A program made the translations under genes and the position numbers. From Octopus vulgaris (Eukaryota): a stretch of 64,000 nt of DNA. The stretch is taken from contig OX597817.1 of assembly GCA_951406725.2 (NCBI GenBank), positions 38,130,001 through 38,194,000 of the forward strand, read 5' to 3'. Positions 1-64,000 of this stretch are shown here, in pieces (within the stretch, counting starts at the first letter, position 1; the number at the start of each line of letters is the position of its first letter). A model generated the notes under the pieces. The model was not told the origin of the DNA, searched no databases, and saw only the letters and a program-made list of their open reading frames with translations.

Positions 1-1257
1 TAAATCTTTAAGAGGTCACGCCCTTCTATGGACTGTGTCTTCGTTTCCGGACAGTAAATTTACGCACATCTTTCATCTCCTATCACTAGATTTCAGCAGA
101 TCAGAATAGGCTCATTCCCTACAATGTTTAATTAAATACACTACCCTTTTCACTTGTTGCTTAAGTAAACTTTTTGACATATTCCAGCACAGTTGAAACT
201 ACTGTGGTCGTTAATACTCTAATCTTGTTCGATGTCCATCACTAAATTTTAAAGGTTATTTACTTTGTTACATAATCTCTGAAGAATCGACAATGTAATT
301 ATGAGATTTTTTCTTCATAAAACGGAAACTATTGTTAATGAAATATGTGTAAGATGATGTAACTTTACTTTATGAACAAACACGCCAGTTTTGCATTTTT
401 TGTGTGTGTATGTGCGTATATGTATGCACATATATATACACGTATTTGTGTGTACCACTGCAATGCATACATACACATAGACACATATTTTTATGCATAT
501 GTGGATATTTTGGAATTGTGTATACGCCAGCTTCGTGCGTGTTTGTGCGTGCGTATTTGATTGTATTTATAAATATTGGGATATGTGTGTGTATTTGTGT
601 GTGTGAAAGTTTGATTGTGTATGAGTCTATATATGCAGCCAAAACTACGTACATATTAGAATACTTTCATGATGTTTGCGTATGTCTACATATTGCATAT
701 TTATATGTATTCAGTTATTTAAGGACTGTGTATAGAGGGGGATCTGTGGGATATGTGATGCTTGCATTCAGCCGTCAGTTTTGAATATTTGCATTTTCAT
801 TAATAACATACACATTTACACTGTCTTCGTCATCGTCATCGTCATCATCAGTAGCATCCCAATCAGTGTCATTATTCTTCCCTCCTCTTACTCCTCCTCC
901 TTATAATCATCATCATCATCGTCGTCGTAGTCATCATCCACACCATCGTTGTCGTTGTCATCGTCGCTGCCTTTATCATCGTAATCGACGTCGTCATAGT
1001 TATTATCATCATTTCATTATCAGCATTGCCCTCATCATTGTTGTCATTGTTGCCGTCATCATCTTCATCATCGTCTGCAACAACAACAACAAATAAGCTT
1101 TTCATTTTGCAGTTTATGAGTGATGTTTCTCATTCATTATTTTTTTGTATGCAGGTACGTGCGCGAGCGCGTCTATAGACGTGTATAGGTGTGTATGTGT
1201 ATGTGTATGCCTGTTGTGTGAGCATGTAAATACGCATGTGTGTGAGTGTGCATACGA

Positions 1258-1301
<44 letters not shown>

Positions 1302-2121
1302 ACGTGAAGATGTGAAATGACGTACATATCGGTTGTTCAAACATTGTCGACGCAATGAATGATGGGAGAATATATCTCTCAATGGACGTCAAACTATAAA
1401 CATAGTCAACCGCCATTATCCACCCGATAGCCCCCCCCCTTCTCACTGTCACTTTCACTTTCTCTCTCTCTCTCTCTCCCTCTGTTGCTCTCTCACTCTC
1501 TCTCTCCCCTTCTCTCTCTCTCTCTCACTCTCTCTCTCTCTCTCTCTCCCTCTCTCTGAGACATACATTAACGCACAATCATACTCACGCGCAGTCTTGA
1601 AAGCGCATACACAGTCGTGCATTCGCATGCATATGCACGCACGCATACATACACATGCACGAACACTTTTTTCTAGCAGTCGAATTGTTTTGGCAAACAT
1701 GCATAGCAAGCAATTTGTGTGATACGAAGGTGATTAGTTTGACAGTGGCAATGACGACGACGAAGACGACAAAGACGATGATGATTATGATGACATTGTG
1801 ACGATGATGATGATGATGGTGATGGTGACAGTAGTAGCGACAGAGGTGGTGCAGGCGATGTGTTGTTGTTGTTGTTGTTGTTGTTAGTGGTGGTGCAGGT
1901 GACTATGGCGGTAGTGGTGGTGGTGGTGGTGTTTGGTTGACGCTGATGACGCCCAGTTGAGTGCGCGTGTAGCAACTCGTGTGTGATAACTGGGACTGAA
2001 ACTTGGAGTTGCGGCGGCGTGTGTACAGAAATGTTCGCGGCGTGTGTGTATGTGTGTACACACGCACAACGCGTCGCGCGCGCACACATACACACACACA
2101 CATACACACATATCTATCTAC

Positions 2122-2180
<59 letters not shown>

Positions 2181-2213
2181 CCTACCTACCTATCTATCTA
2201 TCTATATATTTAT

Positions 2214-2300
<87 letters not shown>

Positions 2301-2768
2301 CATATATACATATATACAGGTACATATGCACCATTATCATCATCGTCATCACCACACAATATTTGTGAAATGAGGGTTTCTGGGATTGCTTCATCAAATC
2401 TCATGAATTTCCCAATTTTCAATGAGTTAAATTTGCCGTCATTTTTATCATTCTTTTTCTTTTTCTTTTGTTTTAAAACTATTTGTTGTTGTTGTTGTTG
2501 TTGTTTCCTTTTTTGTATTCCTTCTTCCTTTTTTTTTTTTTGCTTTTGTTCTTTCTTTTCGACTTTTGCTTTTCTTTTTTTTTTTTCTTTTGCTTCTTTT
2601 TTTTTTGTCGTTGCTTGCTTCTTTCTTGCTTTCTTTTATACATAAAACAACTATCAACAAATAATATCAAAAGCAAACGTCATTTACAATATCAACATAG
2701 TAACCCGGATATTGCACTTGTTGCGTGCGCGCGCGCGTGTATGAATGCTTGTGTGTATGAACGTGTGT

Positions 2769-2814
<46 letters not shown>

Positions 2815-3357
2815 CTTTGCGTGCGTGCGCGCGCGGTTTACATTTGATTTACCGAATGATAACAAATTATTTCATTACTAATGCGTGAGATAAATGTGCC
2901 GAAAGAGAAAGAGAGGAGAAGAGGCAAAGGAAGAGAGAGAGAGAGAGAAAGAAAGAGAAAGCCGGAGCGAGAGAGTGGGGGGAAGAGAGATGAATGAGCA
3001 TAAGTGCGCATTAGCAGACTTCAACTGTTGCATGCTTGCGCAGTAAGAACGCATTTGTATTGTTGTTGCTGTTGCTGGTTTCATTGTAGTTGTTGTTGTT
3101 GTTATTTATTACCCACCACCATCGCCATCATTACCACCACCACCACTACTCTGTTATACTATTGTTGTGAGCATTCATACCGAATCGAGCATATAAGCAT
3201 CTTTATGCATACATATATTCATACTTACATTCAAACACAGACAGAGAGAGAGAGTCACACATACATATACACACACAAAGAGGCTGTATACAAACACACA
3301 CACACACACAACATATATATAAATATATAAATAATACACACACACACACACACACAC

Positions 3358-3411
<54 letters not shown>

Positions 3412-3451
3412 ACATATATATATACATATATATACATATACATATATATAC

Positions 3452-3511
<60 letters not shown>

Positions 3512-4320
3512 TCATATAATATGTACAAGCATCATTGATGCCTCCTATATTCCTATATAAATGACAACGACTAAAGAAGTATGAGCAATATACAAAGGAG
3601 GGCTTTTCTTTATGTGAAAACGCTTCAGAATCTATATGGACTGTGTAAGAGCAGATGTTAGAAGTAGTACAGAAAAATGGAGGTGTTTTTGTTTATTTAT
3701 TGGTTGATTTTTGTTTTTAGCTTTTTTAATTATTATTTTGTCTTCTATATTTATGGGGTTTTTTTTGTCCTATATTTTTGAATCATGTAAGGAACCTGTA
3801 AGTACCTCTCGCAAGAAGTGAACCAAGTTGCACAACGTAACTAGAGTTTATAATAATTGTCACAGATTATAAATTTCCAGCAAATCTTAGTTAATGGTTG
3901 AAAATATAACATCATGAATTTTTGCTTCTAACATATATTCAGAAAGCCATACAATGTTGATATCTTTTTATATTTTCCGGAGGAGGCTGGGTTACAAATG
4001 GTCCTAGTATTTGACTAGTGTTTACTATATCAATCCCACAAAGAGGAAAAGCGAAAATTGATCGTAGCAGGATTAAAACACAGAACCTAAAGGGACGACT
4101 TACACAATCACCCTTACCGCTACTGCATATCGAATGGGGTTTTTTTTTTGTATAAACTCAAATAAGGGAACATAGTAAAGTTGATTTTAATCGAGCCTAA
4201 AACTTGACTGAGGGAGGTGGTGAAACTCAAAGTTTATCTCCGCAGAATTTGAACTCATAATGTAAAAGAACGTAACTTGATATCACAAAATATTTGTGCG
4301 TCGCGCTGCCAATTCTTTGC

Positions 4321-4672
4321 TTGTATACATCATAAGAATTTGGAAACTTCATGAGATATAAAACATGTTTAACGGTGGAACCCGAAGTAGATAAAGCTAC
4401 GAATAACAGTGCGTAGAAAATTGGGCTAAAGAAAAAAGAAAAACAAGGCTGCTCCTGAAACTAAATCATATTTTCTGTAAACATGATGTCCTAACCCTTA
4501 TACCAAAGCAACTCTTCGAATTTTTTCCCGGGAAGCCATCGACTTTTTTGTATCCAAGGAGTTCTAAAATCCAGTATTCTAAATGTTATTATCTATAGCT
4601 TTATCTACTTCGAGATCCACTGTTAGGTTCATTTCATACCTCAAAGTTTCTAAATTCTTGTAATGTAAACAA
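4321..4672. mobile_element. Old fold-back/MITE-like element with ~100-bp imperfect inverted arms (4321-4423 vs 4571-4672)
   Basis: Left arm ttgtatacatcataagaatttggaaac...cgaagtagataaagcta matches the reverse complement of tagctttatctacttcga...gtttctaaattcttgtaatgtaaacaa. Related pieces lie at ~4790-4880 and ~41640-41800. Confidence 0.6.
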
Positions 4673-5799
4673 CATACAATTCTCGTTGGTACTAGCTGAG
4701 TTTTTAGAATGGACAGAGAGAATTCGGAGGGCAACTTTCGTATAACATTAGACTGTTTGTCATGTTAACTGAAGATGTGGCTTCGAGTTCCACGGACAGC
4801 CTTCGAACTCTTTTCTACCCCAGGGTTTTTCAATCCAATATTCTACATACTATTAGTTATAGCTTAATCAACCGTTAAAAATCGTTTACGCTGTATAACT
4901 GATATGACAAGACCTCTCCAGAAAATGCTTATAAACTGCAAAATTGTAACACTTTTTAATATTCAAGTGTGGATGTAGATACAAAGGGCAAGTGGAAAGG
5001 TATCTAGCGCGAATAAAAACCAGAGGTAATCGAGCACGCGTTTTCTAATTATTTACTAAATGCACTAAAGATGCAACTTTTCCTGTTTGACTCGCTTTCA
5101 TGAGTCCTGCATATGACAGAGGCTCCAATCTCACCAATGTTCTTTTCTGTGAGTAACCTCATTTAAAATGGCCTTCCTGTCTACAACCTCATTACGCACA
5201 TCTCATTTTCTTTATCTCTACGGCCCCATACAATATATAGTTTTAATTTACAATCTTACCTAATATATTCTTCCTGCCTATAATCTAGTATTAATATATA
5301 AACGTGTTTTACAATCAACCATAGAATATTTCCCTTAAAAATAACATAAACATATATTTGTCTGTTAATTTCTGAATCATAGAACTGAATATGGTTGAGA
5401 GTATCTGTAGACGATATATATGAGGTTAAAATATGTACAGACTGTTATAGATATGTGTGATGTAATTGTTCTGGATCGATTCAAGCAATCCAAGTTGTTA
5501 CTTAAAATTGGAAAAACAAAGAGTGCTGATAAAATATTTAAAAGAGAAATATTGTAAATGCAATAAAGTTCAAACATTATTAAATAATAGATATTAATTA
5601 GTCCCATAAACAAGTAACATCACATTCGCAGCATTTCACCATTCTACAGACATAGCTCTTCAAAACTATTTCACCCTTATATCAAGTACCTAGAACCTTG
5701 ACTCTAAAATAATAGACTAAAGTAACACCTACAAAATCTCTCACCTCCCTATTTACTAGCAACACCAAACAAAATGAAAGACAATCAGCCAGCCAGCCA

Positions 5800-6960
5800 T
5801 ACATCCTATTCCTCTCCGAGACACAAATCTCTCAATCTTTACCTATAATTCATCTTTGCAGTCCGGGTTTATACTCGTTACTCATATTTGGGTCTCAAAG
5901 ATGTCTGCACATACACAGATTCAATTTTCTCTATCAGTAACCTTTTTCTCACTTAGATATAAGTAATAAAGACTTCTAGTAACTCTGGCTCAAAGTCTTC
6001 TTTCCCCAACTCCTTCAAATACATTTGCATCGTCTGTCATTCTCCAAACTTCTCCAGCCACCAAGATCTCTTTGATAATATCTCTTCTTGCACCGAATAT
6101 ATCTATCTCATTTCACTCGTCTTCAAGGTCATCACTGTCAGTGACTTCTATGCTCATAAAATTTCTTCACTCTCACAGTCATCTCATACAAATGCCGTTG
6201 GTTAGGAAACCAAATCTTTCATTATCCTCAGCTTTTTTACATCAACACCTTTTATCCCTTACACATCTCTGACAAACACATTTTTACATCAACACCTTTT
6301 ATCCCTTACACATCTCTGACAAACACATTTGACCTCTTTCTTAACCCAAAACCAAACCTTTGTCGGACCTTAACTGTCTCTGCACCTATCAAGTCACCCA
6401 ACCACTACCTAATCACTACACACCCACAAACCACACAACGCTACTGACCATGTGGTATTTCAAGTTTACTAACCGGTTAAAATTCTGCCTTTTTATGCTA
6501 ACTATTCATAGCATCACATGATCTGACCTATTAGAGATAGCTGAGTTAATGGTTAAAACAATCATCTTACGATGTCCATCAACATCCAACACACAAACAA
6601 AACTCACATCATATAATCTCCCAAATACTTCATTCGTAACTGCACTGCAGCAGTTCACATAAAAGACACTATCCACAATATTCAGAAAAATCTTCTACCC
6701 TACAAAACAGACAATATTTCTTGGAAGATCCTTATATGAATCGCGAAGAGTGCTTCTCTTCGCTGCATAATTCGCAAGCCCTTCCGTTACTCAAAATTAT
6801 TCAGTTGCTGCATCCAATTCCACACTAAATACACTATGTTAATCTACTCCCAAACTATTCATTTCCACTCCACCAGGTGACCACCACCATGTACACATAC
6901 AGGCCAAGGACAAAAGCGCTATTGGCCGCTTCAAAAAAGAAAACAGTGGTCTTGACAGCA
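5800..6960 (+). pseudogene. Decayed non-LTR retrotransposon ORF2, AP-endonuclease region (CR1/Jockey/I-like)
   Basis: Manual translation gives YICIVCHSPN..HQDLFDNISS..ITVSDFYAH..TNAVG..NTFDLFL..VSAPIKSPNHYLI. This parallels the APE motifs YxSPN, GDFNAH, LDLFLT and SDH. Stops and frameshifts are present. Confidence 0.65.
6234..6327 (+). repeat. Perfect 47-bp tandem duplication inside the LINE relic
   Basis: tttttacatcaacaccttttatcccttacacatctctgacaaacaca occurs at 6234-6280 and again at 6281-6327. Confidence 0.95.
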
Positions 6961-6998
6961 TCCCTTCCCTTAAATCTCACTCTTATTTCTATGTCCAC

Positions 6999-7207
<209 letters not shown>

Positions 7208-8480
7208 TACAAAGCTATTTGCTGATGTTCGAGATCACACAGTCTTCCAATCGCAATATAGGGATTTGAACACATTATAGAATGATATTGCGATAGGACA
7301 ATAGTTGGCAGGGTCAAGAGCGCAACCTTTTCTGATCCTGCCAACTTGTTTCCTATTGCAATCACTTTCAACATAGCAGATGTGATGGAAACGGTCAGGA
7401 ACAACTTTTAGAGGTTCTCTAAAAAGGCGGGTGTAAGGTCAGTGTTCATCACTATCTTACAGATCCTTCAAGATTGGCGACAAGACAATCAGTGCTGACC
7501 GACTGTTTGTAGCTTCCTAACTGTCAGGAGAAAGGACAGCATCCATCTACCTTTCCTGGTTTCCTGTCACTGACTAAGTACCGGCACGGACTGAGATCTT
7601 TTCAGCTTCCTCGTAAAAGTTTAGAAGGGTGAAAGCTGTCCTCAGATCATTTATTTCACCCAAATTCTAGCAACAAGATGGACTCCGCTAAGATCTTCCA
7701 CATGCCAGGTGTCATGAGTGACCGTGTAACGAATCAAATCTGCCATTCAGAAACAGGTATGTTCCTCTCAACAGCCTTTCGCACAATTTCTGTCTACCAA
7801 TTTCCTCTAAGAAAGCTTTGAAAGACCTGCGGCTACAACAAAAGATACAGGTAAGTGGCGTTTAGTGGGATAGAACGCGAAACCACGTAGCCCTATAGAG
7901 AATTTTTAGCTACATTTGATACGAGTGTCAGTAGTATGGTCACTGTGTGTTAAAAACCATAATGTTGAGAACCTTAGGAATAGAATATGGGTGTTGAGAT
8001 AGGGAAATGAATAAGGATTCGTGTGTCAAGGAAAATATCATCAAGCGTTATAACATCAATATATTTACAAAGTAGACTCGGGAGTTTAAATGACGAAAAC
8101 TACACTTCAAACATACATACATAACTAATAAAATGTTGGCTTATTAAACAATATTGTATAACAAAGAGATCCAAGTGTTTCAGTCAACATATCATCAAAC
8201 AATAAGTTTTCGTTAGATTAAATTCTAAAGCAAATATAAACGTTTCTTGGTTATATGAAATCATAAACCAGTCTTTGGGGACATAAATAGGGTAAATAGC
8301 AACAAAGGAGCAGAATGAATATGAACTTAGGATTCTAGCATTCTAAAATAGTACACGATGATGGCTCTATTGGGTCACCTACTTGAGAGAAAAACTAGTC
8401 AAACCGTCCTCAAATTACTTCTTGCGTCTTTTGAAATGACATCGACCAGGTTTCAGAATCAGAATTACTACTGAATAGTA

Positions 8481-8686
8481 CTCTTTTACTCTTTTACTTG
8501 TTTCAGTCATTTGACTGTGGCCATGCTGTAGCACCACCTTTAGTCGAGCAAATCGACCCCAGGACTTATTCTTTGTAAGCCTAGTACTTATTCTATCGGT
8601 ATCTTTTGCCGAACCACTAAGTTACGGGGACGTAAACACACCAGCATCGGTTGTCAAGCGATGTTGGGGGGACAAACACAGACACA

Positions 8687-8723
<37 letters not shown>

Positions 8724-8902
8724 ACGTATACATATATACGACGGGCTTCTTTCAGTTTCCACCAACCAAATCCACTCACAAGGCTTTGATCGGCCCGAGG
8801 CTATAGTAGAAGACACTTGCCCAAGGTGCCACGCAGTGGGGCTGAACCCGGAACCATGTGGTTCGTAAGCAAGCTACTTACCACACAGCCACTCCTACGC
8901 CT
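8481..8902 (-). mobile_element. Full-length tRNA-derived SINE, family A (internal CA tract, tail ...TGACTGAAACAAGTAAAAGAG)
   Basis: Minus strand begins AGGCGTAGGAGTGGCTGTGTGGTAAG (A box) ... GGTTCAGCCCC (B-box-like). A near-identical copy is at 49449-49836. Confidence 0.9.
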
Positions 8903-9739
8903 ATAGTTTACATTTATTTCAGAGATTAATGTTGTTGTTGTTGTTTAGGTCCATTTCAGTTTTGATGTAGCAAAACTACGATCAAAAGTTATCCCAATTG
9001 TGACCATCCAGTCTTTTTAGTATTTCAGACGGTGTGTGCAGAACCGTGTCTCTTTTCTGTTTTTTTTTTTTCCGTATTTCATTATTATTTTTAATCTGTT
9101 TTTGGACGGTGCGATATAATGCGAGATATATTTGGCTGCTATTTCTAGCAAGTAGAGCGTTTGTATAAAGACTCTCTAGTTGTTCCATATTGTCTTTGAA
9201 TTGTTGAGATGAGGAATTATACTGATATATTCATGTTGGTGCATTTTGGTCTTTAGGTTCACAACGTGCCAGCAGTTGGACCCAACCCTTCAGATAACTA
9301 TCATACCAGTTTAAATTCTCAGAATTTCAAATTGAACCCCATATTAAATTCACAGAACAGATTATTCTTATTTCGCTGCTCATAACTGATTAGTAATTCT
9401 ATTTGTGATACTGCTAGTTCGTTCTACTAAAAAAAAGGAGTTTTTGACCCAAGTATTAAATTCACATTAACCAGTTAAACTACAGTACTTAACGCGTAAT
9501 TAAAGCTTGTATTAATTATCCCATTAATCAGCATGAACATAAGGTAGTGTAAATTAGAAGCTTAATGACTCTATCTTTTTTTTTAACTAAAGGGACCCCG
9601 CATAGAGACAAACACCAGTTCTTCCCTATGCAAGGCCTAATGAAAATGTTATCGAATATACTGTTTGTTTTTTTTTCAGTCGGATTATATTCAGAGGTTG
9701 TTCCCTAATTATTATCTTGACTGTGTTCCATAGGGATTT

Positions 9740-10550
9740 TCTTCTGCAAGCCCACATTAAGGGATAATACTCAAACTTTGATTCCTATATTTCATAGCGT
9801 GGGAAGCAAAGGATTGTTTGCAGTCAGTAGCATCGAGTAAAATTCGTGATGAATTGGACAGAAACCAACAAGAGGTGATCAGGATTAGAAAGACCCTTCA
9901 GAGTAATAACTACCCTGCAAGCATAGCATCAGCTTCAAAAGGTAGAGATAAAAGGGTCGAAATGGTAAGTAAAAAAGCATATTTTGTCTTACATTAGAGG
10001 CATGCTAGGAAACGATTTCAGATCTGGGGTTCATACTTCAGGTGAGTATTCAAAAATAGGTTAATTTTCTGGGTTTAATCAGAAGGGAACACGACCAAGA
10101 ATTGTATATATTCCATTCGGTGTAATTAATTGTGACAGCGAATATAAAGGTGACTCTAGATCAGTGGTTTTCAACCAGTGTTCCGCGGAACCTTAAGGTT
10201 CCGCCAGTACAGTCCAGGGGTTCCGCAAGAAGTTACAAAACTGCTAAAATCGGCAGTAATTTATAATTCTCCTGTGCAGATATGTGTGCATAAGACTATT
10301 AAATTATTGCACAGGGGTTCCTCGAGCCAGTGGAATGTTTCCTTGGGGTTCCGCTCCAGCAAAAAGTTTGAAAAGCACTGCTCTAGATGAACCCTAAAAG
10401 TAAAGTTAAAGGAATTTGATAGAGTTGCCATCCCCGGAAAACCCGAAAAATCGAGAGTGACAGATGATTTGTGGAAGTAAAAAAAGAAAATCACAAACTT
10501 TTATGGAATAAAGTCAAGATAATAAACGAGGAATAACAGGGTATAATGAG
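9740..10550 (+). pseudogene. Penelope-like element ORF relic (RT thumb plus GIY-YIG endonuclease), interrupted by a hAT MITE
   Basis: KPT... then IRDELDRNQQEVIRIRKTLQSNNYPASI (PLE thumb pattern L..NGYP), then TKNCIYSIRCN-CDSEYKGDSR*TLKVKLKEF (GIY-YIG pattern xIYxIxC..C...YxGxTxR.L..RxxEH). The reading continues across the MITE. Confidence 0.75.
10162..10380. mobile_element. hAT (Charlie/Buster-type) MITE, 219 bp
   Basis: TIRs CAGTGGTTTTCAA / TTGAAAAGCACTG (1 mismatch). Perfect 8-bp TSD CTCTAGAT at 10154-10161 and 10381-10388. Internal GGTTCCGC motifs. Confidence 0.93.
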
Positions 10551-10800
10551 AGGAAGATTTAGTTGCTATTTCTAGCGGGTCGAACGACGCTGTGAGGGTG
10601 AAAAAAGGAACATTGCAAGTGCGTTGCTGCTGCATTTGCCCGTTGCTGCTGTCACTGAAGCATTTGTTGTTGCTACAACAGCTGCAGCAGCAACGAAAGC
10701 AGCTGTAGCAGATTGTGAGCTGTGATTGGTCAGATAGGCAAAGGAGATTATCAGCATATCTTCCTCAGCTGAGATGGTGTTGTAACATCACTAACTGATC

Positions 10801-11095
10801 TATGTATGCATGTATGTATGTATGTATGTATGTATGTATGTATGTATGTATGTATGTATGTATGTATGTATGCATGTATGTCTGCGTGTGTGTATGTATG
10901 TATGTATGTATGTATGTATGTATGTATGTATGTATGTATGTATGCATGTATGTCTGCGTGTGTGTATGTATGTATGTATGTATGTATGTATGTCTGCGTG
11001 TGGGAATGTATGTATGTATGTGTGTATGTCTGCGTGTGTGTATGTATGTATGTGTGTATGCGTGTGTTTACTTGCATGTATGTGTCTTTCTAAAT

Positions 11096-11129
<34 letters not shown>

Positions 11130-11340
11130 GTATACTTGTATATGTGTGTATGTATATAATACATACACACACGCATACATACATACATACATAATACACA
11201 CATATACACATACATACATACATACATACATACATACATACATACATACATACATACATACATACATACATACATACATACATACATACATACATACATA
11301 CATACACACATACATACACACATACATACATACATGCATG
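10801..11340. repeat. (TATG)n higher-order array followed by an opposite-strand (CATA)n array
   Basis: (tatg)n blocks are punctuated by a recurring tatgtctgcgtgtg; the (cata)n block is at ~11175-11335. Confidence 0.95.
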
Positions 11341-11488
11341 TCCTTGTCTTTGATCGCTCAGTTTCTAATTGAGTCTCAGGGTTGCCTCCGTCACATATGG
11401 CGTGTTTTGGATATGTTAAACCTGTTGCAGACCATCTCGCCAAGTTCTCCAGTTCTGACCACAGCCCATATCTTTCAGAGGACGGGGG

Positions 11489-11542
<54 letters not shown>

Positions 11543-11593
11543 AAAAAACAATCGACATGTGTGTGCAGGTGCGCAGAGCTGTATGTCACAGCT

Positions 11594-11626
<33 letters not shown>

Positions 11627-11793
11627 TTACTACTACTACTTCCATATGTTCAATGCTATATATGGCAGTTGTCATTCACAAAATCTCACATTATATGACA
11701 TTCTTCACGCTTATAGTGCCCCACCCACCTTTTGCACACCTAACTCTGTTGTTGTCGGTCGTTGCTACTGTTGTTATTGACAAGATTATTATT

Positions 11794-12278
11794 TGTTTTT
11801 TTTATTACCCACAAGGGGCTAAACATAGAGGGGACAAACAAGGACAGACAAACGGATTAAGTCGTCTGAATCATTCCCAGTGCTTAACTGGTATTTATCC
11901 TATTGAACCTGAAAGGATGAAAGGCAAAGTCGACCTCGGCGTAATTTGAACTCAGAACGTGACGGCAGACGAAATACGGCTACGCATTTCGCCCGGCGTG
12001 CTAACGTTTCTGCCAGCTCGCCGCCCTTTAAAGACAGACGAAATACCTATTTCTTTACTAGCCACAAGGGGCTAAACACAGAGGGGACAAACAAGGACAG
12101 ACAAACGGATTAAGTCGATCACATCGACCCCAGTGCGTAACTGGTACTTATTTAATCGACCCCGAAAGGATGAAAAGCAAAGTCGACCTCGGCGGAATTT
12201 GAACTCAGAACGTAGCGGCAGACGAAATACGGCTACGCATTTCGCCCGGCGTGCTCACGGTTCTGCCAGCTCACCGCC
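11794..12278 (-). mobile_element. Head-to-tail dimer of SINE family B (tRNA-like head, Nin/Deu-like central domain)
   Basis: Two copies (~11794-12026 and ~12044-12278) share GCCGAGGTCGACTTTGCCTTTCATCCTTTC (minus strand). One 17-bp TSD, TTGACAAGATTATTATT, flanks the pair at 11777-11793 and 12279-12295. Confidence 0.9.
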
Positions 12279-12374
12279 TTGACAAGATTATTATTGTTTT
12301 CGTTGTCGTACTTGTTGCTGTTGTTGGTTCATCGTTGTTGTCACCGCCACCGCCGCTGTCGATGTTGTCACTAA

Positions 12375-12592
12375 TTGTTGGCAGAATCGTTTAGCACACC
12401 GAACAAAATGCATAGTCACATTTCGTCCGTCTCTATTATGTACTGAGTTCAAATTCTGTTGTCGCCGCCGACTTTTACCTTTCATTTTTTTTCGGGGTCG
12501 GTAAAATAAGTACCAGCTGGGTACGGGGGTCGATGTAATCGACTTACGCAACATTTCAGGCTTTGTGCCTTGCGCCAGTAGAAAAGATTATT
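12375..12592 (+). mobile_element. Diverged SINE family B copy
   Basis: tggcagaatcgttagcac...ctgagttcaaattc...ggggtcggtaaaataagtaccag...gtcgatgtaatcgactta. Confidence 0.8.
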
Positions 12593-12681
12593 AATTGCCG
12601 TAGAGATATTGTTTTACTTTGCTTGATGTGCATTCCTCCTACTTCTCCTCCTCATCTTCTTTGTTATTCTTCGACTTAAAG

Positions 12682-13090
12682 TTCTTCTTCTTCTTCTTCT
12701 TCTTCTTCTTCTTCTTCTTCTTCTTCTTCTTCTTCTTCTTCTTCTTCTTCTTCTTCTTCCTCCTCATCCTCCTCCTCCTTCTTCTTCTCCTCCTCCTCCT
12801 CCTCCTCCTTCTTCTTCTTCTTCTTCTTCTCCTTCTTCTTCTTCTTCTTCTTCCTTCTCCTCCTTCTCCTTCTTCTTCTTCTTCTTCTTCTTCCTCCTCT
12901 TCTTCTTCTTCTTCTTCTTCTTCTTCTTCTTCTTCCTCCTCCTCATTCTCCTCCTTCTTCTTCTCCTCCTCCTCCTCCTTCTTCTTCTTCTTCTTCTTCT
13001 CCTTCTTCTTCTTCTTCTTCTTCCTCCTCTTCTTCTTCTTCTTCTTCTTCTTCTTCTTCTTCTTCTTCTTCTTCTTCTTCTTCTTCTTCT
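12682..13090. repeat. ~400-bp near-pure polypyrimidine (TTC/CTC)n tract
   Basis: Direct reading; essentially only C and T on the + strand. Confidence 0.97.
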
Positions 13091-13194
13091 GCTGCTGCTG
13101 CGGCTGCTGTAGTTGTTGTTGCTGTTGTAGTTCTTATACCTCCGGCGACATTTTATATCTCATTGTTGTTGTTGTTATCATTGTTCTTCCTATC

Positions 13195-13845
13195 AGGGCA
13201 GTCAACTGACAGAATCGAAAGATATACCTTGCGGTACTTTCCCGGCTCATTACATTCAAAGTTTAAATCCCGCCAAGGCCAAACTTAGCCGTTCATTCTT
13301 CCGAAATCGATAAAACAAAGAACCAGTGAAGGACTAAGTACGAATAGCATTCTCCCCTCAAATTACTGCTCTTGGGCCAAAGTTAGTAATTATCATTATT
13401 TCTGTTACTGTTTGTGTTGTTGTTGTTGGTAGTGGTGTTGATGTTATTGTAACCTATTGTTGAAAGATTTAAAATGCTTGATTTATTATTGTTGTTGTTG
13501 TTACAATTGATAGTAGAGGTAGTGGTTGTAGTTTTGGTGGTGATAGTAGGAGTAGAGGTCTAAGTGGCAGTAGTAGTTGTTTTGTTGGTGATGATGATTT
13601 TATTGTCTTTTGTAGTGAAAGCGTTGGTTTAGTAGAATGGTTAAAGCATTGAAGAACATTCCTTGCGGTATTTAGTTGGGCTTTTTACGTTCTGAATTCA
13701 GATTCCGCTGAGATCCCCTTTTCTTTCATCTTTTAGGAGTCTATAAAATAAAGAACAGTCAAGTGCAGGGGGTGATCTACTCGATAACCACCACCACTGA
13801 TACAGTCTCAAAATTCCTGGCCTTGTGCCAATTTTAGAAATTATT
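13195..13845 (+). mobile_element. Two old SINE family B relics (~13195-13390, ~13620-13845)
   Basis: Degenerate ttacgttctgaattcagattccgctgagatc...ttcatc...tctataaaataaagaacagt and ...ggccttgtgccaattttagaa tails. Confidence 0.6.
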
Positions 13846-14619
13846 GTTTTTCTTTATTGTAGTGGTGTCATTGTTTGCTACGACAGTGGTGATAATGGTA
13901 ATGCAGGTATTGTTTAGCCCCTTGAATAAAGGTATTCCATTTATGGTTATTTTGTCCTTCTAGTGGGATTATTGTCAGTGATTATATCATCCAATGTTGC
14001 TTAAGACAAAAGGGTGTGATTTGAGCGACACTTGACTATTATTTCAAGCAGATCGAGCAACAACAAAGTGATAGTTGTGGAAATGGTGATATTGCTTAGT
14101 CCCGTGTCAGTACTCATCTAGCTGGAAACGACTGGAATGTCTATGGAAGGCATTCCAGCAGTTGCCATCCCTTCAGTTTTTCAGGCAGGGTGCATCTTGG
14201 ACTATACCTATCCAATGTGTCCTTCTTTGGTCGTTTGTGACTTAATGGAGATTTGAGCTATTATTTCTAGCAGTTTGCCCGACCAAGCAAAGGTTCCCTC
14301 CAGTGACAATGGTGGTGATCTTAGTAAACCTACAGGTTGTCAACGTTTCTTGTTCATTATTTCACCTTCCTAAGAATCTCCACTGAACTTACATTTTATA
14401 TGTCAGGGTCGCTATTCTTGTATTACTGATGTTGTTGTTGTTAATGCCAATGATGTTGTTGTTCAGGTTAATATTGATCGAGCAAAGCAGAGCAAATAGT
14501 CAAAAGGTGTTCTTTCCTTAAGCATCCCACCTTCCTCCTATGTGTGTCTATGTATATGTGTTAAGTTAATTTAAAATCATTCGTTTGGTCCAAAGAATTT
14601 TAACTCTTCCATGTTGTCA

Positions 14620-15110
14620 TTACAACTTCACAATATTGGTAACACTTATTCAAAAAATGTTATAAATCAACTTTGAGTTTAAAACATTTCCAGTGTCCAA
14701 CCATTTTCTTTGATGGCTAGAGACTCAGATTTGTGGATTTCCACTTACAAGTTTCTTGAGATGGTAAAAATATTGGGTATAGATGGGCCATGGGGCTCAT
14801 CCAAACATCTAAAGACTTGTGTGAAGTAAGCATAATCTTCACTTTGTTTTTGACTTTTTGTGAGGCTGTTTTATTCACTGTTGAGATTTTAAACACTCTC
14901 TGTAACATGCTGACTGGTACCATAGCAATTTACATGGTATACAGTAATGTGGCATCACCGTATGGCTCTTAACCAGGCCCTTCCAGTGCAGGAAACATGG
15001 GATTTCTAACAAGAACTCTCTAGACATTACCCACAATATTTCATTGTACTCATGTGTATCACTCTAAAGAGAATGTGGCATTACAAAACAATAAAAATAA
15101 TAGACACGAA
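14620..15110 (-). pseudogene. Possible piggyBac transposase C-terminal relic
   Basis: Minus-strand fragments THEYNEI (compare the YN..MGGVD region) and HWKCFKLKVDL*HFLNKCYQYC (compare the C-terminal Cys-rich domain). Heavily decayed. Confidence 0.35.
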
Positions 15111-15394
15111 ATAATGGTCATTCAACATATAATTATATGTGTGTCAAAAGAATGTAGCAATAAATATTCTGGGAATTTCAATAACACATATGTCTGTTGG
15201 TATTTAAATACTTGAAAATATCTTCTAGATATTTCTTTTATAAACTTCGTATGTCACCATTGTTGCAAACACAAGCCCTAATGTATCTTGAGCCTGTGTC
15301 TATTTATGTATGTTTGTGTATGCAGTCTATATCATTACATTTTTTTCAAATGTTCAAATTCTTACAGATTCATCAGTGTATCAATGTGTCAAAT

Positions 15395-15780
15395 TAGTCG
15401 TATCTCCAGTTGTTATAGACCGTCTCAGTAAGCATTTTGCATTCAGAGACTTCATGTGCAGCTGTCTCCTCTCTTTTACCACATAATATACATGCAGCCG
15501 AGATGTCTTTTTTTAGCTATATTCTTCATGACGTATATTGTTTCGATTGCTTGGTCCCGTGCAGCTGGGAACACGCCATCTATCTCTTTCTTATAAGCTT
15601 CCAACTTTAGTTACTGAAATAACTTCTGAATCAGTACCCCTCAGTACTTCGAAAAAAATTTGCGCGCAAACTTTTCCCTTCGTATCTTTGCATTCAATCT
15701 CTGAAAACTTCCCCTTTTCACTCCCTTTAGTTAATATCTCTTTTTCTTACTACTATTAAAAGCACTTCGTCCATCACCGC
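15395..15780 (-). pseudogene. R4/Dong-like (restriction-like endonuclease clade) LINE relic, CCHC region
   Basis: Minus strand KEIDGVFPAARDQAIETIYVMKNIAKKDISAACILCGKREETAAHEVSECKMLTETVYNNWRYD matches the R4/Dong pattern ETEG.I.AAQDQ...CRLC...ET..H..S.C..LA...Y..RHD. Confidence 0.75.
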
Positions 15781-18395
15781 AAGTAAATATAGCAAATTTT
15801 GCAAAATGTTGTTCTATTGTTTAACTCCATCTCAGCTATGAACCAACAGATCTATGAGCAAAGGCTTTCCAGCCGTGATCATTTCGTGATTTTATATGTG
15901 AAATTAGAGCGACCATATAGCAATTACTTCACTGACTCGTTTATGAAGGGCAAAAATTGTGAATTTTCTCTATAAGGTTCCTTTGTAGTCGGATTTACTG
16001 AGAGAAAATATTTAGTTGTATGTTTAAAGGCTATCACTCTTTCATGGTGTGCCCTAATCAATCTTATGTGGCTGTCCCTCTTTTCTTTGAAGATATATTT
16101 CTATTATGATTCGAGTTATTTATTTATTTATTTTGTAAAGTTCAAGAATCATATATTTATGGGTATCTATGTACATACTTACATAAATACATGCATAAAC
16201 AACCGCGTATGCAGACATAATTAACTGGTTAATGTTACTCTACCATTTTGCTTGTCTCACAATCCTGTCACCATATGCCTACATATCTAAGCATATAAGA
16301 ACGAAAATTCTATTTTCTCATGACAGCTTTTTAAGCCGAAATATCGAAGGCAACTGAAAACCCTTATTGTGATCTTCCTGTTGCCTTCATCTGCGTTGTC
16401 AGTTAGTTGGCTTCTCTGACAAATTATCCGATCAAGTGAGCTTATTTTTATAGATATAAGCTCGATCTCATGACATTTAAATGTTTAATTTTTTTTAGTA
16501 ACATTTGAAATAGCTTCTCGTTAAGTGTCAATATATTTTTCTTTTATGAATTCATTCGTTGTTGAAGACCAAGATAGTTCATGAAATTTAAAAATTAGTA
16601 TGTGTCTTCTTTAGTTACCATATATAGCTTGATAGAGCTGTAATGTTTTTCTTATGTGAGAATCTAAAGACGACAGTGTGCAGGTGTTGCTGCCGTTCAA
16701 GTGGCAAATCTTTCTGCAGCTCGTTTCTTTGACCGAGCTTAAGTCCTGGGTCAGGTGCAGGCCGAAGTTAGACGTTCGGCACCTTGAATGCTACAAGTGA
16801 ATCACTGCACGATACCACCTAGGCAATATGGTAGTTGGAAGGTCAATCATTGCATTCAACATAATAAAGGAGCGTCTAAGACACAAAAGGCATGGGAACT
16901 ATTTCGGGTGCCGCCGAAGACAATCAGAATAATTTCTTCTAGAAGTTTCAGACTGAGGATTATGGGTAAATTTCAATAGTTTTTTCCGCAGAGCTGTACT
17001 ACAAGGTTGGTGATAGTGGAGACAGGGGAGTCTGTCCAAGATAAACTTTACAAGCTTGGTCATCTTGGGACCGCTTACAAGCGAACCTACTCAAGTTGCG
17101 CGTAGAGTGATGAAATCTTCCGACACTCATACGCTCAGTGTCCATCCATTGTCGATATTTGGGTTCATGAAGTGCTTTTTATCATACGAGTCGGATCCGA
17201 CTATAACCGCGTCCAGCGTGGAGATCAATCCACTGCTTTCTTGTGGAACAGGCTTTTTTATTGAACATTTTGGAAGTCTACCAAAGCTAGTCATGAAGAT
17301 CGGGGTTCTTTTTTTATGAGATTGCAATTTTATTTCATTCCGTTGCTCAAGTCAATAATGGGAACCACTTAAGGGCAAAAATAATAACAAATTCCGGGGT
17401 TTGTTGGTCCTAAGGCGGTTATCCCAGTATACAACGTCACTGGATGCAGTTTAAGAATCATAAAAAAAAAATCACCTCGTACTCATTTCCATGAAATAAT
17501 TCCCGAACTTCCCTCCCAACCACGACGATGAGAGTCACACACAACATCAGTAACTACAGCTGGAACTAAGAGACCCAGAAGTACTCCCTCACAGTGAGTG
17601 CCACCCCATCCACTATAAAGATTGGAACCAGTTGGTGAGAGAATGATATCGTCAGACATGTTTTTAAAAAATATCAAAAAGGTTCATATAAAACAATCGA
17701 AAGAGCAATAAAAATGCAGGAGAGAAGCTAAACATTTCATGAAACAGAGACTTCCCTCCATTGAGGAAGAACTCATCTCCAATGAAGGCTGAGGTTATAT
17801 CTCGAGAGAAGGAACATTCTCCTCTGAATAAAATGAAATTCTCAACTTTACGCAAGACTAACAAGACCCCTAAATGAAAGACACCATACTCTCCAGATGA
17901 GTGTTCATCTAGGAAGAAGTGGGGTCACACGTCAAACAGATATAAGAAGGGATCAGTGGGGTACCATGGTTAATGCAGATGGCAGCTTCTTACCAACGTG
18001 TCAGTGATTGCCTCGTTGAAACTCAATATCGTTTTAATTAGTATGCTTTTAATCATAATCTTTTAATTATTCAGTGTAAATTCATTTACCATTGACTTTT
18101 AGACTCGCCCTCATGTGCTACATAAAATTTGTCACTCGTCCCCCACCCTTCGCTGTCCGGCGTTCCAGTAGAGCCCCGGAAGAATAGTGTAGTGGATTGT
18201 CTGAATCAAGTTGAGCATTGGACAAAATGCCTTTCGATTCTCAGTTATAAACCTTTAATATGAGTTCTAATCCCGCCTCAGTCAAATTTACTATTCATCC
18301 TTGCAAACAAACGTACCACTGAAATACTAGAATCAAGCTAATCTAGTTAAAACCGTACCTACCAATTTGTCGCTGTGTGCCCCTGAAAGATAAAT

Positions 18396-18448
<53 letters not shown>

Positions 18449-19090
18449 TGCAAATCTGGGAGGATGTGTGGCAGTAATGGTACTAAGAAGTACTTGCAAA
18501 AAATTGCAGGGTTTGAATTGGAGAAAAATTAAGAGAAATTTAGAAAGAATCGAAAAACTATATTAAATAAAAAGCAAGGAAAAGAACGAAAAGAATGAAA
18601 AGAACGAAAGAAAGATAGATAGAAAGAAAACATGAAATAAAAAGAAAGAAGAAATGAAAGGAAAGCAAAGACAAATAAAGAGGTAAAGCAAGCAATCACG
18701 CTCTGCGCATGCGTGCTTCCAGATATGGAAAGTGTTGTGCAATAAAGAACACGTGTAGCATCATGAGGTGTTCCGAAGTGCCTTTCAAAAAAATGTAAAT
18801 AAATTATTAGGACTTCCTTAAAAGGCAACACTCTACACTCTGCCTTTATCCCGGTTTAGCCTTGCCTCTTCCATTTCGTTCACGTTTTGGCATCGCTGTT
18901 TAATTTATGCTTGTTGCTTGCTTTCATTCTTAAAACCGTTCCAGCAACATGAATTGCAGTTTCTATTCGCAATATTTCCCAGCATTATTCCATATATGTA
19001 CATAAATTGATTTCTGAATGTACAATCGTAATCATGTAACTGTCGATCAGTCTATCTGTCTAACTAGCAGCCTTGATGCATATACATACA

Positions 19091-19147
<57 letters not shown>

Positions 19148-20311
19148 CCTCACTCTTCTTTTCTCTCTTACTTTCACTTTCATTAACGTGCGAGCGAGCA
19201 TGCATACACGCGCGCATACACATGTGTTTACAAATGCACAAAACTTTCTCCTGTTTAACCCTTGCATGCCCGTGCATATGTCTGTATTTTAATGTATGGA
19301 TATATGAATGTAGTTAGGTACATGCAGACGTATCTGCATGGGGTTATACATGCGTGTGTACGTTTATCGCTATTTATGGCGTGCACTTTTTTTAGTATGC
19401 TGTGCGGGTGTATATACACATACACATATATATATATACATGCATATATATATATATATATATATATATGTTTGTGTGTGTATACACACATACACACATA
19501 TAGACAGATATATGCATGCATCCATGCATGCATACATACATACATACATACATACATACATACATACATACATACATACATGCATGCATGCATGCATGCA
19601 TGCATGCATACCTACATACATACATACATACGTATACAGAAATAGAGGGAGAGAGAGAGAGAGAGAAGGAAACTGACAGACGGACAGAGATAGATGGATA
19701 GAAAATAGATAGACAATGTGACTGCACTTTTTGCGTGGGAACAAGGATATCAATTTATGCAGACGCTGCTGTCATATGATGTATACACGGATAATAATGC
19801 ATATTTATTTCAGCAAGCATTTCTGCATGTATCCAAAGATGCATGCTGCAATTAGTTGCTGCACATTGGTGCTGATGCATGCATATAAATACTAACAAAC
19901 CTAGATGCATTATAATTGCATCTGATTTATATAGTAATATATATGTATGTACGCATGTCTTCTACAGACCAATGCATACGATTAAGTATTCATTGAAAAA
20001 TATACATACGTGTGCGCGTGTGTGCACAAATATGAATGTTTATATATACATCGGATTAAGTAGATTCTAAAAATATGCATAAGGTGCGTGTGTTAAGACA
20101 CATGAAAATATATATGCACATGAGAATGTATAAGCAAATACAATGAATAAAAAAGAAAAATTTTCAGAAAAATGTACGTATGCGTATGTATACACATACA
20201 AGAAACTGTTTATACATACATGCACTGCGTGTGATTAAATATTCATTGAAATGAATGCACAGAAGTATATATGTATATATACTTGTTACATATATATTCT
20301 TGCTCTATTTT

Positions 20312-20343
<32 letters not shown>

Positions 20344-22200
20344 CATACACACAGATAAATAGATAGAGACAGACAGACAGACAGAACAGACAGACAGACT
20401 GACAGACAGACAAACAGACAGACAGACTGATAGATATATATATATATATATAGATAGATAGATAGATGCGAAGTATATGATTAAATATTTATTGAAAACT
20501 ATACATAAACGTTTGTATACGCACAAGACTATGTCTATATTTATACATACATGAGATTATGCTTTAATATTGATATATATACCTAAGTAGTGATGTTTTT
20601 AACACAGTACCTTGTACTGGGTTGGTATCTTTAGGGCTGTTATTGACTACCTTATTTACTATGTCTTTCTTTATTATTTAAGATGGTAAGGTGAGATTTG
20701 AGGTAGTTTTGACTGCTGTTTCTTGTCCAACAAAGCATAGTGAATGGGATTTAGTAGACCAAAACTACGTGAAAGGCATCTAGACAGACTGTTGCCGTTT
20801 TAAAATGTAACCTGTTGTAGCACCATCCCTTGCTCCTTCGATACCTTTCGTAGAGGCTCATCTGTGGCGAGGTGAAATGATACAACTTTCAGGCCTCGAT
20901 AGGAAAAAGGGTGGCCCGTTCAAATAACAAGGGAATTATGAGTTGTAATTGTTTGTTTTTAAGTTGTTTTTGAAGGAAGGCCTTGTCAAATATTCTGAGG
21001 CCTTTCCTTTTTCAGTTATGGGCCCCGAACTGACGCCCTTTCTGAACCTGGTCCCTGTTATAGACCTTGGGGCCAGGTGTCTCATCTGAGGATAATTAAT
21101 TCCTCCTTTCTTCACGTCAATCTCAGTGGTGCTGAAAGAGGTTATGAATGTTGTTCTTCCTCTTGCAAGCCATGTAAAATGAGAATAAAACTCATTGAGC
21201 CATATTAAGGCTCTTTGTTGGACCATTCCTCCGTCTCTCCACTCCTTTTAAAAAATGTACAGTGTGATTTGATGAAAACTAAGCTGCTATTTCTAGCAGG
21301 TAACTGAGACCACTGAGAGGATTCTTTAGTGGTTTGTTTATTTCTCATGTGCTGAGCTACATTATAATTAGACATGTCACATGTCACATGGAGACGTCAG
21401 CTCCTAAGTGAACGAGTGATGCAACTCTACGTGGTAGCGCTACCTGCTAGATATAACAGCCAAATCTCCCCCAAATTATACCTGCCGTCTTAAGCAGGGG
21501 TTTCATTGGGTAATGAAATCTGGTGCACACAATGACTGGGGGAAAATGGTAGTCATGGATCTCCTGTAACACATCTCAGGACCTCCTTGAATGGTGGAGG
21601 GAATTGAGGGTTTTTTACCTACACCAAAGACCTAACCGAAGAATTATTAAGCATAAAGCCAAAGACATGGGTATATTACTTCTCACAGCACTAACAGCAA
21701 CAATGTAAATATAAGGAGGCATAGCAAAGCCGTTAGGTATAGATTCTTTGAGTCACCGTATATTGAGTTCGAACCTGTGTCATTTATGTCTCAACAGCCA
21801 TGTTCTTCATTCTCCTGTTTAAATATGATAAATACCGTTTTCAGGTTTTAATACCCTAAAAACTAAATTACTCACGACTTTAATACTTCTATTCCAGTAT
21901 GTGTGTGTATGAATGAATGTATGTATGTATGTATGTATGTATGTATGTATGTATGTATGTATGTATGTACGTATGTATGTGTGTATGTATGTACGTATGT
22001 ATGTATGTATGTTTGCATGTATGTATGTATGTATGTTTGTACACACACACGTCGTTCGTAAATAATAATAATAAAAGGACTCAATACATAATGTAGAGTG
22101 TGACTACATTTATTCGATGCCGTTGTTAAATTTCGAAGACTGAGTTTCCAAAATATATATTGTGGGGAGAGACGTGCGTAAATACGTAAGGATAACCACG

Positions 22201-22296
<96 letters not shown>

Positions 22297-24319
22297 TGGA
22301 GGACTCAACACAACACATTATGTCTACCCTGCATCATCACAGAAATGTTGTTGTTTAGCCATAATTCAGCCCCTGGTTGAATAAGACCTATGATCAAAAG
22401 TGTTCAGGTTGTGAACATCATGTCTTTTTCCCTGGGCATGAGGCACAAAAGATCATATCCGATGTGGTGCAATCTTTTTTCAAGGTGTGATCTGAGAGAG
22501 AATTAACAGCTATTTCTCATAAATCGAACGATTACATAGAAGCTCTGTCTTCAAGTTAGGCTCAGTCCTTCCCTTTCTGGGTTCCAGCAAAGTAAACAAT
22601 TTAACTCAAATGTACAAAGTAACAAAATGCACGAACGTATAGCCGCGTGGTTCTGCTTGCAACAATACGTGGTTTGAGGTTCGATTTTGTTGCATGGCAT
22701 TTTGGTTAAGTGTCTTCTTTTACAGCCTCAGATCGACCAAGACCAAAACATTGTCAGTGAAATTTCTTGGATGATAGACTTAATCTGTAACCCGATTTAA
22801 CCTACCCCACCTCACTCGTGGGTATTCCTTAACAGGGTATATTCTATTGTTAGTATCCAGTTCCAAGAATAACCTCGCAGTTAGAAGGTTGGTAGGAGGA
22901 AGTTATTCTCAAACTGACACCTGTTTCGAATGTTTTAAAAGTATTTAACGTAACTCCATTAAAGATACCAAATCGTCAGGTCGTGGTGATGAACCGGGCA
23001 ATGAATTAAATCATTAAACCGGATGATATAAATTATGTGTGATTTAGAATGGTGTGAGCTGCTCAGAAACAATAACGAAATGCCTGTAGGAGATTCGGAA
23101 GACTGACACTGTAGTCACTTGTAACCACTTGTACCAATACTGTAACCACGTTTCACCTCTAATCCAATTTATCACTTATACATATTTTATAAGGCAGGTG
23201 AAGCCCTTCACTTCTTTGGCTGCTCATCTAAGAGAAGACAACTACATACGATTCCGGCATCCTGTTAACAACTGGGCTCGTGACACTTGTTGCGCAAGAC
23301 CACTACTAGTTTGAAGGACAAGAGATATTATGTAATAATACATACTATCTGCTTTGTAGAGTAATTTACTGAGCACTTAAAAAAGGCTAAAAAGTGAAGA
23401 AAATCTGGGAGGGATCCTAAAGCAAATATGCCCAATTATACTTAACTTAATTCGGGTAGCCCCTGCGATTCCATGAATGCTGCGAACGCATTGTCTTGTT
23501 TTACCTTCATAGCATACTTATGGGTGAAGAGATGGTAAATGTACTTGCAGCAGTGCACTTGCTTTTGGAAACAGACTAGGCGAAGTAGAAATGGTTAAGT
23601 TAGTGTCTCTGCAAAACCCTTAGCCAACAAGGAAGAGGGCGAACCACATATTTTATGTCCAACCTTGAAAACATCATGATAAAATCGACACTGACGGTAT
23701 TTGAACGCAGAAATGTATTAAACTGGTTGATCGTTAAACAGAAGAGTATCTAAGTCGTCACTTGACCTGTAAGAAATAACAGCCAAATTTTCCTTATGTC
23801 ATTATTCTACGCCATAAAAAAAGGAACATGTTGTCTAATGTTTTAGATACCTGACGAACAAAATGTACGAAATGTCCACGGCTTGATTGTTTTTGATCAC
23901 ATGCTAGCTGGAAAGGAACTGACAAAACGTTGAAACAACGACAAAATGTCTAAAAAAAAGAGGACTAAAAAAAAACGCAGTTTATTTGGATTATTAAGTC
24001 AAAATTTGCAACTCTAGAGTGGCAAGTGAATGAAAAGAAAGAGATAAACTCTCACTGAACATATTCTGTAATATCGTTTCAATTCCTACCTGGATGCCAA
24101 TTCTCATTGGGAAAGGCAAGGATGTTACACATCCCAGAATCAGAAATGCTACTACTACTACATCAGAAGTTCTTAACCTCAGATTCTAGCTAGTAACATC
24201 TCGTTCTCATGGATATACGCCAAAATACATAAACCGAAATAATTTTATATTCAGATAATATTATATTCATGTGTAAACATCTATGTACGACTCTCTTTCT
24301 CTTTCCTTTTTTTCTCTCT

Positions 24320-24358
<39 letters not shown>

Positions 24359-25355
24359 GATCACGCGTGCTACTGGTAACATGGAATCTAGTACAATCTG
24401 TTGCAGGGTCTAAACCGGCAGCCTCACTAGGTTAGCCTGGTGAGAAAACCCAGCAAAGCTATAAACAAGACCAGTCAAAAGGACGGATGAATACGGTGTA
24501 GGTTCGACGACTATCTAACAATAACATGGACTCTCAGAATTTTCCGGGCTGGTGTTCTCCGAGCTGGAAGCCCACTGGGAGTGAGACAGCCCTCAGCTTG
24601 GAATGGCATGAGACATTTTGGGGATCTTTTGCATGCGCATGGGATCATGGAACTCCTACGCCCCTGAGCCTTACTAGAGATCTTGTCTGGCCTGTCTCAG
24701 AATCAAGTCAGTAGGGTGGAGAGGGTCTGTGAGGTGTTGTACAAGCTTTGTCAGACCTAAAATTTTTCACTGTGATGGTCATGCTCGTCAACAAGTTGAG
24801 AGTCGTCATGTATGTATATAAACATACACATCGCGCGCGCGGTTTCATACATACATACATGTATGTATGTATGTATGTATACATGCCTACATGCTTTCAT
24901 ACATACATACACATTCATACATATGTGTGTGTTATAATATATATGTACAGCTAAAAGAAAAACACAATCGAAAACAAAATCAATGCTACATAATACAATA
25001 AATACATATGTTCTCTCGTATCATCGGACACTACCGTGCTTCTAGAATATATGTAATGTATACACGATACTCCATCAGCGGAACGACAGAGTTATATGAA
25101 ATCTTCATTGTGTCTATACACCGAGGTGTAAGAACCGGTGATACAGGGAACGAGCCAGGAGTCAAGAAAACAAATACTCAAAATTTACTTTGTAAAAGAA
25201 TTTACAAAAAATGTTAGAATTTTCGGATTAATTTAGAATGTAAAATTAATTAACAGGAATGAGCACTTTTCCAACTTCATTGAATACAACAGAAATATTT
25301 TCGCTAATATCATGTATTAACTATTATTCTTATTATAATGTGCGTGAGTGTGATT

Positions 25356-25402
<47 letters not shown>

Positions 25403-26088
25403 GCATGTATGCATCTAATCTTCATGTTCTTTTAAGATGTAGAAATAATATTGTAAAATTGGATCACACTTTATACGAATGTGAAAGTTGCTCTTCAAAT
25501 GAAAGCAAGAATGCTATAGCTCGAACGTATACAAAGCACACACAGAGAGTTATACATACAATCATCTTTCTCCATGTGATCGGCTTCAAAAACTGTTAAG
25601 ATACTTGGCTATTTTCCTACTCTTCTTAACATGAAAACAATGGTAGCCTTAATTCACAAATAAAGAATATATATATAAGCATATATAGGTACAGGACGTC
25701 ATTAACAGTAAACAACATGAAATACGAAAACAAATGAGTTAAATACGCAAATAACGAGAGAGAGAAAAGGACAAGTAATCCAAAGAATGACCCTTCATCA
25801 GTTGTCGGCTGTCTATCTACTCCCCATTTCGAGCTATCAACGACAATATGAGTCTTCGAAGGCAGTTGCTCCCATAAATAGCAAAATAAAATTTTGGATT
25901 TATGGAAGGTCAAAGTTAGGAACAAAAACAGGACGGTGGAGACATACAAGGAAACCGAATGAAAACAAACATGGAGGGTTGTTAGACCTGAATGAGGGGA
26001 AAAATAGTGAACTCTGAGAGAAATATTTTCTTTGAAAAGAGAAAAGATAGAAGAGAGAGAAATAGGAGACGTCCAGTCCTTAGAACGT

Positions 26089-26145
<57 letters not shown>

Positions 26146-26419
26146 GGTAAAGGAGTGAATGATTATCTTATGAAACATATTCGAGGCTCCGACGAAGCTA
26201 TACGGCGTTACTCAAGCACTCAACTATGAGTCCACAGCATCTTAAAGCAGAAACCGCTGAAAGCTAATGTAGTTCATTAGATAATTGCTTTTTCCTTTGT
26301 CATCTCATTTTCTTATTACCGCTCTGTACTCGACTAACGATTCGTTCTGGAGTAAATGTATATTGAGCTCTATACTAGGTTACTAGCCTCGCAGTGCCCA
26401 AGCGAAATACATCTGTATA

Positions 26420-27430
26420 TATAATGATGATTGCTTCATCTTGACAGATGATAGCCGTCCCATTAACACACACACCACACCCCATCACACAGCACAATCA
26501 CTCCGCTGATGAGCCCTCAGATGTCTTTTAAGACCAGCTGCTGACTGACAGGGCTTACAACACTAGTGACAGATATTATTCAAGTTTCTTCTATATCTTT
26601 GCCTTTTGGAATCTGATTGTGAAGGAACATTTTTGTGAACTAGCGTATGTCTTTTAAGTTCAGATATTGTCTTTCAAATTTTGTGACATATGACACAAGT
26701 AGTAAGAGGCGGTTGGTGTCCAAGATTATTACCATTTCAATTTTCATGTGACTTCATATGATTTACGTATCCTGCTTTTGACAACAGAATACGATCACAT
26801 ATAATACATTTCCAATGTTTACTGTTGATTACAGCTCCAGTCGTTCCTTTGCGACAGGCCCTTTTAAGCTCAGACAGCTGTATCATCTTTTCCTACCAGG
26901 ATTTGTAACCAGTCCTAACAGCACCTCTCCACATTTTCCCAATCGCTTTTGTTCATATCTAGTTTCTTCAGGTTTTCCTACACACAGTCTTTATACCTTT
27001 TCCTCGGATTATGTTGTGGTCGCTTACCAAACTTAAGCTCACCATAAAAAGGACGCTTTAATAATCACTCATCTGTCATTCTAATAATATGTCCAATTGA
27101 TCTCACTTGAGCCAAGAATACATGTTGTTCAATTGAGTTACAACGTGCCATGCGCAAAGCTTCTGTATCTAGTACGAAACATTCCCACTTTACTCTTAAG
27201 ATACGTCTGAGGCACTTTTGATGAAATCTCTCCAGCATTTTTATATGATGATTGTAAGTGGTCCACGTCTCACTTGAATAAAGAAGTGCAGTCAATACAC
27301 ACGCTTCATAGACACTGGTTTTTGTCTGCAGGGAAATACCTCTATCCGCCCATACTCTCTTTTCGAGCTTTCCAAATGCAACACTTCCCTTCTCTGTGCG
27401 ATAGTATATCTCTATATCAAGACCACCACA
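26420..27430 (-). mobile_element. 5'-truncated RTE-clade LINE: RT C-terminus, three C2H2 fingers, 3' UTR
   Basis: AFGKLEKRVW..TKTSVYEACVLTALLYSSETW..LERFHQKCLRRIL is typical RTE/BovB. It is followed by CIICDRILLSKAGYVNHMKSH, CVICHKI*KTISELKRHTLVH and CH*CCKPCQSAAGLKRHLRAH. Confidence 0.88.
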
Positions 27431-27661
27431 TGTGATTTATGCCAAGAGATAGTGGTCTTGATGCAGATATGTATGTTGCGTTTTGAATTTCGTCTGATGA
27501 GACGAAGATAAATCACATGTAATATGTTGTAATATTGCACAAACATTTATATTTATATTCATATTTATATTTATATTCATGATATATAGGACCATATATT
27601 GTTGAACCAACCGTAATGAAAAAATAAATGTAATACCATAACCTCCGTTCCTGGACTTACC

Positions 27662-27892
27662 AGCGGCGAGCTGGCAGAATCGTTAGCATGCCGGGCGAAA
27701 TGCTTAGCAGTATTTCGTCTGTCATTACGTTCTGAGTTCAAATTCCGCCGAAGTCGACTTTGCCTTTCATCCTTTCGGAGTCGATTAAATAAATACCAGT
27801 TACGCACTGGGGTCGATGTAATCGACTTAATCCGTTTGTCTGTTCTTGTTTGTCCCCGCTATGTTTAGCTCCCTGTGGGCAATAAAGAAATA
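27662..27892 (+). mobile_element. Full-length SINE family B
   Basis: gcggcgagctggcagaatcgttagc...gagttcaaattccgccgaagtcgactttgcctttcatcctttcgg...gtgggcaataaagaaata; nearly identical to the reverse complement of 33052-33283. Confidence 0.92.
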
Positions 27893-28429
27893 TATATATA
27901 TATTTGTGTATGCTATTTGTATATAAACGTATACTTCGACGGCATCCGCCCTGTAAACAATCTCAGGAACGGTCGAATTCTGTTTTCTGATCTATGCAGT
28001 ATTCGCTTCCCACTTAACCTTATTTCCCTGGTTTCCCTTTGAGAGTTTTAAAACTTCTTTTCAATAATTTGATAGAATTTTAAAAATGAAGAATAATAAA
28101 TAAATGAATAAATAAAATAATATAAATATAGAAGTTTATATTATTTTAGAAATTTCTCAATTTTAAAATTTACCAAGACCTCGTATAGTAAGTTATTTTG
28201 AGGAAATAGCTTCATTCTAGAACATTGGCGGAGTTTGGGAAAAAGAAGAAAACTGTAAATAGAAACACATGCACGCATGCATCTCTCTTTCTCTCTCCCT
28301 CGTTCTCTGTATGCACGCGCACGCACACACACGCATACACACACGCACACACCTAGAAGGAAATAGTGACGTGTCAGAGTCGACCTATTTTCTGTGTGAG
28401 GCTGTTGGGGTCTTATTTTTTCGTGCAGA

Positions 28430-28800
28430 GAAATCTCAGTATCTTCGACTCCCGGACTGAACGTCACAGCATAGTACCAAAGATTCCACCTCTCCATTTA
28501 GAGTAAGGACCAACATTGTAACAGCTTAGGGTTCAAGCTTTTCAATTCGTTGCAAAATATCCTCAAAGATATACGAGGCGTAGATGTGAATGAATTCAAA
28601 AGACAAATTTTTATCTGATATACCCCTATGAACCTCCACCGAGGCAAAAAGCGCAAATAATGGCAATGTTATACAGCACACTTAAACACCAGAACTGCAT
28701 ACGGAAGGAGGGCTGTTGAAGTGAAAAGTAATAACTAGTAATCACATAAATATCGTTGCTCCAACCTGGCCACTGCCTTTTGAAACAAATAACAGCAATA
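28430..28800 (+). mobile_element. CR1-like LINE 3' end relic
   Basis: SLGFKLFNSLQNILKDIRGVDVNEFKRQ..SDIP.EPP matches the CR1-group terminal motif GPxLFNxLP..IR......FK..LD.FL..IPDEP. Confidence 0.65.
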
Positions 28801-29099
28801 ACATTTTTGAGGTTGTTGGGGTACTTTCAACAAAGTCTCGAATAAAACCGTCTTAAGACCTGAGAAAACATATCTTTTCCCCATTAGCTTGTCTTTTCAT
28901 CTTATTGGGGATTCTAAATAACACGATCTAAATACTCGTAAATTATTTAATTAGTTGAGCAACCAGACATTAACAAAAGTTATTCATGCTTCCTTGGTGT
29001 AGCTAGAACAAAGGGAGTTAATGCTGAACGAGACACCAAGATTTGTTACAAAATACCATCTGGTAATCCAAACAGATAGACACTTCGCTCCGTGAGTCA

Positions 29100-30065
29100 T
29101 TTTGAGTACTTCTATGTGGTCGTACAATCTGCAATAAACAAGAGCCAAATCCATTTAAAATCGCACCTTACTACCTTAAAAAGAGGAAGAACACATTAAA
29201 TAATGTAATCTGTATATACTGCTTCAGCAAAAAAAGAAAGAAAAAAACAAGAGGACAAGGGGACAAACAAAACCTCTGATTTTGTAATAATCAAGGTAGC
29301 CTAGAGGCTAAACACGAACGACAACAATGACAAGATGAAATTGGTCGCTCTACCCATAAAGAAATATCAGCCAAATCTTCAAATCACATACCGTCATAAA
29401 AAAAGGGGTACTGTTTGATATAAAGTCATTCTCAAACCTGCTCCAGACTCTGCTTTATGCTGCTACTATAATAGCTTCTGCACTATTCAGTTATTGCTGT
29501 TTCCAAGCCAACTAGGCTCCATACTACCCACTACGCATAGTCCTTCTTTCCCAGAATATTGGCCCACCACTCATGTCTTTCCCATAAACGCTGATTTACA
29601 AAGAGTTAAGAACATCTATTTGTATCAGTCTTACCAGTCTAAGGGTGAGGGGTCTACGACGACCATGGGCATTACTCCTTCCTCCAGATTCAGTAATTAA
29701 AAATTAGCAAATAAATATAGGGAAGGGCACATTAAGCAATATAGTCCCAAACATGAAAAAAATAAAAAAATAGAATGGCATAGTCACGGCTGAAATGGTT
29801 TTGATCATAGGTTTTCCCGATTAGGACTGACCAGGTACTAAACAACAACAACAGCAACAATAATATATCCTCTAAATTGTCGCTTGACCTGCAAGAAATA
29901 GCAGCCAAATTCCCAGAAAAAACATTATATCTGCAGTCTTAGATGAAAGAATGGGAGTATAACATAATAGAGTCTTTGGTCCCTGTAAAAAGACGGGATA
30001 TTGAGGCTTAGATATTTGATCATAGGTCTATTCAGTCAGGTCTGATCGAGAATAAAAACAACTAT
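29100..30065 (-). repeat. Cluster of about four tandem, diverged copies of an unclassified ~200-bp interspersed repeat
   Basis: Recurrent gaaatagcagccaaat...cacattaaataatgtaatc...gtcacggctgaaat..tttgatcataggt...ctaaacaacaac motifs. Confidence 0.7.
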
Positions 30066-30311
30066 AGAAGCGCAGTAAAAGTGAGGATTGTCTCATTAAT
30101 TTGCATCTTTAAGTTCAGTTCCTGCCATGGGTATAGTCTGGAGAGGAATGTAAACAGCAAAACACTTTGCACCTATATCAATTAAGGCGCGAACCTTTTC
30201 AGCCCGATTAAATGAAATTTTGCTTTGTACTAATTCCGTCAATAAAGTTGATAGGGGAGTGTTACTTATATGAAAACATGTAATTTAGTTCTGGCTACAT
30301 GATTGTCTTTG

Positions 30312-30706
30312 ATCTTTTACTTGTTTCAGTCATTGGACTGCGACCATGCCCTCTTTGGGCACCACCTTGACGGGTTTAGTCGAACAAATTGGCCCTTTTA
30401 CTTATTTTTTAGGTCTCATACTTATTCTATCGACTCCCTTTCCAGAACTGTTAAATTACATTGACATAAATAAACTAACACAAGTTTCCAAGCACTGGTG
30501 GGTGGGGGGACAAACTCAGATACAAACACTGATACACATATTATGAAGGGCTACCACGCAGTTTCTGTCTACCAGATTCATTCACAAAGCATTGGTCGAC
30601 CCCGGGTTATAGTATAAAATACTTGCTTAATATGTTGCACAGTAAAACTGAACTCGAAACATGTGTTCGCCAAGTGAGCTTCTTAACCTCACAGCCATGT
30701 CTGTGT
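30312..30706 (-). mobile_element. Diverged SINE family A copy
   Basis: tcttttacttgtttcagtcattggactgcgaccatgc...cacaaagcattggtcgaccccgggttatagta...cacagccatgtctgtg. Confidence 0.8.
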
Positions 30707-31544
30707 ATAGAAAATAATTTTATGACACGATATTTCAGGGAGATTTTTATTTAGGCAACCCATCGCGGGTTGCCTAAAAAACACGCGACCTGTCATTGCT
30801 TGCTAGTAATACACGTCATAATTTCGTCATCACCGCCCTTAATGAACAACATGAAGACAACTGAGCCCCTACAACACCGAGTAAATTTCAGTATTTACCA
30901 GCTCATCAACATTATGAATAACAACTTGGACTTCGGCTTCGTAGACAACTAACTTATATATATATCCGTTATGTAGTGTCATTGGGTAATGTTTTTACTA
31001 CACAGGTTTGCGTTTGGGTCTTGTCAATAAATCACACAAAAGCAGCTCAGTCGTTATCAATAAACTGCATCAAGTGAATGATAACATAGCTAATATATTG
31101 ATTGGACGTTTGGAGGCCTGAACGAGAAATCAGAAAAATAACACTGTAGTCGTCCTTCGTCCTTCGCCATCAGTTGTCTGGGCATAATACAGGAGGAGAG
31201 CAGTCAAGGGTAGAGAATGAAACTTATGCCTGTTGAGACAATATGTACATGGTAGAGCATAGGAGGGAGGACTGACCAGAAGTGTGGAGGGTGGAGAACG
31301 GAAAAGAGGGAGAGTAAGAGGAGTTGAGAATGAAGGAAGGAAAATAATTGCAAAACTGAGCGTGTGAGCGTGCACATATATATCTTTATATGCGCGCACG
31401 CGCGTGAATGGATAGAAAGATAAATGTATACACAACATACGCGTATAGAAATACATGCACACACACGAGCATGCACACATACAAAAGAGAGAGAGAGATT
31501 GAATGGAATATGTAACAGAGTAGGTAAGTGAACAGTTTAGCAGG

Positions 31545-31780
<236 letters not shown>

Positions 31781-31905
31781 CTACTTGATTAGTTGGATGA
31801 TTGACTGATTGATCGATTGATTGATAAAGTGAAGAAGCGTGAGTAGGGATTGAGAGATAGTTGGAGAGATATAAACAAACTGAAGAGAATGTGAATGAGC
31901 AAGTT

Positions 31906-31963
<58 letters not shown>

Positions 31964-32628
31964 CGGATGAGGAGGGAAAATATATGAGGAAGTGAGACGT
32001 AAACAGAAACAGAGTAATGTGGCGTAATGATGGTGGGAGACAGAAAAATAGAGAAAAATGAGGGAGAAATAGAAAGAGAGTGTTGTTTGATAGTGAGGAA
32101 AGAAAGAGAGGTGAGAAATGTAGTAGGGAAAAAGAAGCAAAAGAACGTATTTAGTAAACAATATATTCAAAGAGAAAGAGAGAGGTACAGAGAGAGAGAG
32201 GAAGAGAAAGAGAAAGAGACGGAGAAAGAGAAAGTGAGTGAGCCTGAGAGAGAAAAAGAAAGAAGGAAGAAGGAGCAAAGAGACGAAAATAGGGTTTTCA
32301 GAGGATCACTTTTCGCTCACAGACAAGTCACTTATTGCATTCTTCTTTCTATCTCTCATTCAGTCTTTCTTTCTCTAAATTATTTCACTGCCATTATCAC
32401 ACACTCACACACCACACACACACAAAACTGCATCACCGTAATTTAAATAGGCGTATATTTTCTATATATGGTATATTCGAAACTCAGTTTTTTCCGTTTA
32501 TTTCACTGTGACATCGGTCATAGCCCCAACTAATTACTAACTATTGAGCACACTCAGTGAATAAATGCTTCAATTAGACGACTTAAGATTAGCCTTGTGG
32601 GGTCCATATGTGCCTAAGTAGCACCTGT

Positions 32629-32697
<69 letters not shown>

Positions 32698-33051
32698 AAA
32701 AGAGAGACAGACAGACACAGACAGATAGAGAGTGGTCACCCGTAAGTGAGTGTGACTCGGTAACAATGTACCTAACTTTCGCATATGGCTTTAGATGTTT
32801 ATGTAGTTGCAAGCAGACATAGACACTCTCTTGGCTTTCCCACCCTTTGATCTAGTGGCACATACTGAGTGTAACAAGTGGAAGGAGAGAGAAAGAACGA
32901 GAGAGAGGGAGTTGTACCCGTGCATGGTGGCTAGTATTCATTTCAATTGAGTAGACTGGAGCAAGAAATGAACCTGTGACATTACGATCGTGAACCGAAC
33001 ATCCTAATCACTACACCAAGCGTTCTTTTTTTCTTCGGGCCTAATGTACCT

Positions 33052-33283
33052 ATTTGTTTACTACCCACAAGGGGCTAAACACAGAGAGGACAAACAAGGA
33101 CAGACAAACGGATTAAGTCGATTATATCGACCCCAGTGCGTAACTGGTACTTATTTAATCGACCCCGAAAGGATGAAAGGCAAAGTCGACCTCGGCGGAA
33201 TTTGAACTCAGAACGTAGCGCCAGACGAAATACCGCTGAGCATTTCGCCTGGCGTGCTAACAATTCTGCCAGCTCGCCGCCTT
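33052..33283 (-). mobile_element. Young full-length SINE family B with long TSD
   Basis: Direct repeat CTTCGGGCCTAATGTACCT at 33033-33051 and 33281-33299, partly overlapping the SINE ends. Confidence 0.95.
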
Positions 33284-34604
33284 CGGGCCTAATGTACCTT
33301 GAACTAGTATTACAGTCTAAGTTCATGTTCTTAATAAACTAGACTTGAAATACCTTTAACCATTGGCGTACTGAGTCGCGTCTAGCCTAAGGATAAACTA
33401 GAACAACGAGGGGGTGCATAAAGTAATATAATCATAAAAATAATAAAATCCCGTTGACCAGTTTAACAATACCACCTGGTACCTTGTGTGCCTTTAAAGG
33501 AGTACCCTGTTGCAAGCATTCACAATAGGTCTCCAGTCTGAGGATACCGTCCTCTTCCTTTCACACCAGCCTTAGAACGTCTCTAAAGGGGCAATAGATA
33601 CTGCCTCCAGTTTAAAAGATAATAATGCAAAAATAAAAGAAAAAGGAAACGTTACATTATGTTTAAATAAATGTTGGGATAAATTGTGACAGCTAAAACG
33701 CCTTTGATCCTTGGTCTTTTTGCTCAGAGCAAACTCGGAACGAAACCAACACCACAACAATCTTCAAAAACAACGAAGGACACATTAGATCAGATGTTTT
33801 TAATTATTATGCCGCATATGGTCAACAGGTGTGCTGCGAGGTTTTCAGGCAAGTCAGAAAATATCAAATGAATTGGAAAACTTTATTGTTTCTATGACAC
33901 CGCGGCGTTGAATGTTTATTCCTTTGTGGCGAAATAAAAGACGTGGAGCGGCCATCTCGGTTTTAAATCAGTTTTAATACACATCCCTCACACATTCAAA
34001 CACACATACACATACATGCACCTGTAAAAAGATGATGGTGTACCCTTACACTTTAAGCACTTTGTTCAGTATGCTGAGAAAAGATAAAGGTCAAAGATCG
34101 CTGCATTTGATAACGTAGTCTTAGGTACACAATGACCAAATAAAAGTTGCGACTGTCAAGGTTGGTAAGTCCGTTTAATTAGAATTGACCTGGGGCTATG
34201 CCAGACCAACAATGAGGAAGGTCTCTGTAGTTTTAGATACACAAAATCTCTTCATAAAAGTTACGGTGGCCAAGGTTGGAAAGTCCCTGGTCGCAGGTTT
34301 GCTCGGTCAGATCTGAACTGGGGCTAAAACAGAACATTAGATAATCTAGTCGAAGATATACAATAACTGGATAGAAGATGGGAAGGTAGAAACTGGAATA
34401 TCTTTAATTGTAAGTTTGGTCGATGAGGACTGAATTGAGTCTAAACCACTACGACATACAGACAGACAGACAGACAGACAGACAGACGAACTTGTGCATC
34501 AGTTTGTAAAAAAATATTGAGTTTGGTACAGTGCATATTTTGTATGTGAGTTCGGTTCAAACAGCTGTAGGTTGCTGTAGACTATACCCACCAGGGACAA
34601 ATAT

Positions 34605-34817
34605 TGGTATCAAATTTTGGCACAAGGCCAGCAAGATCGGGACGGGGGTAAGTCGACTACATCGATCACCAGTGCTTAACTGGTACTTATTTTATCGATT
34701 CCGAAAGGATGAAAGGCAAAGTCGACCTTGGTAGAATTTGAACTCAGAACGTAAAGATAACGAAATGCCGCAAAGCATTTCGCCTGGCGTAGTAACGATT
34801 CTGCAGCTCGCCGCCTT
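34605..34817 (-). mobile_element. SINE family B variant with the alternative tail (...GGCCTTGTGCCAAAATTTGA)
   Basis: Same head and central domain as 33052-33283, but the 3' end matches the 12375 and 44950 copies. Confidence 0.85.
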
Positions 34818-36305
34818 TCCATGGATAAGTATCAGCTATAGATATTTTAAAAAAATTTATCAATTACATACAAAATTTCAGTCATTTTAATAACTCACAT
34901 CAACTTAGAAGGCTCTATAGAGTCCACAGCCTGCTAGAAATTGCAGTCAAATGTTTCTTATATCATATCCTGTTGCCACCTTATTAAATGGCGAAAAAAG
35001 GAAAGACGCATTGGATAATGTAGCGCTAGATAAAGTATGTAGAAAAAAAATGATGGAATGGTCACGGCTAGAATATCTTAAGTCTGCTCGACCTAGATTT
35101 AACCTGGGGTGGGGTGGGGTGGGGGAGAAGGTAGTTAAAGATCGCGATTAGAATTACCCTTAATACCTAAAAGACATCGCAATCACACGCTTACATTCAC
35201 CTGAACGCGGTGCGTACATGCATGCATGCATGCACATGCACACACGCATGCATGCACGCACATACCCCTACACCCAGAGATATATATTTTTTTCTTTTAA
35301 CTATTCATTCTGTTTATTCATTCATTTATTATACACGCACCCAAAAGTGTGGTGATACACAGCAGAGTAGCAGCGTAGCACTGAACACCGAACCCCGAAC
35401 CCTAGCTGCCTCAATTCATTAATTTTCGTGCATGCGCGCGCACGTGCGTAGTTCTATTCATAATTTTTTTTTCTACTTTTTTATTTTCCAGGCGAATCTT
35501 TCAAGTGAAAGCGCCGAGCACATTATGAATGGTGAAATAGTTTACATTCATTGATGTTGCGACTGGGTCTATATGAGTCGATATCTTGCTTAGCTTGCCT
35601 TGTTACCATCCTGCTGTATTATATCTAGGGACTTCCTACGCCTCCGCCTTTAGTTTCAATGCATGCACACAAGCGCGCATGCGTGTCTAAATGCGTGCTT
35701 GTGTGCGTGCGCACATGCGTGCGCATGCATATTGCCTAGCAAGTGTATATTTTAGTTCTAGCAGGCAGGCACTGTCTTAATTGAAGCTGAGTGTTGTTAT
35801 TTTTGTTATTATGTTGATGCGATGTTATTGTCGATGTCGGCCAGTAACTTCCATATATGGTTTGCATCATTCATTAATGGGACGAGAACTGGCAGAGCTG
35901 ATGAAATACAGAATGAAACTGCTCTCTCTCTCTCTCCCTCTCTCTCCTTTCTCTCCCCCTCCCTCTCTTTCTCTCTTGTTTTCTTTGTTCATAAATGTGT
36001 TCGTGTGTGTGCTTGCATACATATATATGCATGCATATATATGTGTGTGCATGCATCTGCGCGCGCGCGTTTCCAATATGATTCATTCACTTTTTGCGAA
36101 GTGTTTGTATGTGCCCATATGTATAAATATATGCATATGTAAGCCTGTATATCTGTGCACACATACACACAGTGTGTTTATATATATATACATGTATATA
36201 TGCAGAAACACACACACACACACACATATATATATTTATACTATACACATACATATATGAATATATATATATATATGTATGCATGCATGTATATATGTGT
36301 GTGTT

Positions 36306-36337
<32 letters not shown>

Positions 36338-36368
36338 TGTATATACATATACACATACATACACATGC

Positions 36369-36429
<61 letters not shown>

Positions 36430-36900
36430 TATGTGAGGTTGTATTTTAAGATGAGACTTTATTCAGAGAGATTTTAGTTGCTGTTTCTAACAGGTCGTAT
36501 GACCATAAGGAGGCTCCGCTGCTGCTACTGCTGTTGCTGCCGTTGTTATTGTTGTTGTTGTTGTTGTTGTTGTTGCTGCTGCTACTACCACTACTACTAC
36601 TACTACAACTGTTGCTATAGCTGCTGCCATTGCTTATGTTGTTGCACTACTGTAATTATGGCGGTGCGTTGGAGGGAGGGGGGAGCTCGTGGAGGTGGGG
36701 GGAAAAAGGAGGAAGGGTAATTAGTTTTCCACTAATGAATTAAAAGAGAACTCATGGTAGAAAGAAGATAGAAAGAAATGCAATGGTAGTGGTGGGGGGG
36801 AGAAAGATAAGAATATGAAGGTGGTGGCGGTGGTGGTGGTGGTGGTGGTGACGACGACGAAGTAGAAGAAGAAGAAGAAGAAGAAGAAGAAGAAGAAGAA

Positions 36901-36947
<47 letters not shown>

Positions 36948-37525
36948 TGATGATGATGATGATGATGAAGGAGAAAAGAAGCACAACAATAACAACCACA
37001 ACAAAATATACTATAGATAAATCAGTTAAAAAGCTGAGGTGCTGGAATGAGTGCCGCTCTAGAAAAGATTTAGTTTAGTTGAAATTTCCTTCTTAGTTTC
37101 AGAAAAAAAACAAATTATTGCAGTAATTATTAATAAGCTTCACAGAAAAGGGGAGATGATTTTAAGAAATTAGAAATTAGTTTCTTGAAGTCTATTGGTA
37201 AGCTAAGGGGAAAGAAATATTCACTTTTGCTTGCACGCAAGGGACAACTGTAGGCATGTTTCAGTCTATTAGACCTCATTAGCATAATATAGTCAACTGG
37301 AATAACATGCATGGTAACAAGGACCAACTAAGCGATAACAAAACTGGAATGAATTTTCGAATTCGAAGCATTCTTGGCTGTGTTGTTAATAAGTTTGCTT
37401 GACAACTACGTGATTTTTGGGGTTCAATACCACTGCATAGGGTTTTGAGTCAGCTTTTTCTACTATAATCGCGAGTTGATAAATGTCTTGCGTGTAGATT
37501 TTAGTAAATGTAAACTCTTCAGAAA

Positions 37526-37575
<50 letters not shown>

Positions 37576-37999
37576 TATATAAACACACATACATACATTT
37601 AGATATTCCAGTTATTTAATCGCAGCCATACTGTGTTCCACCTTGAAGATACTCCCCTCTTTTTTTTTCCGAACATCGAAAGCATAAGAAGAATGTGTTT
37701 ACACTCACAGCTAGTCTTTCCTAATATCTAAAAAAATAATTTCATTCCTTTATTTTCACGCTATGTTGCGCAAAATATATAAATATTTGCGTGTTTCGTT
37801 TATGCTGTATCGTGGTTATGTGTGTCCTACACATCAGTTGTTCGCCCAATAGAAATCTAGATAAAATATGCACCCGTCTGGAATAAGTACTGGGGCCAAT
37901 ATAATCATCCAAATAATTGAATGCAAAACCCCAATCCAACGATTAGGACCAGTGAAAGAAGAACTGACTAAATGAGAGGAATTGGGTAATCTATTTTCT

Positions 38000-39100
38000 T
38001 TCGGGAAAAGTTTTCCCGTCTCTTTCCGTCTCTGTTCCCCGTTTCTATAAATGAATGCGATGATTCTGCTACGAAGTGTGGTTTCCCGATAATTTAGTTC
38101 TTGCTGTTGCTTGTGTTGTTTTCGATCGCTCATTATCTCCGCTGGTTTTAATCTAGAAGAGTCCTTAGGTTTTTCTGTTAGTGCTTGGGAATGAGGACGG
38201 GACGTTTGTTTATTTAATTAATCATTTTGACTACTCAAGAGTTTTATCTGTGCCACTTAATGCTGCAGTGCTGGATAGAACCACCAGTCTTCAGGATTTG
38301 TTGCTGTCTTTGTCCTTTTAAATTTATTGCTAGAAAGCTTTTAAATTGGTTTTTACCGCAGCATTTGTCGCAACTGGGGTTTCTGCTTTGGATGCCAAGT
38401 TTCTCTCAACTCCTTCCACAGGATACCATTCTGGTATTGCCTTGTGGTCTAGCGAAGACACGGGGACTTGCATGTTCATGCTGACCCCCTTCCCACAGCA
38501 TACCACGAAACATTGCACCGGTGATAATCACCTGACAATATTGTACCACAAAAGTGACTGAGAGCCAGGGATCGAAACTGCTGCCGATGTCTCTGATTGT
38601 GACTCTTGCGCTTCTTCTTATCAAATATTGAGGAACTAGCTCATGGGCAGGTGTGCCATGTACAATTTTGGCTAAAATCAAAAGTGATGCTTATGATGCC
38701 ATACTTCCTCTTCCATCCCAATAAAGGAGATTTCACTTAACAAGTCCGCTGAGGCTTTCTTTAAATCTCTTATCAATGGAACAAGGGAATCCTCCGTGCC
38801 TTTAACAAGGCACAATTGCATTACTTTCATCATTTCGCGCAATTTTGATAAATTGTGAAATGCTGGTGTCCGTCTTGTAGACAAAAGATTGACATGCTTT
38901 GATTCTTTCATCAAAAAGTTACATATCTAGGGTTTTCTTGTTCAAAAGTACGTTTGCGAACGATGGCGCTTCGCAAGTGTATTGTTGTCTTTTAGGCTTT
39001 TTTTTTGTTAAAATGTCATTTTCTTTTCGATTTACTGTTTGTTTGTGCTCGTTAATATTTGTTTTAAAATTCTTTGATTCTATTGTTTTGCTTTCTTAGG
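38000..39100 (-). pseudogene. Possible decayed LINE ORF1/gag-like region
   Basis: Chained complex-sequence ORF fragments (38678-38914, 38406-38681) and a Cys-knuckle-like NPSCDKCCGKNQFKS. No diagnostic motif is intact. Confidence 0.3.
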
Positions 39101-40087
39101 TGTTATTTCTTTTGGGAGCAATGAGAATAAATATCCCCATATAACTGAAAATATTCATTCTCACTAGGACAAGCTAAACTGATTGCTTGTTTAACTGAGA
39201 GCATGTCTGAGGAAGCTACTAGAGAGAGAGTAATGGTCTTATGATTGCCCATAGACGGATTCACTCAGAGGCAACGCCACGTTTCAAAGAGCACCGTTGG
39301 ATGCAACAGCCTGACTTATGTCTCTTAAAAAGACATGCGGCCATTCTATTCTCATACTTGTCAAACCATTTCGAGATCACGTAATTTAGAATACATCATT
39401 TCATGAGCAACGTTGTCGAAGGTCTTTCCATAGTCGAGATATATGACATCTATATTTGAATGATGGTATAAGACCTGTTTGTGGTAGCTACTAGCTGAAC
39501 CGAAAGCGTGCTGAGCACCAGCTAATAAATCATTTTCTTCTAAGAACGTAATTAGTTACCCTTTGATAATTTGTTCCATTACTTTCCTGATACGATGTCA
39601 GAGGAATAAGTTCGTGCGTGTGTGTGTGAAAAATGGGTTATAAAATGATTATGTATGCGAAGCATAGTCACCGAGTAGTGCTCAAAGAAATACGAATCTT
39701 CAACTCCAGCTTTTTCATTAAGGTTAGGCAGTGCAGAGGTGGAGAGTTGACTATAAGAGCGATCATCACCGAGCACGTATGGCAGAAGAAAGAAACACAA
39801 AATATAACAAACGTAAGGAATGTATTTATATGATGTGGTCAAGTCTTTTGATAACATCAAACTTCTAAATTGAAAAAGCATCTTTCCCATATAAATACAT
39901 TCCTTACATGTGTTATTGGTCATCTTTCATCTTAAATGGGGCATATCACATATCATATCATATTATATATATATATATCATTGTTCAATTTCATTTCAAG
40001 GTTTCTTGCCAATAGAGAAAGAGCCTGTTTCTAACCTAGATCCAAGGCTTCGTCATTGGAATTTCAACATCAACATCTGGGCCTCTT

Positions 40088-40119
<32 letters not shown>

Positions 40120-40281
40120 TGTATGTATGTATGTATGTATGTATGTATGTATGTGTGTATGTATGTACGTATGTATGTATGAATGACTGGATGTATGTGT
40201 GTATGTATGTACGTACGTATGTATGTAGGGCTGAAAACGACTGAAACAAGTAAAAGGCACATGCGCACAGACACACACACT

Positions 40282-40314
<33 letters not shown>

Positions 40315-40689
40315 ACAAAAAAAAAAACAACAGGAGAACATCATTGATATTTCAACAGAGTCATTCCAACGTGCATTTCATTAATGCAATATCTCAGAGC
40401 CTCTATGCAACATTTCATCAGACACACAAATAGTATTTGTCGAGCATACGTATATATTACAACATAGAGTGTGCGTGTATTTTTGTATATACAAAGTGCG
40501 CGTGCGTGTGCGTGTGCGTGTATTGCATCCTTCTCTACTTCTTCCCTCGTGCATAGAACATTTCTTTGAAATTCTTTATACATGCAAAGTATTCTAACTG
40601 GTTTTGCTAGGCCCTTTTTACATGTTTCAGAACCCTTCAAACCTTCTTACTAATATCAGGTCATTTAATTTCTGATATCATATTTCTCA

Positions 40690-41150
40690 TATTATAACTT
40701 CCTTTATATCGATGTAACCGATGGTTGCCACTTCTTCGTATTGAGTGTTTTAGAGTTTTTCCACTTTATTTATCTGTGTCGCATCGGGGCTATGCAAACG
40801 TTTTTGATTCGTTCATTCAGTATTTCACTTGATCCTTTCGAGGTCAAAGCTCTAAAATCGATTCTTTTATGAATTTATAGCAAAAGTTAGAGTCTTTATG
40901 CCTATATTTTCTACACCCTTGGATTCCTGTTCTGAGTTCTTCCTTCGCGATGTTGAAAATATTTTTCTCGATTTCTGAACGCATACTTTTAAGTGGGATG
41001 CATCACTGTCTATAGTTTGGTGTACCTTTAAACGATTTATGAGCTTTGTTCTTCGTCTCAGAACTATTCTAACTTTGGGTATAATATCTTTTGACCATTG
41101 GACTTCCTTTGTAGGACAAATTTTATGCACAGAGCTTACATTATTATTAA
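40690..41150 (-). pseudogene. CR1-like ORF2 linker relic (between endonuclease and RT)
   Basis: IIPKVRIVLRRRTKLINRL...EQESKGVENI resembles IPRDRK.LMR.R.K...E.KA...I..N. Confidence 0.45.
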
Positions 41151-41246
41151 CATAAATTGCTTCAGTTTCATGTCATGTATGTGTATTTGTGTGTGTGTGA
41201 GTGTTTGTGTGTGTGTAACTATATAAATATGTATATATATTTGTAT

Positions 41247-41282
<36 letters not shown>

Positions 41283-41283
<1 letters not shown>

Positions 41284-41640
41284 TATCATTATAGTTTAAC
41301 GTTCGCTTTCCATGCTGGCATGGGTTGGGCGGTTGGACAGGAGCTGGCCAGGTAGAAGACTACACCAGGCTACTGTCTGTTTTGGCATGGTTTTTACAGT
41401 TAGATGCCCTTTCAAATGCCAACCACTTCACAGTGTGGACTGGATGTTTTTTTACATGCCACCAACACCGGCAGGATCACCAAGTAACTTGCAAGACAAG
41501 GAATTTTTGAGAGGGGGGGAACATTGGAGAAGGTGATCTTGTGTCAGATGATGAAAGGTTAGAGTATAACAGAGAGGTAGAAATAGGTGTCTTGCTACAG
41601 AGGAGGTACACGGTTACCTGGCCAGAGAGACGGGGGGGGA
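41283..41640 (-). mobile_element. SINE/LINE-derived repeat with RTE-type 3' tail
   Basis: Minus strand ...GGCATCTAACTGTAAAAACCATGCCAAAACAG...CAACCCATGCCAGCATGGAAAGCGAACGTTAAAC ending in an ATGAT-type tail. Confidence 0.7.
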
Positions 41641-42642
41641 GAGCTATAATGATAGCGAGTAGAATATTGGGTTAAAAAATCCGTGGATAAAAAAAGTATA
41701 ATGGTAGAACATCTGTAAACATGACAAATGTTCTACCATTATACCAAAGTAATCCTTCGTATTTTCTCCATCTATTTTTTGGAATAGCTGAAATAAAAAT
41801 CGGTGGTGTTGAAGTATTTAGTTTCTTTCTTCATTCTGGATTAAAATCTCGCTAGATGTGTATGGGAAGTTGGGCTATTGCTTTCTATTCTCCTGGAAAC
41901 TGATATAAAATCGACCCTAGGTATGAACCTATAATATCAGGTGGTTAAGATGCTGAACTCATGATCATAACCTTGTGAACACGATTCCTAGACCGGGTGG
42001 GAAGGTTAACCTTGCGACTGACTGGAGTCTGGTCCAGTGGTAAGAATTTTACTCTTTGTCGCTTAACGCCCCAGAAAGTGATGTAAAAGCTTTTTGCTTC
42101 CAAACAGATTTTAACTTCATTACTCTTTTACTTAGCTTCCCTATCTCAGCGAGAAATAGCAACTAAATCTCCCTCAAATCACACCATACCGTCTTATATA
42201 AGGCAGGACACATTATCTAGGGCTACATTCTAATGTAGCCCTAGGTAAATTTATAAAAAACGAAATGAGCTAATAATGAGCTAAAGGAAATAATTGAAGT
42301 AGATCAATGACAATACTTTAGATCAATATGTTAAGAAGCTGACATGCTGAATGGTCTATGCAAGAAACTAGAAAGTTTCCTTTCTAGTAAAGAAAGGAGC
42401 ACAAAAATTTAGAGGTAATTGTTAGTGACTCACAAAGAAAAGGGGAGATAATTTTATCTCCTATTTATGTCGTCAGTTGACCAACCAGAAGTAGCTGTTA
42501 AATTTTTCTCGAATCATAATGTATTGTCTTTAAAAAAATGACAAAGAACACATCGTGGATATACTGTAAGAAAGAATGTCTTTTGATTATAGGTCAACTC
42601 AAACAAGACTGAATTGGGGGAGGGGGGCTATACACCACCACC

Positions 42643-42678
<36 letters not shown>

Positions 42679-43409
42679 AACAACAACAGCAACAGCAATT
42701 ACAACAGCTTCAACTTTGAAACACGCAGACGTTTGTTCGCAGACGTTTGTTCGTTTCCACCAATAATTTCATCACCATAGTCTCCATTTCTGCCATCACC
42801 TTACTCCCACTCAATATTTCTTTCGTTCTTCCTATTTCCCCTTTCCTACTCCTTCTCCCAGTTCCTCATCGTTCCCTTCACATCCCCTCCACACACACTA
42901 TTTCTCTCTCTCTCTCTCGCTTTCTCCCCCTCTCTCTCTCTTCCTTCCTCTCTCTCTCTCTTCATTCCCTTTTCTCCTTCATACTTGGCTTTGCTCACTC
43001 ACGTAAAAGAAAAAAATTGCCCCTCTTCATTAAAACATCTTCAGTATATTCAGCCTAGCTCTCCAAGGGTGGGGAGTACGGGGTTTAGGGTTAGATAGGA
43101 GGATGATGAGGAGGGTAAGGTGTAAAGAAGCAGCACGGTTCTGGTGGGGCTGGTGACTGGCAATGGTGGGTTGGAGGATCTGACAGCTTGCCATCCGTTC
43201 ACACTTTAACCTATCAGAACCCACGATCTCTTCTTTTTCGCTCCATTCATGATTTTTTTCCCTTTCTCTTTTTCTCTCTCTGTATCCTTCCATTCATCAA
43301 ATCCGATGCTGAGCGCTCCCTCCCTCTACCCCACCACTATCACTATTGCCGCTACTACCCTAACCCCTCATACACAGAATACTCCCTCATAATATCTGCC
43401 GCACTTGTC

Positions 43410-43411
43410 AT

Positions 43412-43461
<50 letters not shown>

Positions 43462-43652
43462 ATATTGTTAATAATAATAATCATACTTCTGCTGCTGCTG
43501 TTGCTGCTGCCGCTGTTGCTGCTGCTGCTGTTGCTGCTGCCGCTGTTGCTGCTGCTGCTGTTGCTGCTGCAGCTGCTACGATTACAACCACTACTGCTGC
43601 TGCTGCTACTACTACTACTACAACTACTACTACTACCACCACCACCACCACC

Positions 43653-43705
<53 letters not shown>

Positions 43706-43710
43706 CACCA

Positions 43711-43745
<35 letters not shown>

Positions 43746-43859
43746 TTGTTAATAATAATAATCATACTTCTGCTGCTGCTGTTGCTGCTGTTGCTGCTGT
43801 TGCTACTGCTGCTGCAGCTGCTACGACTACGACCACTACTGCTGCTCCTGCTACTGCTG

Positions 43860-43892
<33 letters not shown>

Positions 43893-44620
43893 TTACTACT
43901 ACCACTACCACTACTACTACTACCACTACCACTACTACTACCACTACTACTACTACTGCTACTACTACTACTACTACTACTACAACTACTACTTCCATGC
44001 TGTTACTATAAGTATCACCACCACCACCACAATTACTATAAATGTCCGGCACCCCCTCCACCCCCCAGTCGAATTCTGCAACCCTTGCCAGCTAACACCA
44101 ACACAATAACCTTCAATAGTGTTGCCACCACCAAGAACATCAACAGCAACATCAACAACAAACAAACAACACTGCCAACACCGTCATCACCAACACTAGC
44201 AATACGATCAACAACAGCATCAACACCACCATCTGTGGCGCCAACAGCAATAACACCATCTCCCAGTAACACATAAAGAAAGTACCGACGGCATCGCTTA
44301 ATTATCAACAAGAACAATGGGAATTCTGCAAACAAACACCCCGAACACCATCGTCAACAATAATACTATCAAACAAGTTTACATACAGCAACACCAAAAG
44401 CATTAACACTGACATCACCACCACCCACATGCACCATCGGCAACACCATCAACACCAGCACCACCTACATCAACGTCAATACCACCAACAGCATCAACAC
44501 AGTTGCCGCAATCACCACTGGGAACCCCAGCAGCAGCACCACCACCATTACCACAACCACCAGAACCACCACCACCACCACCATCACAACCAGCACCACC
44601 GCCATCACCACTATCATATA
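43410..44620. repeat. Compound trinucleotide field (ACT/GCT/ACC/AAC) with internal block duplication
   Basis: The block tattgttaataataataatcatacttctgctgctgctgttgctgctg occurs at ~43463 and ~43744. Confidence 0.9.
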
Positions 44621-44949
44621 CTACTTGTTTCTCCTCCATCATCAATATTTCTTTTTCTCTTTGATTTTCTCCTCATCTCTCACTCCTGTCCCTCTCCACC
44701 CCTCTCTCACATACGCTTACACACACACACACACGCGCGCACACACGCACGCACGCACACACACACGCACGCACACACACGCTGTCTTTCTCTTGCCCTT
44801 CTTCCATCTCCGCCATAGCCACTATCCACAACAAGCAACTATTCATTGATGATGATTCTCAATCCCGCCCCTGCACGCCTTCGCTTCCCGTCACAATACT
44901 AACAGCATTTAATGAATGACATAGTCATTAGTGCATCGTATATAATTGA

Positions 44950-45310
44950 TTCAAACATAGGCACTAGGCCTGAAATTTGGGGAAGGGGATCAGTCGATTA
45001 TATCGACCCCGGTACTTGACTGGTACTTTATTTTATCGATCTCAAAAAGATGAAAGGCAAGGTTGACCTCGGAGGAGTTTCTATTCAGAATGTGAAACAC
45101 TATAATTAATTACCGCAAGGCATTTTGCCTGATGTTCTAACGATTTTGCCAATCCACCGGATATAATTAATGTCAAACTACAATACAATATCTTGTTATA
45201 CTTCTTCCGGTTCTGAGTTCAAATCCCACCAAGATCAACTTTACCGTTTATCATTCCTGGATTGATGAAATAAAGTACCAGTTATGAACTGTGGTCCATA
45301 TAAGTGGTTG
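44950..45310. mobile_element. Two old SINE family B relics in divergent orientation (~44950-45160 minus, ~45200-45310 plus)
   Basis: gtcgattatatcgaccccggtacttgactggtactt...gaaaggcaaggttgacctcgg and ttctgagttcaaatcccaccaagatcaacttt. Confidence 0.7.
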
Positions 45311-46898
45311 TGTGTAGTCATGTGAGGCCAGTGATCTGAACTGGGAGACTCTTACTCCAGCACATGCAGGAATTTTTTTCTTTAATTTATGGAAGACCAG
45401 CAGTTTCTTATACAATACCAACACCAACACCAACACCACCATCAACAGCGTTATCAACGCCACCACCAACATTATCAGCGCCACTTCTTTCACCATCAAC
45501 ACTATCATCACCATCAGCATCATCAGGATCATCACCACAAGCATTATCAATACTAACAACGACACCATCAACACCACCAACAAAACAAACACTACCACGA
45601 CCGCTAAGACTCTCGGCACCACGACCTACACCACCAACACTACCACCAAGACCTTCAATACCAACAGAAACAGCACCATCAACACTAGCAGCACCAAAGA
45701 CACCAACAGCATCACCAGCACCAACAAGAACACCGCTGCCCATACGATCAACTCTGTTAGCAACACCATCAGCATTATCAGAAATATCACAGATGTCAAT
45801 AACACCACCAACAACACCACTAGCACTAGCACCGATACCATAAACAACACCACCAACAACAATAGCAACGCCACCAATGATGTCTTAGAGAAAAGCATGA
45901 TCTTGATAAAGTTAAGCACCAAACCGTCAGAAAGCAAAGAGCCGGAATAGATACCGTCAGGCGTCATGTCCAACACTCTAAGAATTCCATGTACAGATAA
46001 AGGTACCAGGATTGCTACATTTATCTGTAAACAACCAAAGAATAAAAGATTGCAGTGAGCTGAAACAAACAGCGCAACATAATCTATCCGATCTTCTATC
46101 CATTCTGCGAATTCGCAACCTTAAAACGATTACATGTCTTCACCAAATTTGTGAATTTGTGCTTATGTTAGGAATCAGGAGACTATAGACGATTTGGCAA
46201 GTCCTTGGCAAAGCAGTGTTATAATGGAAGAAGGGCACTGCTTGTTTGATGCTCTCTCTAAAGACACGGAAGTATGAATAACCGAAATGCACGCAGGGTG
46301 ACTAGTCTTTTTCTGTAAAGTGGTTCCAATGAAAGATGCATGGTAAATTCGTTTGAAAGATTTGAAGGTAAACATTTTCCCTTTCGGACCAAATTTTCGT
46401 TTACTTTGAGTACCACTTTTGAAAGAAATCGAGAGTAGACATGGAAGAGTTGCATAACGTGGCTGAATTAGTCTACTCTGAGTGTGCTTTTCTAAGTAGG
46501 AAGAAACTGCTAGAGGATACTTCGATCCCTTGAATGTGGTAGAGTAATCCAGGCGCAAACAACAGTACAATAGAAAATATATTAGCCTGTTGTTACTGAA
46601 CATTCATAATTTTGTAATTTGCCAATCTATCCGAAACGTATGTAAGCTGGTTAAATAATGCATAATTCTCCATTCCTTTGTTCTGCACACACACACACAA
46701 ACAAACACAAATACTCACAAACACACACACATTCTCTTCTCAAAACCTCGCATAAAGGGTCCAGCCTATCATCAGTCCTTCCTCTGTCGAGAAGTTCTTT
46801 TGGTTTTGCAAGTTAGAAGGCGAGGCAAACTTGTGCGGAGCCACGAAAAAATACCCAGTTCAATCTCAAAGAGGTGTCAATAAGAATGGATTCCAGGT

Positions 46899-47264
46899 GG
46901 AAGCACTCCGTCGGTTACGACGACGAGGGTTCCGGTTGATCCGAATCAACGGAACAGCCTGCTCGTGAAATTAACGTGTAAGTGGCTGAGCACTCCACAG
47001 ACACGTGTACCCTTAACGTAGTTCTCGGGGATATTCAGCGTGACACGGCCCTTTGAAATACAGGTACAACAGAAACAGGAAGTAAGAGTGAGAGAAAGTT
47101 GTGGTGAAAGAGTACAGCAGGGATCACCACCATCCCCTGCCGGAGCCTCGTGGAGCTTTAGGTGTTTTCGCTCAATAAACACTCACAACGCCCGGTCTGG
47201 GAATCGAAACCGCGATCCTATGACCGCGAGTCCGCTGCCCTAACCACTGGGCCATTGCGCCTCC
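46899..47264 (-). mobile_element. Full-length tRNA-derived SINE, family C, with 11-bp TSD
   Basis: Minus-strand head GGAGGCGCAATGGCCCAGTGGTTAGG...GGTTTCGATTCCC (A and B boxes). TSD GGATTCCAGGT at 46888-46898 and 47265-47275. The 3' half is shared with 58670-58990. Confidence 0.93.
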
Positions 47265-47847
47265 GGATTCCAGGTATAGAAACGATTTTAAAACTGAGAA
47301 AGTGGATCATTTTCACTGGTTTCTTTAGGTGGCTATTTTATAGTACCTTACATGAGAAGATATTGCTGGGCCCTACTTCAACTCCATGTCCATTTCCCTT
47401 CATGACCTTCCAATATAAAGTAATCGTTTATTGGAGAGAGAGGGAGAGAGAGAGAGAGTAAGAGAAAGAGAGAGACAGACAGAGTGATAGAGAGAGAGGG
47501 GGAAAGAAAGAGGAGAGACAGACAGATAGGCAGACGGATGGACAGACGACGGACAGACAGCAGAAACAGGGAGAGAAGGGGGAATCGATCGCAATATTTG
47601 ACTGATACCTCACTTATCGATATTGGAATGATTAAAGACAAGCTGAGAATGAATGCGTGCACTTCTGTGCTTGTGCATTTGTGTTGAAGGGGTGGAGATG
47701 TTGCAGGTGTATATAAGTGTTTACGAATGTGTACTTGTAAATGTGTTTATTGGAGAATGTGTGAATGTATATGATATGTCTATATGTGCATGATTGTGCT
47801 TGAATGCATGTGTGTGTATTTGGGAGGGAGAGTGAGAAACGGCATTG

Positions 47848-47896
<49 letters not shown>

Positions 47897-48227
47897 AAAA
47901 GTGTGCGGTTAAGAACCGTGCTCTGCAACAAGTGTGGCGTGGTACCCCGGGCATATGTATACTTCTATAACTCCGAAATAAAGCATTTTTTTAGCACTGG
48001 AAATCTATATGGTCGTCTGCATCTGAGGAGTGCGGTTTCTTTCAAATTGATGTAATGTTTTCAACGATCGATTAATGGAGTCGCTTGAAACGGCCGTAAT
48101 GCATTGATACCTGGACTATACCGAACTGGCTTGGTGCCTCAATTTAAGTATCTAATTCAACTGAATCTTAATCAGACGCAGTGTAATGACTGAAACAAGT
48201 AAAAGATAATACATACACATGCATATA

Positions 48228-48319
<92 letters not shown>

Positions 48320-48321
48320 TT

Positions 48322-48950
48322 AGGTTTGTTAAAATATGTTTGTAACGTATTTCAACTGCCAAAAAGTAAATTCACTGCAGTTACCGTGGAGAAAAAATAC
48401 TTTTTCTCTCAGGGTAAAAACGTGTAAAAAAAACACATCTGTCTAATGCTGCCCTATGACACGTTTCTAGGTCTTTAGCCATTATCAAAGGGAAAGCAGT
48501 TTGGGACAAACTTAATTAAAGTCATAGCTTTAACTAAAATATAGTCAGCAATATTGACTGAAAAAAATTTTGTGGTTGAAATATGTCACAATCATATTTT
48601 AACTAACCTAAATTTCGTTTATGCCTAAACACTACTTGGCGCTAATACTGCTGTAATTTTTTTTCTGACTTGGCGGTCCAATGACGCAACTCAGTCACTG
48701 TTGTTGACTGTGTTTTAGTTAAAGCTACGGCTTTAATTAAGTCTGTCCAGAGTTACCTCTCTTCGGTATTTCCCATTGATAAAGGCAAAAGAGCTAGAAA
48801 CGCGTCTGGGAATTCATCAGGGGGCAGCACTGAGCTGATATGGCGTCTTTACACCTTTTTACAATAAGAGAGAATATTTTTTCTTCAAAATAACTGCAGT
48901 GAATTTGCCTTTAGAAGCTTAAATTTATCACAAACATGTTTTAACTAACT
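48322..48950. mobile_element. Old fold-back/MITE with ~240-bp imperfect terminal inverted arms
   Basis: gttaaaatatgtttgt..aaattcactgcagtta..cttaattaaagtcatagctttaactaaaat..agtcagcaa (48322-48560) pairs with ttgttgact..ttttagttaaagctacggctttaattaag..taactgcagtgaattt..acaaacatgttttaac (48692-48950). Confidence 0.8.
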
Positions 48951-49005
48951 GAAAGTTAGCTTATCCATAAACACTGCTCGGCGCAATTACTGGTGTAAAA
49001 TGTGC

Positions 49006-49063
<58 letters not shown>

Positions 49064-49093
49064 ACGTGTGTGTGTATGCATGTGTATGTATTA

Positions 49094-49303
49094 TCTTTTA
49101 CTTGTTTCAGTCATTGCCTTGAAGAATTTTGTCGAGTGAATCGATCTCATTTGCCGAACCGCTAAGTTACAGAGACGTAAATACACCAACACTGATTGTC
49201 AAGCGGTGAGGAGGGAATGACAAACACAAACAGACACATACATACACACGACACGCACGCACACACAGAAACATACAGGTGCGCGTGCACGCATACAAAC
49301 ACG

Positions 49304-49334
<31 letters not shown>

Positions 49335-49835
49335 TTATAAATATACAACAGGCTTCTTGCATTTTCAGTCTATCCAAATCCATTCACAAGGCTCGAGGTT
49401 GTCTCGAGGTAACAGTAGAAGACACTTGCCCCAGGGTGTCGTGCATGCCAGTCATTTGACTGTGACCATGCTGGAGCACCGCCCTTAGTCAAGCAAATCG
49501 ACTCCAGGACTTATTCTTTGTAAGCCTAGTACTTATTCTATCGGTCTCGTTTGCCGAACCGCTAAGTTACGGAGACATAAACACACCAGCATCGGTTGTC
49601 AAGCGATGTGGCGGGGTGGGGGTGACAAACACAGACACACAAACATATACACGCACACACATACATATAAACATATATACGACGGGCTTCTTTCAGTTTC
49701 CGTCTACCAAATCCACTCACAAGACTTTGGTCGGCCCGCGGCTATAGTAGAAGACACTTGCCCAAGGTGCCACGCAGTGGGACTGAACCCGGAACCATGT
49801 GGCTGGTAAGCAAGGTACTTTACCACACAGCCACT

Positions 49836-49885
<50 letters not shown>

Positions 49886-50170
49886 TGGCACCTTGGGCAA
49901 GTGCGTTCTACTATAGCCTCGGGCCGACTAAAGCCTTGTGTGTGGATTATATATTACACCACACACACACACACACACACATATATACGCGCGCGCGCGA
50001 ATTTGTGTCTGTGTTTATCACTCCCCATCTGCTTGAAATTAGTGCTGGCTTGTTAGTGTACCCGTCACTAAGACTCAAACTTAACTACCGGGGTGAGCGA
50101 TTTGCTCGGCTAAAACCTTTGAAGGTGGTGCCCCAGCATGGCCGCAACTCAATGACTGAAACAAATAAAA
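49094..50170. mobile_element. Cluster of three SINE family A copies (49094-49440 minus, 49449-49836 minus, 49882-50170 plus)
   Basis: Direct similarity to 8481-8902. The last two copies sit head-to-head around (TA)n. Confidence 0.88.
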
Positions 50171-50689
50171 GTCTAAAAAAAAATATTTATATATATAAAA
50201 TGCACCAGTCAAATACTGGGGCAGAATTCATTCAACTCTGTCTTCCTTTCTTCTTCCTCCTATCTCATAAATTCGTGGCCTTATGCCTACATTTCAACTC
50301 CGCCTCCTGATCATCATTTTTTCATTCAATATTCCTCTTCATTCAAATCTGTATCCTCCATCTGTCAAATCAAATGTCCCCATTCATCCTGCCAGCCGAC
50401 CAACCAGCCAGGCACTCAGCCAGCCAGCAAGACACCCATCTCATCAACTTTACTACACACAATCTTCAACATTCCCTCACCGCCGCCGCCTGCTCTCTTT
50501 AATCAATGTGCTTCATTCTTCCCTAAACTTTATTACGCGCATGTGCATGCATGTGTTTATGAATGTATGTGTAATATGTATGAATGTATGCATGTATACA
50601 AAGGTGTGTGTTTTGTTATTATTGTCTTATCATAAAATTATATACGACGTATGTATATGAGTACGTATGCGTGTGTAATTTTATTTACA

Positions 50690-50723
50690 TGTGAGTTTAT
50701 GCGGTGTATGTATGTGTGTATGC

Positions 50724-50756
<33 letters not shown>

Positions 50757-50862
50757 CATACATATATACACATGCCTGAATGTATATAATGCTCTTCATC
50801 CAGCTGTCTATCTTTCTTTTTTATCACTCATACAACACGTATTCGCTTATCTTTAATCTCAT

Positions 50863-50923
<61 letters not shown>

Positions 50924-50963
50924 AATCGCTCACTCCCTACATATATATATAAATATATACATG

Positions 50964-51008
<45 letters not shown>

Positions 51009-51518
51009 TTTTCTTTTTTTACTTTCTATCCGCCCTTTCTCCGTCGTCTCTTTTCCAGATTTCCATTCATTTCCTCTCCCTACGCTTCTCGCCTTCATTC
51101 TCAAACTCTCTAATCTTTCCCACCGCACTCCATCACATCGTGACGCCCTTTCTTTCACTCCCTCACACACCACACATATACACATATGTATACACACATA
51201 CACACACTCATATATATATATATTTATATCACTCCAACTCTTTGTACCACCCACCTACTCTCTCTTCATAAAGATACTCTGCTCCTGATGCAGTTGATAG
51301 TAGTGCAGATGCAACAACACTAGCAACAGCAACAGCAGCAGCAGCAGCAGCAACGTCTTTCGCTGCTGTTGCTACTGAGGCTGCTGCTGCTGCTGCAGCT
51401 GATGGTGCTGGTGATGTCTACGATGACACCACCGTGTTATTGGATTTTCAATGCCTGTGTAGACGCGCGTGCTTCTGCACGTGCAGCAGCATCTATAGAA
51501 ACACTGAGGTGTTGTTGC

Positions 51519-51549
<31 letters not shown>

Positions 51550-51613
51550 GGTTGTGGTGATAGTGACGGTGGCGGCGGTGATGGTGGTGTTTGTGCACAT
51601 TAATGTTGCAGTG

Positions 51614-51676
<63 letters not shown>

Positions 51677-51678
51677 TG

Positions 51679-51724
<46 letters not shown>

Positions 51725-51736
51725 CATGTATGCATG

Positions 51737-51780
<44 letters not shown>

Positions 51781-52064
51781 ACACACACACACAAGGCTCG
51801 ACGTTGTCTCGAGGTAACAGTAGAAGACACATACATATATATATATATATGTATATATATATAATTATACACACACACACACACACACACGTGTCTATAT
51901 ATGTGCATATACATACGAATGAGTATCAGTGTCTGTGTGTATGTGTGTGTGTCTGTGTGTGTGAGTGCGTGTGTGTATACATGTGTGTATGTGTATGTGA
52001 ATGGTTGTGTTTGCGTGTCTTTGTATCTTAGATACGAGGTATATGTGTGTGTATGTGTGTGTGT

Positions 52065-52105
<41 letters not shown>

Positions 52106-52531
52106 GTGAGGAGTGTGTGGTTGTTTTCATGCTTGTTGTTACTATTATTGTTCCGTGTCTGGCAGTTTATAAATGACACAGTAATGTGATCACACACACA
52201 CACGCACACACGCACACACGCACACACGCACACACACACACACACAGAGGCGCCCACACGGAAACACCACCTCCACCACATCCAGCATGTAGACACTCCC
52301 CACCGTCAACTTTCTCAGTTCCGTGATTGTTTGCTTTTCCATTCAACTTTCTTGCACGAATCTATGAATGCTTGTGTGTATTCACACACACAACCAGACA
52401 CATACATACACACATGCCTAAACACGTATACATGCACACATGTACACATACGTATACAAGCACATACATACACATATCCATCCAGCCTAACATACACATA
52501 TGTACATATGCATACATATATGCACATGTAT

Positions 52532-52583
<52 letters not shown>

Positions 52584-52591
52584 CAGATAGA

Positions 52592-52643
<52 letters not shown>

Positions 52644-52674
52644 TAGACAGACAGATAGACAGACAGACAGACAG

Positions 52675-52706
<32 letters not shown>

Positions 52707-52707
52707 G

Positions 52708-52777
<70 letters not shown>

Positions 52778-52854
52778 TAGACAGACAGACCGACAGACAG
52801 ACAGATAGACAGACAGACAGACAGGCAGGCAGACAGACAGACAGACAGACAAAC

Positions 52855-52907
<53 letters not shown>

Positions 52908-52984
52908 CTACGTATTCTTGAACGGATGTTATACGAATATATGTCTGTGATAATGTCGATGTGTGTGTGTGTATGTGTGTGTGC

Positions 52985-53062
<78 letters not shown>

Positions 53063-53274
53063 ATGAGTGCGTGTGTGTGTATACACTAGCAGAAACATGC
53101 AGAGCAATTTTTTATAGGTGTTTCCAGTGTATATACGAAAGATCTATACAGACAATAGTGTAGACATGTACACCAACGTTGACCGATAACTTCAGATGTG
53201 TTTAGACATGTCAAAAAATATGGCCAAATGCTTGCAAAAGTATCTACGTATTTTGTATGAGTGCATATATGCCC

Positions 53275-53327
<53 letters not shown>

Positions 53328-53484
53328 CATACATACATACATACATCATACATACATACATACATACATATATATATACTTACAAATATACATATAATTT
53401 TGAGGTATGTATGTGTAGATAACATATACATAAATACACATACACGACCTTATTACATGCCTATGAGTGCATATATATGTCCAT

Positions 53485-53528
<44 letters not shown>

Positions 53529-53553
53529 GTGTGTGTGAAAGAGAAAGAGGGAT

Positions 53554-53602
<49 letters not shown>

Positions 53603-53826
53603 TACATAACTGTTTAAGAGTGAGTATGCATGCATTTATACATATATCTATAATTTTATGTCCACTTCGTGATGAGCATATAAACGTATATGAATATATG
53701 AATGAATTAATATATGTATATATGAATGAAATCCTTTTATAAATATGTATGTGTGTGTAAATTCAACCATGAGTATATTAAGAAGTTTGGGGATTTTTTA
53801 AATCTTTTTACGTATCCGTATCCGTG

Positions 53827-53875
<49 letters not shown>

Positions 53876-54026
53876 GTGTGTGTGTGTCTGTGCATGTACC
53901 TACATGTTTCTCTGAGAGTATATGTGTGTGTCTGTCTGCATGACTATGAATTAATAAACCTGAAAAGTATGTCTGTGACCGCGTATCTCTCTTCTCTCTC
54001 TCTCTCACTTTCTCTCCCACTCTTTC

Positions 54027-54071
<45 letters not shown>

Positions 54072-54108
54072 GTTTATATATATGTATATGTACATTCTTA
54101 TATATATA

Positions 54109-54172
<64 letters not shown>

Positions 54173-54286
54173 GATATATGTGTGTATACATATACATATA
54201 TGTATATTCTCATATATACACATATTTGTGTCTGCGACTATGTGAGTATTTATCTATCTATCTATCTATACATACATATGTATATG

Positions 54287-54327
<41 letters not shown>

Positions 54328-54584
54328 CCGTGTTTGTATGTATGTATGTATGTATGTATGTATGTATGTATGTATGTATGTATGTATGCAGGCAGGCATT
54401 GTGCGTATATGTGTGTGAGTGTGTAAGTGTGATTGCATGTATGTGAGATTTGACTATGTGTGAACAGAATTCAATGATTTCATAAATCTATATGAGTGCG
54501 CGTGTGCGCGATTAAACGAATAAATAAATCAATTTGTAAATGTGATATGAATGTATGTGTGTGTGCGTGTAAATATAAGAAGCT

Positions 54585-54651
<67 letters not shown>

Positions 54652-54990
54652 CATATATACATACATATATACATATATATATATATGTATGTATGTATAT
54701 ATATATGTATATATATATATATATATACATACATACACATATATCTATATATGTATATATATATATATGTGTGTGTGTATGTATGTATGTATGTATGTGT
54801 ATATATATATATATACGAATATATGTTTGTACGTATGAAATTGTGGTCGGATGACTTTATAAATACATTATTGATTCAGAATGTTTGTGTAACTGTGTGT
54901 ATTATTGCACATATAAACGGATACATTTTTGTATGTATGTATGTGTGTGTGTGTCTGCGTGTGTGTGTGGTCGCGCGCGCGTGTCTGTGT
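50690..54990. repeat. ~4-kb field of compound microsatellites (TA, CA/TG, CT, TATG, GATA/GACA)
   Basis: Direct reading; source of the YI/CV/HT/LSIY pseudo-ORFs. Confidence 0.95.
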
Positions 54991-55467
54991 GTTTCTCAGA
55001 GACTTAATTTTTTTCCATTACAGAATTGAAACCGGTCACTAACAAAGTGGTAAGGTTCTTTCCTTGTTAATGGTCACCTGACGTGTGTGCATGCACGCGC
55101 ATGTGTGTGTGAGTGCGTGTGTAGTGGGTAGTGTGGGTAATTTTCACCTATGTATTGGGAGTCCATGTCTAGTGTAAGGGCTTCATAACTGTTTATGTGG
55201 ACGTATGAATTTAATGTGTACATGTGACTTCGCGTATACGCTCAAATCAGGAACCTCAAATGGAGAATCCCTGGAATGTTTTATCAATTTTCATTGCACT
55301 AGTACTAATCGATTGTATGAAGTGGGTATGAATTAGTTTGCTTTGATATTTGGAGAAAATCCCAGCTTTTATGCTGTTGGGCTTTTACGCAAATTAGTTG
55401 CCACATAACTCAATGCACCTAAAATAATAGGCACAAATTTATCCATGCATGCATGTATGCATGTACA

Positions 55468-55645
55468 TAGGTAGGTAGGTAGGTAGCTAGCTAGCTAGGT
55501 CGGTAGCTAGGTAAGTAGCTAGGTAGCTAGGTAAGTAGCTAGGTAGCTAGGTAAGTAGCTAGGTAGCTAGGTAAGTAGCTAGGTGGCTAGGTAGCTAGGT
55601 AAGTAGCTAGGTAGCTAGGTAGGTAGGCAGGCAGATAGGCAGGTA
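55468..55645. repeat. Minisatellite of ~20-bp unit GTAGCTAGGTAAGTAGCTAG derived from AGGT/AGCT tetramers
   Basis: Direct reading at 55500-55620. Confidence 0.9.
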
Positions 55646-56022
55646 TGAGTGGATTTCTTGTTTGAGCTCATGCTATATGAAAGTGGCAGTTAATTCAGTA
55701 AGATATACCTTTCTATTAATGAAAATTTTACATTAAGGAAGTTACAGAGCCGTCGAGTTGGCAGTCATGAGATCATCGAACAGAATATGTGGTTTTCGGG
55801 CCATGTTTCTGTGCTTCAAGTTCAAAATCAATTGAGGTCAGTTTTGTCTTTCTTCCTTCGAGGGGTATCAATTCAGTTTCTCTGTCTTTCTATTTCCTCT
55901 CAAACGAAGCCGTAAACTTGAGACCTTTTTAACACGCTTATGTATATGTGTGTGCGTGTGTGTGCATGTGTATGTATATATGTATGTGTGTATAATACTG
56001 GTGTTGGATGCTTTTTTTAAAA

Positions 56023-56429
56023 TCTTTTACTTGTTTCAGTCGCTGGACCATAGCCATGCTGGTGCACAAGCTTTGAGGGGTTCAGTCGAACAAATCAAGT
56101 CTGATACTTATTCTATCTGTGTTTTATGCCAGGTTTTATGCTAAGTTTTATGCTAAGTTACCGGGCTGTAAACCATCCAATGCCAGTTGTCAAATGGTGG
56201 AGGGAACAAACACAATACAAACACAAAGATACACACACATACACACACACACACACACACCACACAAACACGCACGCGCGCGCGCGACAGGCTTCCCAGT
56301 TTCCGTCAGCCAACTTCACTCACAAAGTTTTCGTCATATAGTAGAAGAAACTTGTCCAAGGTGCCACGAAGTCAGACTGAAACCTAAACTACATGGTTGT
56401 AAAGTGAGCTTAGCTATTGAGCCATACCT
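56023..56429 (-). mobile_element. Diverged SINE family A copy
   Basis: tcttttacttgtttcagtc...cttgtccaaggtgccacgaagtcagactgaaacc. Confidence 0.8.
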
Positions 56430-56759
56430 GGTTATTATTATTTCTTTTATTTTTGCTTTTTTATGTGTATTGGAAAGGCCCGTTTCAATTTTCTAATTTC
56501 CTGCCGCTCCTCAGTTTCGTTAGTAATCTCAACAATTTTAAGGTTGAGTCAGTCAGATAGCTTTTGGACACCGTGTTACAATCTGAGTCTCATATGATAC
56601 CACTGTATATTTCAATGATCGCTTCCTCATATGGGGAATAAAGAAACAAAGTTTGGTTCCATCTCTGCTGATGCTAATATTTCCAGTTGCTCAGAGTAGT
56701 GTCTTTCTGATATTCTATCTCAATGTCATTAAGTTCTTATCATAAACAGCTCAGAAAAA

Positions 56760-57150
56760 AGTCTGTGTAGTTGAGAAGTTCGCTTTTCAATCATTTGTTT
56801 GGTTCATTTCCACTGCTCAGCACTCTAGATAAATTTCTATATCCTAGGACCGATCAATGCCTCGTTAGTGAATCTGGTAGGCAGAAACTGTGTGGAAGCC
56901 CGTCGTGCATATATGATTGTGTGTGTATGTATATATGCATGCATGCATATGTGTGTGCCTTTGTGCTTGCGTTTGACAATAGTTTGGTTTGTTTACGTCC
57001 CCGTAACTTATTGGTTCAACAAAAGAGACCAATAGAATAAGTACCAGACTTTTAAAAAAAATTAAGTACTGGGGTCGACTTTTTCCTACTGAACTCTTCA
57101 AAGCGGTGCCCCAGCATAGTCGCACTTTAATGTTTAAAACAAGTAAAGAT
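56760..57150 (+). mobile_element. Diverged SINE family A copy
   Basis: ...gaaactgtgtggaagcccgtcgt...gtttacgtccccgtaactta...gcggtgccccagcat...aaacaagtaaagataag. Confidence 0.8.
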
Positions 57151-57301
57151 AAGTATTAGAGTATAAATTCCTTTCAGTGTTTATTGAATACTGTTTGATA
57201 GATACAGTTCTATATTTAAGAGATGAGGAATTATGTACATTATATATATTATTTACATTATTTACATTCGACGGATATTTGTCCTCATCTTGTTTGTTGT
57301 T

Positions 57302-57347
57302 AACACAACGTTTCAGCTGATATACCCTCCTGTCTTCTTCAGGTGTC
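57302..57347 (-). ncRNA. Second minimal type-I hammerhead ribozyme copy (stem II partly mismatched)
   Basis: Minus strand GACAC-CTGAAGA-AGACAG-GAGGGTATAT-CAGCT-GAAACGTT-GTGTT. Confidence 0.6.
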
Positions 57348-58174
57348 TTGGGGAAAGTTCGAACTTGTGTTCTCATTCCTAAGGTATTTTTCGATGTATA
57401 TTATTATTATTGTTATTGTTCAGGTCACTGCTTGGAATCGAACAATGAATCTAAGACAATGAGCTTTCTTATGAAGTCTAAACTATCTTAAACGAACCGA
57501 TGAGTATTCTTTTACTGGTGGCCATGCTTGTATTTCAACCTGGACACATCTCCAAAATTTCTTTGATGTTTCACCATTAATTTGAGATGATATGTTGTGA
57601 TAAGTACGAAATGTTGCCTTGAAAGACAGGTCATTCAGTAAGAGTTTTCCTCACTAAAACTGGATGGTAGTGAATGAAATATCGGTAAATTACCGAAGCG
57701 AAACTCTATGGAAAGATATATAAATAAGGTAGTTAATGAGACTTAAACATCCTGATATACGTGTCTGAAATTGTATTAATAATTCACTGCAAGGAACTGA
57801 AATAACACAGACAGAATATAGATAACAATTTTGTGTCAGGATAATTCTGTACAGGGAAAAACCAAAATTGTATCGCTTCGGAAATATCCCCTACGTTTCA
57901 TAAATCCCCGTAATTATAAAATGTAATACAGCTAATAAATTCATTACATATCAGAAACGAATAAAAGGAAAATTTCCAAAAGTATTTTCGGCTGATATAC
58001 CCTCCAGCCTTCTCCAGGTGCCTTGGGGAAATGTCGAACTTGTGTTCTCATTCCTTAACCACTACGCCATAATCCCGAGTTCGATTCCAAGCAGTGACCT
58101 GAACAATAACAATAATAATAATATATATCGAAAAATACCTTAGGAATGAGAACACAGGTTCGAACTTACCCCAA

Positions 58175-58220
58175 GACACCTGAAGATGGCTGGAGGGTAT
58201 ATCAGCCGAAACGTAGTGTT
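58175..58220 (+). ncRNA. Minimal type-I hammerhead ribozyme (Penelope-type)
   Basis: Stem I GACAC/GTGTT; core CTGAAGA (58180-58186) plus one extra nt; stem II GGCTG/CAGCC; GAAA (58208-58211); palindromic ACGT in place of helix III; predicted cleavage triplet GUA, cut after 58215. Confidence 0.75.
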
Positions 58221-58669
58221 AACAACAAATAAGACGAAGACAAATATCCGTCGAATGTAAATAATGTAAATAATGTACTGTTTGATAGAATCTAATAGTT
58301 TGTTAATATTGGTTAATATTGAACTTTAAAAAAGTTCCGGTGGCCTACAAAGAAATTATGATAGATATTTCTAATTTTGTTGAATCGGTTTCTATATCAT
58401 ATTATGGGAGCAGGTATGTTAATAAATTTGACGACAAAGCAAGGAGCACCACTTATAAACTATCTCCCTGCATGATGCATTTTGATTATATATGATGTTA
58501 GATTCAATGAGTGTGTTCTCAACTGCCAGAAGTAAGGCGAGGTACTGTACCTTAATTTTGTGCTCAATAACAGTTTCTATTTGTTGTGAGATTCTGGTTA
58601 ATTATAAAGCTTTGTTCATCTACGCGTTGCCATGCTATAAAGGTCTTTCTGTTAACCTATGCACAAAAC

Positions 58670-58990
58670 TGGCATTCCGTCGGTTACGACGACGAGTGCT
58701 CCTGTTGATGTATCAATGGAACAGCCTGCTCGTGAAATTAATGCGCAAGTGGCTGAACACTCCACAGACACGTGTATCCTTAACGTAGTTCTCAGGGAAA
58801 TTCAGCGTGATACAGAGTGTGACAAGGCTGGCCCTTTGAATTACAGGTACTACTCATTTTTACCAGCTGAGTGGACTGGAGCAATGTGAAATAGTGTCTT
58901 GCTCAAAGGCACAATGCGCCGCTGAGAATCAAACTCACGACCTTACAATCGTGAGTCGAATACCCTAACCACTAAGCCACGAGCCTTCGC
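58670..58990 (-). mobile_element. tRNA-derived SINE sharing its 3' half with family C but with a different head and middle
   Basis: ccgtcggttacgacgacgag...gaacagcctgctcgtgaaatt...ggccctttgaa is shared with 46899-47070. Minus-strand head GAAGGCTCGTGGCTTAGTGGTTAGGG...GAGTTTGATTCTC. Confidence 0.88.
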
Positions 58991-59148
58991 AATCTCTCCA
59001 TAGCACAATCAAATTCCTCTGATTTTCACTGTTTTCTTCAATAATCATTTTCTTAATCTAATGTATACAATTCCGTGCCTTCTTCCTACCCCGAGGTTAC
59101 TCAGGTGTTGCAATATCATTATTACAAAAAGATGGTTGAAGCACCCAA

Positions 59149-59216
59149 CTATATATTTTATAGACTCTATATATTTTATAGACTCTATATATTTTATAGA
59201 CTCTATATATTTTATA
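59149..59216. repeat. 18-bp tandem repeat, about 3.8 copies (CTATATATTTTATAGACT)
   Basis: Direct reading; explains the KYIESI repeat in ORF 59045-59275. Confidence 0.95.
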
Positions 59217-59549
59217 CACGATGTTCTAGAAAGGTATTCGACAGCAATTTTTAACCAAATGGTTTCAGAAGACATACATTCAGTTGATCAAATCCTTCAT
59301 ACCAATATCATATTATAAATTCTAGACTGTTAGATGATTTCTTCAGAACTTTTAATAACAAACACAAGTACTGTGTCATTTCTTATTCTGATTTCGTTTA
59401 ACATGTTTCCTCACTGTAGTTCTTCCATCTATTCAGACTGTTTTACAAGCTTGTTATTTTTACCCACATAAGTTTCCAATTGTCTGAAAGCGTATTTTCT
59501 ACTCAGTTGTCTCTTACTATTATGTGCCACGTATTAAGTAGTTACGATA

Positions 59550-60170
59550 GATCTTGTAGTTATTGTATTGTATTTCATTTCGTATAAGTTCGTGTTTCAG
59601 TTTCTATAGTTTAATATCCAATCTATCAATGTTACGACCACAAAATACTTTTGGAAATTTTCCTTTTATTCGTTTCTGATATGTAATGAATTTATTAGCT
59701 GTATTACATTTTATAATTACGGGGATTTATGAAACGTAGGGGATATTTCCGAAGAGATACAATTTTGGTTTTTCCCTGTACAGAATTATCCAGACACAAA
59801 ATTGTTATCTATATTCTGTCTGTGTTATTTCAGTTCCTTGCTGTGAATTATTAATACAATTTCAGACACGTATATCAGGATGTTTAAGTCTCATTAACTA
59901 CCTTATTTATATATCTTTCCATAGAGTTTCGCTTCGGTAATTTACCGATATTTCATTCACTACCATCCAGTTTTAGCGAGGAAAACTCTTACTGAATGAC
60001 CTGTCTTTCAAGGCAACATTTCGTACTTATCACAACATACCATCTCAAATTAATGGTGAAACATCAAAGAAATTTTGGAGATGTGTCCAGGCTGAAATAC
60101 AAGCATGGCCACTAGTAAAAGAATGCTCATCGGTTCATTTAAGATAGTTTAAACTTCATAAGAAAGCTCA
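59550..60170 (-). pseudogene. Putative Polinton/Maverick minor capsid (penton) gene relic
   Basis: Starts MSFL. Frameshifted DKYE/VALKDRSFSKSF resembles the penton G.WEVAL.EI.YP.SW motif. Later PVIIKCN...PKVFCGRNIDRLDIKL. Motif match from memory only. Confidence 0.4.
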
Positions 60171-60179
60171 TTGTCTTAG

Positions 60180-61175
60180 ATTCATGTCGAAACCTCTTGC
60201 ATAGGAAAAGCATACAATCGTAACCTGTTTCTAGCATTAATGATACTACAACTTACTTCAATCCTGCTGTTGGCATTAACGTTGTTATTATACCCTGTAT
60301 CACTATCTGGTGTATTATGATGGACAGGATTATGAGTCTATGTTCAATTGGAGGTAATATGGAGTAATTTAATACATTTTGCTTCTTGAGATGCTTTGGA
60401 TAAAAGTCAAGTTCCATAGATGTTTCAGTTTCGGTATAAAACAATGAGGTGTAGACTCATACTTCGTACAATCCTTATAAAATTCTTTACTGTTAAAGAT
60501 GTAACTCGACTTTATATTTTGATCGATATGACAAAAAATGTTTTCCTGGATAAGGTAGAGATTTATATTCAATACCTCAAATTCATCCTGTGAATATTCT
60601 TTACTTGATTGCCATTTTCATAATGAGAACTTGAAATGATGTGCTTTTAATAACTAAAATTTCCTGGCAACGTACAAATTGCAATCACCTATGGCCTATG
60701 TATCCAGATTTTAGTATGTTAAATCAAACTTACCAGGATCAAACTGCATGTTCATCAATTTACCTGTTTATTGCATTTCTATGGAGTTTCGAAATCTTAA
60801 TAAAGAAAACTTTTTGAATTGATGACTCGGGATTTATTTCACTTACCTTTTAAGGGACTGGAGTATATGGATTGCTTTTATTGTCAAACAATGATCTATT
60901 TTGTAAAGTTCGGAAGTTGTTGCCCTGTAAAATGTTTTAGGAATGTTGTTGTTTTATGTGATTTGCTTTTGTTTTTTGTTTTTGTTTTACTTCCATTAAT
61001 TTCTCCAGTCGCCCTGGTTCCTATTCTATACCATTTTTTCGTTATCATTTTTCACGAGTCCCTGCGTCCAAGAATTTTTTTTAATTTTTTATTTTGGCCT
61101 CCATCTCTGAGACATATTTAGGTTACATGCGCGCACGCATATAGATACACTGATGCGTGCGCGCGTGCAGCCTAA

Positions 61176-61206
<31 letters not shown>

Positions 61207-61355
61207 ATAATAAATAAGGGCAACACGAAAAAAAATTTCTCTGCTAAAGAAATTTTTTCCTTTTTTCCCTTATCTATAATAGCATTTATAATTTTCACGT
61301 TAAAAGGTATTATTCATTTGCTGGCCACTCATAAAATTTTATCCTTATTTTAGAA

Positions 61356-61407
<52 letters not shown>

Positions 61408-61506
61408 ATACACATACATACATACATACATACATACGTACGTACATACATACATACATACATACATACATACATACATACATACATACATACATACATA
61501 CATACA

Positions 61507-61537
<31 letters not shown>

Positions 61538-62020
61538 GTATATACGTACACACGCGCGCGTTCATATTCTGTATTGCTGAGATAAATTGATTTGGTTTCA
61601 TGTCAGTCTTCAAGAAAGAGAATTTGGAGCCAGTTCAAATTTCGGAGTTCTTTCTTAATGAGCTCCAGTAAATCTTGTAGAAATTCAAACTGAAAAGTCT
61701 TGAAGTAATTCATGTGAGGTTTTTTTTTATTCTACACAATACAATTTATATTTGACTGTCAGGGGAGATTCTTGGAGTCACGTTCCCATTGCGAATTAGT
61801 TCTATCTCTACAGATGTGATACAGACATCTAAAGTAGAATGTCCCTGATTTCGTAGAAGATCACGAGTCCTATAAGCATGATTGTCTGGGAAGTAAATCT
61901 GGTATTCTGTATATTGATAGACATATTGGGACTTTCCTGAGATTACGTGAACTTCCTAGCAATTTGAGGTTTTTAAGATTTAAATAATTCAAAAGAATTA
62001 TATACGCATGTTGAATTTAG
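60180..62020 (-). pseudogene. Putative Polinton/Maverick major capsid (double jelly-roll hexon) gene relic, split by microsatellites
   Basis: Motifs in the expected order: CVYNSFELFKS*KPQIA, ITSVEIELIRNG, QDLLEL..ILFLED, IGDCNLYVARK, IQENIF..FNSKEFYKD..TPHCF, TPDSDTGYNNNVNANSRIEV. Many stops and frameshifts. Confidence 0.5.
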
Positions 62021-62049
62021 CTAATTTCTGTCTTCCCAAGATTTTCTTC

Positions 62050-62675
62050 AAATGTTGTAGCATTGCAGAAGACATCTGGTGGTGATAAGTCGTACGACTG
62101 TACATGAGATAACACTGAGGTTTAAGGACGGCATAAGGACTACCATAAAGTCACTTGGAATGGATCCAGAGGACATAGAAACCCTTGCTGGATGGCGAAC
62201 AAAAGTGTGGAGTGGAGCAAAAGCGTTTGAAGAGGCCAGGATAACGCATGCAAGACTCAAGAGAGATTTAAGGAAGAATGTTACGATCGAGAAGGTGAAT
62301 CACAACGACATTTTTGTGTGCAAAGTTTGTGACAGATTATTCTTTCTTTTGCTGGGCTCAAATCTCATTTGCTAACCAATGGAAAACGAACCTCCACCAG
62401 CTATTCTGCCTATATGCTTATACACACCTTTCAATGCAATGTATGCCAGAAGGTCTGCAAATCTAACAGAGGCCTCAAAAGATATTTTAAGATCCACAAA
62501 GATCAGAACTTATTTGCAGCTCTTAGTGGACCAAATCGAATATGCAATCTATGTGGATGTCTTTTCAAAACATTGTCTGGTTTGAAAAGCCACATCAAGT
62601 TCCATGACAATTCTAAGATGTAGGTACAGCAGACGGTCAAACTCTACATAATGAGTAGACAACCATCACCATATA
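62050..62675 (+). mobile_element. RTE-clade LINE 3' fragment with three C2H2 fingers and 3' UTR
   Basis: LRFKDGIRTTIKSLGMDPEDIETLAGWRTKVWSGAKAFEEAR (RTE C-terminus), then CKVCDR..SH, CNVCQKVCKSNRGLKRYFKIH and CNLCGCLFKTLSGLKSHIKFH. It ends ...caaccatcaccat followed by a microsatellite. Confidence 0.85.
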
Positions 62676-62696
62676 CTTATATATATATATATATAC

Positions 62697-62728
<32 letters not shown>

Positions 62729-62731
62729 AAA

Positions 62732-62805
<74 letters not shown>

Positions 62806-63359
62806 TACATACGTGCATACCTGTATAGAAACATTTATGTGTGTGCGTACGTGTGTCGAGCACGTACGTCTGCTCATGGTGCATAAGTGATATCAGATGC
62901 AGCTTTTTGTTTTTCGTGTAAAATACCAATGTACTCAATACGTAATTCTCGGAGAAATTTGTAGGAGGCAGCATATAGACGTGTGGGGTGGGTAGGGGAG
63001 GTACGTGTGTGTGCGTGTGAGAGAGAGGAAGAGGTCAGCGAGTCTGTGAGCGCGCGCACCCGTGTATACATTTCGATATGTTAGGTTTCATAATTAGACA
63101 CCTGATGTCGATTGGAATCGAAAACAGCGGATGGTGTTTGGAGATTTTGGAAGTGAAGTTAATAGTAACATTCTAACTTTAATAGCAGCAACAACTAATC
63201 TTAGGTCTTTAGATAGTTGAATACAAATGAAATACATATGTTAAACCTCATTGAATTTATCATCTTCCTTGGTACGTTCCACAAAATCCAGCTACAAAAG
63301 CAACATTCCCGCTGCTACAGATATAAAGATATAAAAAGAAGCACACTATATCACTCTCT

Positions 63360-63458
<99 letters not shown>

Positions 63459-63596
63459 GACAAAAATATGTGGATGAAGTGCAATAGTGGTTCTTGCAGT
63501 AGGATGAGTATAAATTGTACAAAAAATAGAGCATCCAATGTTAGGATAATGGTGCACACACATATATATATAACTATATGTGTGCGGACGTGTGTG

Positions 63597-63640
<44 letters not shown>

Positions 63641-64000
63641 AAATAAATATATATATATTTCGAGTGATGCGAAATTCAGCGTCAAGGTACTTACTGCTCC
63701 TGGTTTCTTATTTGTTGGAGATGATCTTCAGGTAATCTTTCTGGCCGGAATCACTCCATTCCGAAAATCTGAAGACTAATGACTGAACTGCCTATAAATA
63801 TACATATTAATACGCTTTTTGTGAATAAGGCAGTCTGATAGATAGACTGGCAGATAAGAGAAATAATAAATATAAAACCAGAAAGAGGAATGAATATACA
63901 GAGGGAGGGGGGAAGAGAGAGTGAGAGAAAGACAGAGTGAGAGAGAAAGAAAGATAATCAGAAAGGTGTAAAAGAATATGAGAGAAGTGTGAAGAAGATA

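Follow-up and report, generated by a model that had tools for sequence, protein, structure and literature searches.

Architecture of the locus

The window, a stretch of 64,000 nucleotides of Octopus vulgaris DNA, carries a composite insertion between two 14-bp direct repeats. Inside the repeats lie, in order, a repeat unit on the minus strand, an inverted 544-bp copy of downstream DNA, a second unit fragment (minus), an A-box piece (minus) and a unit on the plus strand. The features are as follows.

57189..57202, plus: left copy of the 14-bp target-site duplication; its final base also fits the end of the element family (loose ends at 57202)
57203..57443, minus: unit 1, a 5'-truncated copy of the element that terminates at the B-box
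57203..57244, minus: 42-nt 'tail' of unit 1, missing from unit 3; family ends cluster at 57202/57203 and 57248
57302..57347, minus: minimal hammerhead of unit 1; private changes weaken stem II in the predicted fold
57445..57988, minus: inverted copy of 59642-60185, 534/544 identical; two copies in run X1
57986..58055, minus: unit 2, a 70-nt fragment that runs upstream from the hammerhead GAAA; its core is CUGGAGA
58053..58069, minus: presumably a tRNA-type A-box piece, by motif match to the consensus
58070..58277, plus: unit 3, 5'-truncated and without the tail, head-to-head with units 1 and 2
58079..58088, plus: motif of unit 3 that we take to be B-box-like, by match to the consensus
58175..58220, plus: minimal type I hammerhead of unit 3 with a 5-bp helix I and a 7-bp helix II, the monomer without helix III; predicted cut after 58215
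58276..58289, plus: right copy of the target-site duplication; its opening 3 bases are common to the element, and the alignment of contig 11 of run X12 stops exactly at 58276
59642..60185, plus: source segment at its ancestral position, 1352 nt from the insertion; the single-depth contig 10 of X12 crosses from 58964 through 59641 into it

Repeat and alignment comparison of the window bears out the 14-bp repeats, the order of the parts and all of the coordinates given by the first-pass annotation. The 14-mer occurs exactly twice in the 64 kb, at 57189 and 58276. Since the right repeat opens with three bases that equally belong to the element, the stagger of the target site was really 10-14 nt. 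The two inverted arms differ at 10 of 544 nt, with no third copy of the segment within the window; the proposed duplication of DNA from about 1.4 kb downstream is real. Separately, a Pfam test took in 148 of the 334 filtered open reading frames, and its lone match, a sub-threshold zinc finger, falls within a LINE-like remnant.

The carrier element

The repeated unit is a non-coding and very abundant element that combines a B-box, a minimal hammerhead and the Penelope signature of a tail at one end only. The tail measures 42-45 nt, and the family has two preferred 3' ends, +59 and +104/105 nt past the predicted cut; among the matches listed, the tail end was seen in four of four runs and the tail-less end in two of four. 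These two ends can be likened to the two RT starts of PAc (PMC11167929). The 3' end at 57203 is fixed and non-repetitive, not the poly(A) or simple repeat of a LINE-type end. An inverted 5'-truncated copy adjoins the 5' end, as insertions of the EN+ Penelope-like (PLE) type demand, and the head-to-head inverted partial copies and the target duplication agree with the earlier assignment of the locus to Penelope-type insertions. A minimal type I hammerhead is predicted in the terminal repeat, and its architecture in unit 3 matches that in PMC4209133. The GAAA is unpaired in the predicted monomer fold, and co-folding of the dimer did not return an intermolecular active hammerhead. Rfam gave nothing at the gathering score (eight matches, all at chance level).

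We found no open reading frame with the RT and GIY-YIG domains of an autonomous PLE, and no head-to-tail array with a hammerhead in each unit, as in non-LTR retrozymes, at this locus. The tRNA gene search called none. The A-box is present only as a 17-nt piece fused to unit 2, which may be the 5' end of the element, attached following an internal deletion; its copying from the neighbouring tRNA-like head at 58960-58979 (3/20 differences) is unlikely. Searches for unit copies elsewhere gave no matches in metagenome or viral contigs and one in bacterial genomes, a chance 20-mer. In the literature searched, there was no description of a short repeat combining Pol III-type boxes with Penelope-type ends, and the carrier may deserve a study of its own.

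Copy number and ancestry of the captured segment

Organism A (run X1) has two copies of the segment, as indicated by a contig depth of 104.4 versus 51.6 and 55.3 on the flanks and by a bubble with two 121-nt arms (0 and 5 differences) that reproduces the five differences seen in the window between 57478 and 57538. In both X1 and X4, the forks in the contigs lie precisely at 57988/59642. The outgroup organism E (run X12) has one copy, in the ancestral position and at single depth. We conclude from the two copies in A and the one in E that 59642-60185 is the source and that a single branch holds both the insertion and the capture; the direction from source to insert proposed earlier is supported. 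The sequence joining unit 3 to the repeat is present in X1, X4 and X6 and absent from X12. In organism E the contig breaks off where the direct repeat begins, at 58276, and 222 nt of it have no place among the matches listed. The empty-site comparison suggested by the first-pass annotation is answered in part: the outgroup appears to be without the insertion here, and the contig stop suggests an empty site.

In run X6, contig 25 joins derived alleles of the copy (57788, 57875) with derived alleles of the source (57505, 57838). Altogether, the ten differences polarise to both copies, 3-4 to one and 6-7 to the other. Two observations count against our best reading: the X6 contig has a depth of 1.02-1.12 times the flank, where 1.16-1.33 is expected for two copies, and site 57852 requires homoplasy. 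The coverage of X4 is low, with a gap across about 59035-59304. The proposal that organism C is without the captured copy was dropped on the allele pattern, which leaves the state of C somewhat uncertain, and joints between 57296-57307 and 57986 were set aside as cross-mapping of the two direct unit pieces.

Junctions and divergence of the unit pieces

Both junctions of the captured segment show the microhomology noted earlier. At the right junction, TTT is common to both sides and lies 4 nt before the predicted H17 (58215-equivalent), so that the coordinates hold for its earlier placement at the hammerhead GAAA, 4 nt off the predicted cleavage site. The left junction has a TCGA(A)C-like overlap that sits just outside the copied segment. 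Since the source sequence of the outgroup aligns from 57442, a template may account for the extra A at 57444, in which case the left overlap would be exactly 2 nt. The random chance of at least 3 nt of microhomology is about 0.07 (P 0.068), and such short microhomologies do not reveal which polymerase acted. The three switches are grouped within 630 nt, and all three left-hand pieces have one polarity, the complement of the element RNA or of the top strand of the source.

The three unit pieces differ mutually by 6-10%, versus 1.8% for the captured copy, and are thus 3-5 times more diverged. The excess is found both for 12/199 unit differences against 10/544 in the copy (Fisher p 0.006) and for 7/70 against 10/544 (Fisher p 0.001; P 0.0003 in a further test). 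The latter comparison rules out a simple fork-slippage (FoSTeS/MMBIR) duplication of one pre-existing unit, and the divergence points to separate RNA templates for the unit pieces. A single template combined with an insertion dating back to the divergence from organism E is also compatible with the unit divergence (P 0.04-0.11), with 9.8-11.3 unit changes expected at this maximum age versus 16 seen. An unusual microsatellite variant is common to units 1 and 3 (one difference in 63 nt), which hints at a common source, and their ends at the B-box lie no more than 9 nt apart, the pattern expected from a shared RT stop.

Origin of the composite insertion

We lean towards a single insertion event with serial switches from RNA to local DNA and back to RNA as the somewhat better than even explanation. 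A borrowed Penelope-like endonuclease would make a staggered cut of 10-14 nt. Synthesis at the right end would begin at the tail-less start of one RNA and give unit 3; at the left end it would run along another RNA from the tail start to the B-box and give unit 1. The left strand would then pair over a few bases with the top strand near 60186, copy 544 nt, prime anew through TTT/AAA where the GAAA of a third RNA is unpaired, giving unit 2, and finally skip to the A-box and be joined to unit 3. Resection of the right end would not expose the top-strand template; this scheme therefore requires strand invasion or a replication fork or sister chromatid. The first-pass annotation had a reverse transcriptase jumping between element RNA and neighbouring DNA within one insertion. 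Serial template switching indeed remains the most economical account. The DNA segment may have been copied by reverse transcriptase or by a host repair polymerase. The shared branch favours one event, and the unit divergence fits an older insertion too. The suggested route to segmental inversion or duplication holds for a small inverted duplication and not for a segmental inversion. A pre-formed composite element that landed by chance beside its own source was rejected, since the source is not flanked by units.

It is conceivable, though clearly less probable, that the locus arose in two steps, in which an older Penelope-type insertion (partial tandem units 1 and 2 with inverted unit 3) later suffered a break at its inverted repeat, which a host polymerase closed by copying in an inverted segment from a local template, with trimming of the unit ends. 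The higher divergence of the units, the tolerable fit of a same-template model at maximum age and the partial tandem plus inverted layout usual for PLEs speak for this sequence of events, as does the frequency of templated, inverted insertions via microhomology at breaks (PMC11724301). It needs two events on one internal branch, however; the changes expected even at the maximum age fall short of those seen, and the near-coincident ends of units 1 and 3 at the B-box look like a shared RT stop. Much less probable is a second, abortive priming, in which a bottom-strand nick at 59641/59642 (ending TTTT) primed the unit 2 cDNA; the 544-nt flap, once released together with this cDNA, would have been captured in the nearby break. 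Here the T-run pairing with GAAA would come from the source end itself, and flap-derived inserts with a TPRT signature are described for L1 (PMC11702581). Yet unit 2 starts at no usual family end among the matches listed, the source is intact, and the left overlap just beyond the copied segment fits priming on the source, not flap ligation.

We regard as less probable still a template consisting of nascent plus-strand RNA from the locus, with all switches from RNA to RNA. The polarity of the pieces fits a plus-strand transcript, the top DNA strand need not be exposed, and mobilisation of intron-containing host RNA in trans is known for PLEs, but no host exon was found: the sub-threshold zinc finger was the one Pfam match among the 148 frames tested. 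An assembly artefact, such as a haplotype or inverted mis-join, is very hard to credit. None of the contigs covers the insert from end to end, and those that cross the junction of unit 3 and the repeat hold 18-26 unit bases, below the 31-letter bridging rule; against a mis-join stand the double depth, the five-difference bubble, the boundary-exact forks in independent runs and the polarisation of differences to both copies.

The restart of synthesis on the 3' end of a ribozyme-cleaved RNA, raised as a possibility by the first-pass annotation, is compatible with the other readings and unlikely in itself. The junction lies close to the predicted cut, at one of the nine AAA sites in the unit. It is nevertheless 4 nt short of the cleaved end; the unpaired GAAA would permit annealing without cleavage, and the core of unit 2 is itself mutated, although cleavage in trans is still possible. 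Minimal hammerheads are poor at cleavage (PMC4209133), and PAc insertion did not need it, with no reads ending at the site (PMC11167929). Loose ends at the ribozyme-junction position were absent among the matches listed (24 of 3,995). With a microhomology of just 3 nt, the proposal is weak.

How Penelope-like elements build tandem and inverted structures is still an open question (PMC8557442, PMC11167929). The locus offers a mechanistic fossil, a dated insertion with seemingly three RNAs and one local DNA template. It suggests that both cut ends were extended on separate RNAs and that the intermediate stayed open long enough to copy DNA more than 1 kb away. One example, lying in non-coding DNA and showing no hint of function, carries modest weight, which grows only if such captures recur across the family. 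A bolder and, in our estimate, doubtful proposal is that Penelope machinery moves a short retroposon with a tRNA head, and that the RT of this machinery routinely jumps from RNA to chromosomal DNA kilobases off and then to another, possibly ribozyme-cut, RNA. A family of tens of thousands of copies would then act as a constant source of local inverted duplications in the lineage.

Comparison with known systems

The locus shares with EN+ Penelope-like insertions (PMC8557442, PMC3846280, PMC11167929) a head-to-head inverted 5'-truncated copy, a tail at one end, a short target duplication and a minimal hammerhead; Adineta pLTRs likewise enclose host DNA within the TSD. In contrast to these, the present element has tRNA-type boxes and no ORF, and the host DNA was copied in inverted orientation from a site 1.35 kb beside the target, whereas theirs is a transcript moved from another locus. 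Animal non-LTR retrozymes (PMC7229834; 10.64898/2026.07.22.740005) are also non-coding, with a type I hammerhead and proposed mobilisation by PLE machinery, but they are defined as tandem arrays, whereas our units are dispersed, head-to-head and equipped with A/B-box motifs. The schistosome SINE-like elements Sm-alpha and Sj-alpha, compared by description (PMC2770079), are similarly tRNA-related, high-copy short repeats with a hammerhead; the hammerhead here is of the minimal PLE type, and the unit ends with the PLE tail signature.

Break-associated insertions (MMBIR, FoSTeS, fold-back; PMC11724301) also use an inverted local template and short microhomology. The yeast fold-backs are mostly 5-34 bp, and the pieces flanking our copy are not duplicates of the same age. 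For human L1, templated insertions and complex twin-priming products (10.1101/2024.08.27.596794; PMC11702581; PMC13526784) likewise show copies of genomic DNA inside a TSD-flanked retrotransposon insertion, the use of two RNAs, at either end of one site, and microhomology at switches. Such templated insertions make up 22 of 3,598 L1 insertions; their templates typically measure less than 250 bp and lie no more than 15 bp from the site, compared with 544 bp and 1352 nt here. In addition, our copy is sandwiched between two element-derived pieces, and the insertion is germline, Penelope-type and without poly(A). The locus is thus a larger and more distant variant of the known templated insertions.

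Structure of the insertion

The first-pass annotation described one insertion between 14-bp direct repeats that holds unit (-), an inverted copy of DNA lying downstream, a unit fragment (-), an A-box fragment (-) and unit (+), and the sequence bears out this order. Two copies of the 14-mer, at 57189 and 58276, are present in the window and enclose 1073 nt; at the local base composition, 11-14 specified matches would arise by chance with a probability of roughly 1e-6 to 1e-8. The pieces are:

57203-57443, minus: unit 1
57445-57988, minus relative to source: inverted copy of 59642-60185 (10 differences in 544 nt)
57986-58055, minus: unit 2
58053-58069, minus: A-box-like piece of 17 nt (motif)
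58070-58277, plus: unit 3

Units 1 and 3 are arranged head to head, with a tail in unit 1 and none in unit 3. Neither the unit nor the 544-bp segment recurs elsewhere in the 64-kb window, which is animal DNA rich in microsatellites and SINEs and resembles an octopod genome.

The carrier element

The unit belongs to a very abundant family, since summed contig depth over it (not a copy number) exceeds the flank by four to five orders of magnitude in all four sequencing runs. An ORF search of the unit found none, and matching to the usual box consensus identified a B-box plus a detached A-box piece. Unit 3 is predicted to fold, as a monomer without helix III, into a 5-bp helix I, CUGANGA, a bulged base, a 7-bp helix II and GAAAC-GUH; this hammerhead was not scored in the Rfam search. 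The predicted fold corresponds to the minimal type described for Penelope-like elements (PLEs), which is predicted to require a dimer and is weakly active in vitro (PMC4209133).

Among the matches listed, ends of the unit family cluster at 57202/57203 (four of four runs) and 57248 (two of four), respectively 104-105 and 59 nt past the predicted cut, giving one end with a tail and one without. Frangieh et al. traced such a signature to two reverse transcriptase (RT) start sites (PMC11167929), and the arrangement of units 1 and 3 is the usual PLE layout of head-to-head copies with a tail on one (PMC8557442; PMC3846280). Based on the hammerhead, the PLE-type ends and layout, the lack of an ORF, and the B-box and A-box piece, we treat the unit as a non-autonomous, probably tRNA-headed element mobilised by PLE proteins. 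Hammerhead-carrying tRNA-related SINEs are known in schistosomes (PMC2770079), and retrozymes have been proposed as PLE derivatives (bioRxiv 10.64898/2026.07.22.740005; PMC7229834). No description of this element, or of a tRNA SINE with PLE ends, was found in the mainly open-access literature searched.

Units 1 (57443) and 3 (58070-58079) stop within 9 nt of each other at the B-box start, which may mark a point in the tRNA-like head where RT stops throughout the family. Unit 3 has a private ATG with a short frame at the helix II base (58186-58215), 30 nt before the predicted cut, similar to the 26 nt in the layout of the PLE PAc. The bottom strand at 57188-57190, adjoining the left end of the target-site duplication (TSD), reads ATT, the preferred PAc cut motif, which is common in AT-rich DNA.

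Independent contigs and timing

Contigs from four of 24 listed runs were aligned to 56965-59641; none spans the whole insert. In X1 (organism A), the contig across 57591-57988 has a depth of 104.4, versus 51.6 and 55.3 in the flank contigs, and 57448-57568 forms a bubble whose arms differ from the window copy at 0 and 5 sites, the latter exactly the five copy/source differences in that stretch. The flank contigs of X1 and X4 end 30 nt inside the source, so the graph forks at 57988/59642. The right repeat runs on into unit 3 for 21, 18 and 26 nt in X1, X4 and X6, overlaps below the 31-letter bridging rule.

The outgroup X12 (organism E) differs from the window at 44 of 913 flank nt. Its single-depth contig from 58964 through 59641 into the 544-nt segment identifies 59642-60185 as the ancestral site. 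The alignment of a second X12 contig starts at 58732 and stops precisely at 58276, and its 222 further letters are not unit 3 among the matches listed; we read it as a putative empty site.

Polarised with the outgroup X12, the 10 differences divide into 3-4 that arose in the copy and 6-7 that arose in the source, a split resembling that under neutral drift after duplication. In X6 (organism C), a single contig that forks at 57963 combines derived copy alleles (57788, 57875) with derived source alleles (57505, 57838). This is most simply explained by the collapse of two copies into one contig. Two observations count against that reading: depth relative to flank is 1.02-1.12 rather than the expected 1.16-1.33, and site 57852 requires repeat mutation. 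Divergence is 4.8% (CI 3.5-6.4) for the split from E, 1.6% for the A/C split and 1.8% (CI 0.9-3.4) for copy versus source. Under the two-copy reading of X6 and with the X12 outgroup, insertion and capture would most likely both be later than the split from E and earlier than the A/C split.

Mechanism of capture

The 70 nt common to units 1-3 carry 3-4 private changes in each. Units 1 and 3 differ at 12 of 199 positions and copy and source at 10 of 544 (Fisher p 0.006 and 0.001 for unit versus copy divergence); fork-slippage duplication of one unit at capture was rejected (P 0.0003). Two readings remain: either a single event drew on different RNAs, or an insertion that was already old was patched afterwards. 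The latter is disfavoured but alive, because a single template, even at the greatest age allowed, would give 9.8-11.3 changes, against 16 seen (P 0.04-0.11). A near-identical 63-nt head segment in units 1 and 3 (one difference; Fisher p 0.11 versus the rest) could mean a common source. In one event, the units would have been copied from different RNAs, and the left-hand strand would have been synthesised left to right as a single strand, switching templates three times. Consistent with this, the left-hand pieces all have the polarity of one such strand, the three switches are clustered in 630 nt, the ends of units 1 and 3 are at most 9 nt apart, and insertion and capture map to one branch. The copying enzyme may have been the RT, as proposed in the first-pass annotation, or a host repair polymerase.

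The template of the 544-nt copy was the source's top strand. Because that strand would be lost on resection of the right break end, copying would have required a plus-strand transcript, a sister chromatid or duplex invasion. For the transcript, no host exon support was found (one of 148 frames matched Pfam, below the cut-off).

We regard the suggested restart on a ribozyme-cleaved end at the right junction as unlikely. The junction, 4 nt short of the predicted cut, shares TTT; an overlap of at least 3 nt is expected in 6.8% of random joins. GAAA is one of nine AAA sites in the unit and is unpaired in the predicted monomer fold, so annealing would be possible without cleavage. The unit 2 core reads CUGGAGA. 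For PAc, cleavage was dispensable, and no RNA reads ended at the cut site (PMC11167929). Among the 24 loose ends listed of 3,995, none is at the junction position, a share too small to weigh either way. Of the four private changes in unit 2, two (58014 and 58021) read as A-to-G on the element strand, one of them in the hammerhead core; A-to-I editing of the RNA template could account for these, which are too few to judge.

Relation to known events

The capture is genuine and can be dated; it is a variant of a known event type, represented by a single instance, and has no evident function. Host DNA has been described between PLE terminal repeats inside a TSD (PMC3846280), and inverted inserts copied from a template are known from breaks (PMC11724301). 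For L1, template switching, inserts derived from flaps and the use of two RNAs at a single site are on record (PMC11702581; PMC13526784). Among 3,598 L1 insertions, 22 had templated genomic inserts, typically <250 bp and within 15 bp (10.1101/2024.08.27.596794), whereas the 544-bp segment is larger, farther away and flanked by two element-derived pieces. A search of the literature turned up no PLE-type insertion with an inverted, locally templated capture.

Neighbouring repeats

Directly left of the insertion lies an old SINE-like copy (56837-57147) related to 8490-8894, 30306-30697, 49449-49836 and 56023-56402 (65-88%). Other very abundant repeats occupy 58672-58990; among them are a piece that matches 46903-47070 (82%) and, at about 58925-58979 (-), a tRNA-like head bearing motifs that resemble the A- and B-box. 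An 18-bp tandem repeat of about four copies (59149-59219) coincides with broken or shortened X6 and X12 contigs, which suggests recent expansion. Decayed LINE-like coding remnants, which we take to be RTE-like, occur at 27065-27436 (-) and 62061-62620 (+), the latter with a sub-threshold C2H2 zinc-finger Pfam match. A dispersed repeat of about 230 nt is found at 11797-12280, as a head-to-tail pair (87-94% alike), and at 27663-27892, 33047-33283 and 34649-34817.

What the first reader, a model, noticed from the sequence alone, without database searches (positions are those of the whole stretch)
57203..58277. Pol III (tRNA-box) SINE-like unit carrying a Penelope-type hammerhead ribozyme: a candidate SINE/retrozyme hybrid
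Seen in sequence: the unit has a tRNA A box (TGGCGTAGTGGTTA, minus strand 58056-58069) and a B box (AGTTCGATTCC, 58078-58088). These are followed by an (AAT)-rich spacer, a minimal type-I hammerhead (58175-58220; further copies at 57302-57347 and, truncated, 57986-58022) and a 3' tail with TGTAAATAA repeats. Established: minimal hammerheads with an extra nucleotide after CUGANGA and a palindromic tetranucleotide replacing helix III are typical of Penelope-like elements and are proposed to cleave as dimers. Classical SINEs instead borrow LINE 3' tails. Inference: this is a non-autonomous, Pol III-transcribed, self-cleaving retroelement mobilised by a Penelope RT, a combination rarely if ever described. 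In this locus the A box and B box lie on opposite strands because of the rearrangement, so the intact unit is reconstructed rather than observed.
Basis: partly seen in the sequence, partly recalled or inferred. Interest (0 to 1): 0.85.

Follow-up and report, generated by a model that had tools for sequence, protein, structure and literature searches.

The report
Penelope retrotransposon with tRNA-derived promoter

Summary
All motifs are at the stated coordinates. The intact unit (tRNA-like head, AAT run, minimal hammerhead, 33-nt tail; about 296 bp) is seen collinear in 26 of 28 other loci. It is not a separate SINE that borrowed a Penelope end. It is the whole pseudo-LTR of a decayed Penelope/Poseidon-type element: it follows the ORF stop in 29 of 30 loci, and its 3' half is the first ~53 codons of that ORF. 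Insertions show the Penelope signature: head-to-head inverted copies, with the tail on exactly one arm in 32 of 38 pairs and on both in none. 25 of 30 position-ordered copies begin at the tRNA head, so most copies are short SINE-like forms. The ORF's sense strand has no shared TTTT (P about 0.02), which fits Pol III read-through. The window locus is one insertion with a 14-bp target duplication, three arms and a captured 544-bp piece of nearby DNA. Not shown: Pol III transcription, self-cleavage, stem covariation (none found). Pol III plus hammerhead is known from schistosome Sm-alpha; a tRNA promoter inside an ORF-bearing Penelope pLTR was not found in my searches. New variant of a known kind; interest 0.62.

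The parts
57189..57202 (+). Left target-site duplication (14 bp, TACTGTTTGATAGA)
   Evidence: Identical to 58276-58289
57203..57443 (-). Arm 1: inverted copy of the unit, from inside the B box to the end of the tail
   Evidence: 187/199 identical to arm 3; reaches reference position 296
57203..57235 (-). 33-nt Penelope-type optional tail, present on this arm only; equals codons ~43-53 of the element's ORF
   Evidence: tail concept from PMC8557442 and PMC11167929
57302..57347 (-). Hammerhead motif of arm 1, core intact, two mismatches in helix II
   Evidence: Sequence
57445..57988 (-). Captured 544-bp inverted copy of single-copy DNA at 59642-60185, inside the target duplication
   Evidence: 534/544 identical; no other full match in the genome
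57986..58055 (-). Arm 2: 70-bp inverted fragment with a truncated hammerhead (57986-58022)
   Evidence: 63/70 identical to each of arms 1 and 3
58056..58071 (-). Inverted fragment of the tRNA-like head holding the A box
   Evidence: Sequence; inverted head fragments recur at the 5' end of other copies
58072..58275 (+). Arm 3: forward copy from just before the B box to the short 3' end, no tail
   Evidence: 88-94% identical to other genomic copies
58078..58088 (+). B-box-like motif of the tRNA-like head
   Evidence: Sequence; whole head aligns best to the genome's tRNA-Arg(TCT) genes
58102..58122 (+). AAC/AAT microsatellite spacer, length-variable among copies
58146..58275 (+). Start of the Penelope ORF (ATG at 58146); this copy has a private stop at codon 29
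   Evidence: Frame continues past the tail into the RT ORF in L109 and L111
58175..58220 (+). Minimal type I hammerhead motif; predicted cut after 58215 (GUA here, GUU in 143 of 164 copies)
   Evidence: architecture as in PMC4209133
58256..58275 (+). TGTAAATAA repeats marking the short 3' end (inner reverse-transcription start, inferred)
58276..58289 (+). Right target-site duplication
59642..60185 (+). Source of the captured segment, 1.35 kb downstream of the insertion

Best explanation
The unit is the pseudo-LTR of a Penelope/Poseidon-type retrotransposon, and its tRNA-like head likely serves as an internal Pol III promoter, so that each solo or 3' pseudo-LTR would give a short RNA that the element's RT-endonuclease would copy in trans into SINE-like insertions. 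Shown: order head, AAT run, ATG, hammerhead motif, tail; position directly behind the ORF stop; 3' half identical to the ORF start; two discrete 3' ends 33 nt apart; head-to-head inverted arms with the tail on one arm only; 5' ends piled just upstream of the A box. Inferred: (1) transcription starts at a G about 14 nt before the A box; (2) the enzyme binds the ORF-start region and starts reverse transcription internally at either end of the tail, one start per target strand, as shown in vitro for the anole Poseidon element (PMC11167929), which gives the inverted pair and one-sided tail; (3) the cDNA end can fold back on the small palindrome at the head and copy itself, giving inverted head fragments; (4) template switches add arms and local DNA, as in the window; (5) when the pseudo-LTR lies upstream of the ORF the same promoter would read through about 2.9 kb that lacks TTTT and supply the protein-coding RNA (about 45% likely). 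The hammerhead is inherited from the Penelope element, is predicted to cut only as a dimer or with protein help, and is probably not needed for insertion, since all copies keep sequence on both sides of the cut.
For: Unit (whole or part) follows the end of the endonuclease-coding region in 29 of 30 loci, query locus included; 184 exact matches to the ORF-end/head junction. Hammerhead plus tail run on into the ORF in L109 and L111, tail end only in L106 and L128. RT domain found (RVT_1, E 5.5e-10); 34-68% identity to nine RT proteins against 24-28% to the genome's two Neptune-type ORFs; no Zn-finger linker. Inverted partner in 21 of 29 score-ranked and 19 of 30 position-ordered loci; tail on exactly one arm in 18 of 21 and 14 of 17 scoreable pairs, on both in 0. 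25 of 30 position-ordered head copies start within about 20 nt upstream of the A box and 5 run into the ORF; random truncation at the rate seen in the ORF (mean 355 nt, 29 copies) gives P<1e-17. Of 30 copies that run from tail into ORF, 3 reach the head and all 3 stop there; none reaches further upstream. Head aligns over 69 columns to the genome's tRNA-Arg(TCT), score 63-64 (59 for L185) against shuffled maxima of 47-53. No TTTT shared among 14 aligned long copies (10 private runs); codon-shuffle P=0.023, Neptune codon usage P=0.017, against 8 runs in each of two Neptune-type ORFs. The only polymorphic hammerhead position is the free N7 (95 T, 66 A of 164).
Against: No direct evidence of Pol III use or cleavage: three unstranded RNA runs of one study show no pile of starts or ends, and 67-71% of laid reads run on into unlike sequence, as expected from copies embedded in host transcripts. 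Rfam and ARAGORN do not call the head a tRNA or the motif a hammerhead; the head does not fold as a cloverleaf. No stem covariation; only 28 of 164 copies keep core, stems and ACGU intact; N7 is also a third codon position (Glu/Asp), so protein constraint explains it too. Dimer folding did not form the ACGU helix III (window copy only). The TTTT test is post hoc, one-tailed, modest, and has no Poseidon-clade control, because all 30 Poseidon-like loci fetched were this family. Only 3 copies inform the start of ORF-containing transcripts. Target duplications of 12 nt or more in only 5 of 29 loci. Pfam GIY-YIG did not hit the two endonuclease-side fragments tested. No intact ORF copy seen (longest open stretch 569 aa).
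Confidence: 0.72

Rival explanations
1. Ordinary Penelope element with a Pol II internal promoter in its pseudo-LTR; the tRNA-like stretch is a SINE relic that landed in the 3' UTR, and 5' ends pile there because the Pol II start or an RT-stalling hairpin happens to lie there.
For: Drosophila Penelope has a TATA-less internal promoter like those of LINEs (PMC2377424, abstract). Solo hammerhead-bearing truncated copies are common for Penelope elements in general (PMC4209133). A small palindrome sits at the 5' boundary and inverted head fragments recur. RNA data show no defined starts.
Against: The boundary lies at the distance upstream of the A box that is usual for Pol III starts (established knowledge, recalled); A and B boxes are the majority state in 62 heads; no shared TTTT over the ORF.
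Confidence: 0.17
2. One reading: an independent non-autonomous SINE/retrozyme hybrid that took a Penelope 3' part, self-cleaves and cycles through cleaved or circular RNA.
For: Short copies outnumber ORF-linked heads about 5 to 1; a tRNA SINE must have contributed the head at some time; Sm-alpha is a precedent (PMC6765202).
Against: The ORF-bearing element itself carries the same head; no head-to-tail arrays of whole units in 59 loci and no copy ends at the predicted cut; 3' ends lie 60 and about 90 nt past the cut, at the tail ends.
Confidence: 0.08
3. The hammerhead-like fold is a by-product of the coding sequence at the ORF start and has no catalytic role.
For: It lies wholly in the ORF; no covariation; GUU is a weak cleavage triplet (recalled); no Rfam hit.
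Against: All core nucleotides, G10.1-C11.1, the extra nucleotide, both helices and the palindrome match the Penelope minimal-hammerhead consensus (PMC4209133); the anole Poseidon hammerhead also overlaps its ORF start and cuts with protein help (PMC11167929).
Confidence: 0.15

Closest known systems
Penelope/Poseidon-clade PLEs, e.g. anole PAc (PMC11167929; PMC8557442; PMC4209133)
   Same: RT followed by C-terminal endonuclease region without Zn-finger linker; pseudo-LTR holding a minimal hammerhead that overlaps the ORF start; 30-40-nt optional tail inside the ORF start; inverted 5'-truncated partner; AT-rich targets.
   Different: The pseudo-LTR begins with a tRNA-like A/B-box head; about five of six head-bearing copies are the pseudo-LTR alone with a sharp 5' end; the sense strand lacks TTTT. 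The promoter studied in Drosophila Penelope is LINE-like and TATA-less.
Schistosome Sm-alpha / Sj-alpha SINE-like elements (PMC6765202, PMC2770079, passages)
   Same: tRNA-related, apparently Pol III-transcribed repeat that carries a hammerhead.
   Different: Those occur as tandem units cut from multimers, with the promoter left at the 3' end of the cleaved unit, and no partner was named in the passages read; here the hammerhead is minimal, copies are dispersed or inverted pairs, and the partner is the element to which the unit belongs.
TRIMp3: Cassandra, Helenus, Ajax (PMC10886601, passages)
   Same: A small-RNA-derived Pol III promoter placed inside a retrotransposon's terminal repeat.
   Different: Those are non-autonomous LTR elements; that paper argues their autonomous partners must use Pol II. 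Here the head is in the pseudo-LTR of the ORF-bearing Penelope element itself.
Animal non-LTR retrozymes (PMC7229834, passages; bioRxiv 10.64898/2026.07.22.740005, parts 1-3 of 5)
   Same: Short, non-coding in effect, type I hammerhead, derived from Penelope pseudo-LTRs.
   Different: Defined by tandem arrays and circular RNA; none seen here; no tRNA head or Pol III mentioned in the text read.
Octopus tRNA-derived SINEs OK, OR1, OR2 (Ohshima and Okada 1994; seen only as a citation, family names OK and OR1 recalled)
   Same: tRNA-derived repeats of similar size in what is probably the same animal group (inferred).
   Different: Could not compare: paper and sequences not held. The short form may already be catalogued there, in Repbase or in Dfam as a plain SINE.

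Membership tests
Penelope-like element, Penelope/Poseidon clade | Single ORF with PLE-type RT | tested here: met
   RVT_1 E 5.5e-10; column-majority frame open for 848 codons; DKG and YVDD motifs in copies; single copies all broken
Penelope-like element, Penelope/Poseidon clade | C-terminal GIY-YIG endonuclease, no Zn-finger linker | tested here: inconclusive
   C-terminus aligns end to end with P0026, P0031, P0113 and has no CX2-5CxxC linker; Pfam GIY-YIG did not hit two fragments; most copies read YKG at the YIG position; no tree built
Penelope-like element, Penelope/Poseidon clade | Pseudo-LTR with hammerhead at both ends of near-full copies | tested here: met
   Unit after ORF stop in 29 of 30 loci; tail or hammerhead plus tail before the ORF in L109, L111, L233, L248
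Penelope-like element, Penelope/Poseidon clade | Inverted 5' partner and optional 30-40-nt tail at one end | tested here: met
   40 of 59 loci with inverted partner; tail on one arm in 32 of 38 scoreable pairs, on both in 0
tRNA-derived SINE | tRNA-related head with A and B boxes at the 5' end of copies | tested here: met
   26 of 28 collinear; 25 of 30 start at the head; best alignment to tRNA-Arg among 35 genomic tRNA sequences of 10 anticodon types; below Rfam/ARAGORN detection
tRNA-derived SINE | Transcribed by Pol III | not testable with these tools
   Unstranded RNA-seq shows no defined starts
tRNA-derived SINE | 3' tail shared with and mobilised by a LINE | tested here: not met
   3' part is the start of a Penelope ORF; insertion geometry is Penelope-type
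tRNA-derived SINE | Family separate from its autonomous partner | tested here: not met
   The whole unit is part of the ORF-bearing element
Non-LTR retrozyme | Head-to-tail arrays of hammerhead-bearing monomers | tested here: not met
   None of whole units in 59 loci; partial direct repeats in L029, L131, L150; arrays elsewhere in the genome not excluded
Non-LTR retrozyme | Circular RNA from self-cleavage | tested here: inconclusive
   No joint at the cut site among the listed joints, no end pile-ups; library unsuited
Minimal type I hammerhead of PLEs | Core, extra nucleotide before helix II, long helix II, short helix I, palindrome in place of helix III | tested here: met
   Majority state in 147-164 copies; fold; consensus from PMC4209133
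Minimal type I hammerhead of PLEs | Covarying stems | tested here: inconclusive
   3 double changes in 164 copies x 11 pairs; copies of one family carry mostly neutral decay, so little power
Minimal type I hammerhead of PLEs | Self-cleavage as dimer or with protein | not testable with these tools
   Needs an in vitro assay

The most novel reading that the evidence does not exclude
An autonomous, protein-coding retrotransposon whose whole RNA (about 2.9 kb, one 848-codon ORF) is made by RNA polymerase III from a tRNA-derived promoter in its pseudo-LTR, with the ORF kept free of TTTT terminators and translated without a cap; because Penelope enzymes start reverse transcription inside the pseudo-LTR, the element is at once a Penelope element and its own SINE.
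Probability: 0.4. Interest if true: 0.82.

Novelty: new variant of a known kind. Interest (0 to 1): 0.62.

Why it matters
SINEs are defined as LINE parasites, and autonomous retrotransposons are taken to need Pol II. This family shows a sequence route by which a Penelope element yields SINE-like copies from its own terminal repeat, with the partner identified by shared sequence. Such copies would be filed as plain SINEs, so part of the unclassified SINE content of such genomes may be Penelope-driven. If the tRNA head drives the ORF too, it is a natural case of a long Pol III mRNA under selection against terminators, and a simple system to test what Penelope hammerheads do (processing, translation or nothing). 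The window locus also shows a Penelope-type insertion copying 544 bp of nearby unique DNA.

Tried and rejected
(1) The genome's young Neptune-type family (781-aa ORF, L061/L062, upstream second ORF) as partner: rejected; no match to the unit beyond microsatellite and 16-23-nt chance hits in 30 plus 10 loci, and no hammerhead of this type. (2) Rfam on 54000-62000, on 58040-58300 and on a whole copy: no hammerhead or tRNA hit on the unit; other hits are microsatellite noise. (3) Covariation: none. (4) Dimer fold: helix III not formed; the script ended early, so only the window copy was folded as a dimer. (5) No RNA holder listed on record as RNA; the three raw RNA runs laid were added by species label and gave no starts or ends. 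(6) A Poseidon-type control family without the head: none among the top 30 loci of a search with a 42%-identical protein, which ran with a stricter first look. (7) Empty-site test of the window insertion in other runs: not obtained. (8) A second B-box-like GGTTCGAA(C/A) at 58158-58166 lies in the ORF start; not taken as promoter. (9) In one search the strand of L155 was set wrongly; it was re-read as starting at the head and corrected. (10) Literature: 9 searches; Penelope + RNA polymerase III + tRNA-derived + retrotransposon gave 0 papers; none of the listings or passages described a tRNA head in a Penelope pseudo-LTR. Lunse 2017 was not held; Ohshima and Okada 1994, Ferbeyre 1998 and Laha 2000 were seen only as citations; Repbase, Dfam and the supplements of PMC8557442 and PMC13282606 were not examined and may already hold this family.

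Full report
Observation. The window lies in a 2.8-Gb genome of 227 contigs; an octopus is my inference from size, contig number and repeat content, not a tool result. A search with 58070-58280 gave 3,224 first-look candidates, of which 40 were scored (46 matches); the whole-length matches outside the window are 85-93% identical. In 26 of the 28 non-window loci fetched, the A box, an anticodon-arm-like stretch, the B box, the AAT run and the hammerhead motif are collinear. The intact unit is therefore observed, about 296 bp long. A 25-nt head pattern has 2,521 exact matches, the reversed control none; this is a lower bound on copy number.

The window locus. 57203-58275 is one insertion between identical 14-bp target duplications. 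It holds an inverted arm with a 33-nt tail, a 544-bp inverted copy of single-copy DNA from 59642-60185 (534/544 identical), a 70-bp inverted fragment, an inverted piece of the head with the A box, and a forward arm without the tail. The arms differ from each other by 6-10% while the captured piece differs from its source by 2%. I infer that the arms were copied from different RNAs and that the event is younger than the bulk of the family (mean pairwise identity 89%).

Insertion signature. Penelope-like elements often have an inverted 5'-truncated partner and a 30-40-bp tail at one end only (PMC8557442, passages); the tail is the stretch between two internal reverse-transcription starts in the anole Poseidon element, whose ORF starts at its hammerhead (PMC11167929, parts 1-2 of 4). 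Here 21 of 29 score-ranked loci and 19 of 30 position-ordered loci have an inverted partner. The tail is on exactly one arm in 18 of 21 and 14 of 17 scoreable pairs, on neither in 3 and 3, on both in none. Target duplications of 12 nt or more were found in 5 of 29.

The partner is the element itself. The young Neptune-type family of this genome shares nothing with the unit. But two loci had the end of an endonuclease-like ORF just upstream of the head. Searching with that stretch gave 2,385 candidates; in 29 of 30 loci fetched the unit, whole or in part, follows the ORF end, starting about 30 nt after the stop, and the junction has 184 exact matches. At the other end, the unit's 3' half is an ATG-started frame of about 53 codons through hammerhead and tail that continues into the RT ORF in L109 and L111. 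The protein has an RT domain, lacks the Neptune-type Zn-finger linker and is much closer to RT proteins, among them one from Anolis sagrei, than to the Neptune-type ORFs. I call it Penelope/Poseidon-type on these features; no tree was built, and Pfam did not detect GIY-YIG in two fragments. All 30 loci fetched with a distant relative belong to this one family, all broken, L233 and L248 near full length.

The head. It aligns over 69 columns to the genome's own tRNA-Arg(TCT) genes, above all shuffles, but the comparison set had only 35 sequences of 10 anticodon types, so the isotype is provisional. Rfam and ARAGORN do not call it. In the first 30 exact head matches by position, 25 copies begin within about 20 nt upstream of the A box, mostly 5-14 nt, and 5 run into the ORF. 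With the truncation rate seen inside the ORF this pile is not chance (P<1e-17 even for a 50-nt window). Of 30 copies selected for running from the tail into the ORF start, 27 are cut before the 5' end of the head, 3 reach it and stop there, none goes further upstream. So both short and ORF-containing RNAs seem to start at the head. A Pol II start or an RT stall at the small palindrome there are the alternatives.

Terminators. Pol III stops at TTTT (established knowledge). Among 14 aligned long copies no T4 run is shared; 10 are private. In the 848-codon majority frame, 0 runs stand against 2.95 after synonymous codon shuffling (P=0.023) and 3.9 with Neptune codon usage (P=0.017); two Neptune-type ORFs of like T content have 8 each. 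This is suggestive only: post hoc, and without a Poseidon control.

The hammerhead. It matches the Penelope minimal consensus (PMC4209133, parts 1-2 of 4). Among 164 distinct copies only N7 is polymorphic, there are 3 double changes over 11 pairs, and 28 copies keep core, stems and palindrome. The window copy has two rare letters, among them GUA for the family's GUU. Copies never end at the predicted cut, which agrees with the anole result that cleavage is not needed for insertion. Activity is untested.

RNA. Three unstranded runs of one study laid 8,631-12,802 reads on an ORF-end-plus-unit copy; 67-71% run on into unlike sequence and no place has a pile of starts or ends. Loose ends mark the two 3' ends and the 5' boundary followed by an inverted head, which reflects genomic structure. 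These data neither show nor exclude Pol III transcription or cleavage.

Comparison. tRNA-related Pol III repeats with hammerheads are known (Sm-alpha, Sj-alpha; PMC6765202 and PMC2770079, passages). Pol III promoters in terminal repeats are known from non-autonomous LTR elements, whose partners are argued to need Pol II (PMC10886601, passages). Retrozymes are proposed to derive from Penelope pseudo-LTRs (bioRxiv 10.64898/2026.07.22.740005, parts 1-3 of 5). A recent octopus repeat annotation has no mention of hammerheads and leaves most recently active SINE families unclassified (PMC13282606, passages). Self-cleavage can promote cap-independent translation in viruses (PMC13725137, passages), but here the cut lies 70 nt inside the ORF, so that route would need a later start codon. 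Nine searches found no description of a tRNA head within an ORF-bearing Penelope pseudo-LTR; databases and several primary papers were not seen. Three earlier notes of this scan describe tRNA-bearing repeats with Penelope-type insertions in other genomes; they are unchecked leads, not support.

Verdict. Observation confirmed; interpretation partly supported and redirected. A Penelope/Poseidon-type family with a tRNA-derived head in its pseudo-LTR, most copies being the pseudo-LTR alone: shown. Pol III promoter for the short form: likely (about 0.75). Pol III for the whole coding element: open (about 0.4-0.45). New variant of a known kind, interest 0.62.

Noticed in passing
window 58672-58990 (minus): A second, unrelated tRNA-headed repeat (Rfam tRNA 26.4 bits at 58920-58981, below the cut-off of 29; head closest to tRNA-Thr/Cys in the small set); its body recurs at 46903-47070 (82%). 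It shares the A-box motif but not the hammerhead.
   Followed up: partly
L061 1744-5006; L062 930-6172: Young Neptune-type Penelope family with many open 781-aa frames, an upstream second ORF of 333-359 aa and 456-bp direct repeats at 99% identity; no hammerhead found with my patterns.
   Followed up: partly
L176, L178, L183, L189, L190, L195, L202: In 7 of 30 loci the ORF start breaks off 229-239 nt past the tail, and in 6 of them jumps to another pseudo-LTR; a second cluster at 117-120 nt (L193, L196, L197, L198, L200). Possible further reverse-transcription starts or microhomology-driven switches.
   Followed up: partly
L017, L018, L140, L144, L160 and window 58056-58071: Inverted copy of the head directly before the 5' end, forming a palindrome around the small hairpin at the start; 7 of 30 by pattern. 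Suggests hairpin-primed second-strand synthesis.
   Followed up: partly
window 57445-57988 and 59642-60185: Capture of 544 bp of unique nearby DNA, inverted, inside a Penelope-type insertion.
   Followed up: yes
runs X15-X20: The family is held in runs of five coded organisms (A-E) at word shares of 0.38-0.46, so it is probably shared among related species; only X15 was laid.
   Followed up: partly
L025 1707-2082: Another repeat has inserted between the short 3' end and the tail of a copy.
   Followed up: no
window 55423-55670 and 59149-59219: Tetranucleotide-based tandem array and three copies of an 18-bp unit; ordinary simple repeats.
   Followed up: no
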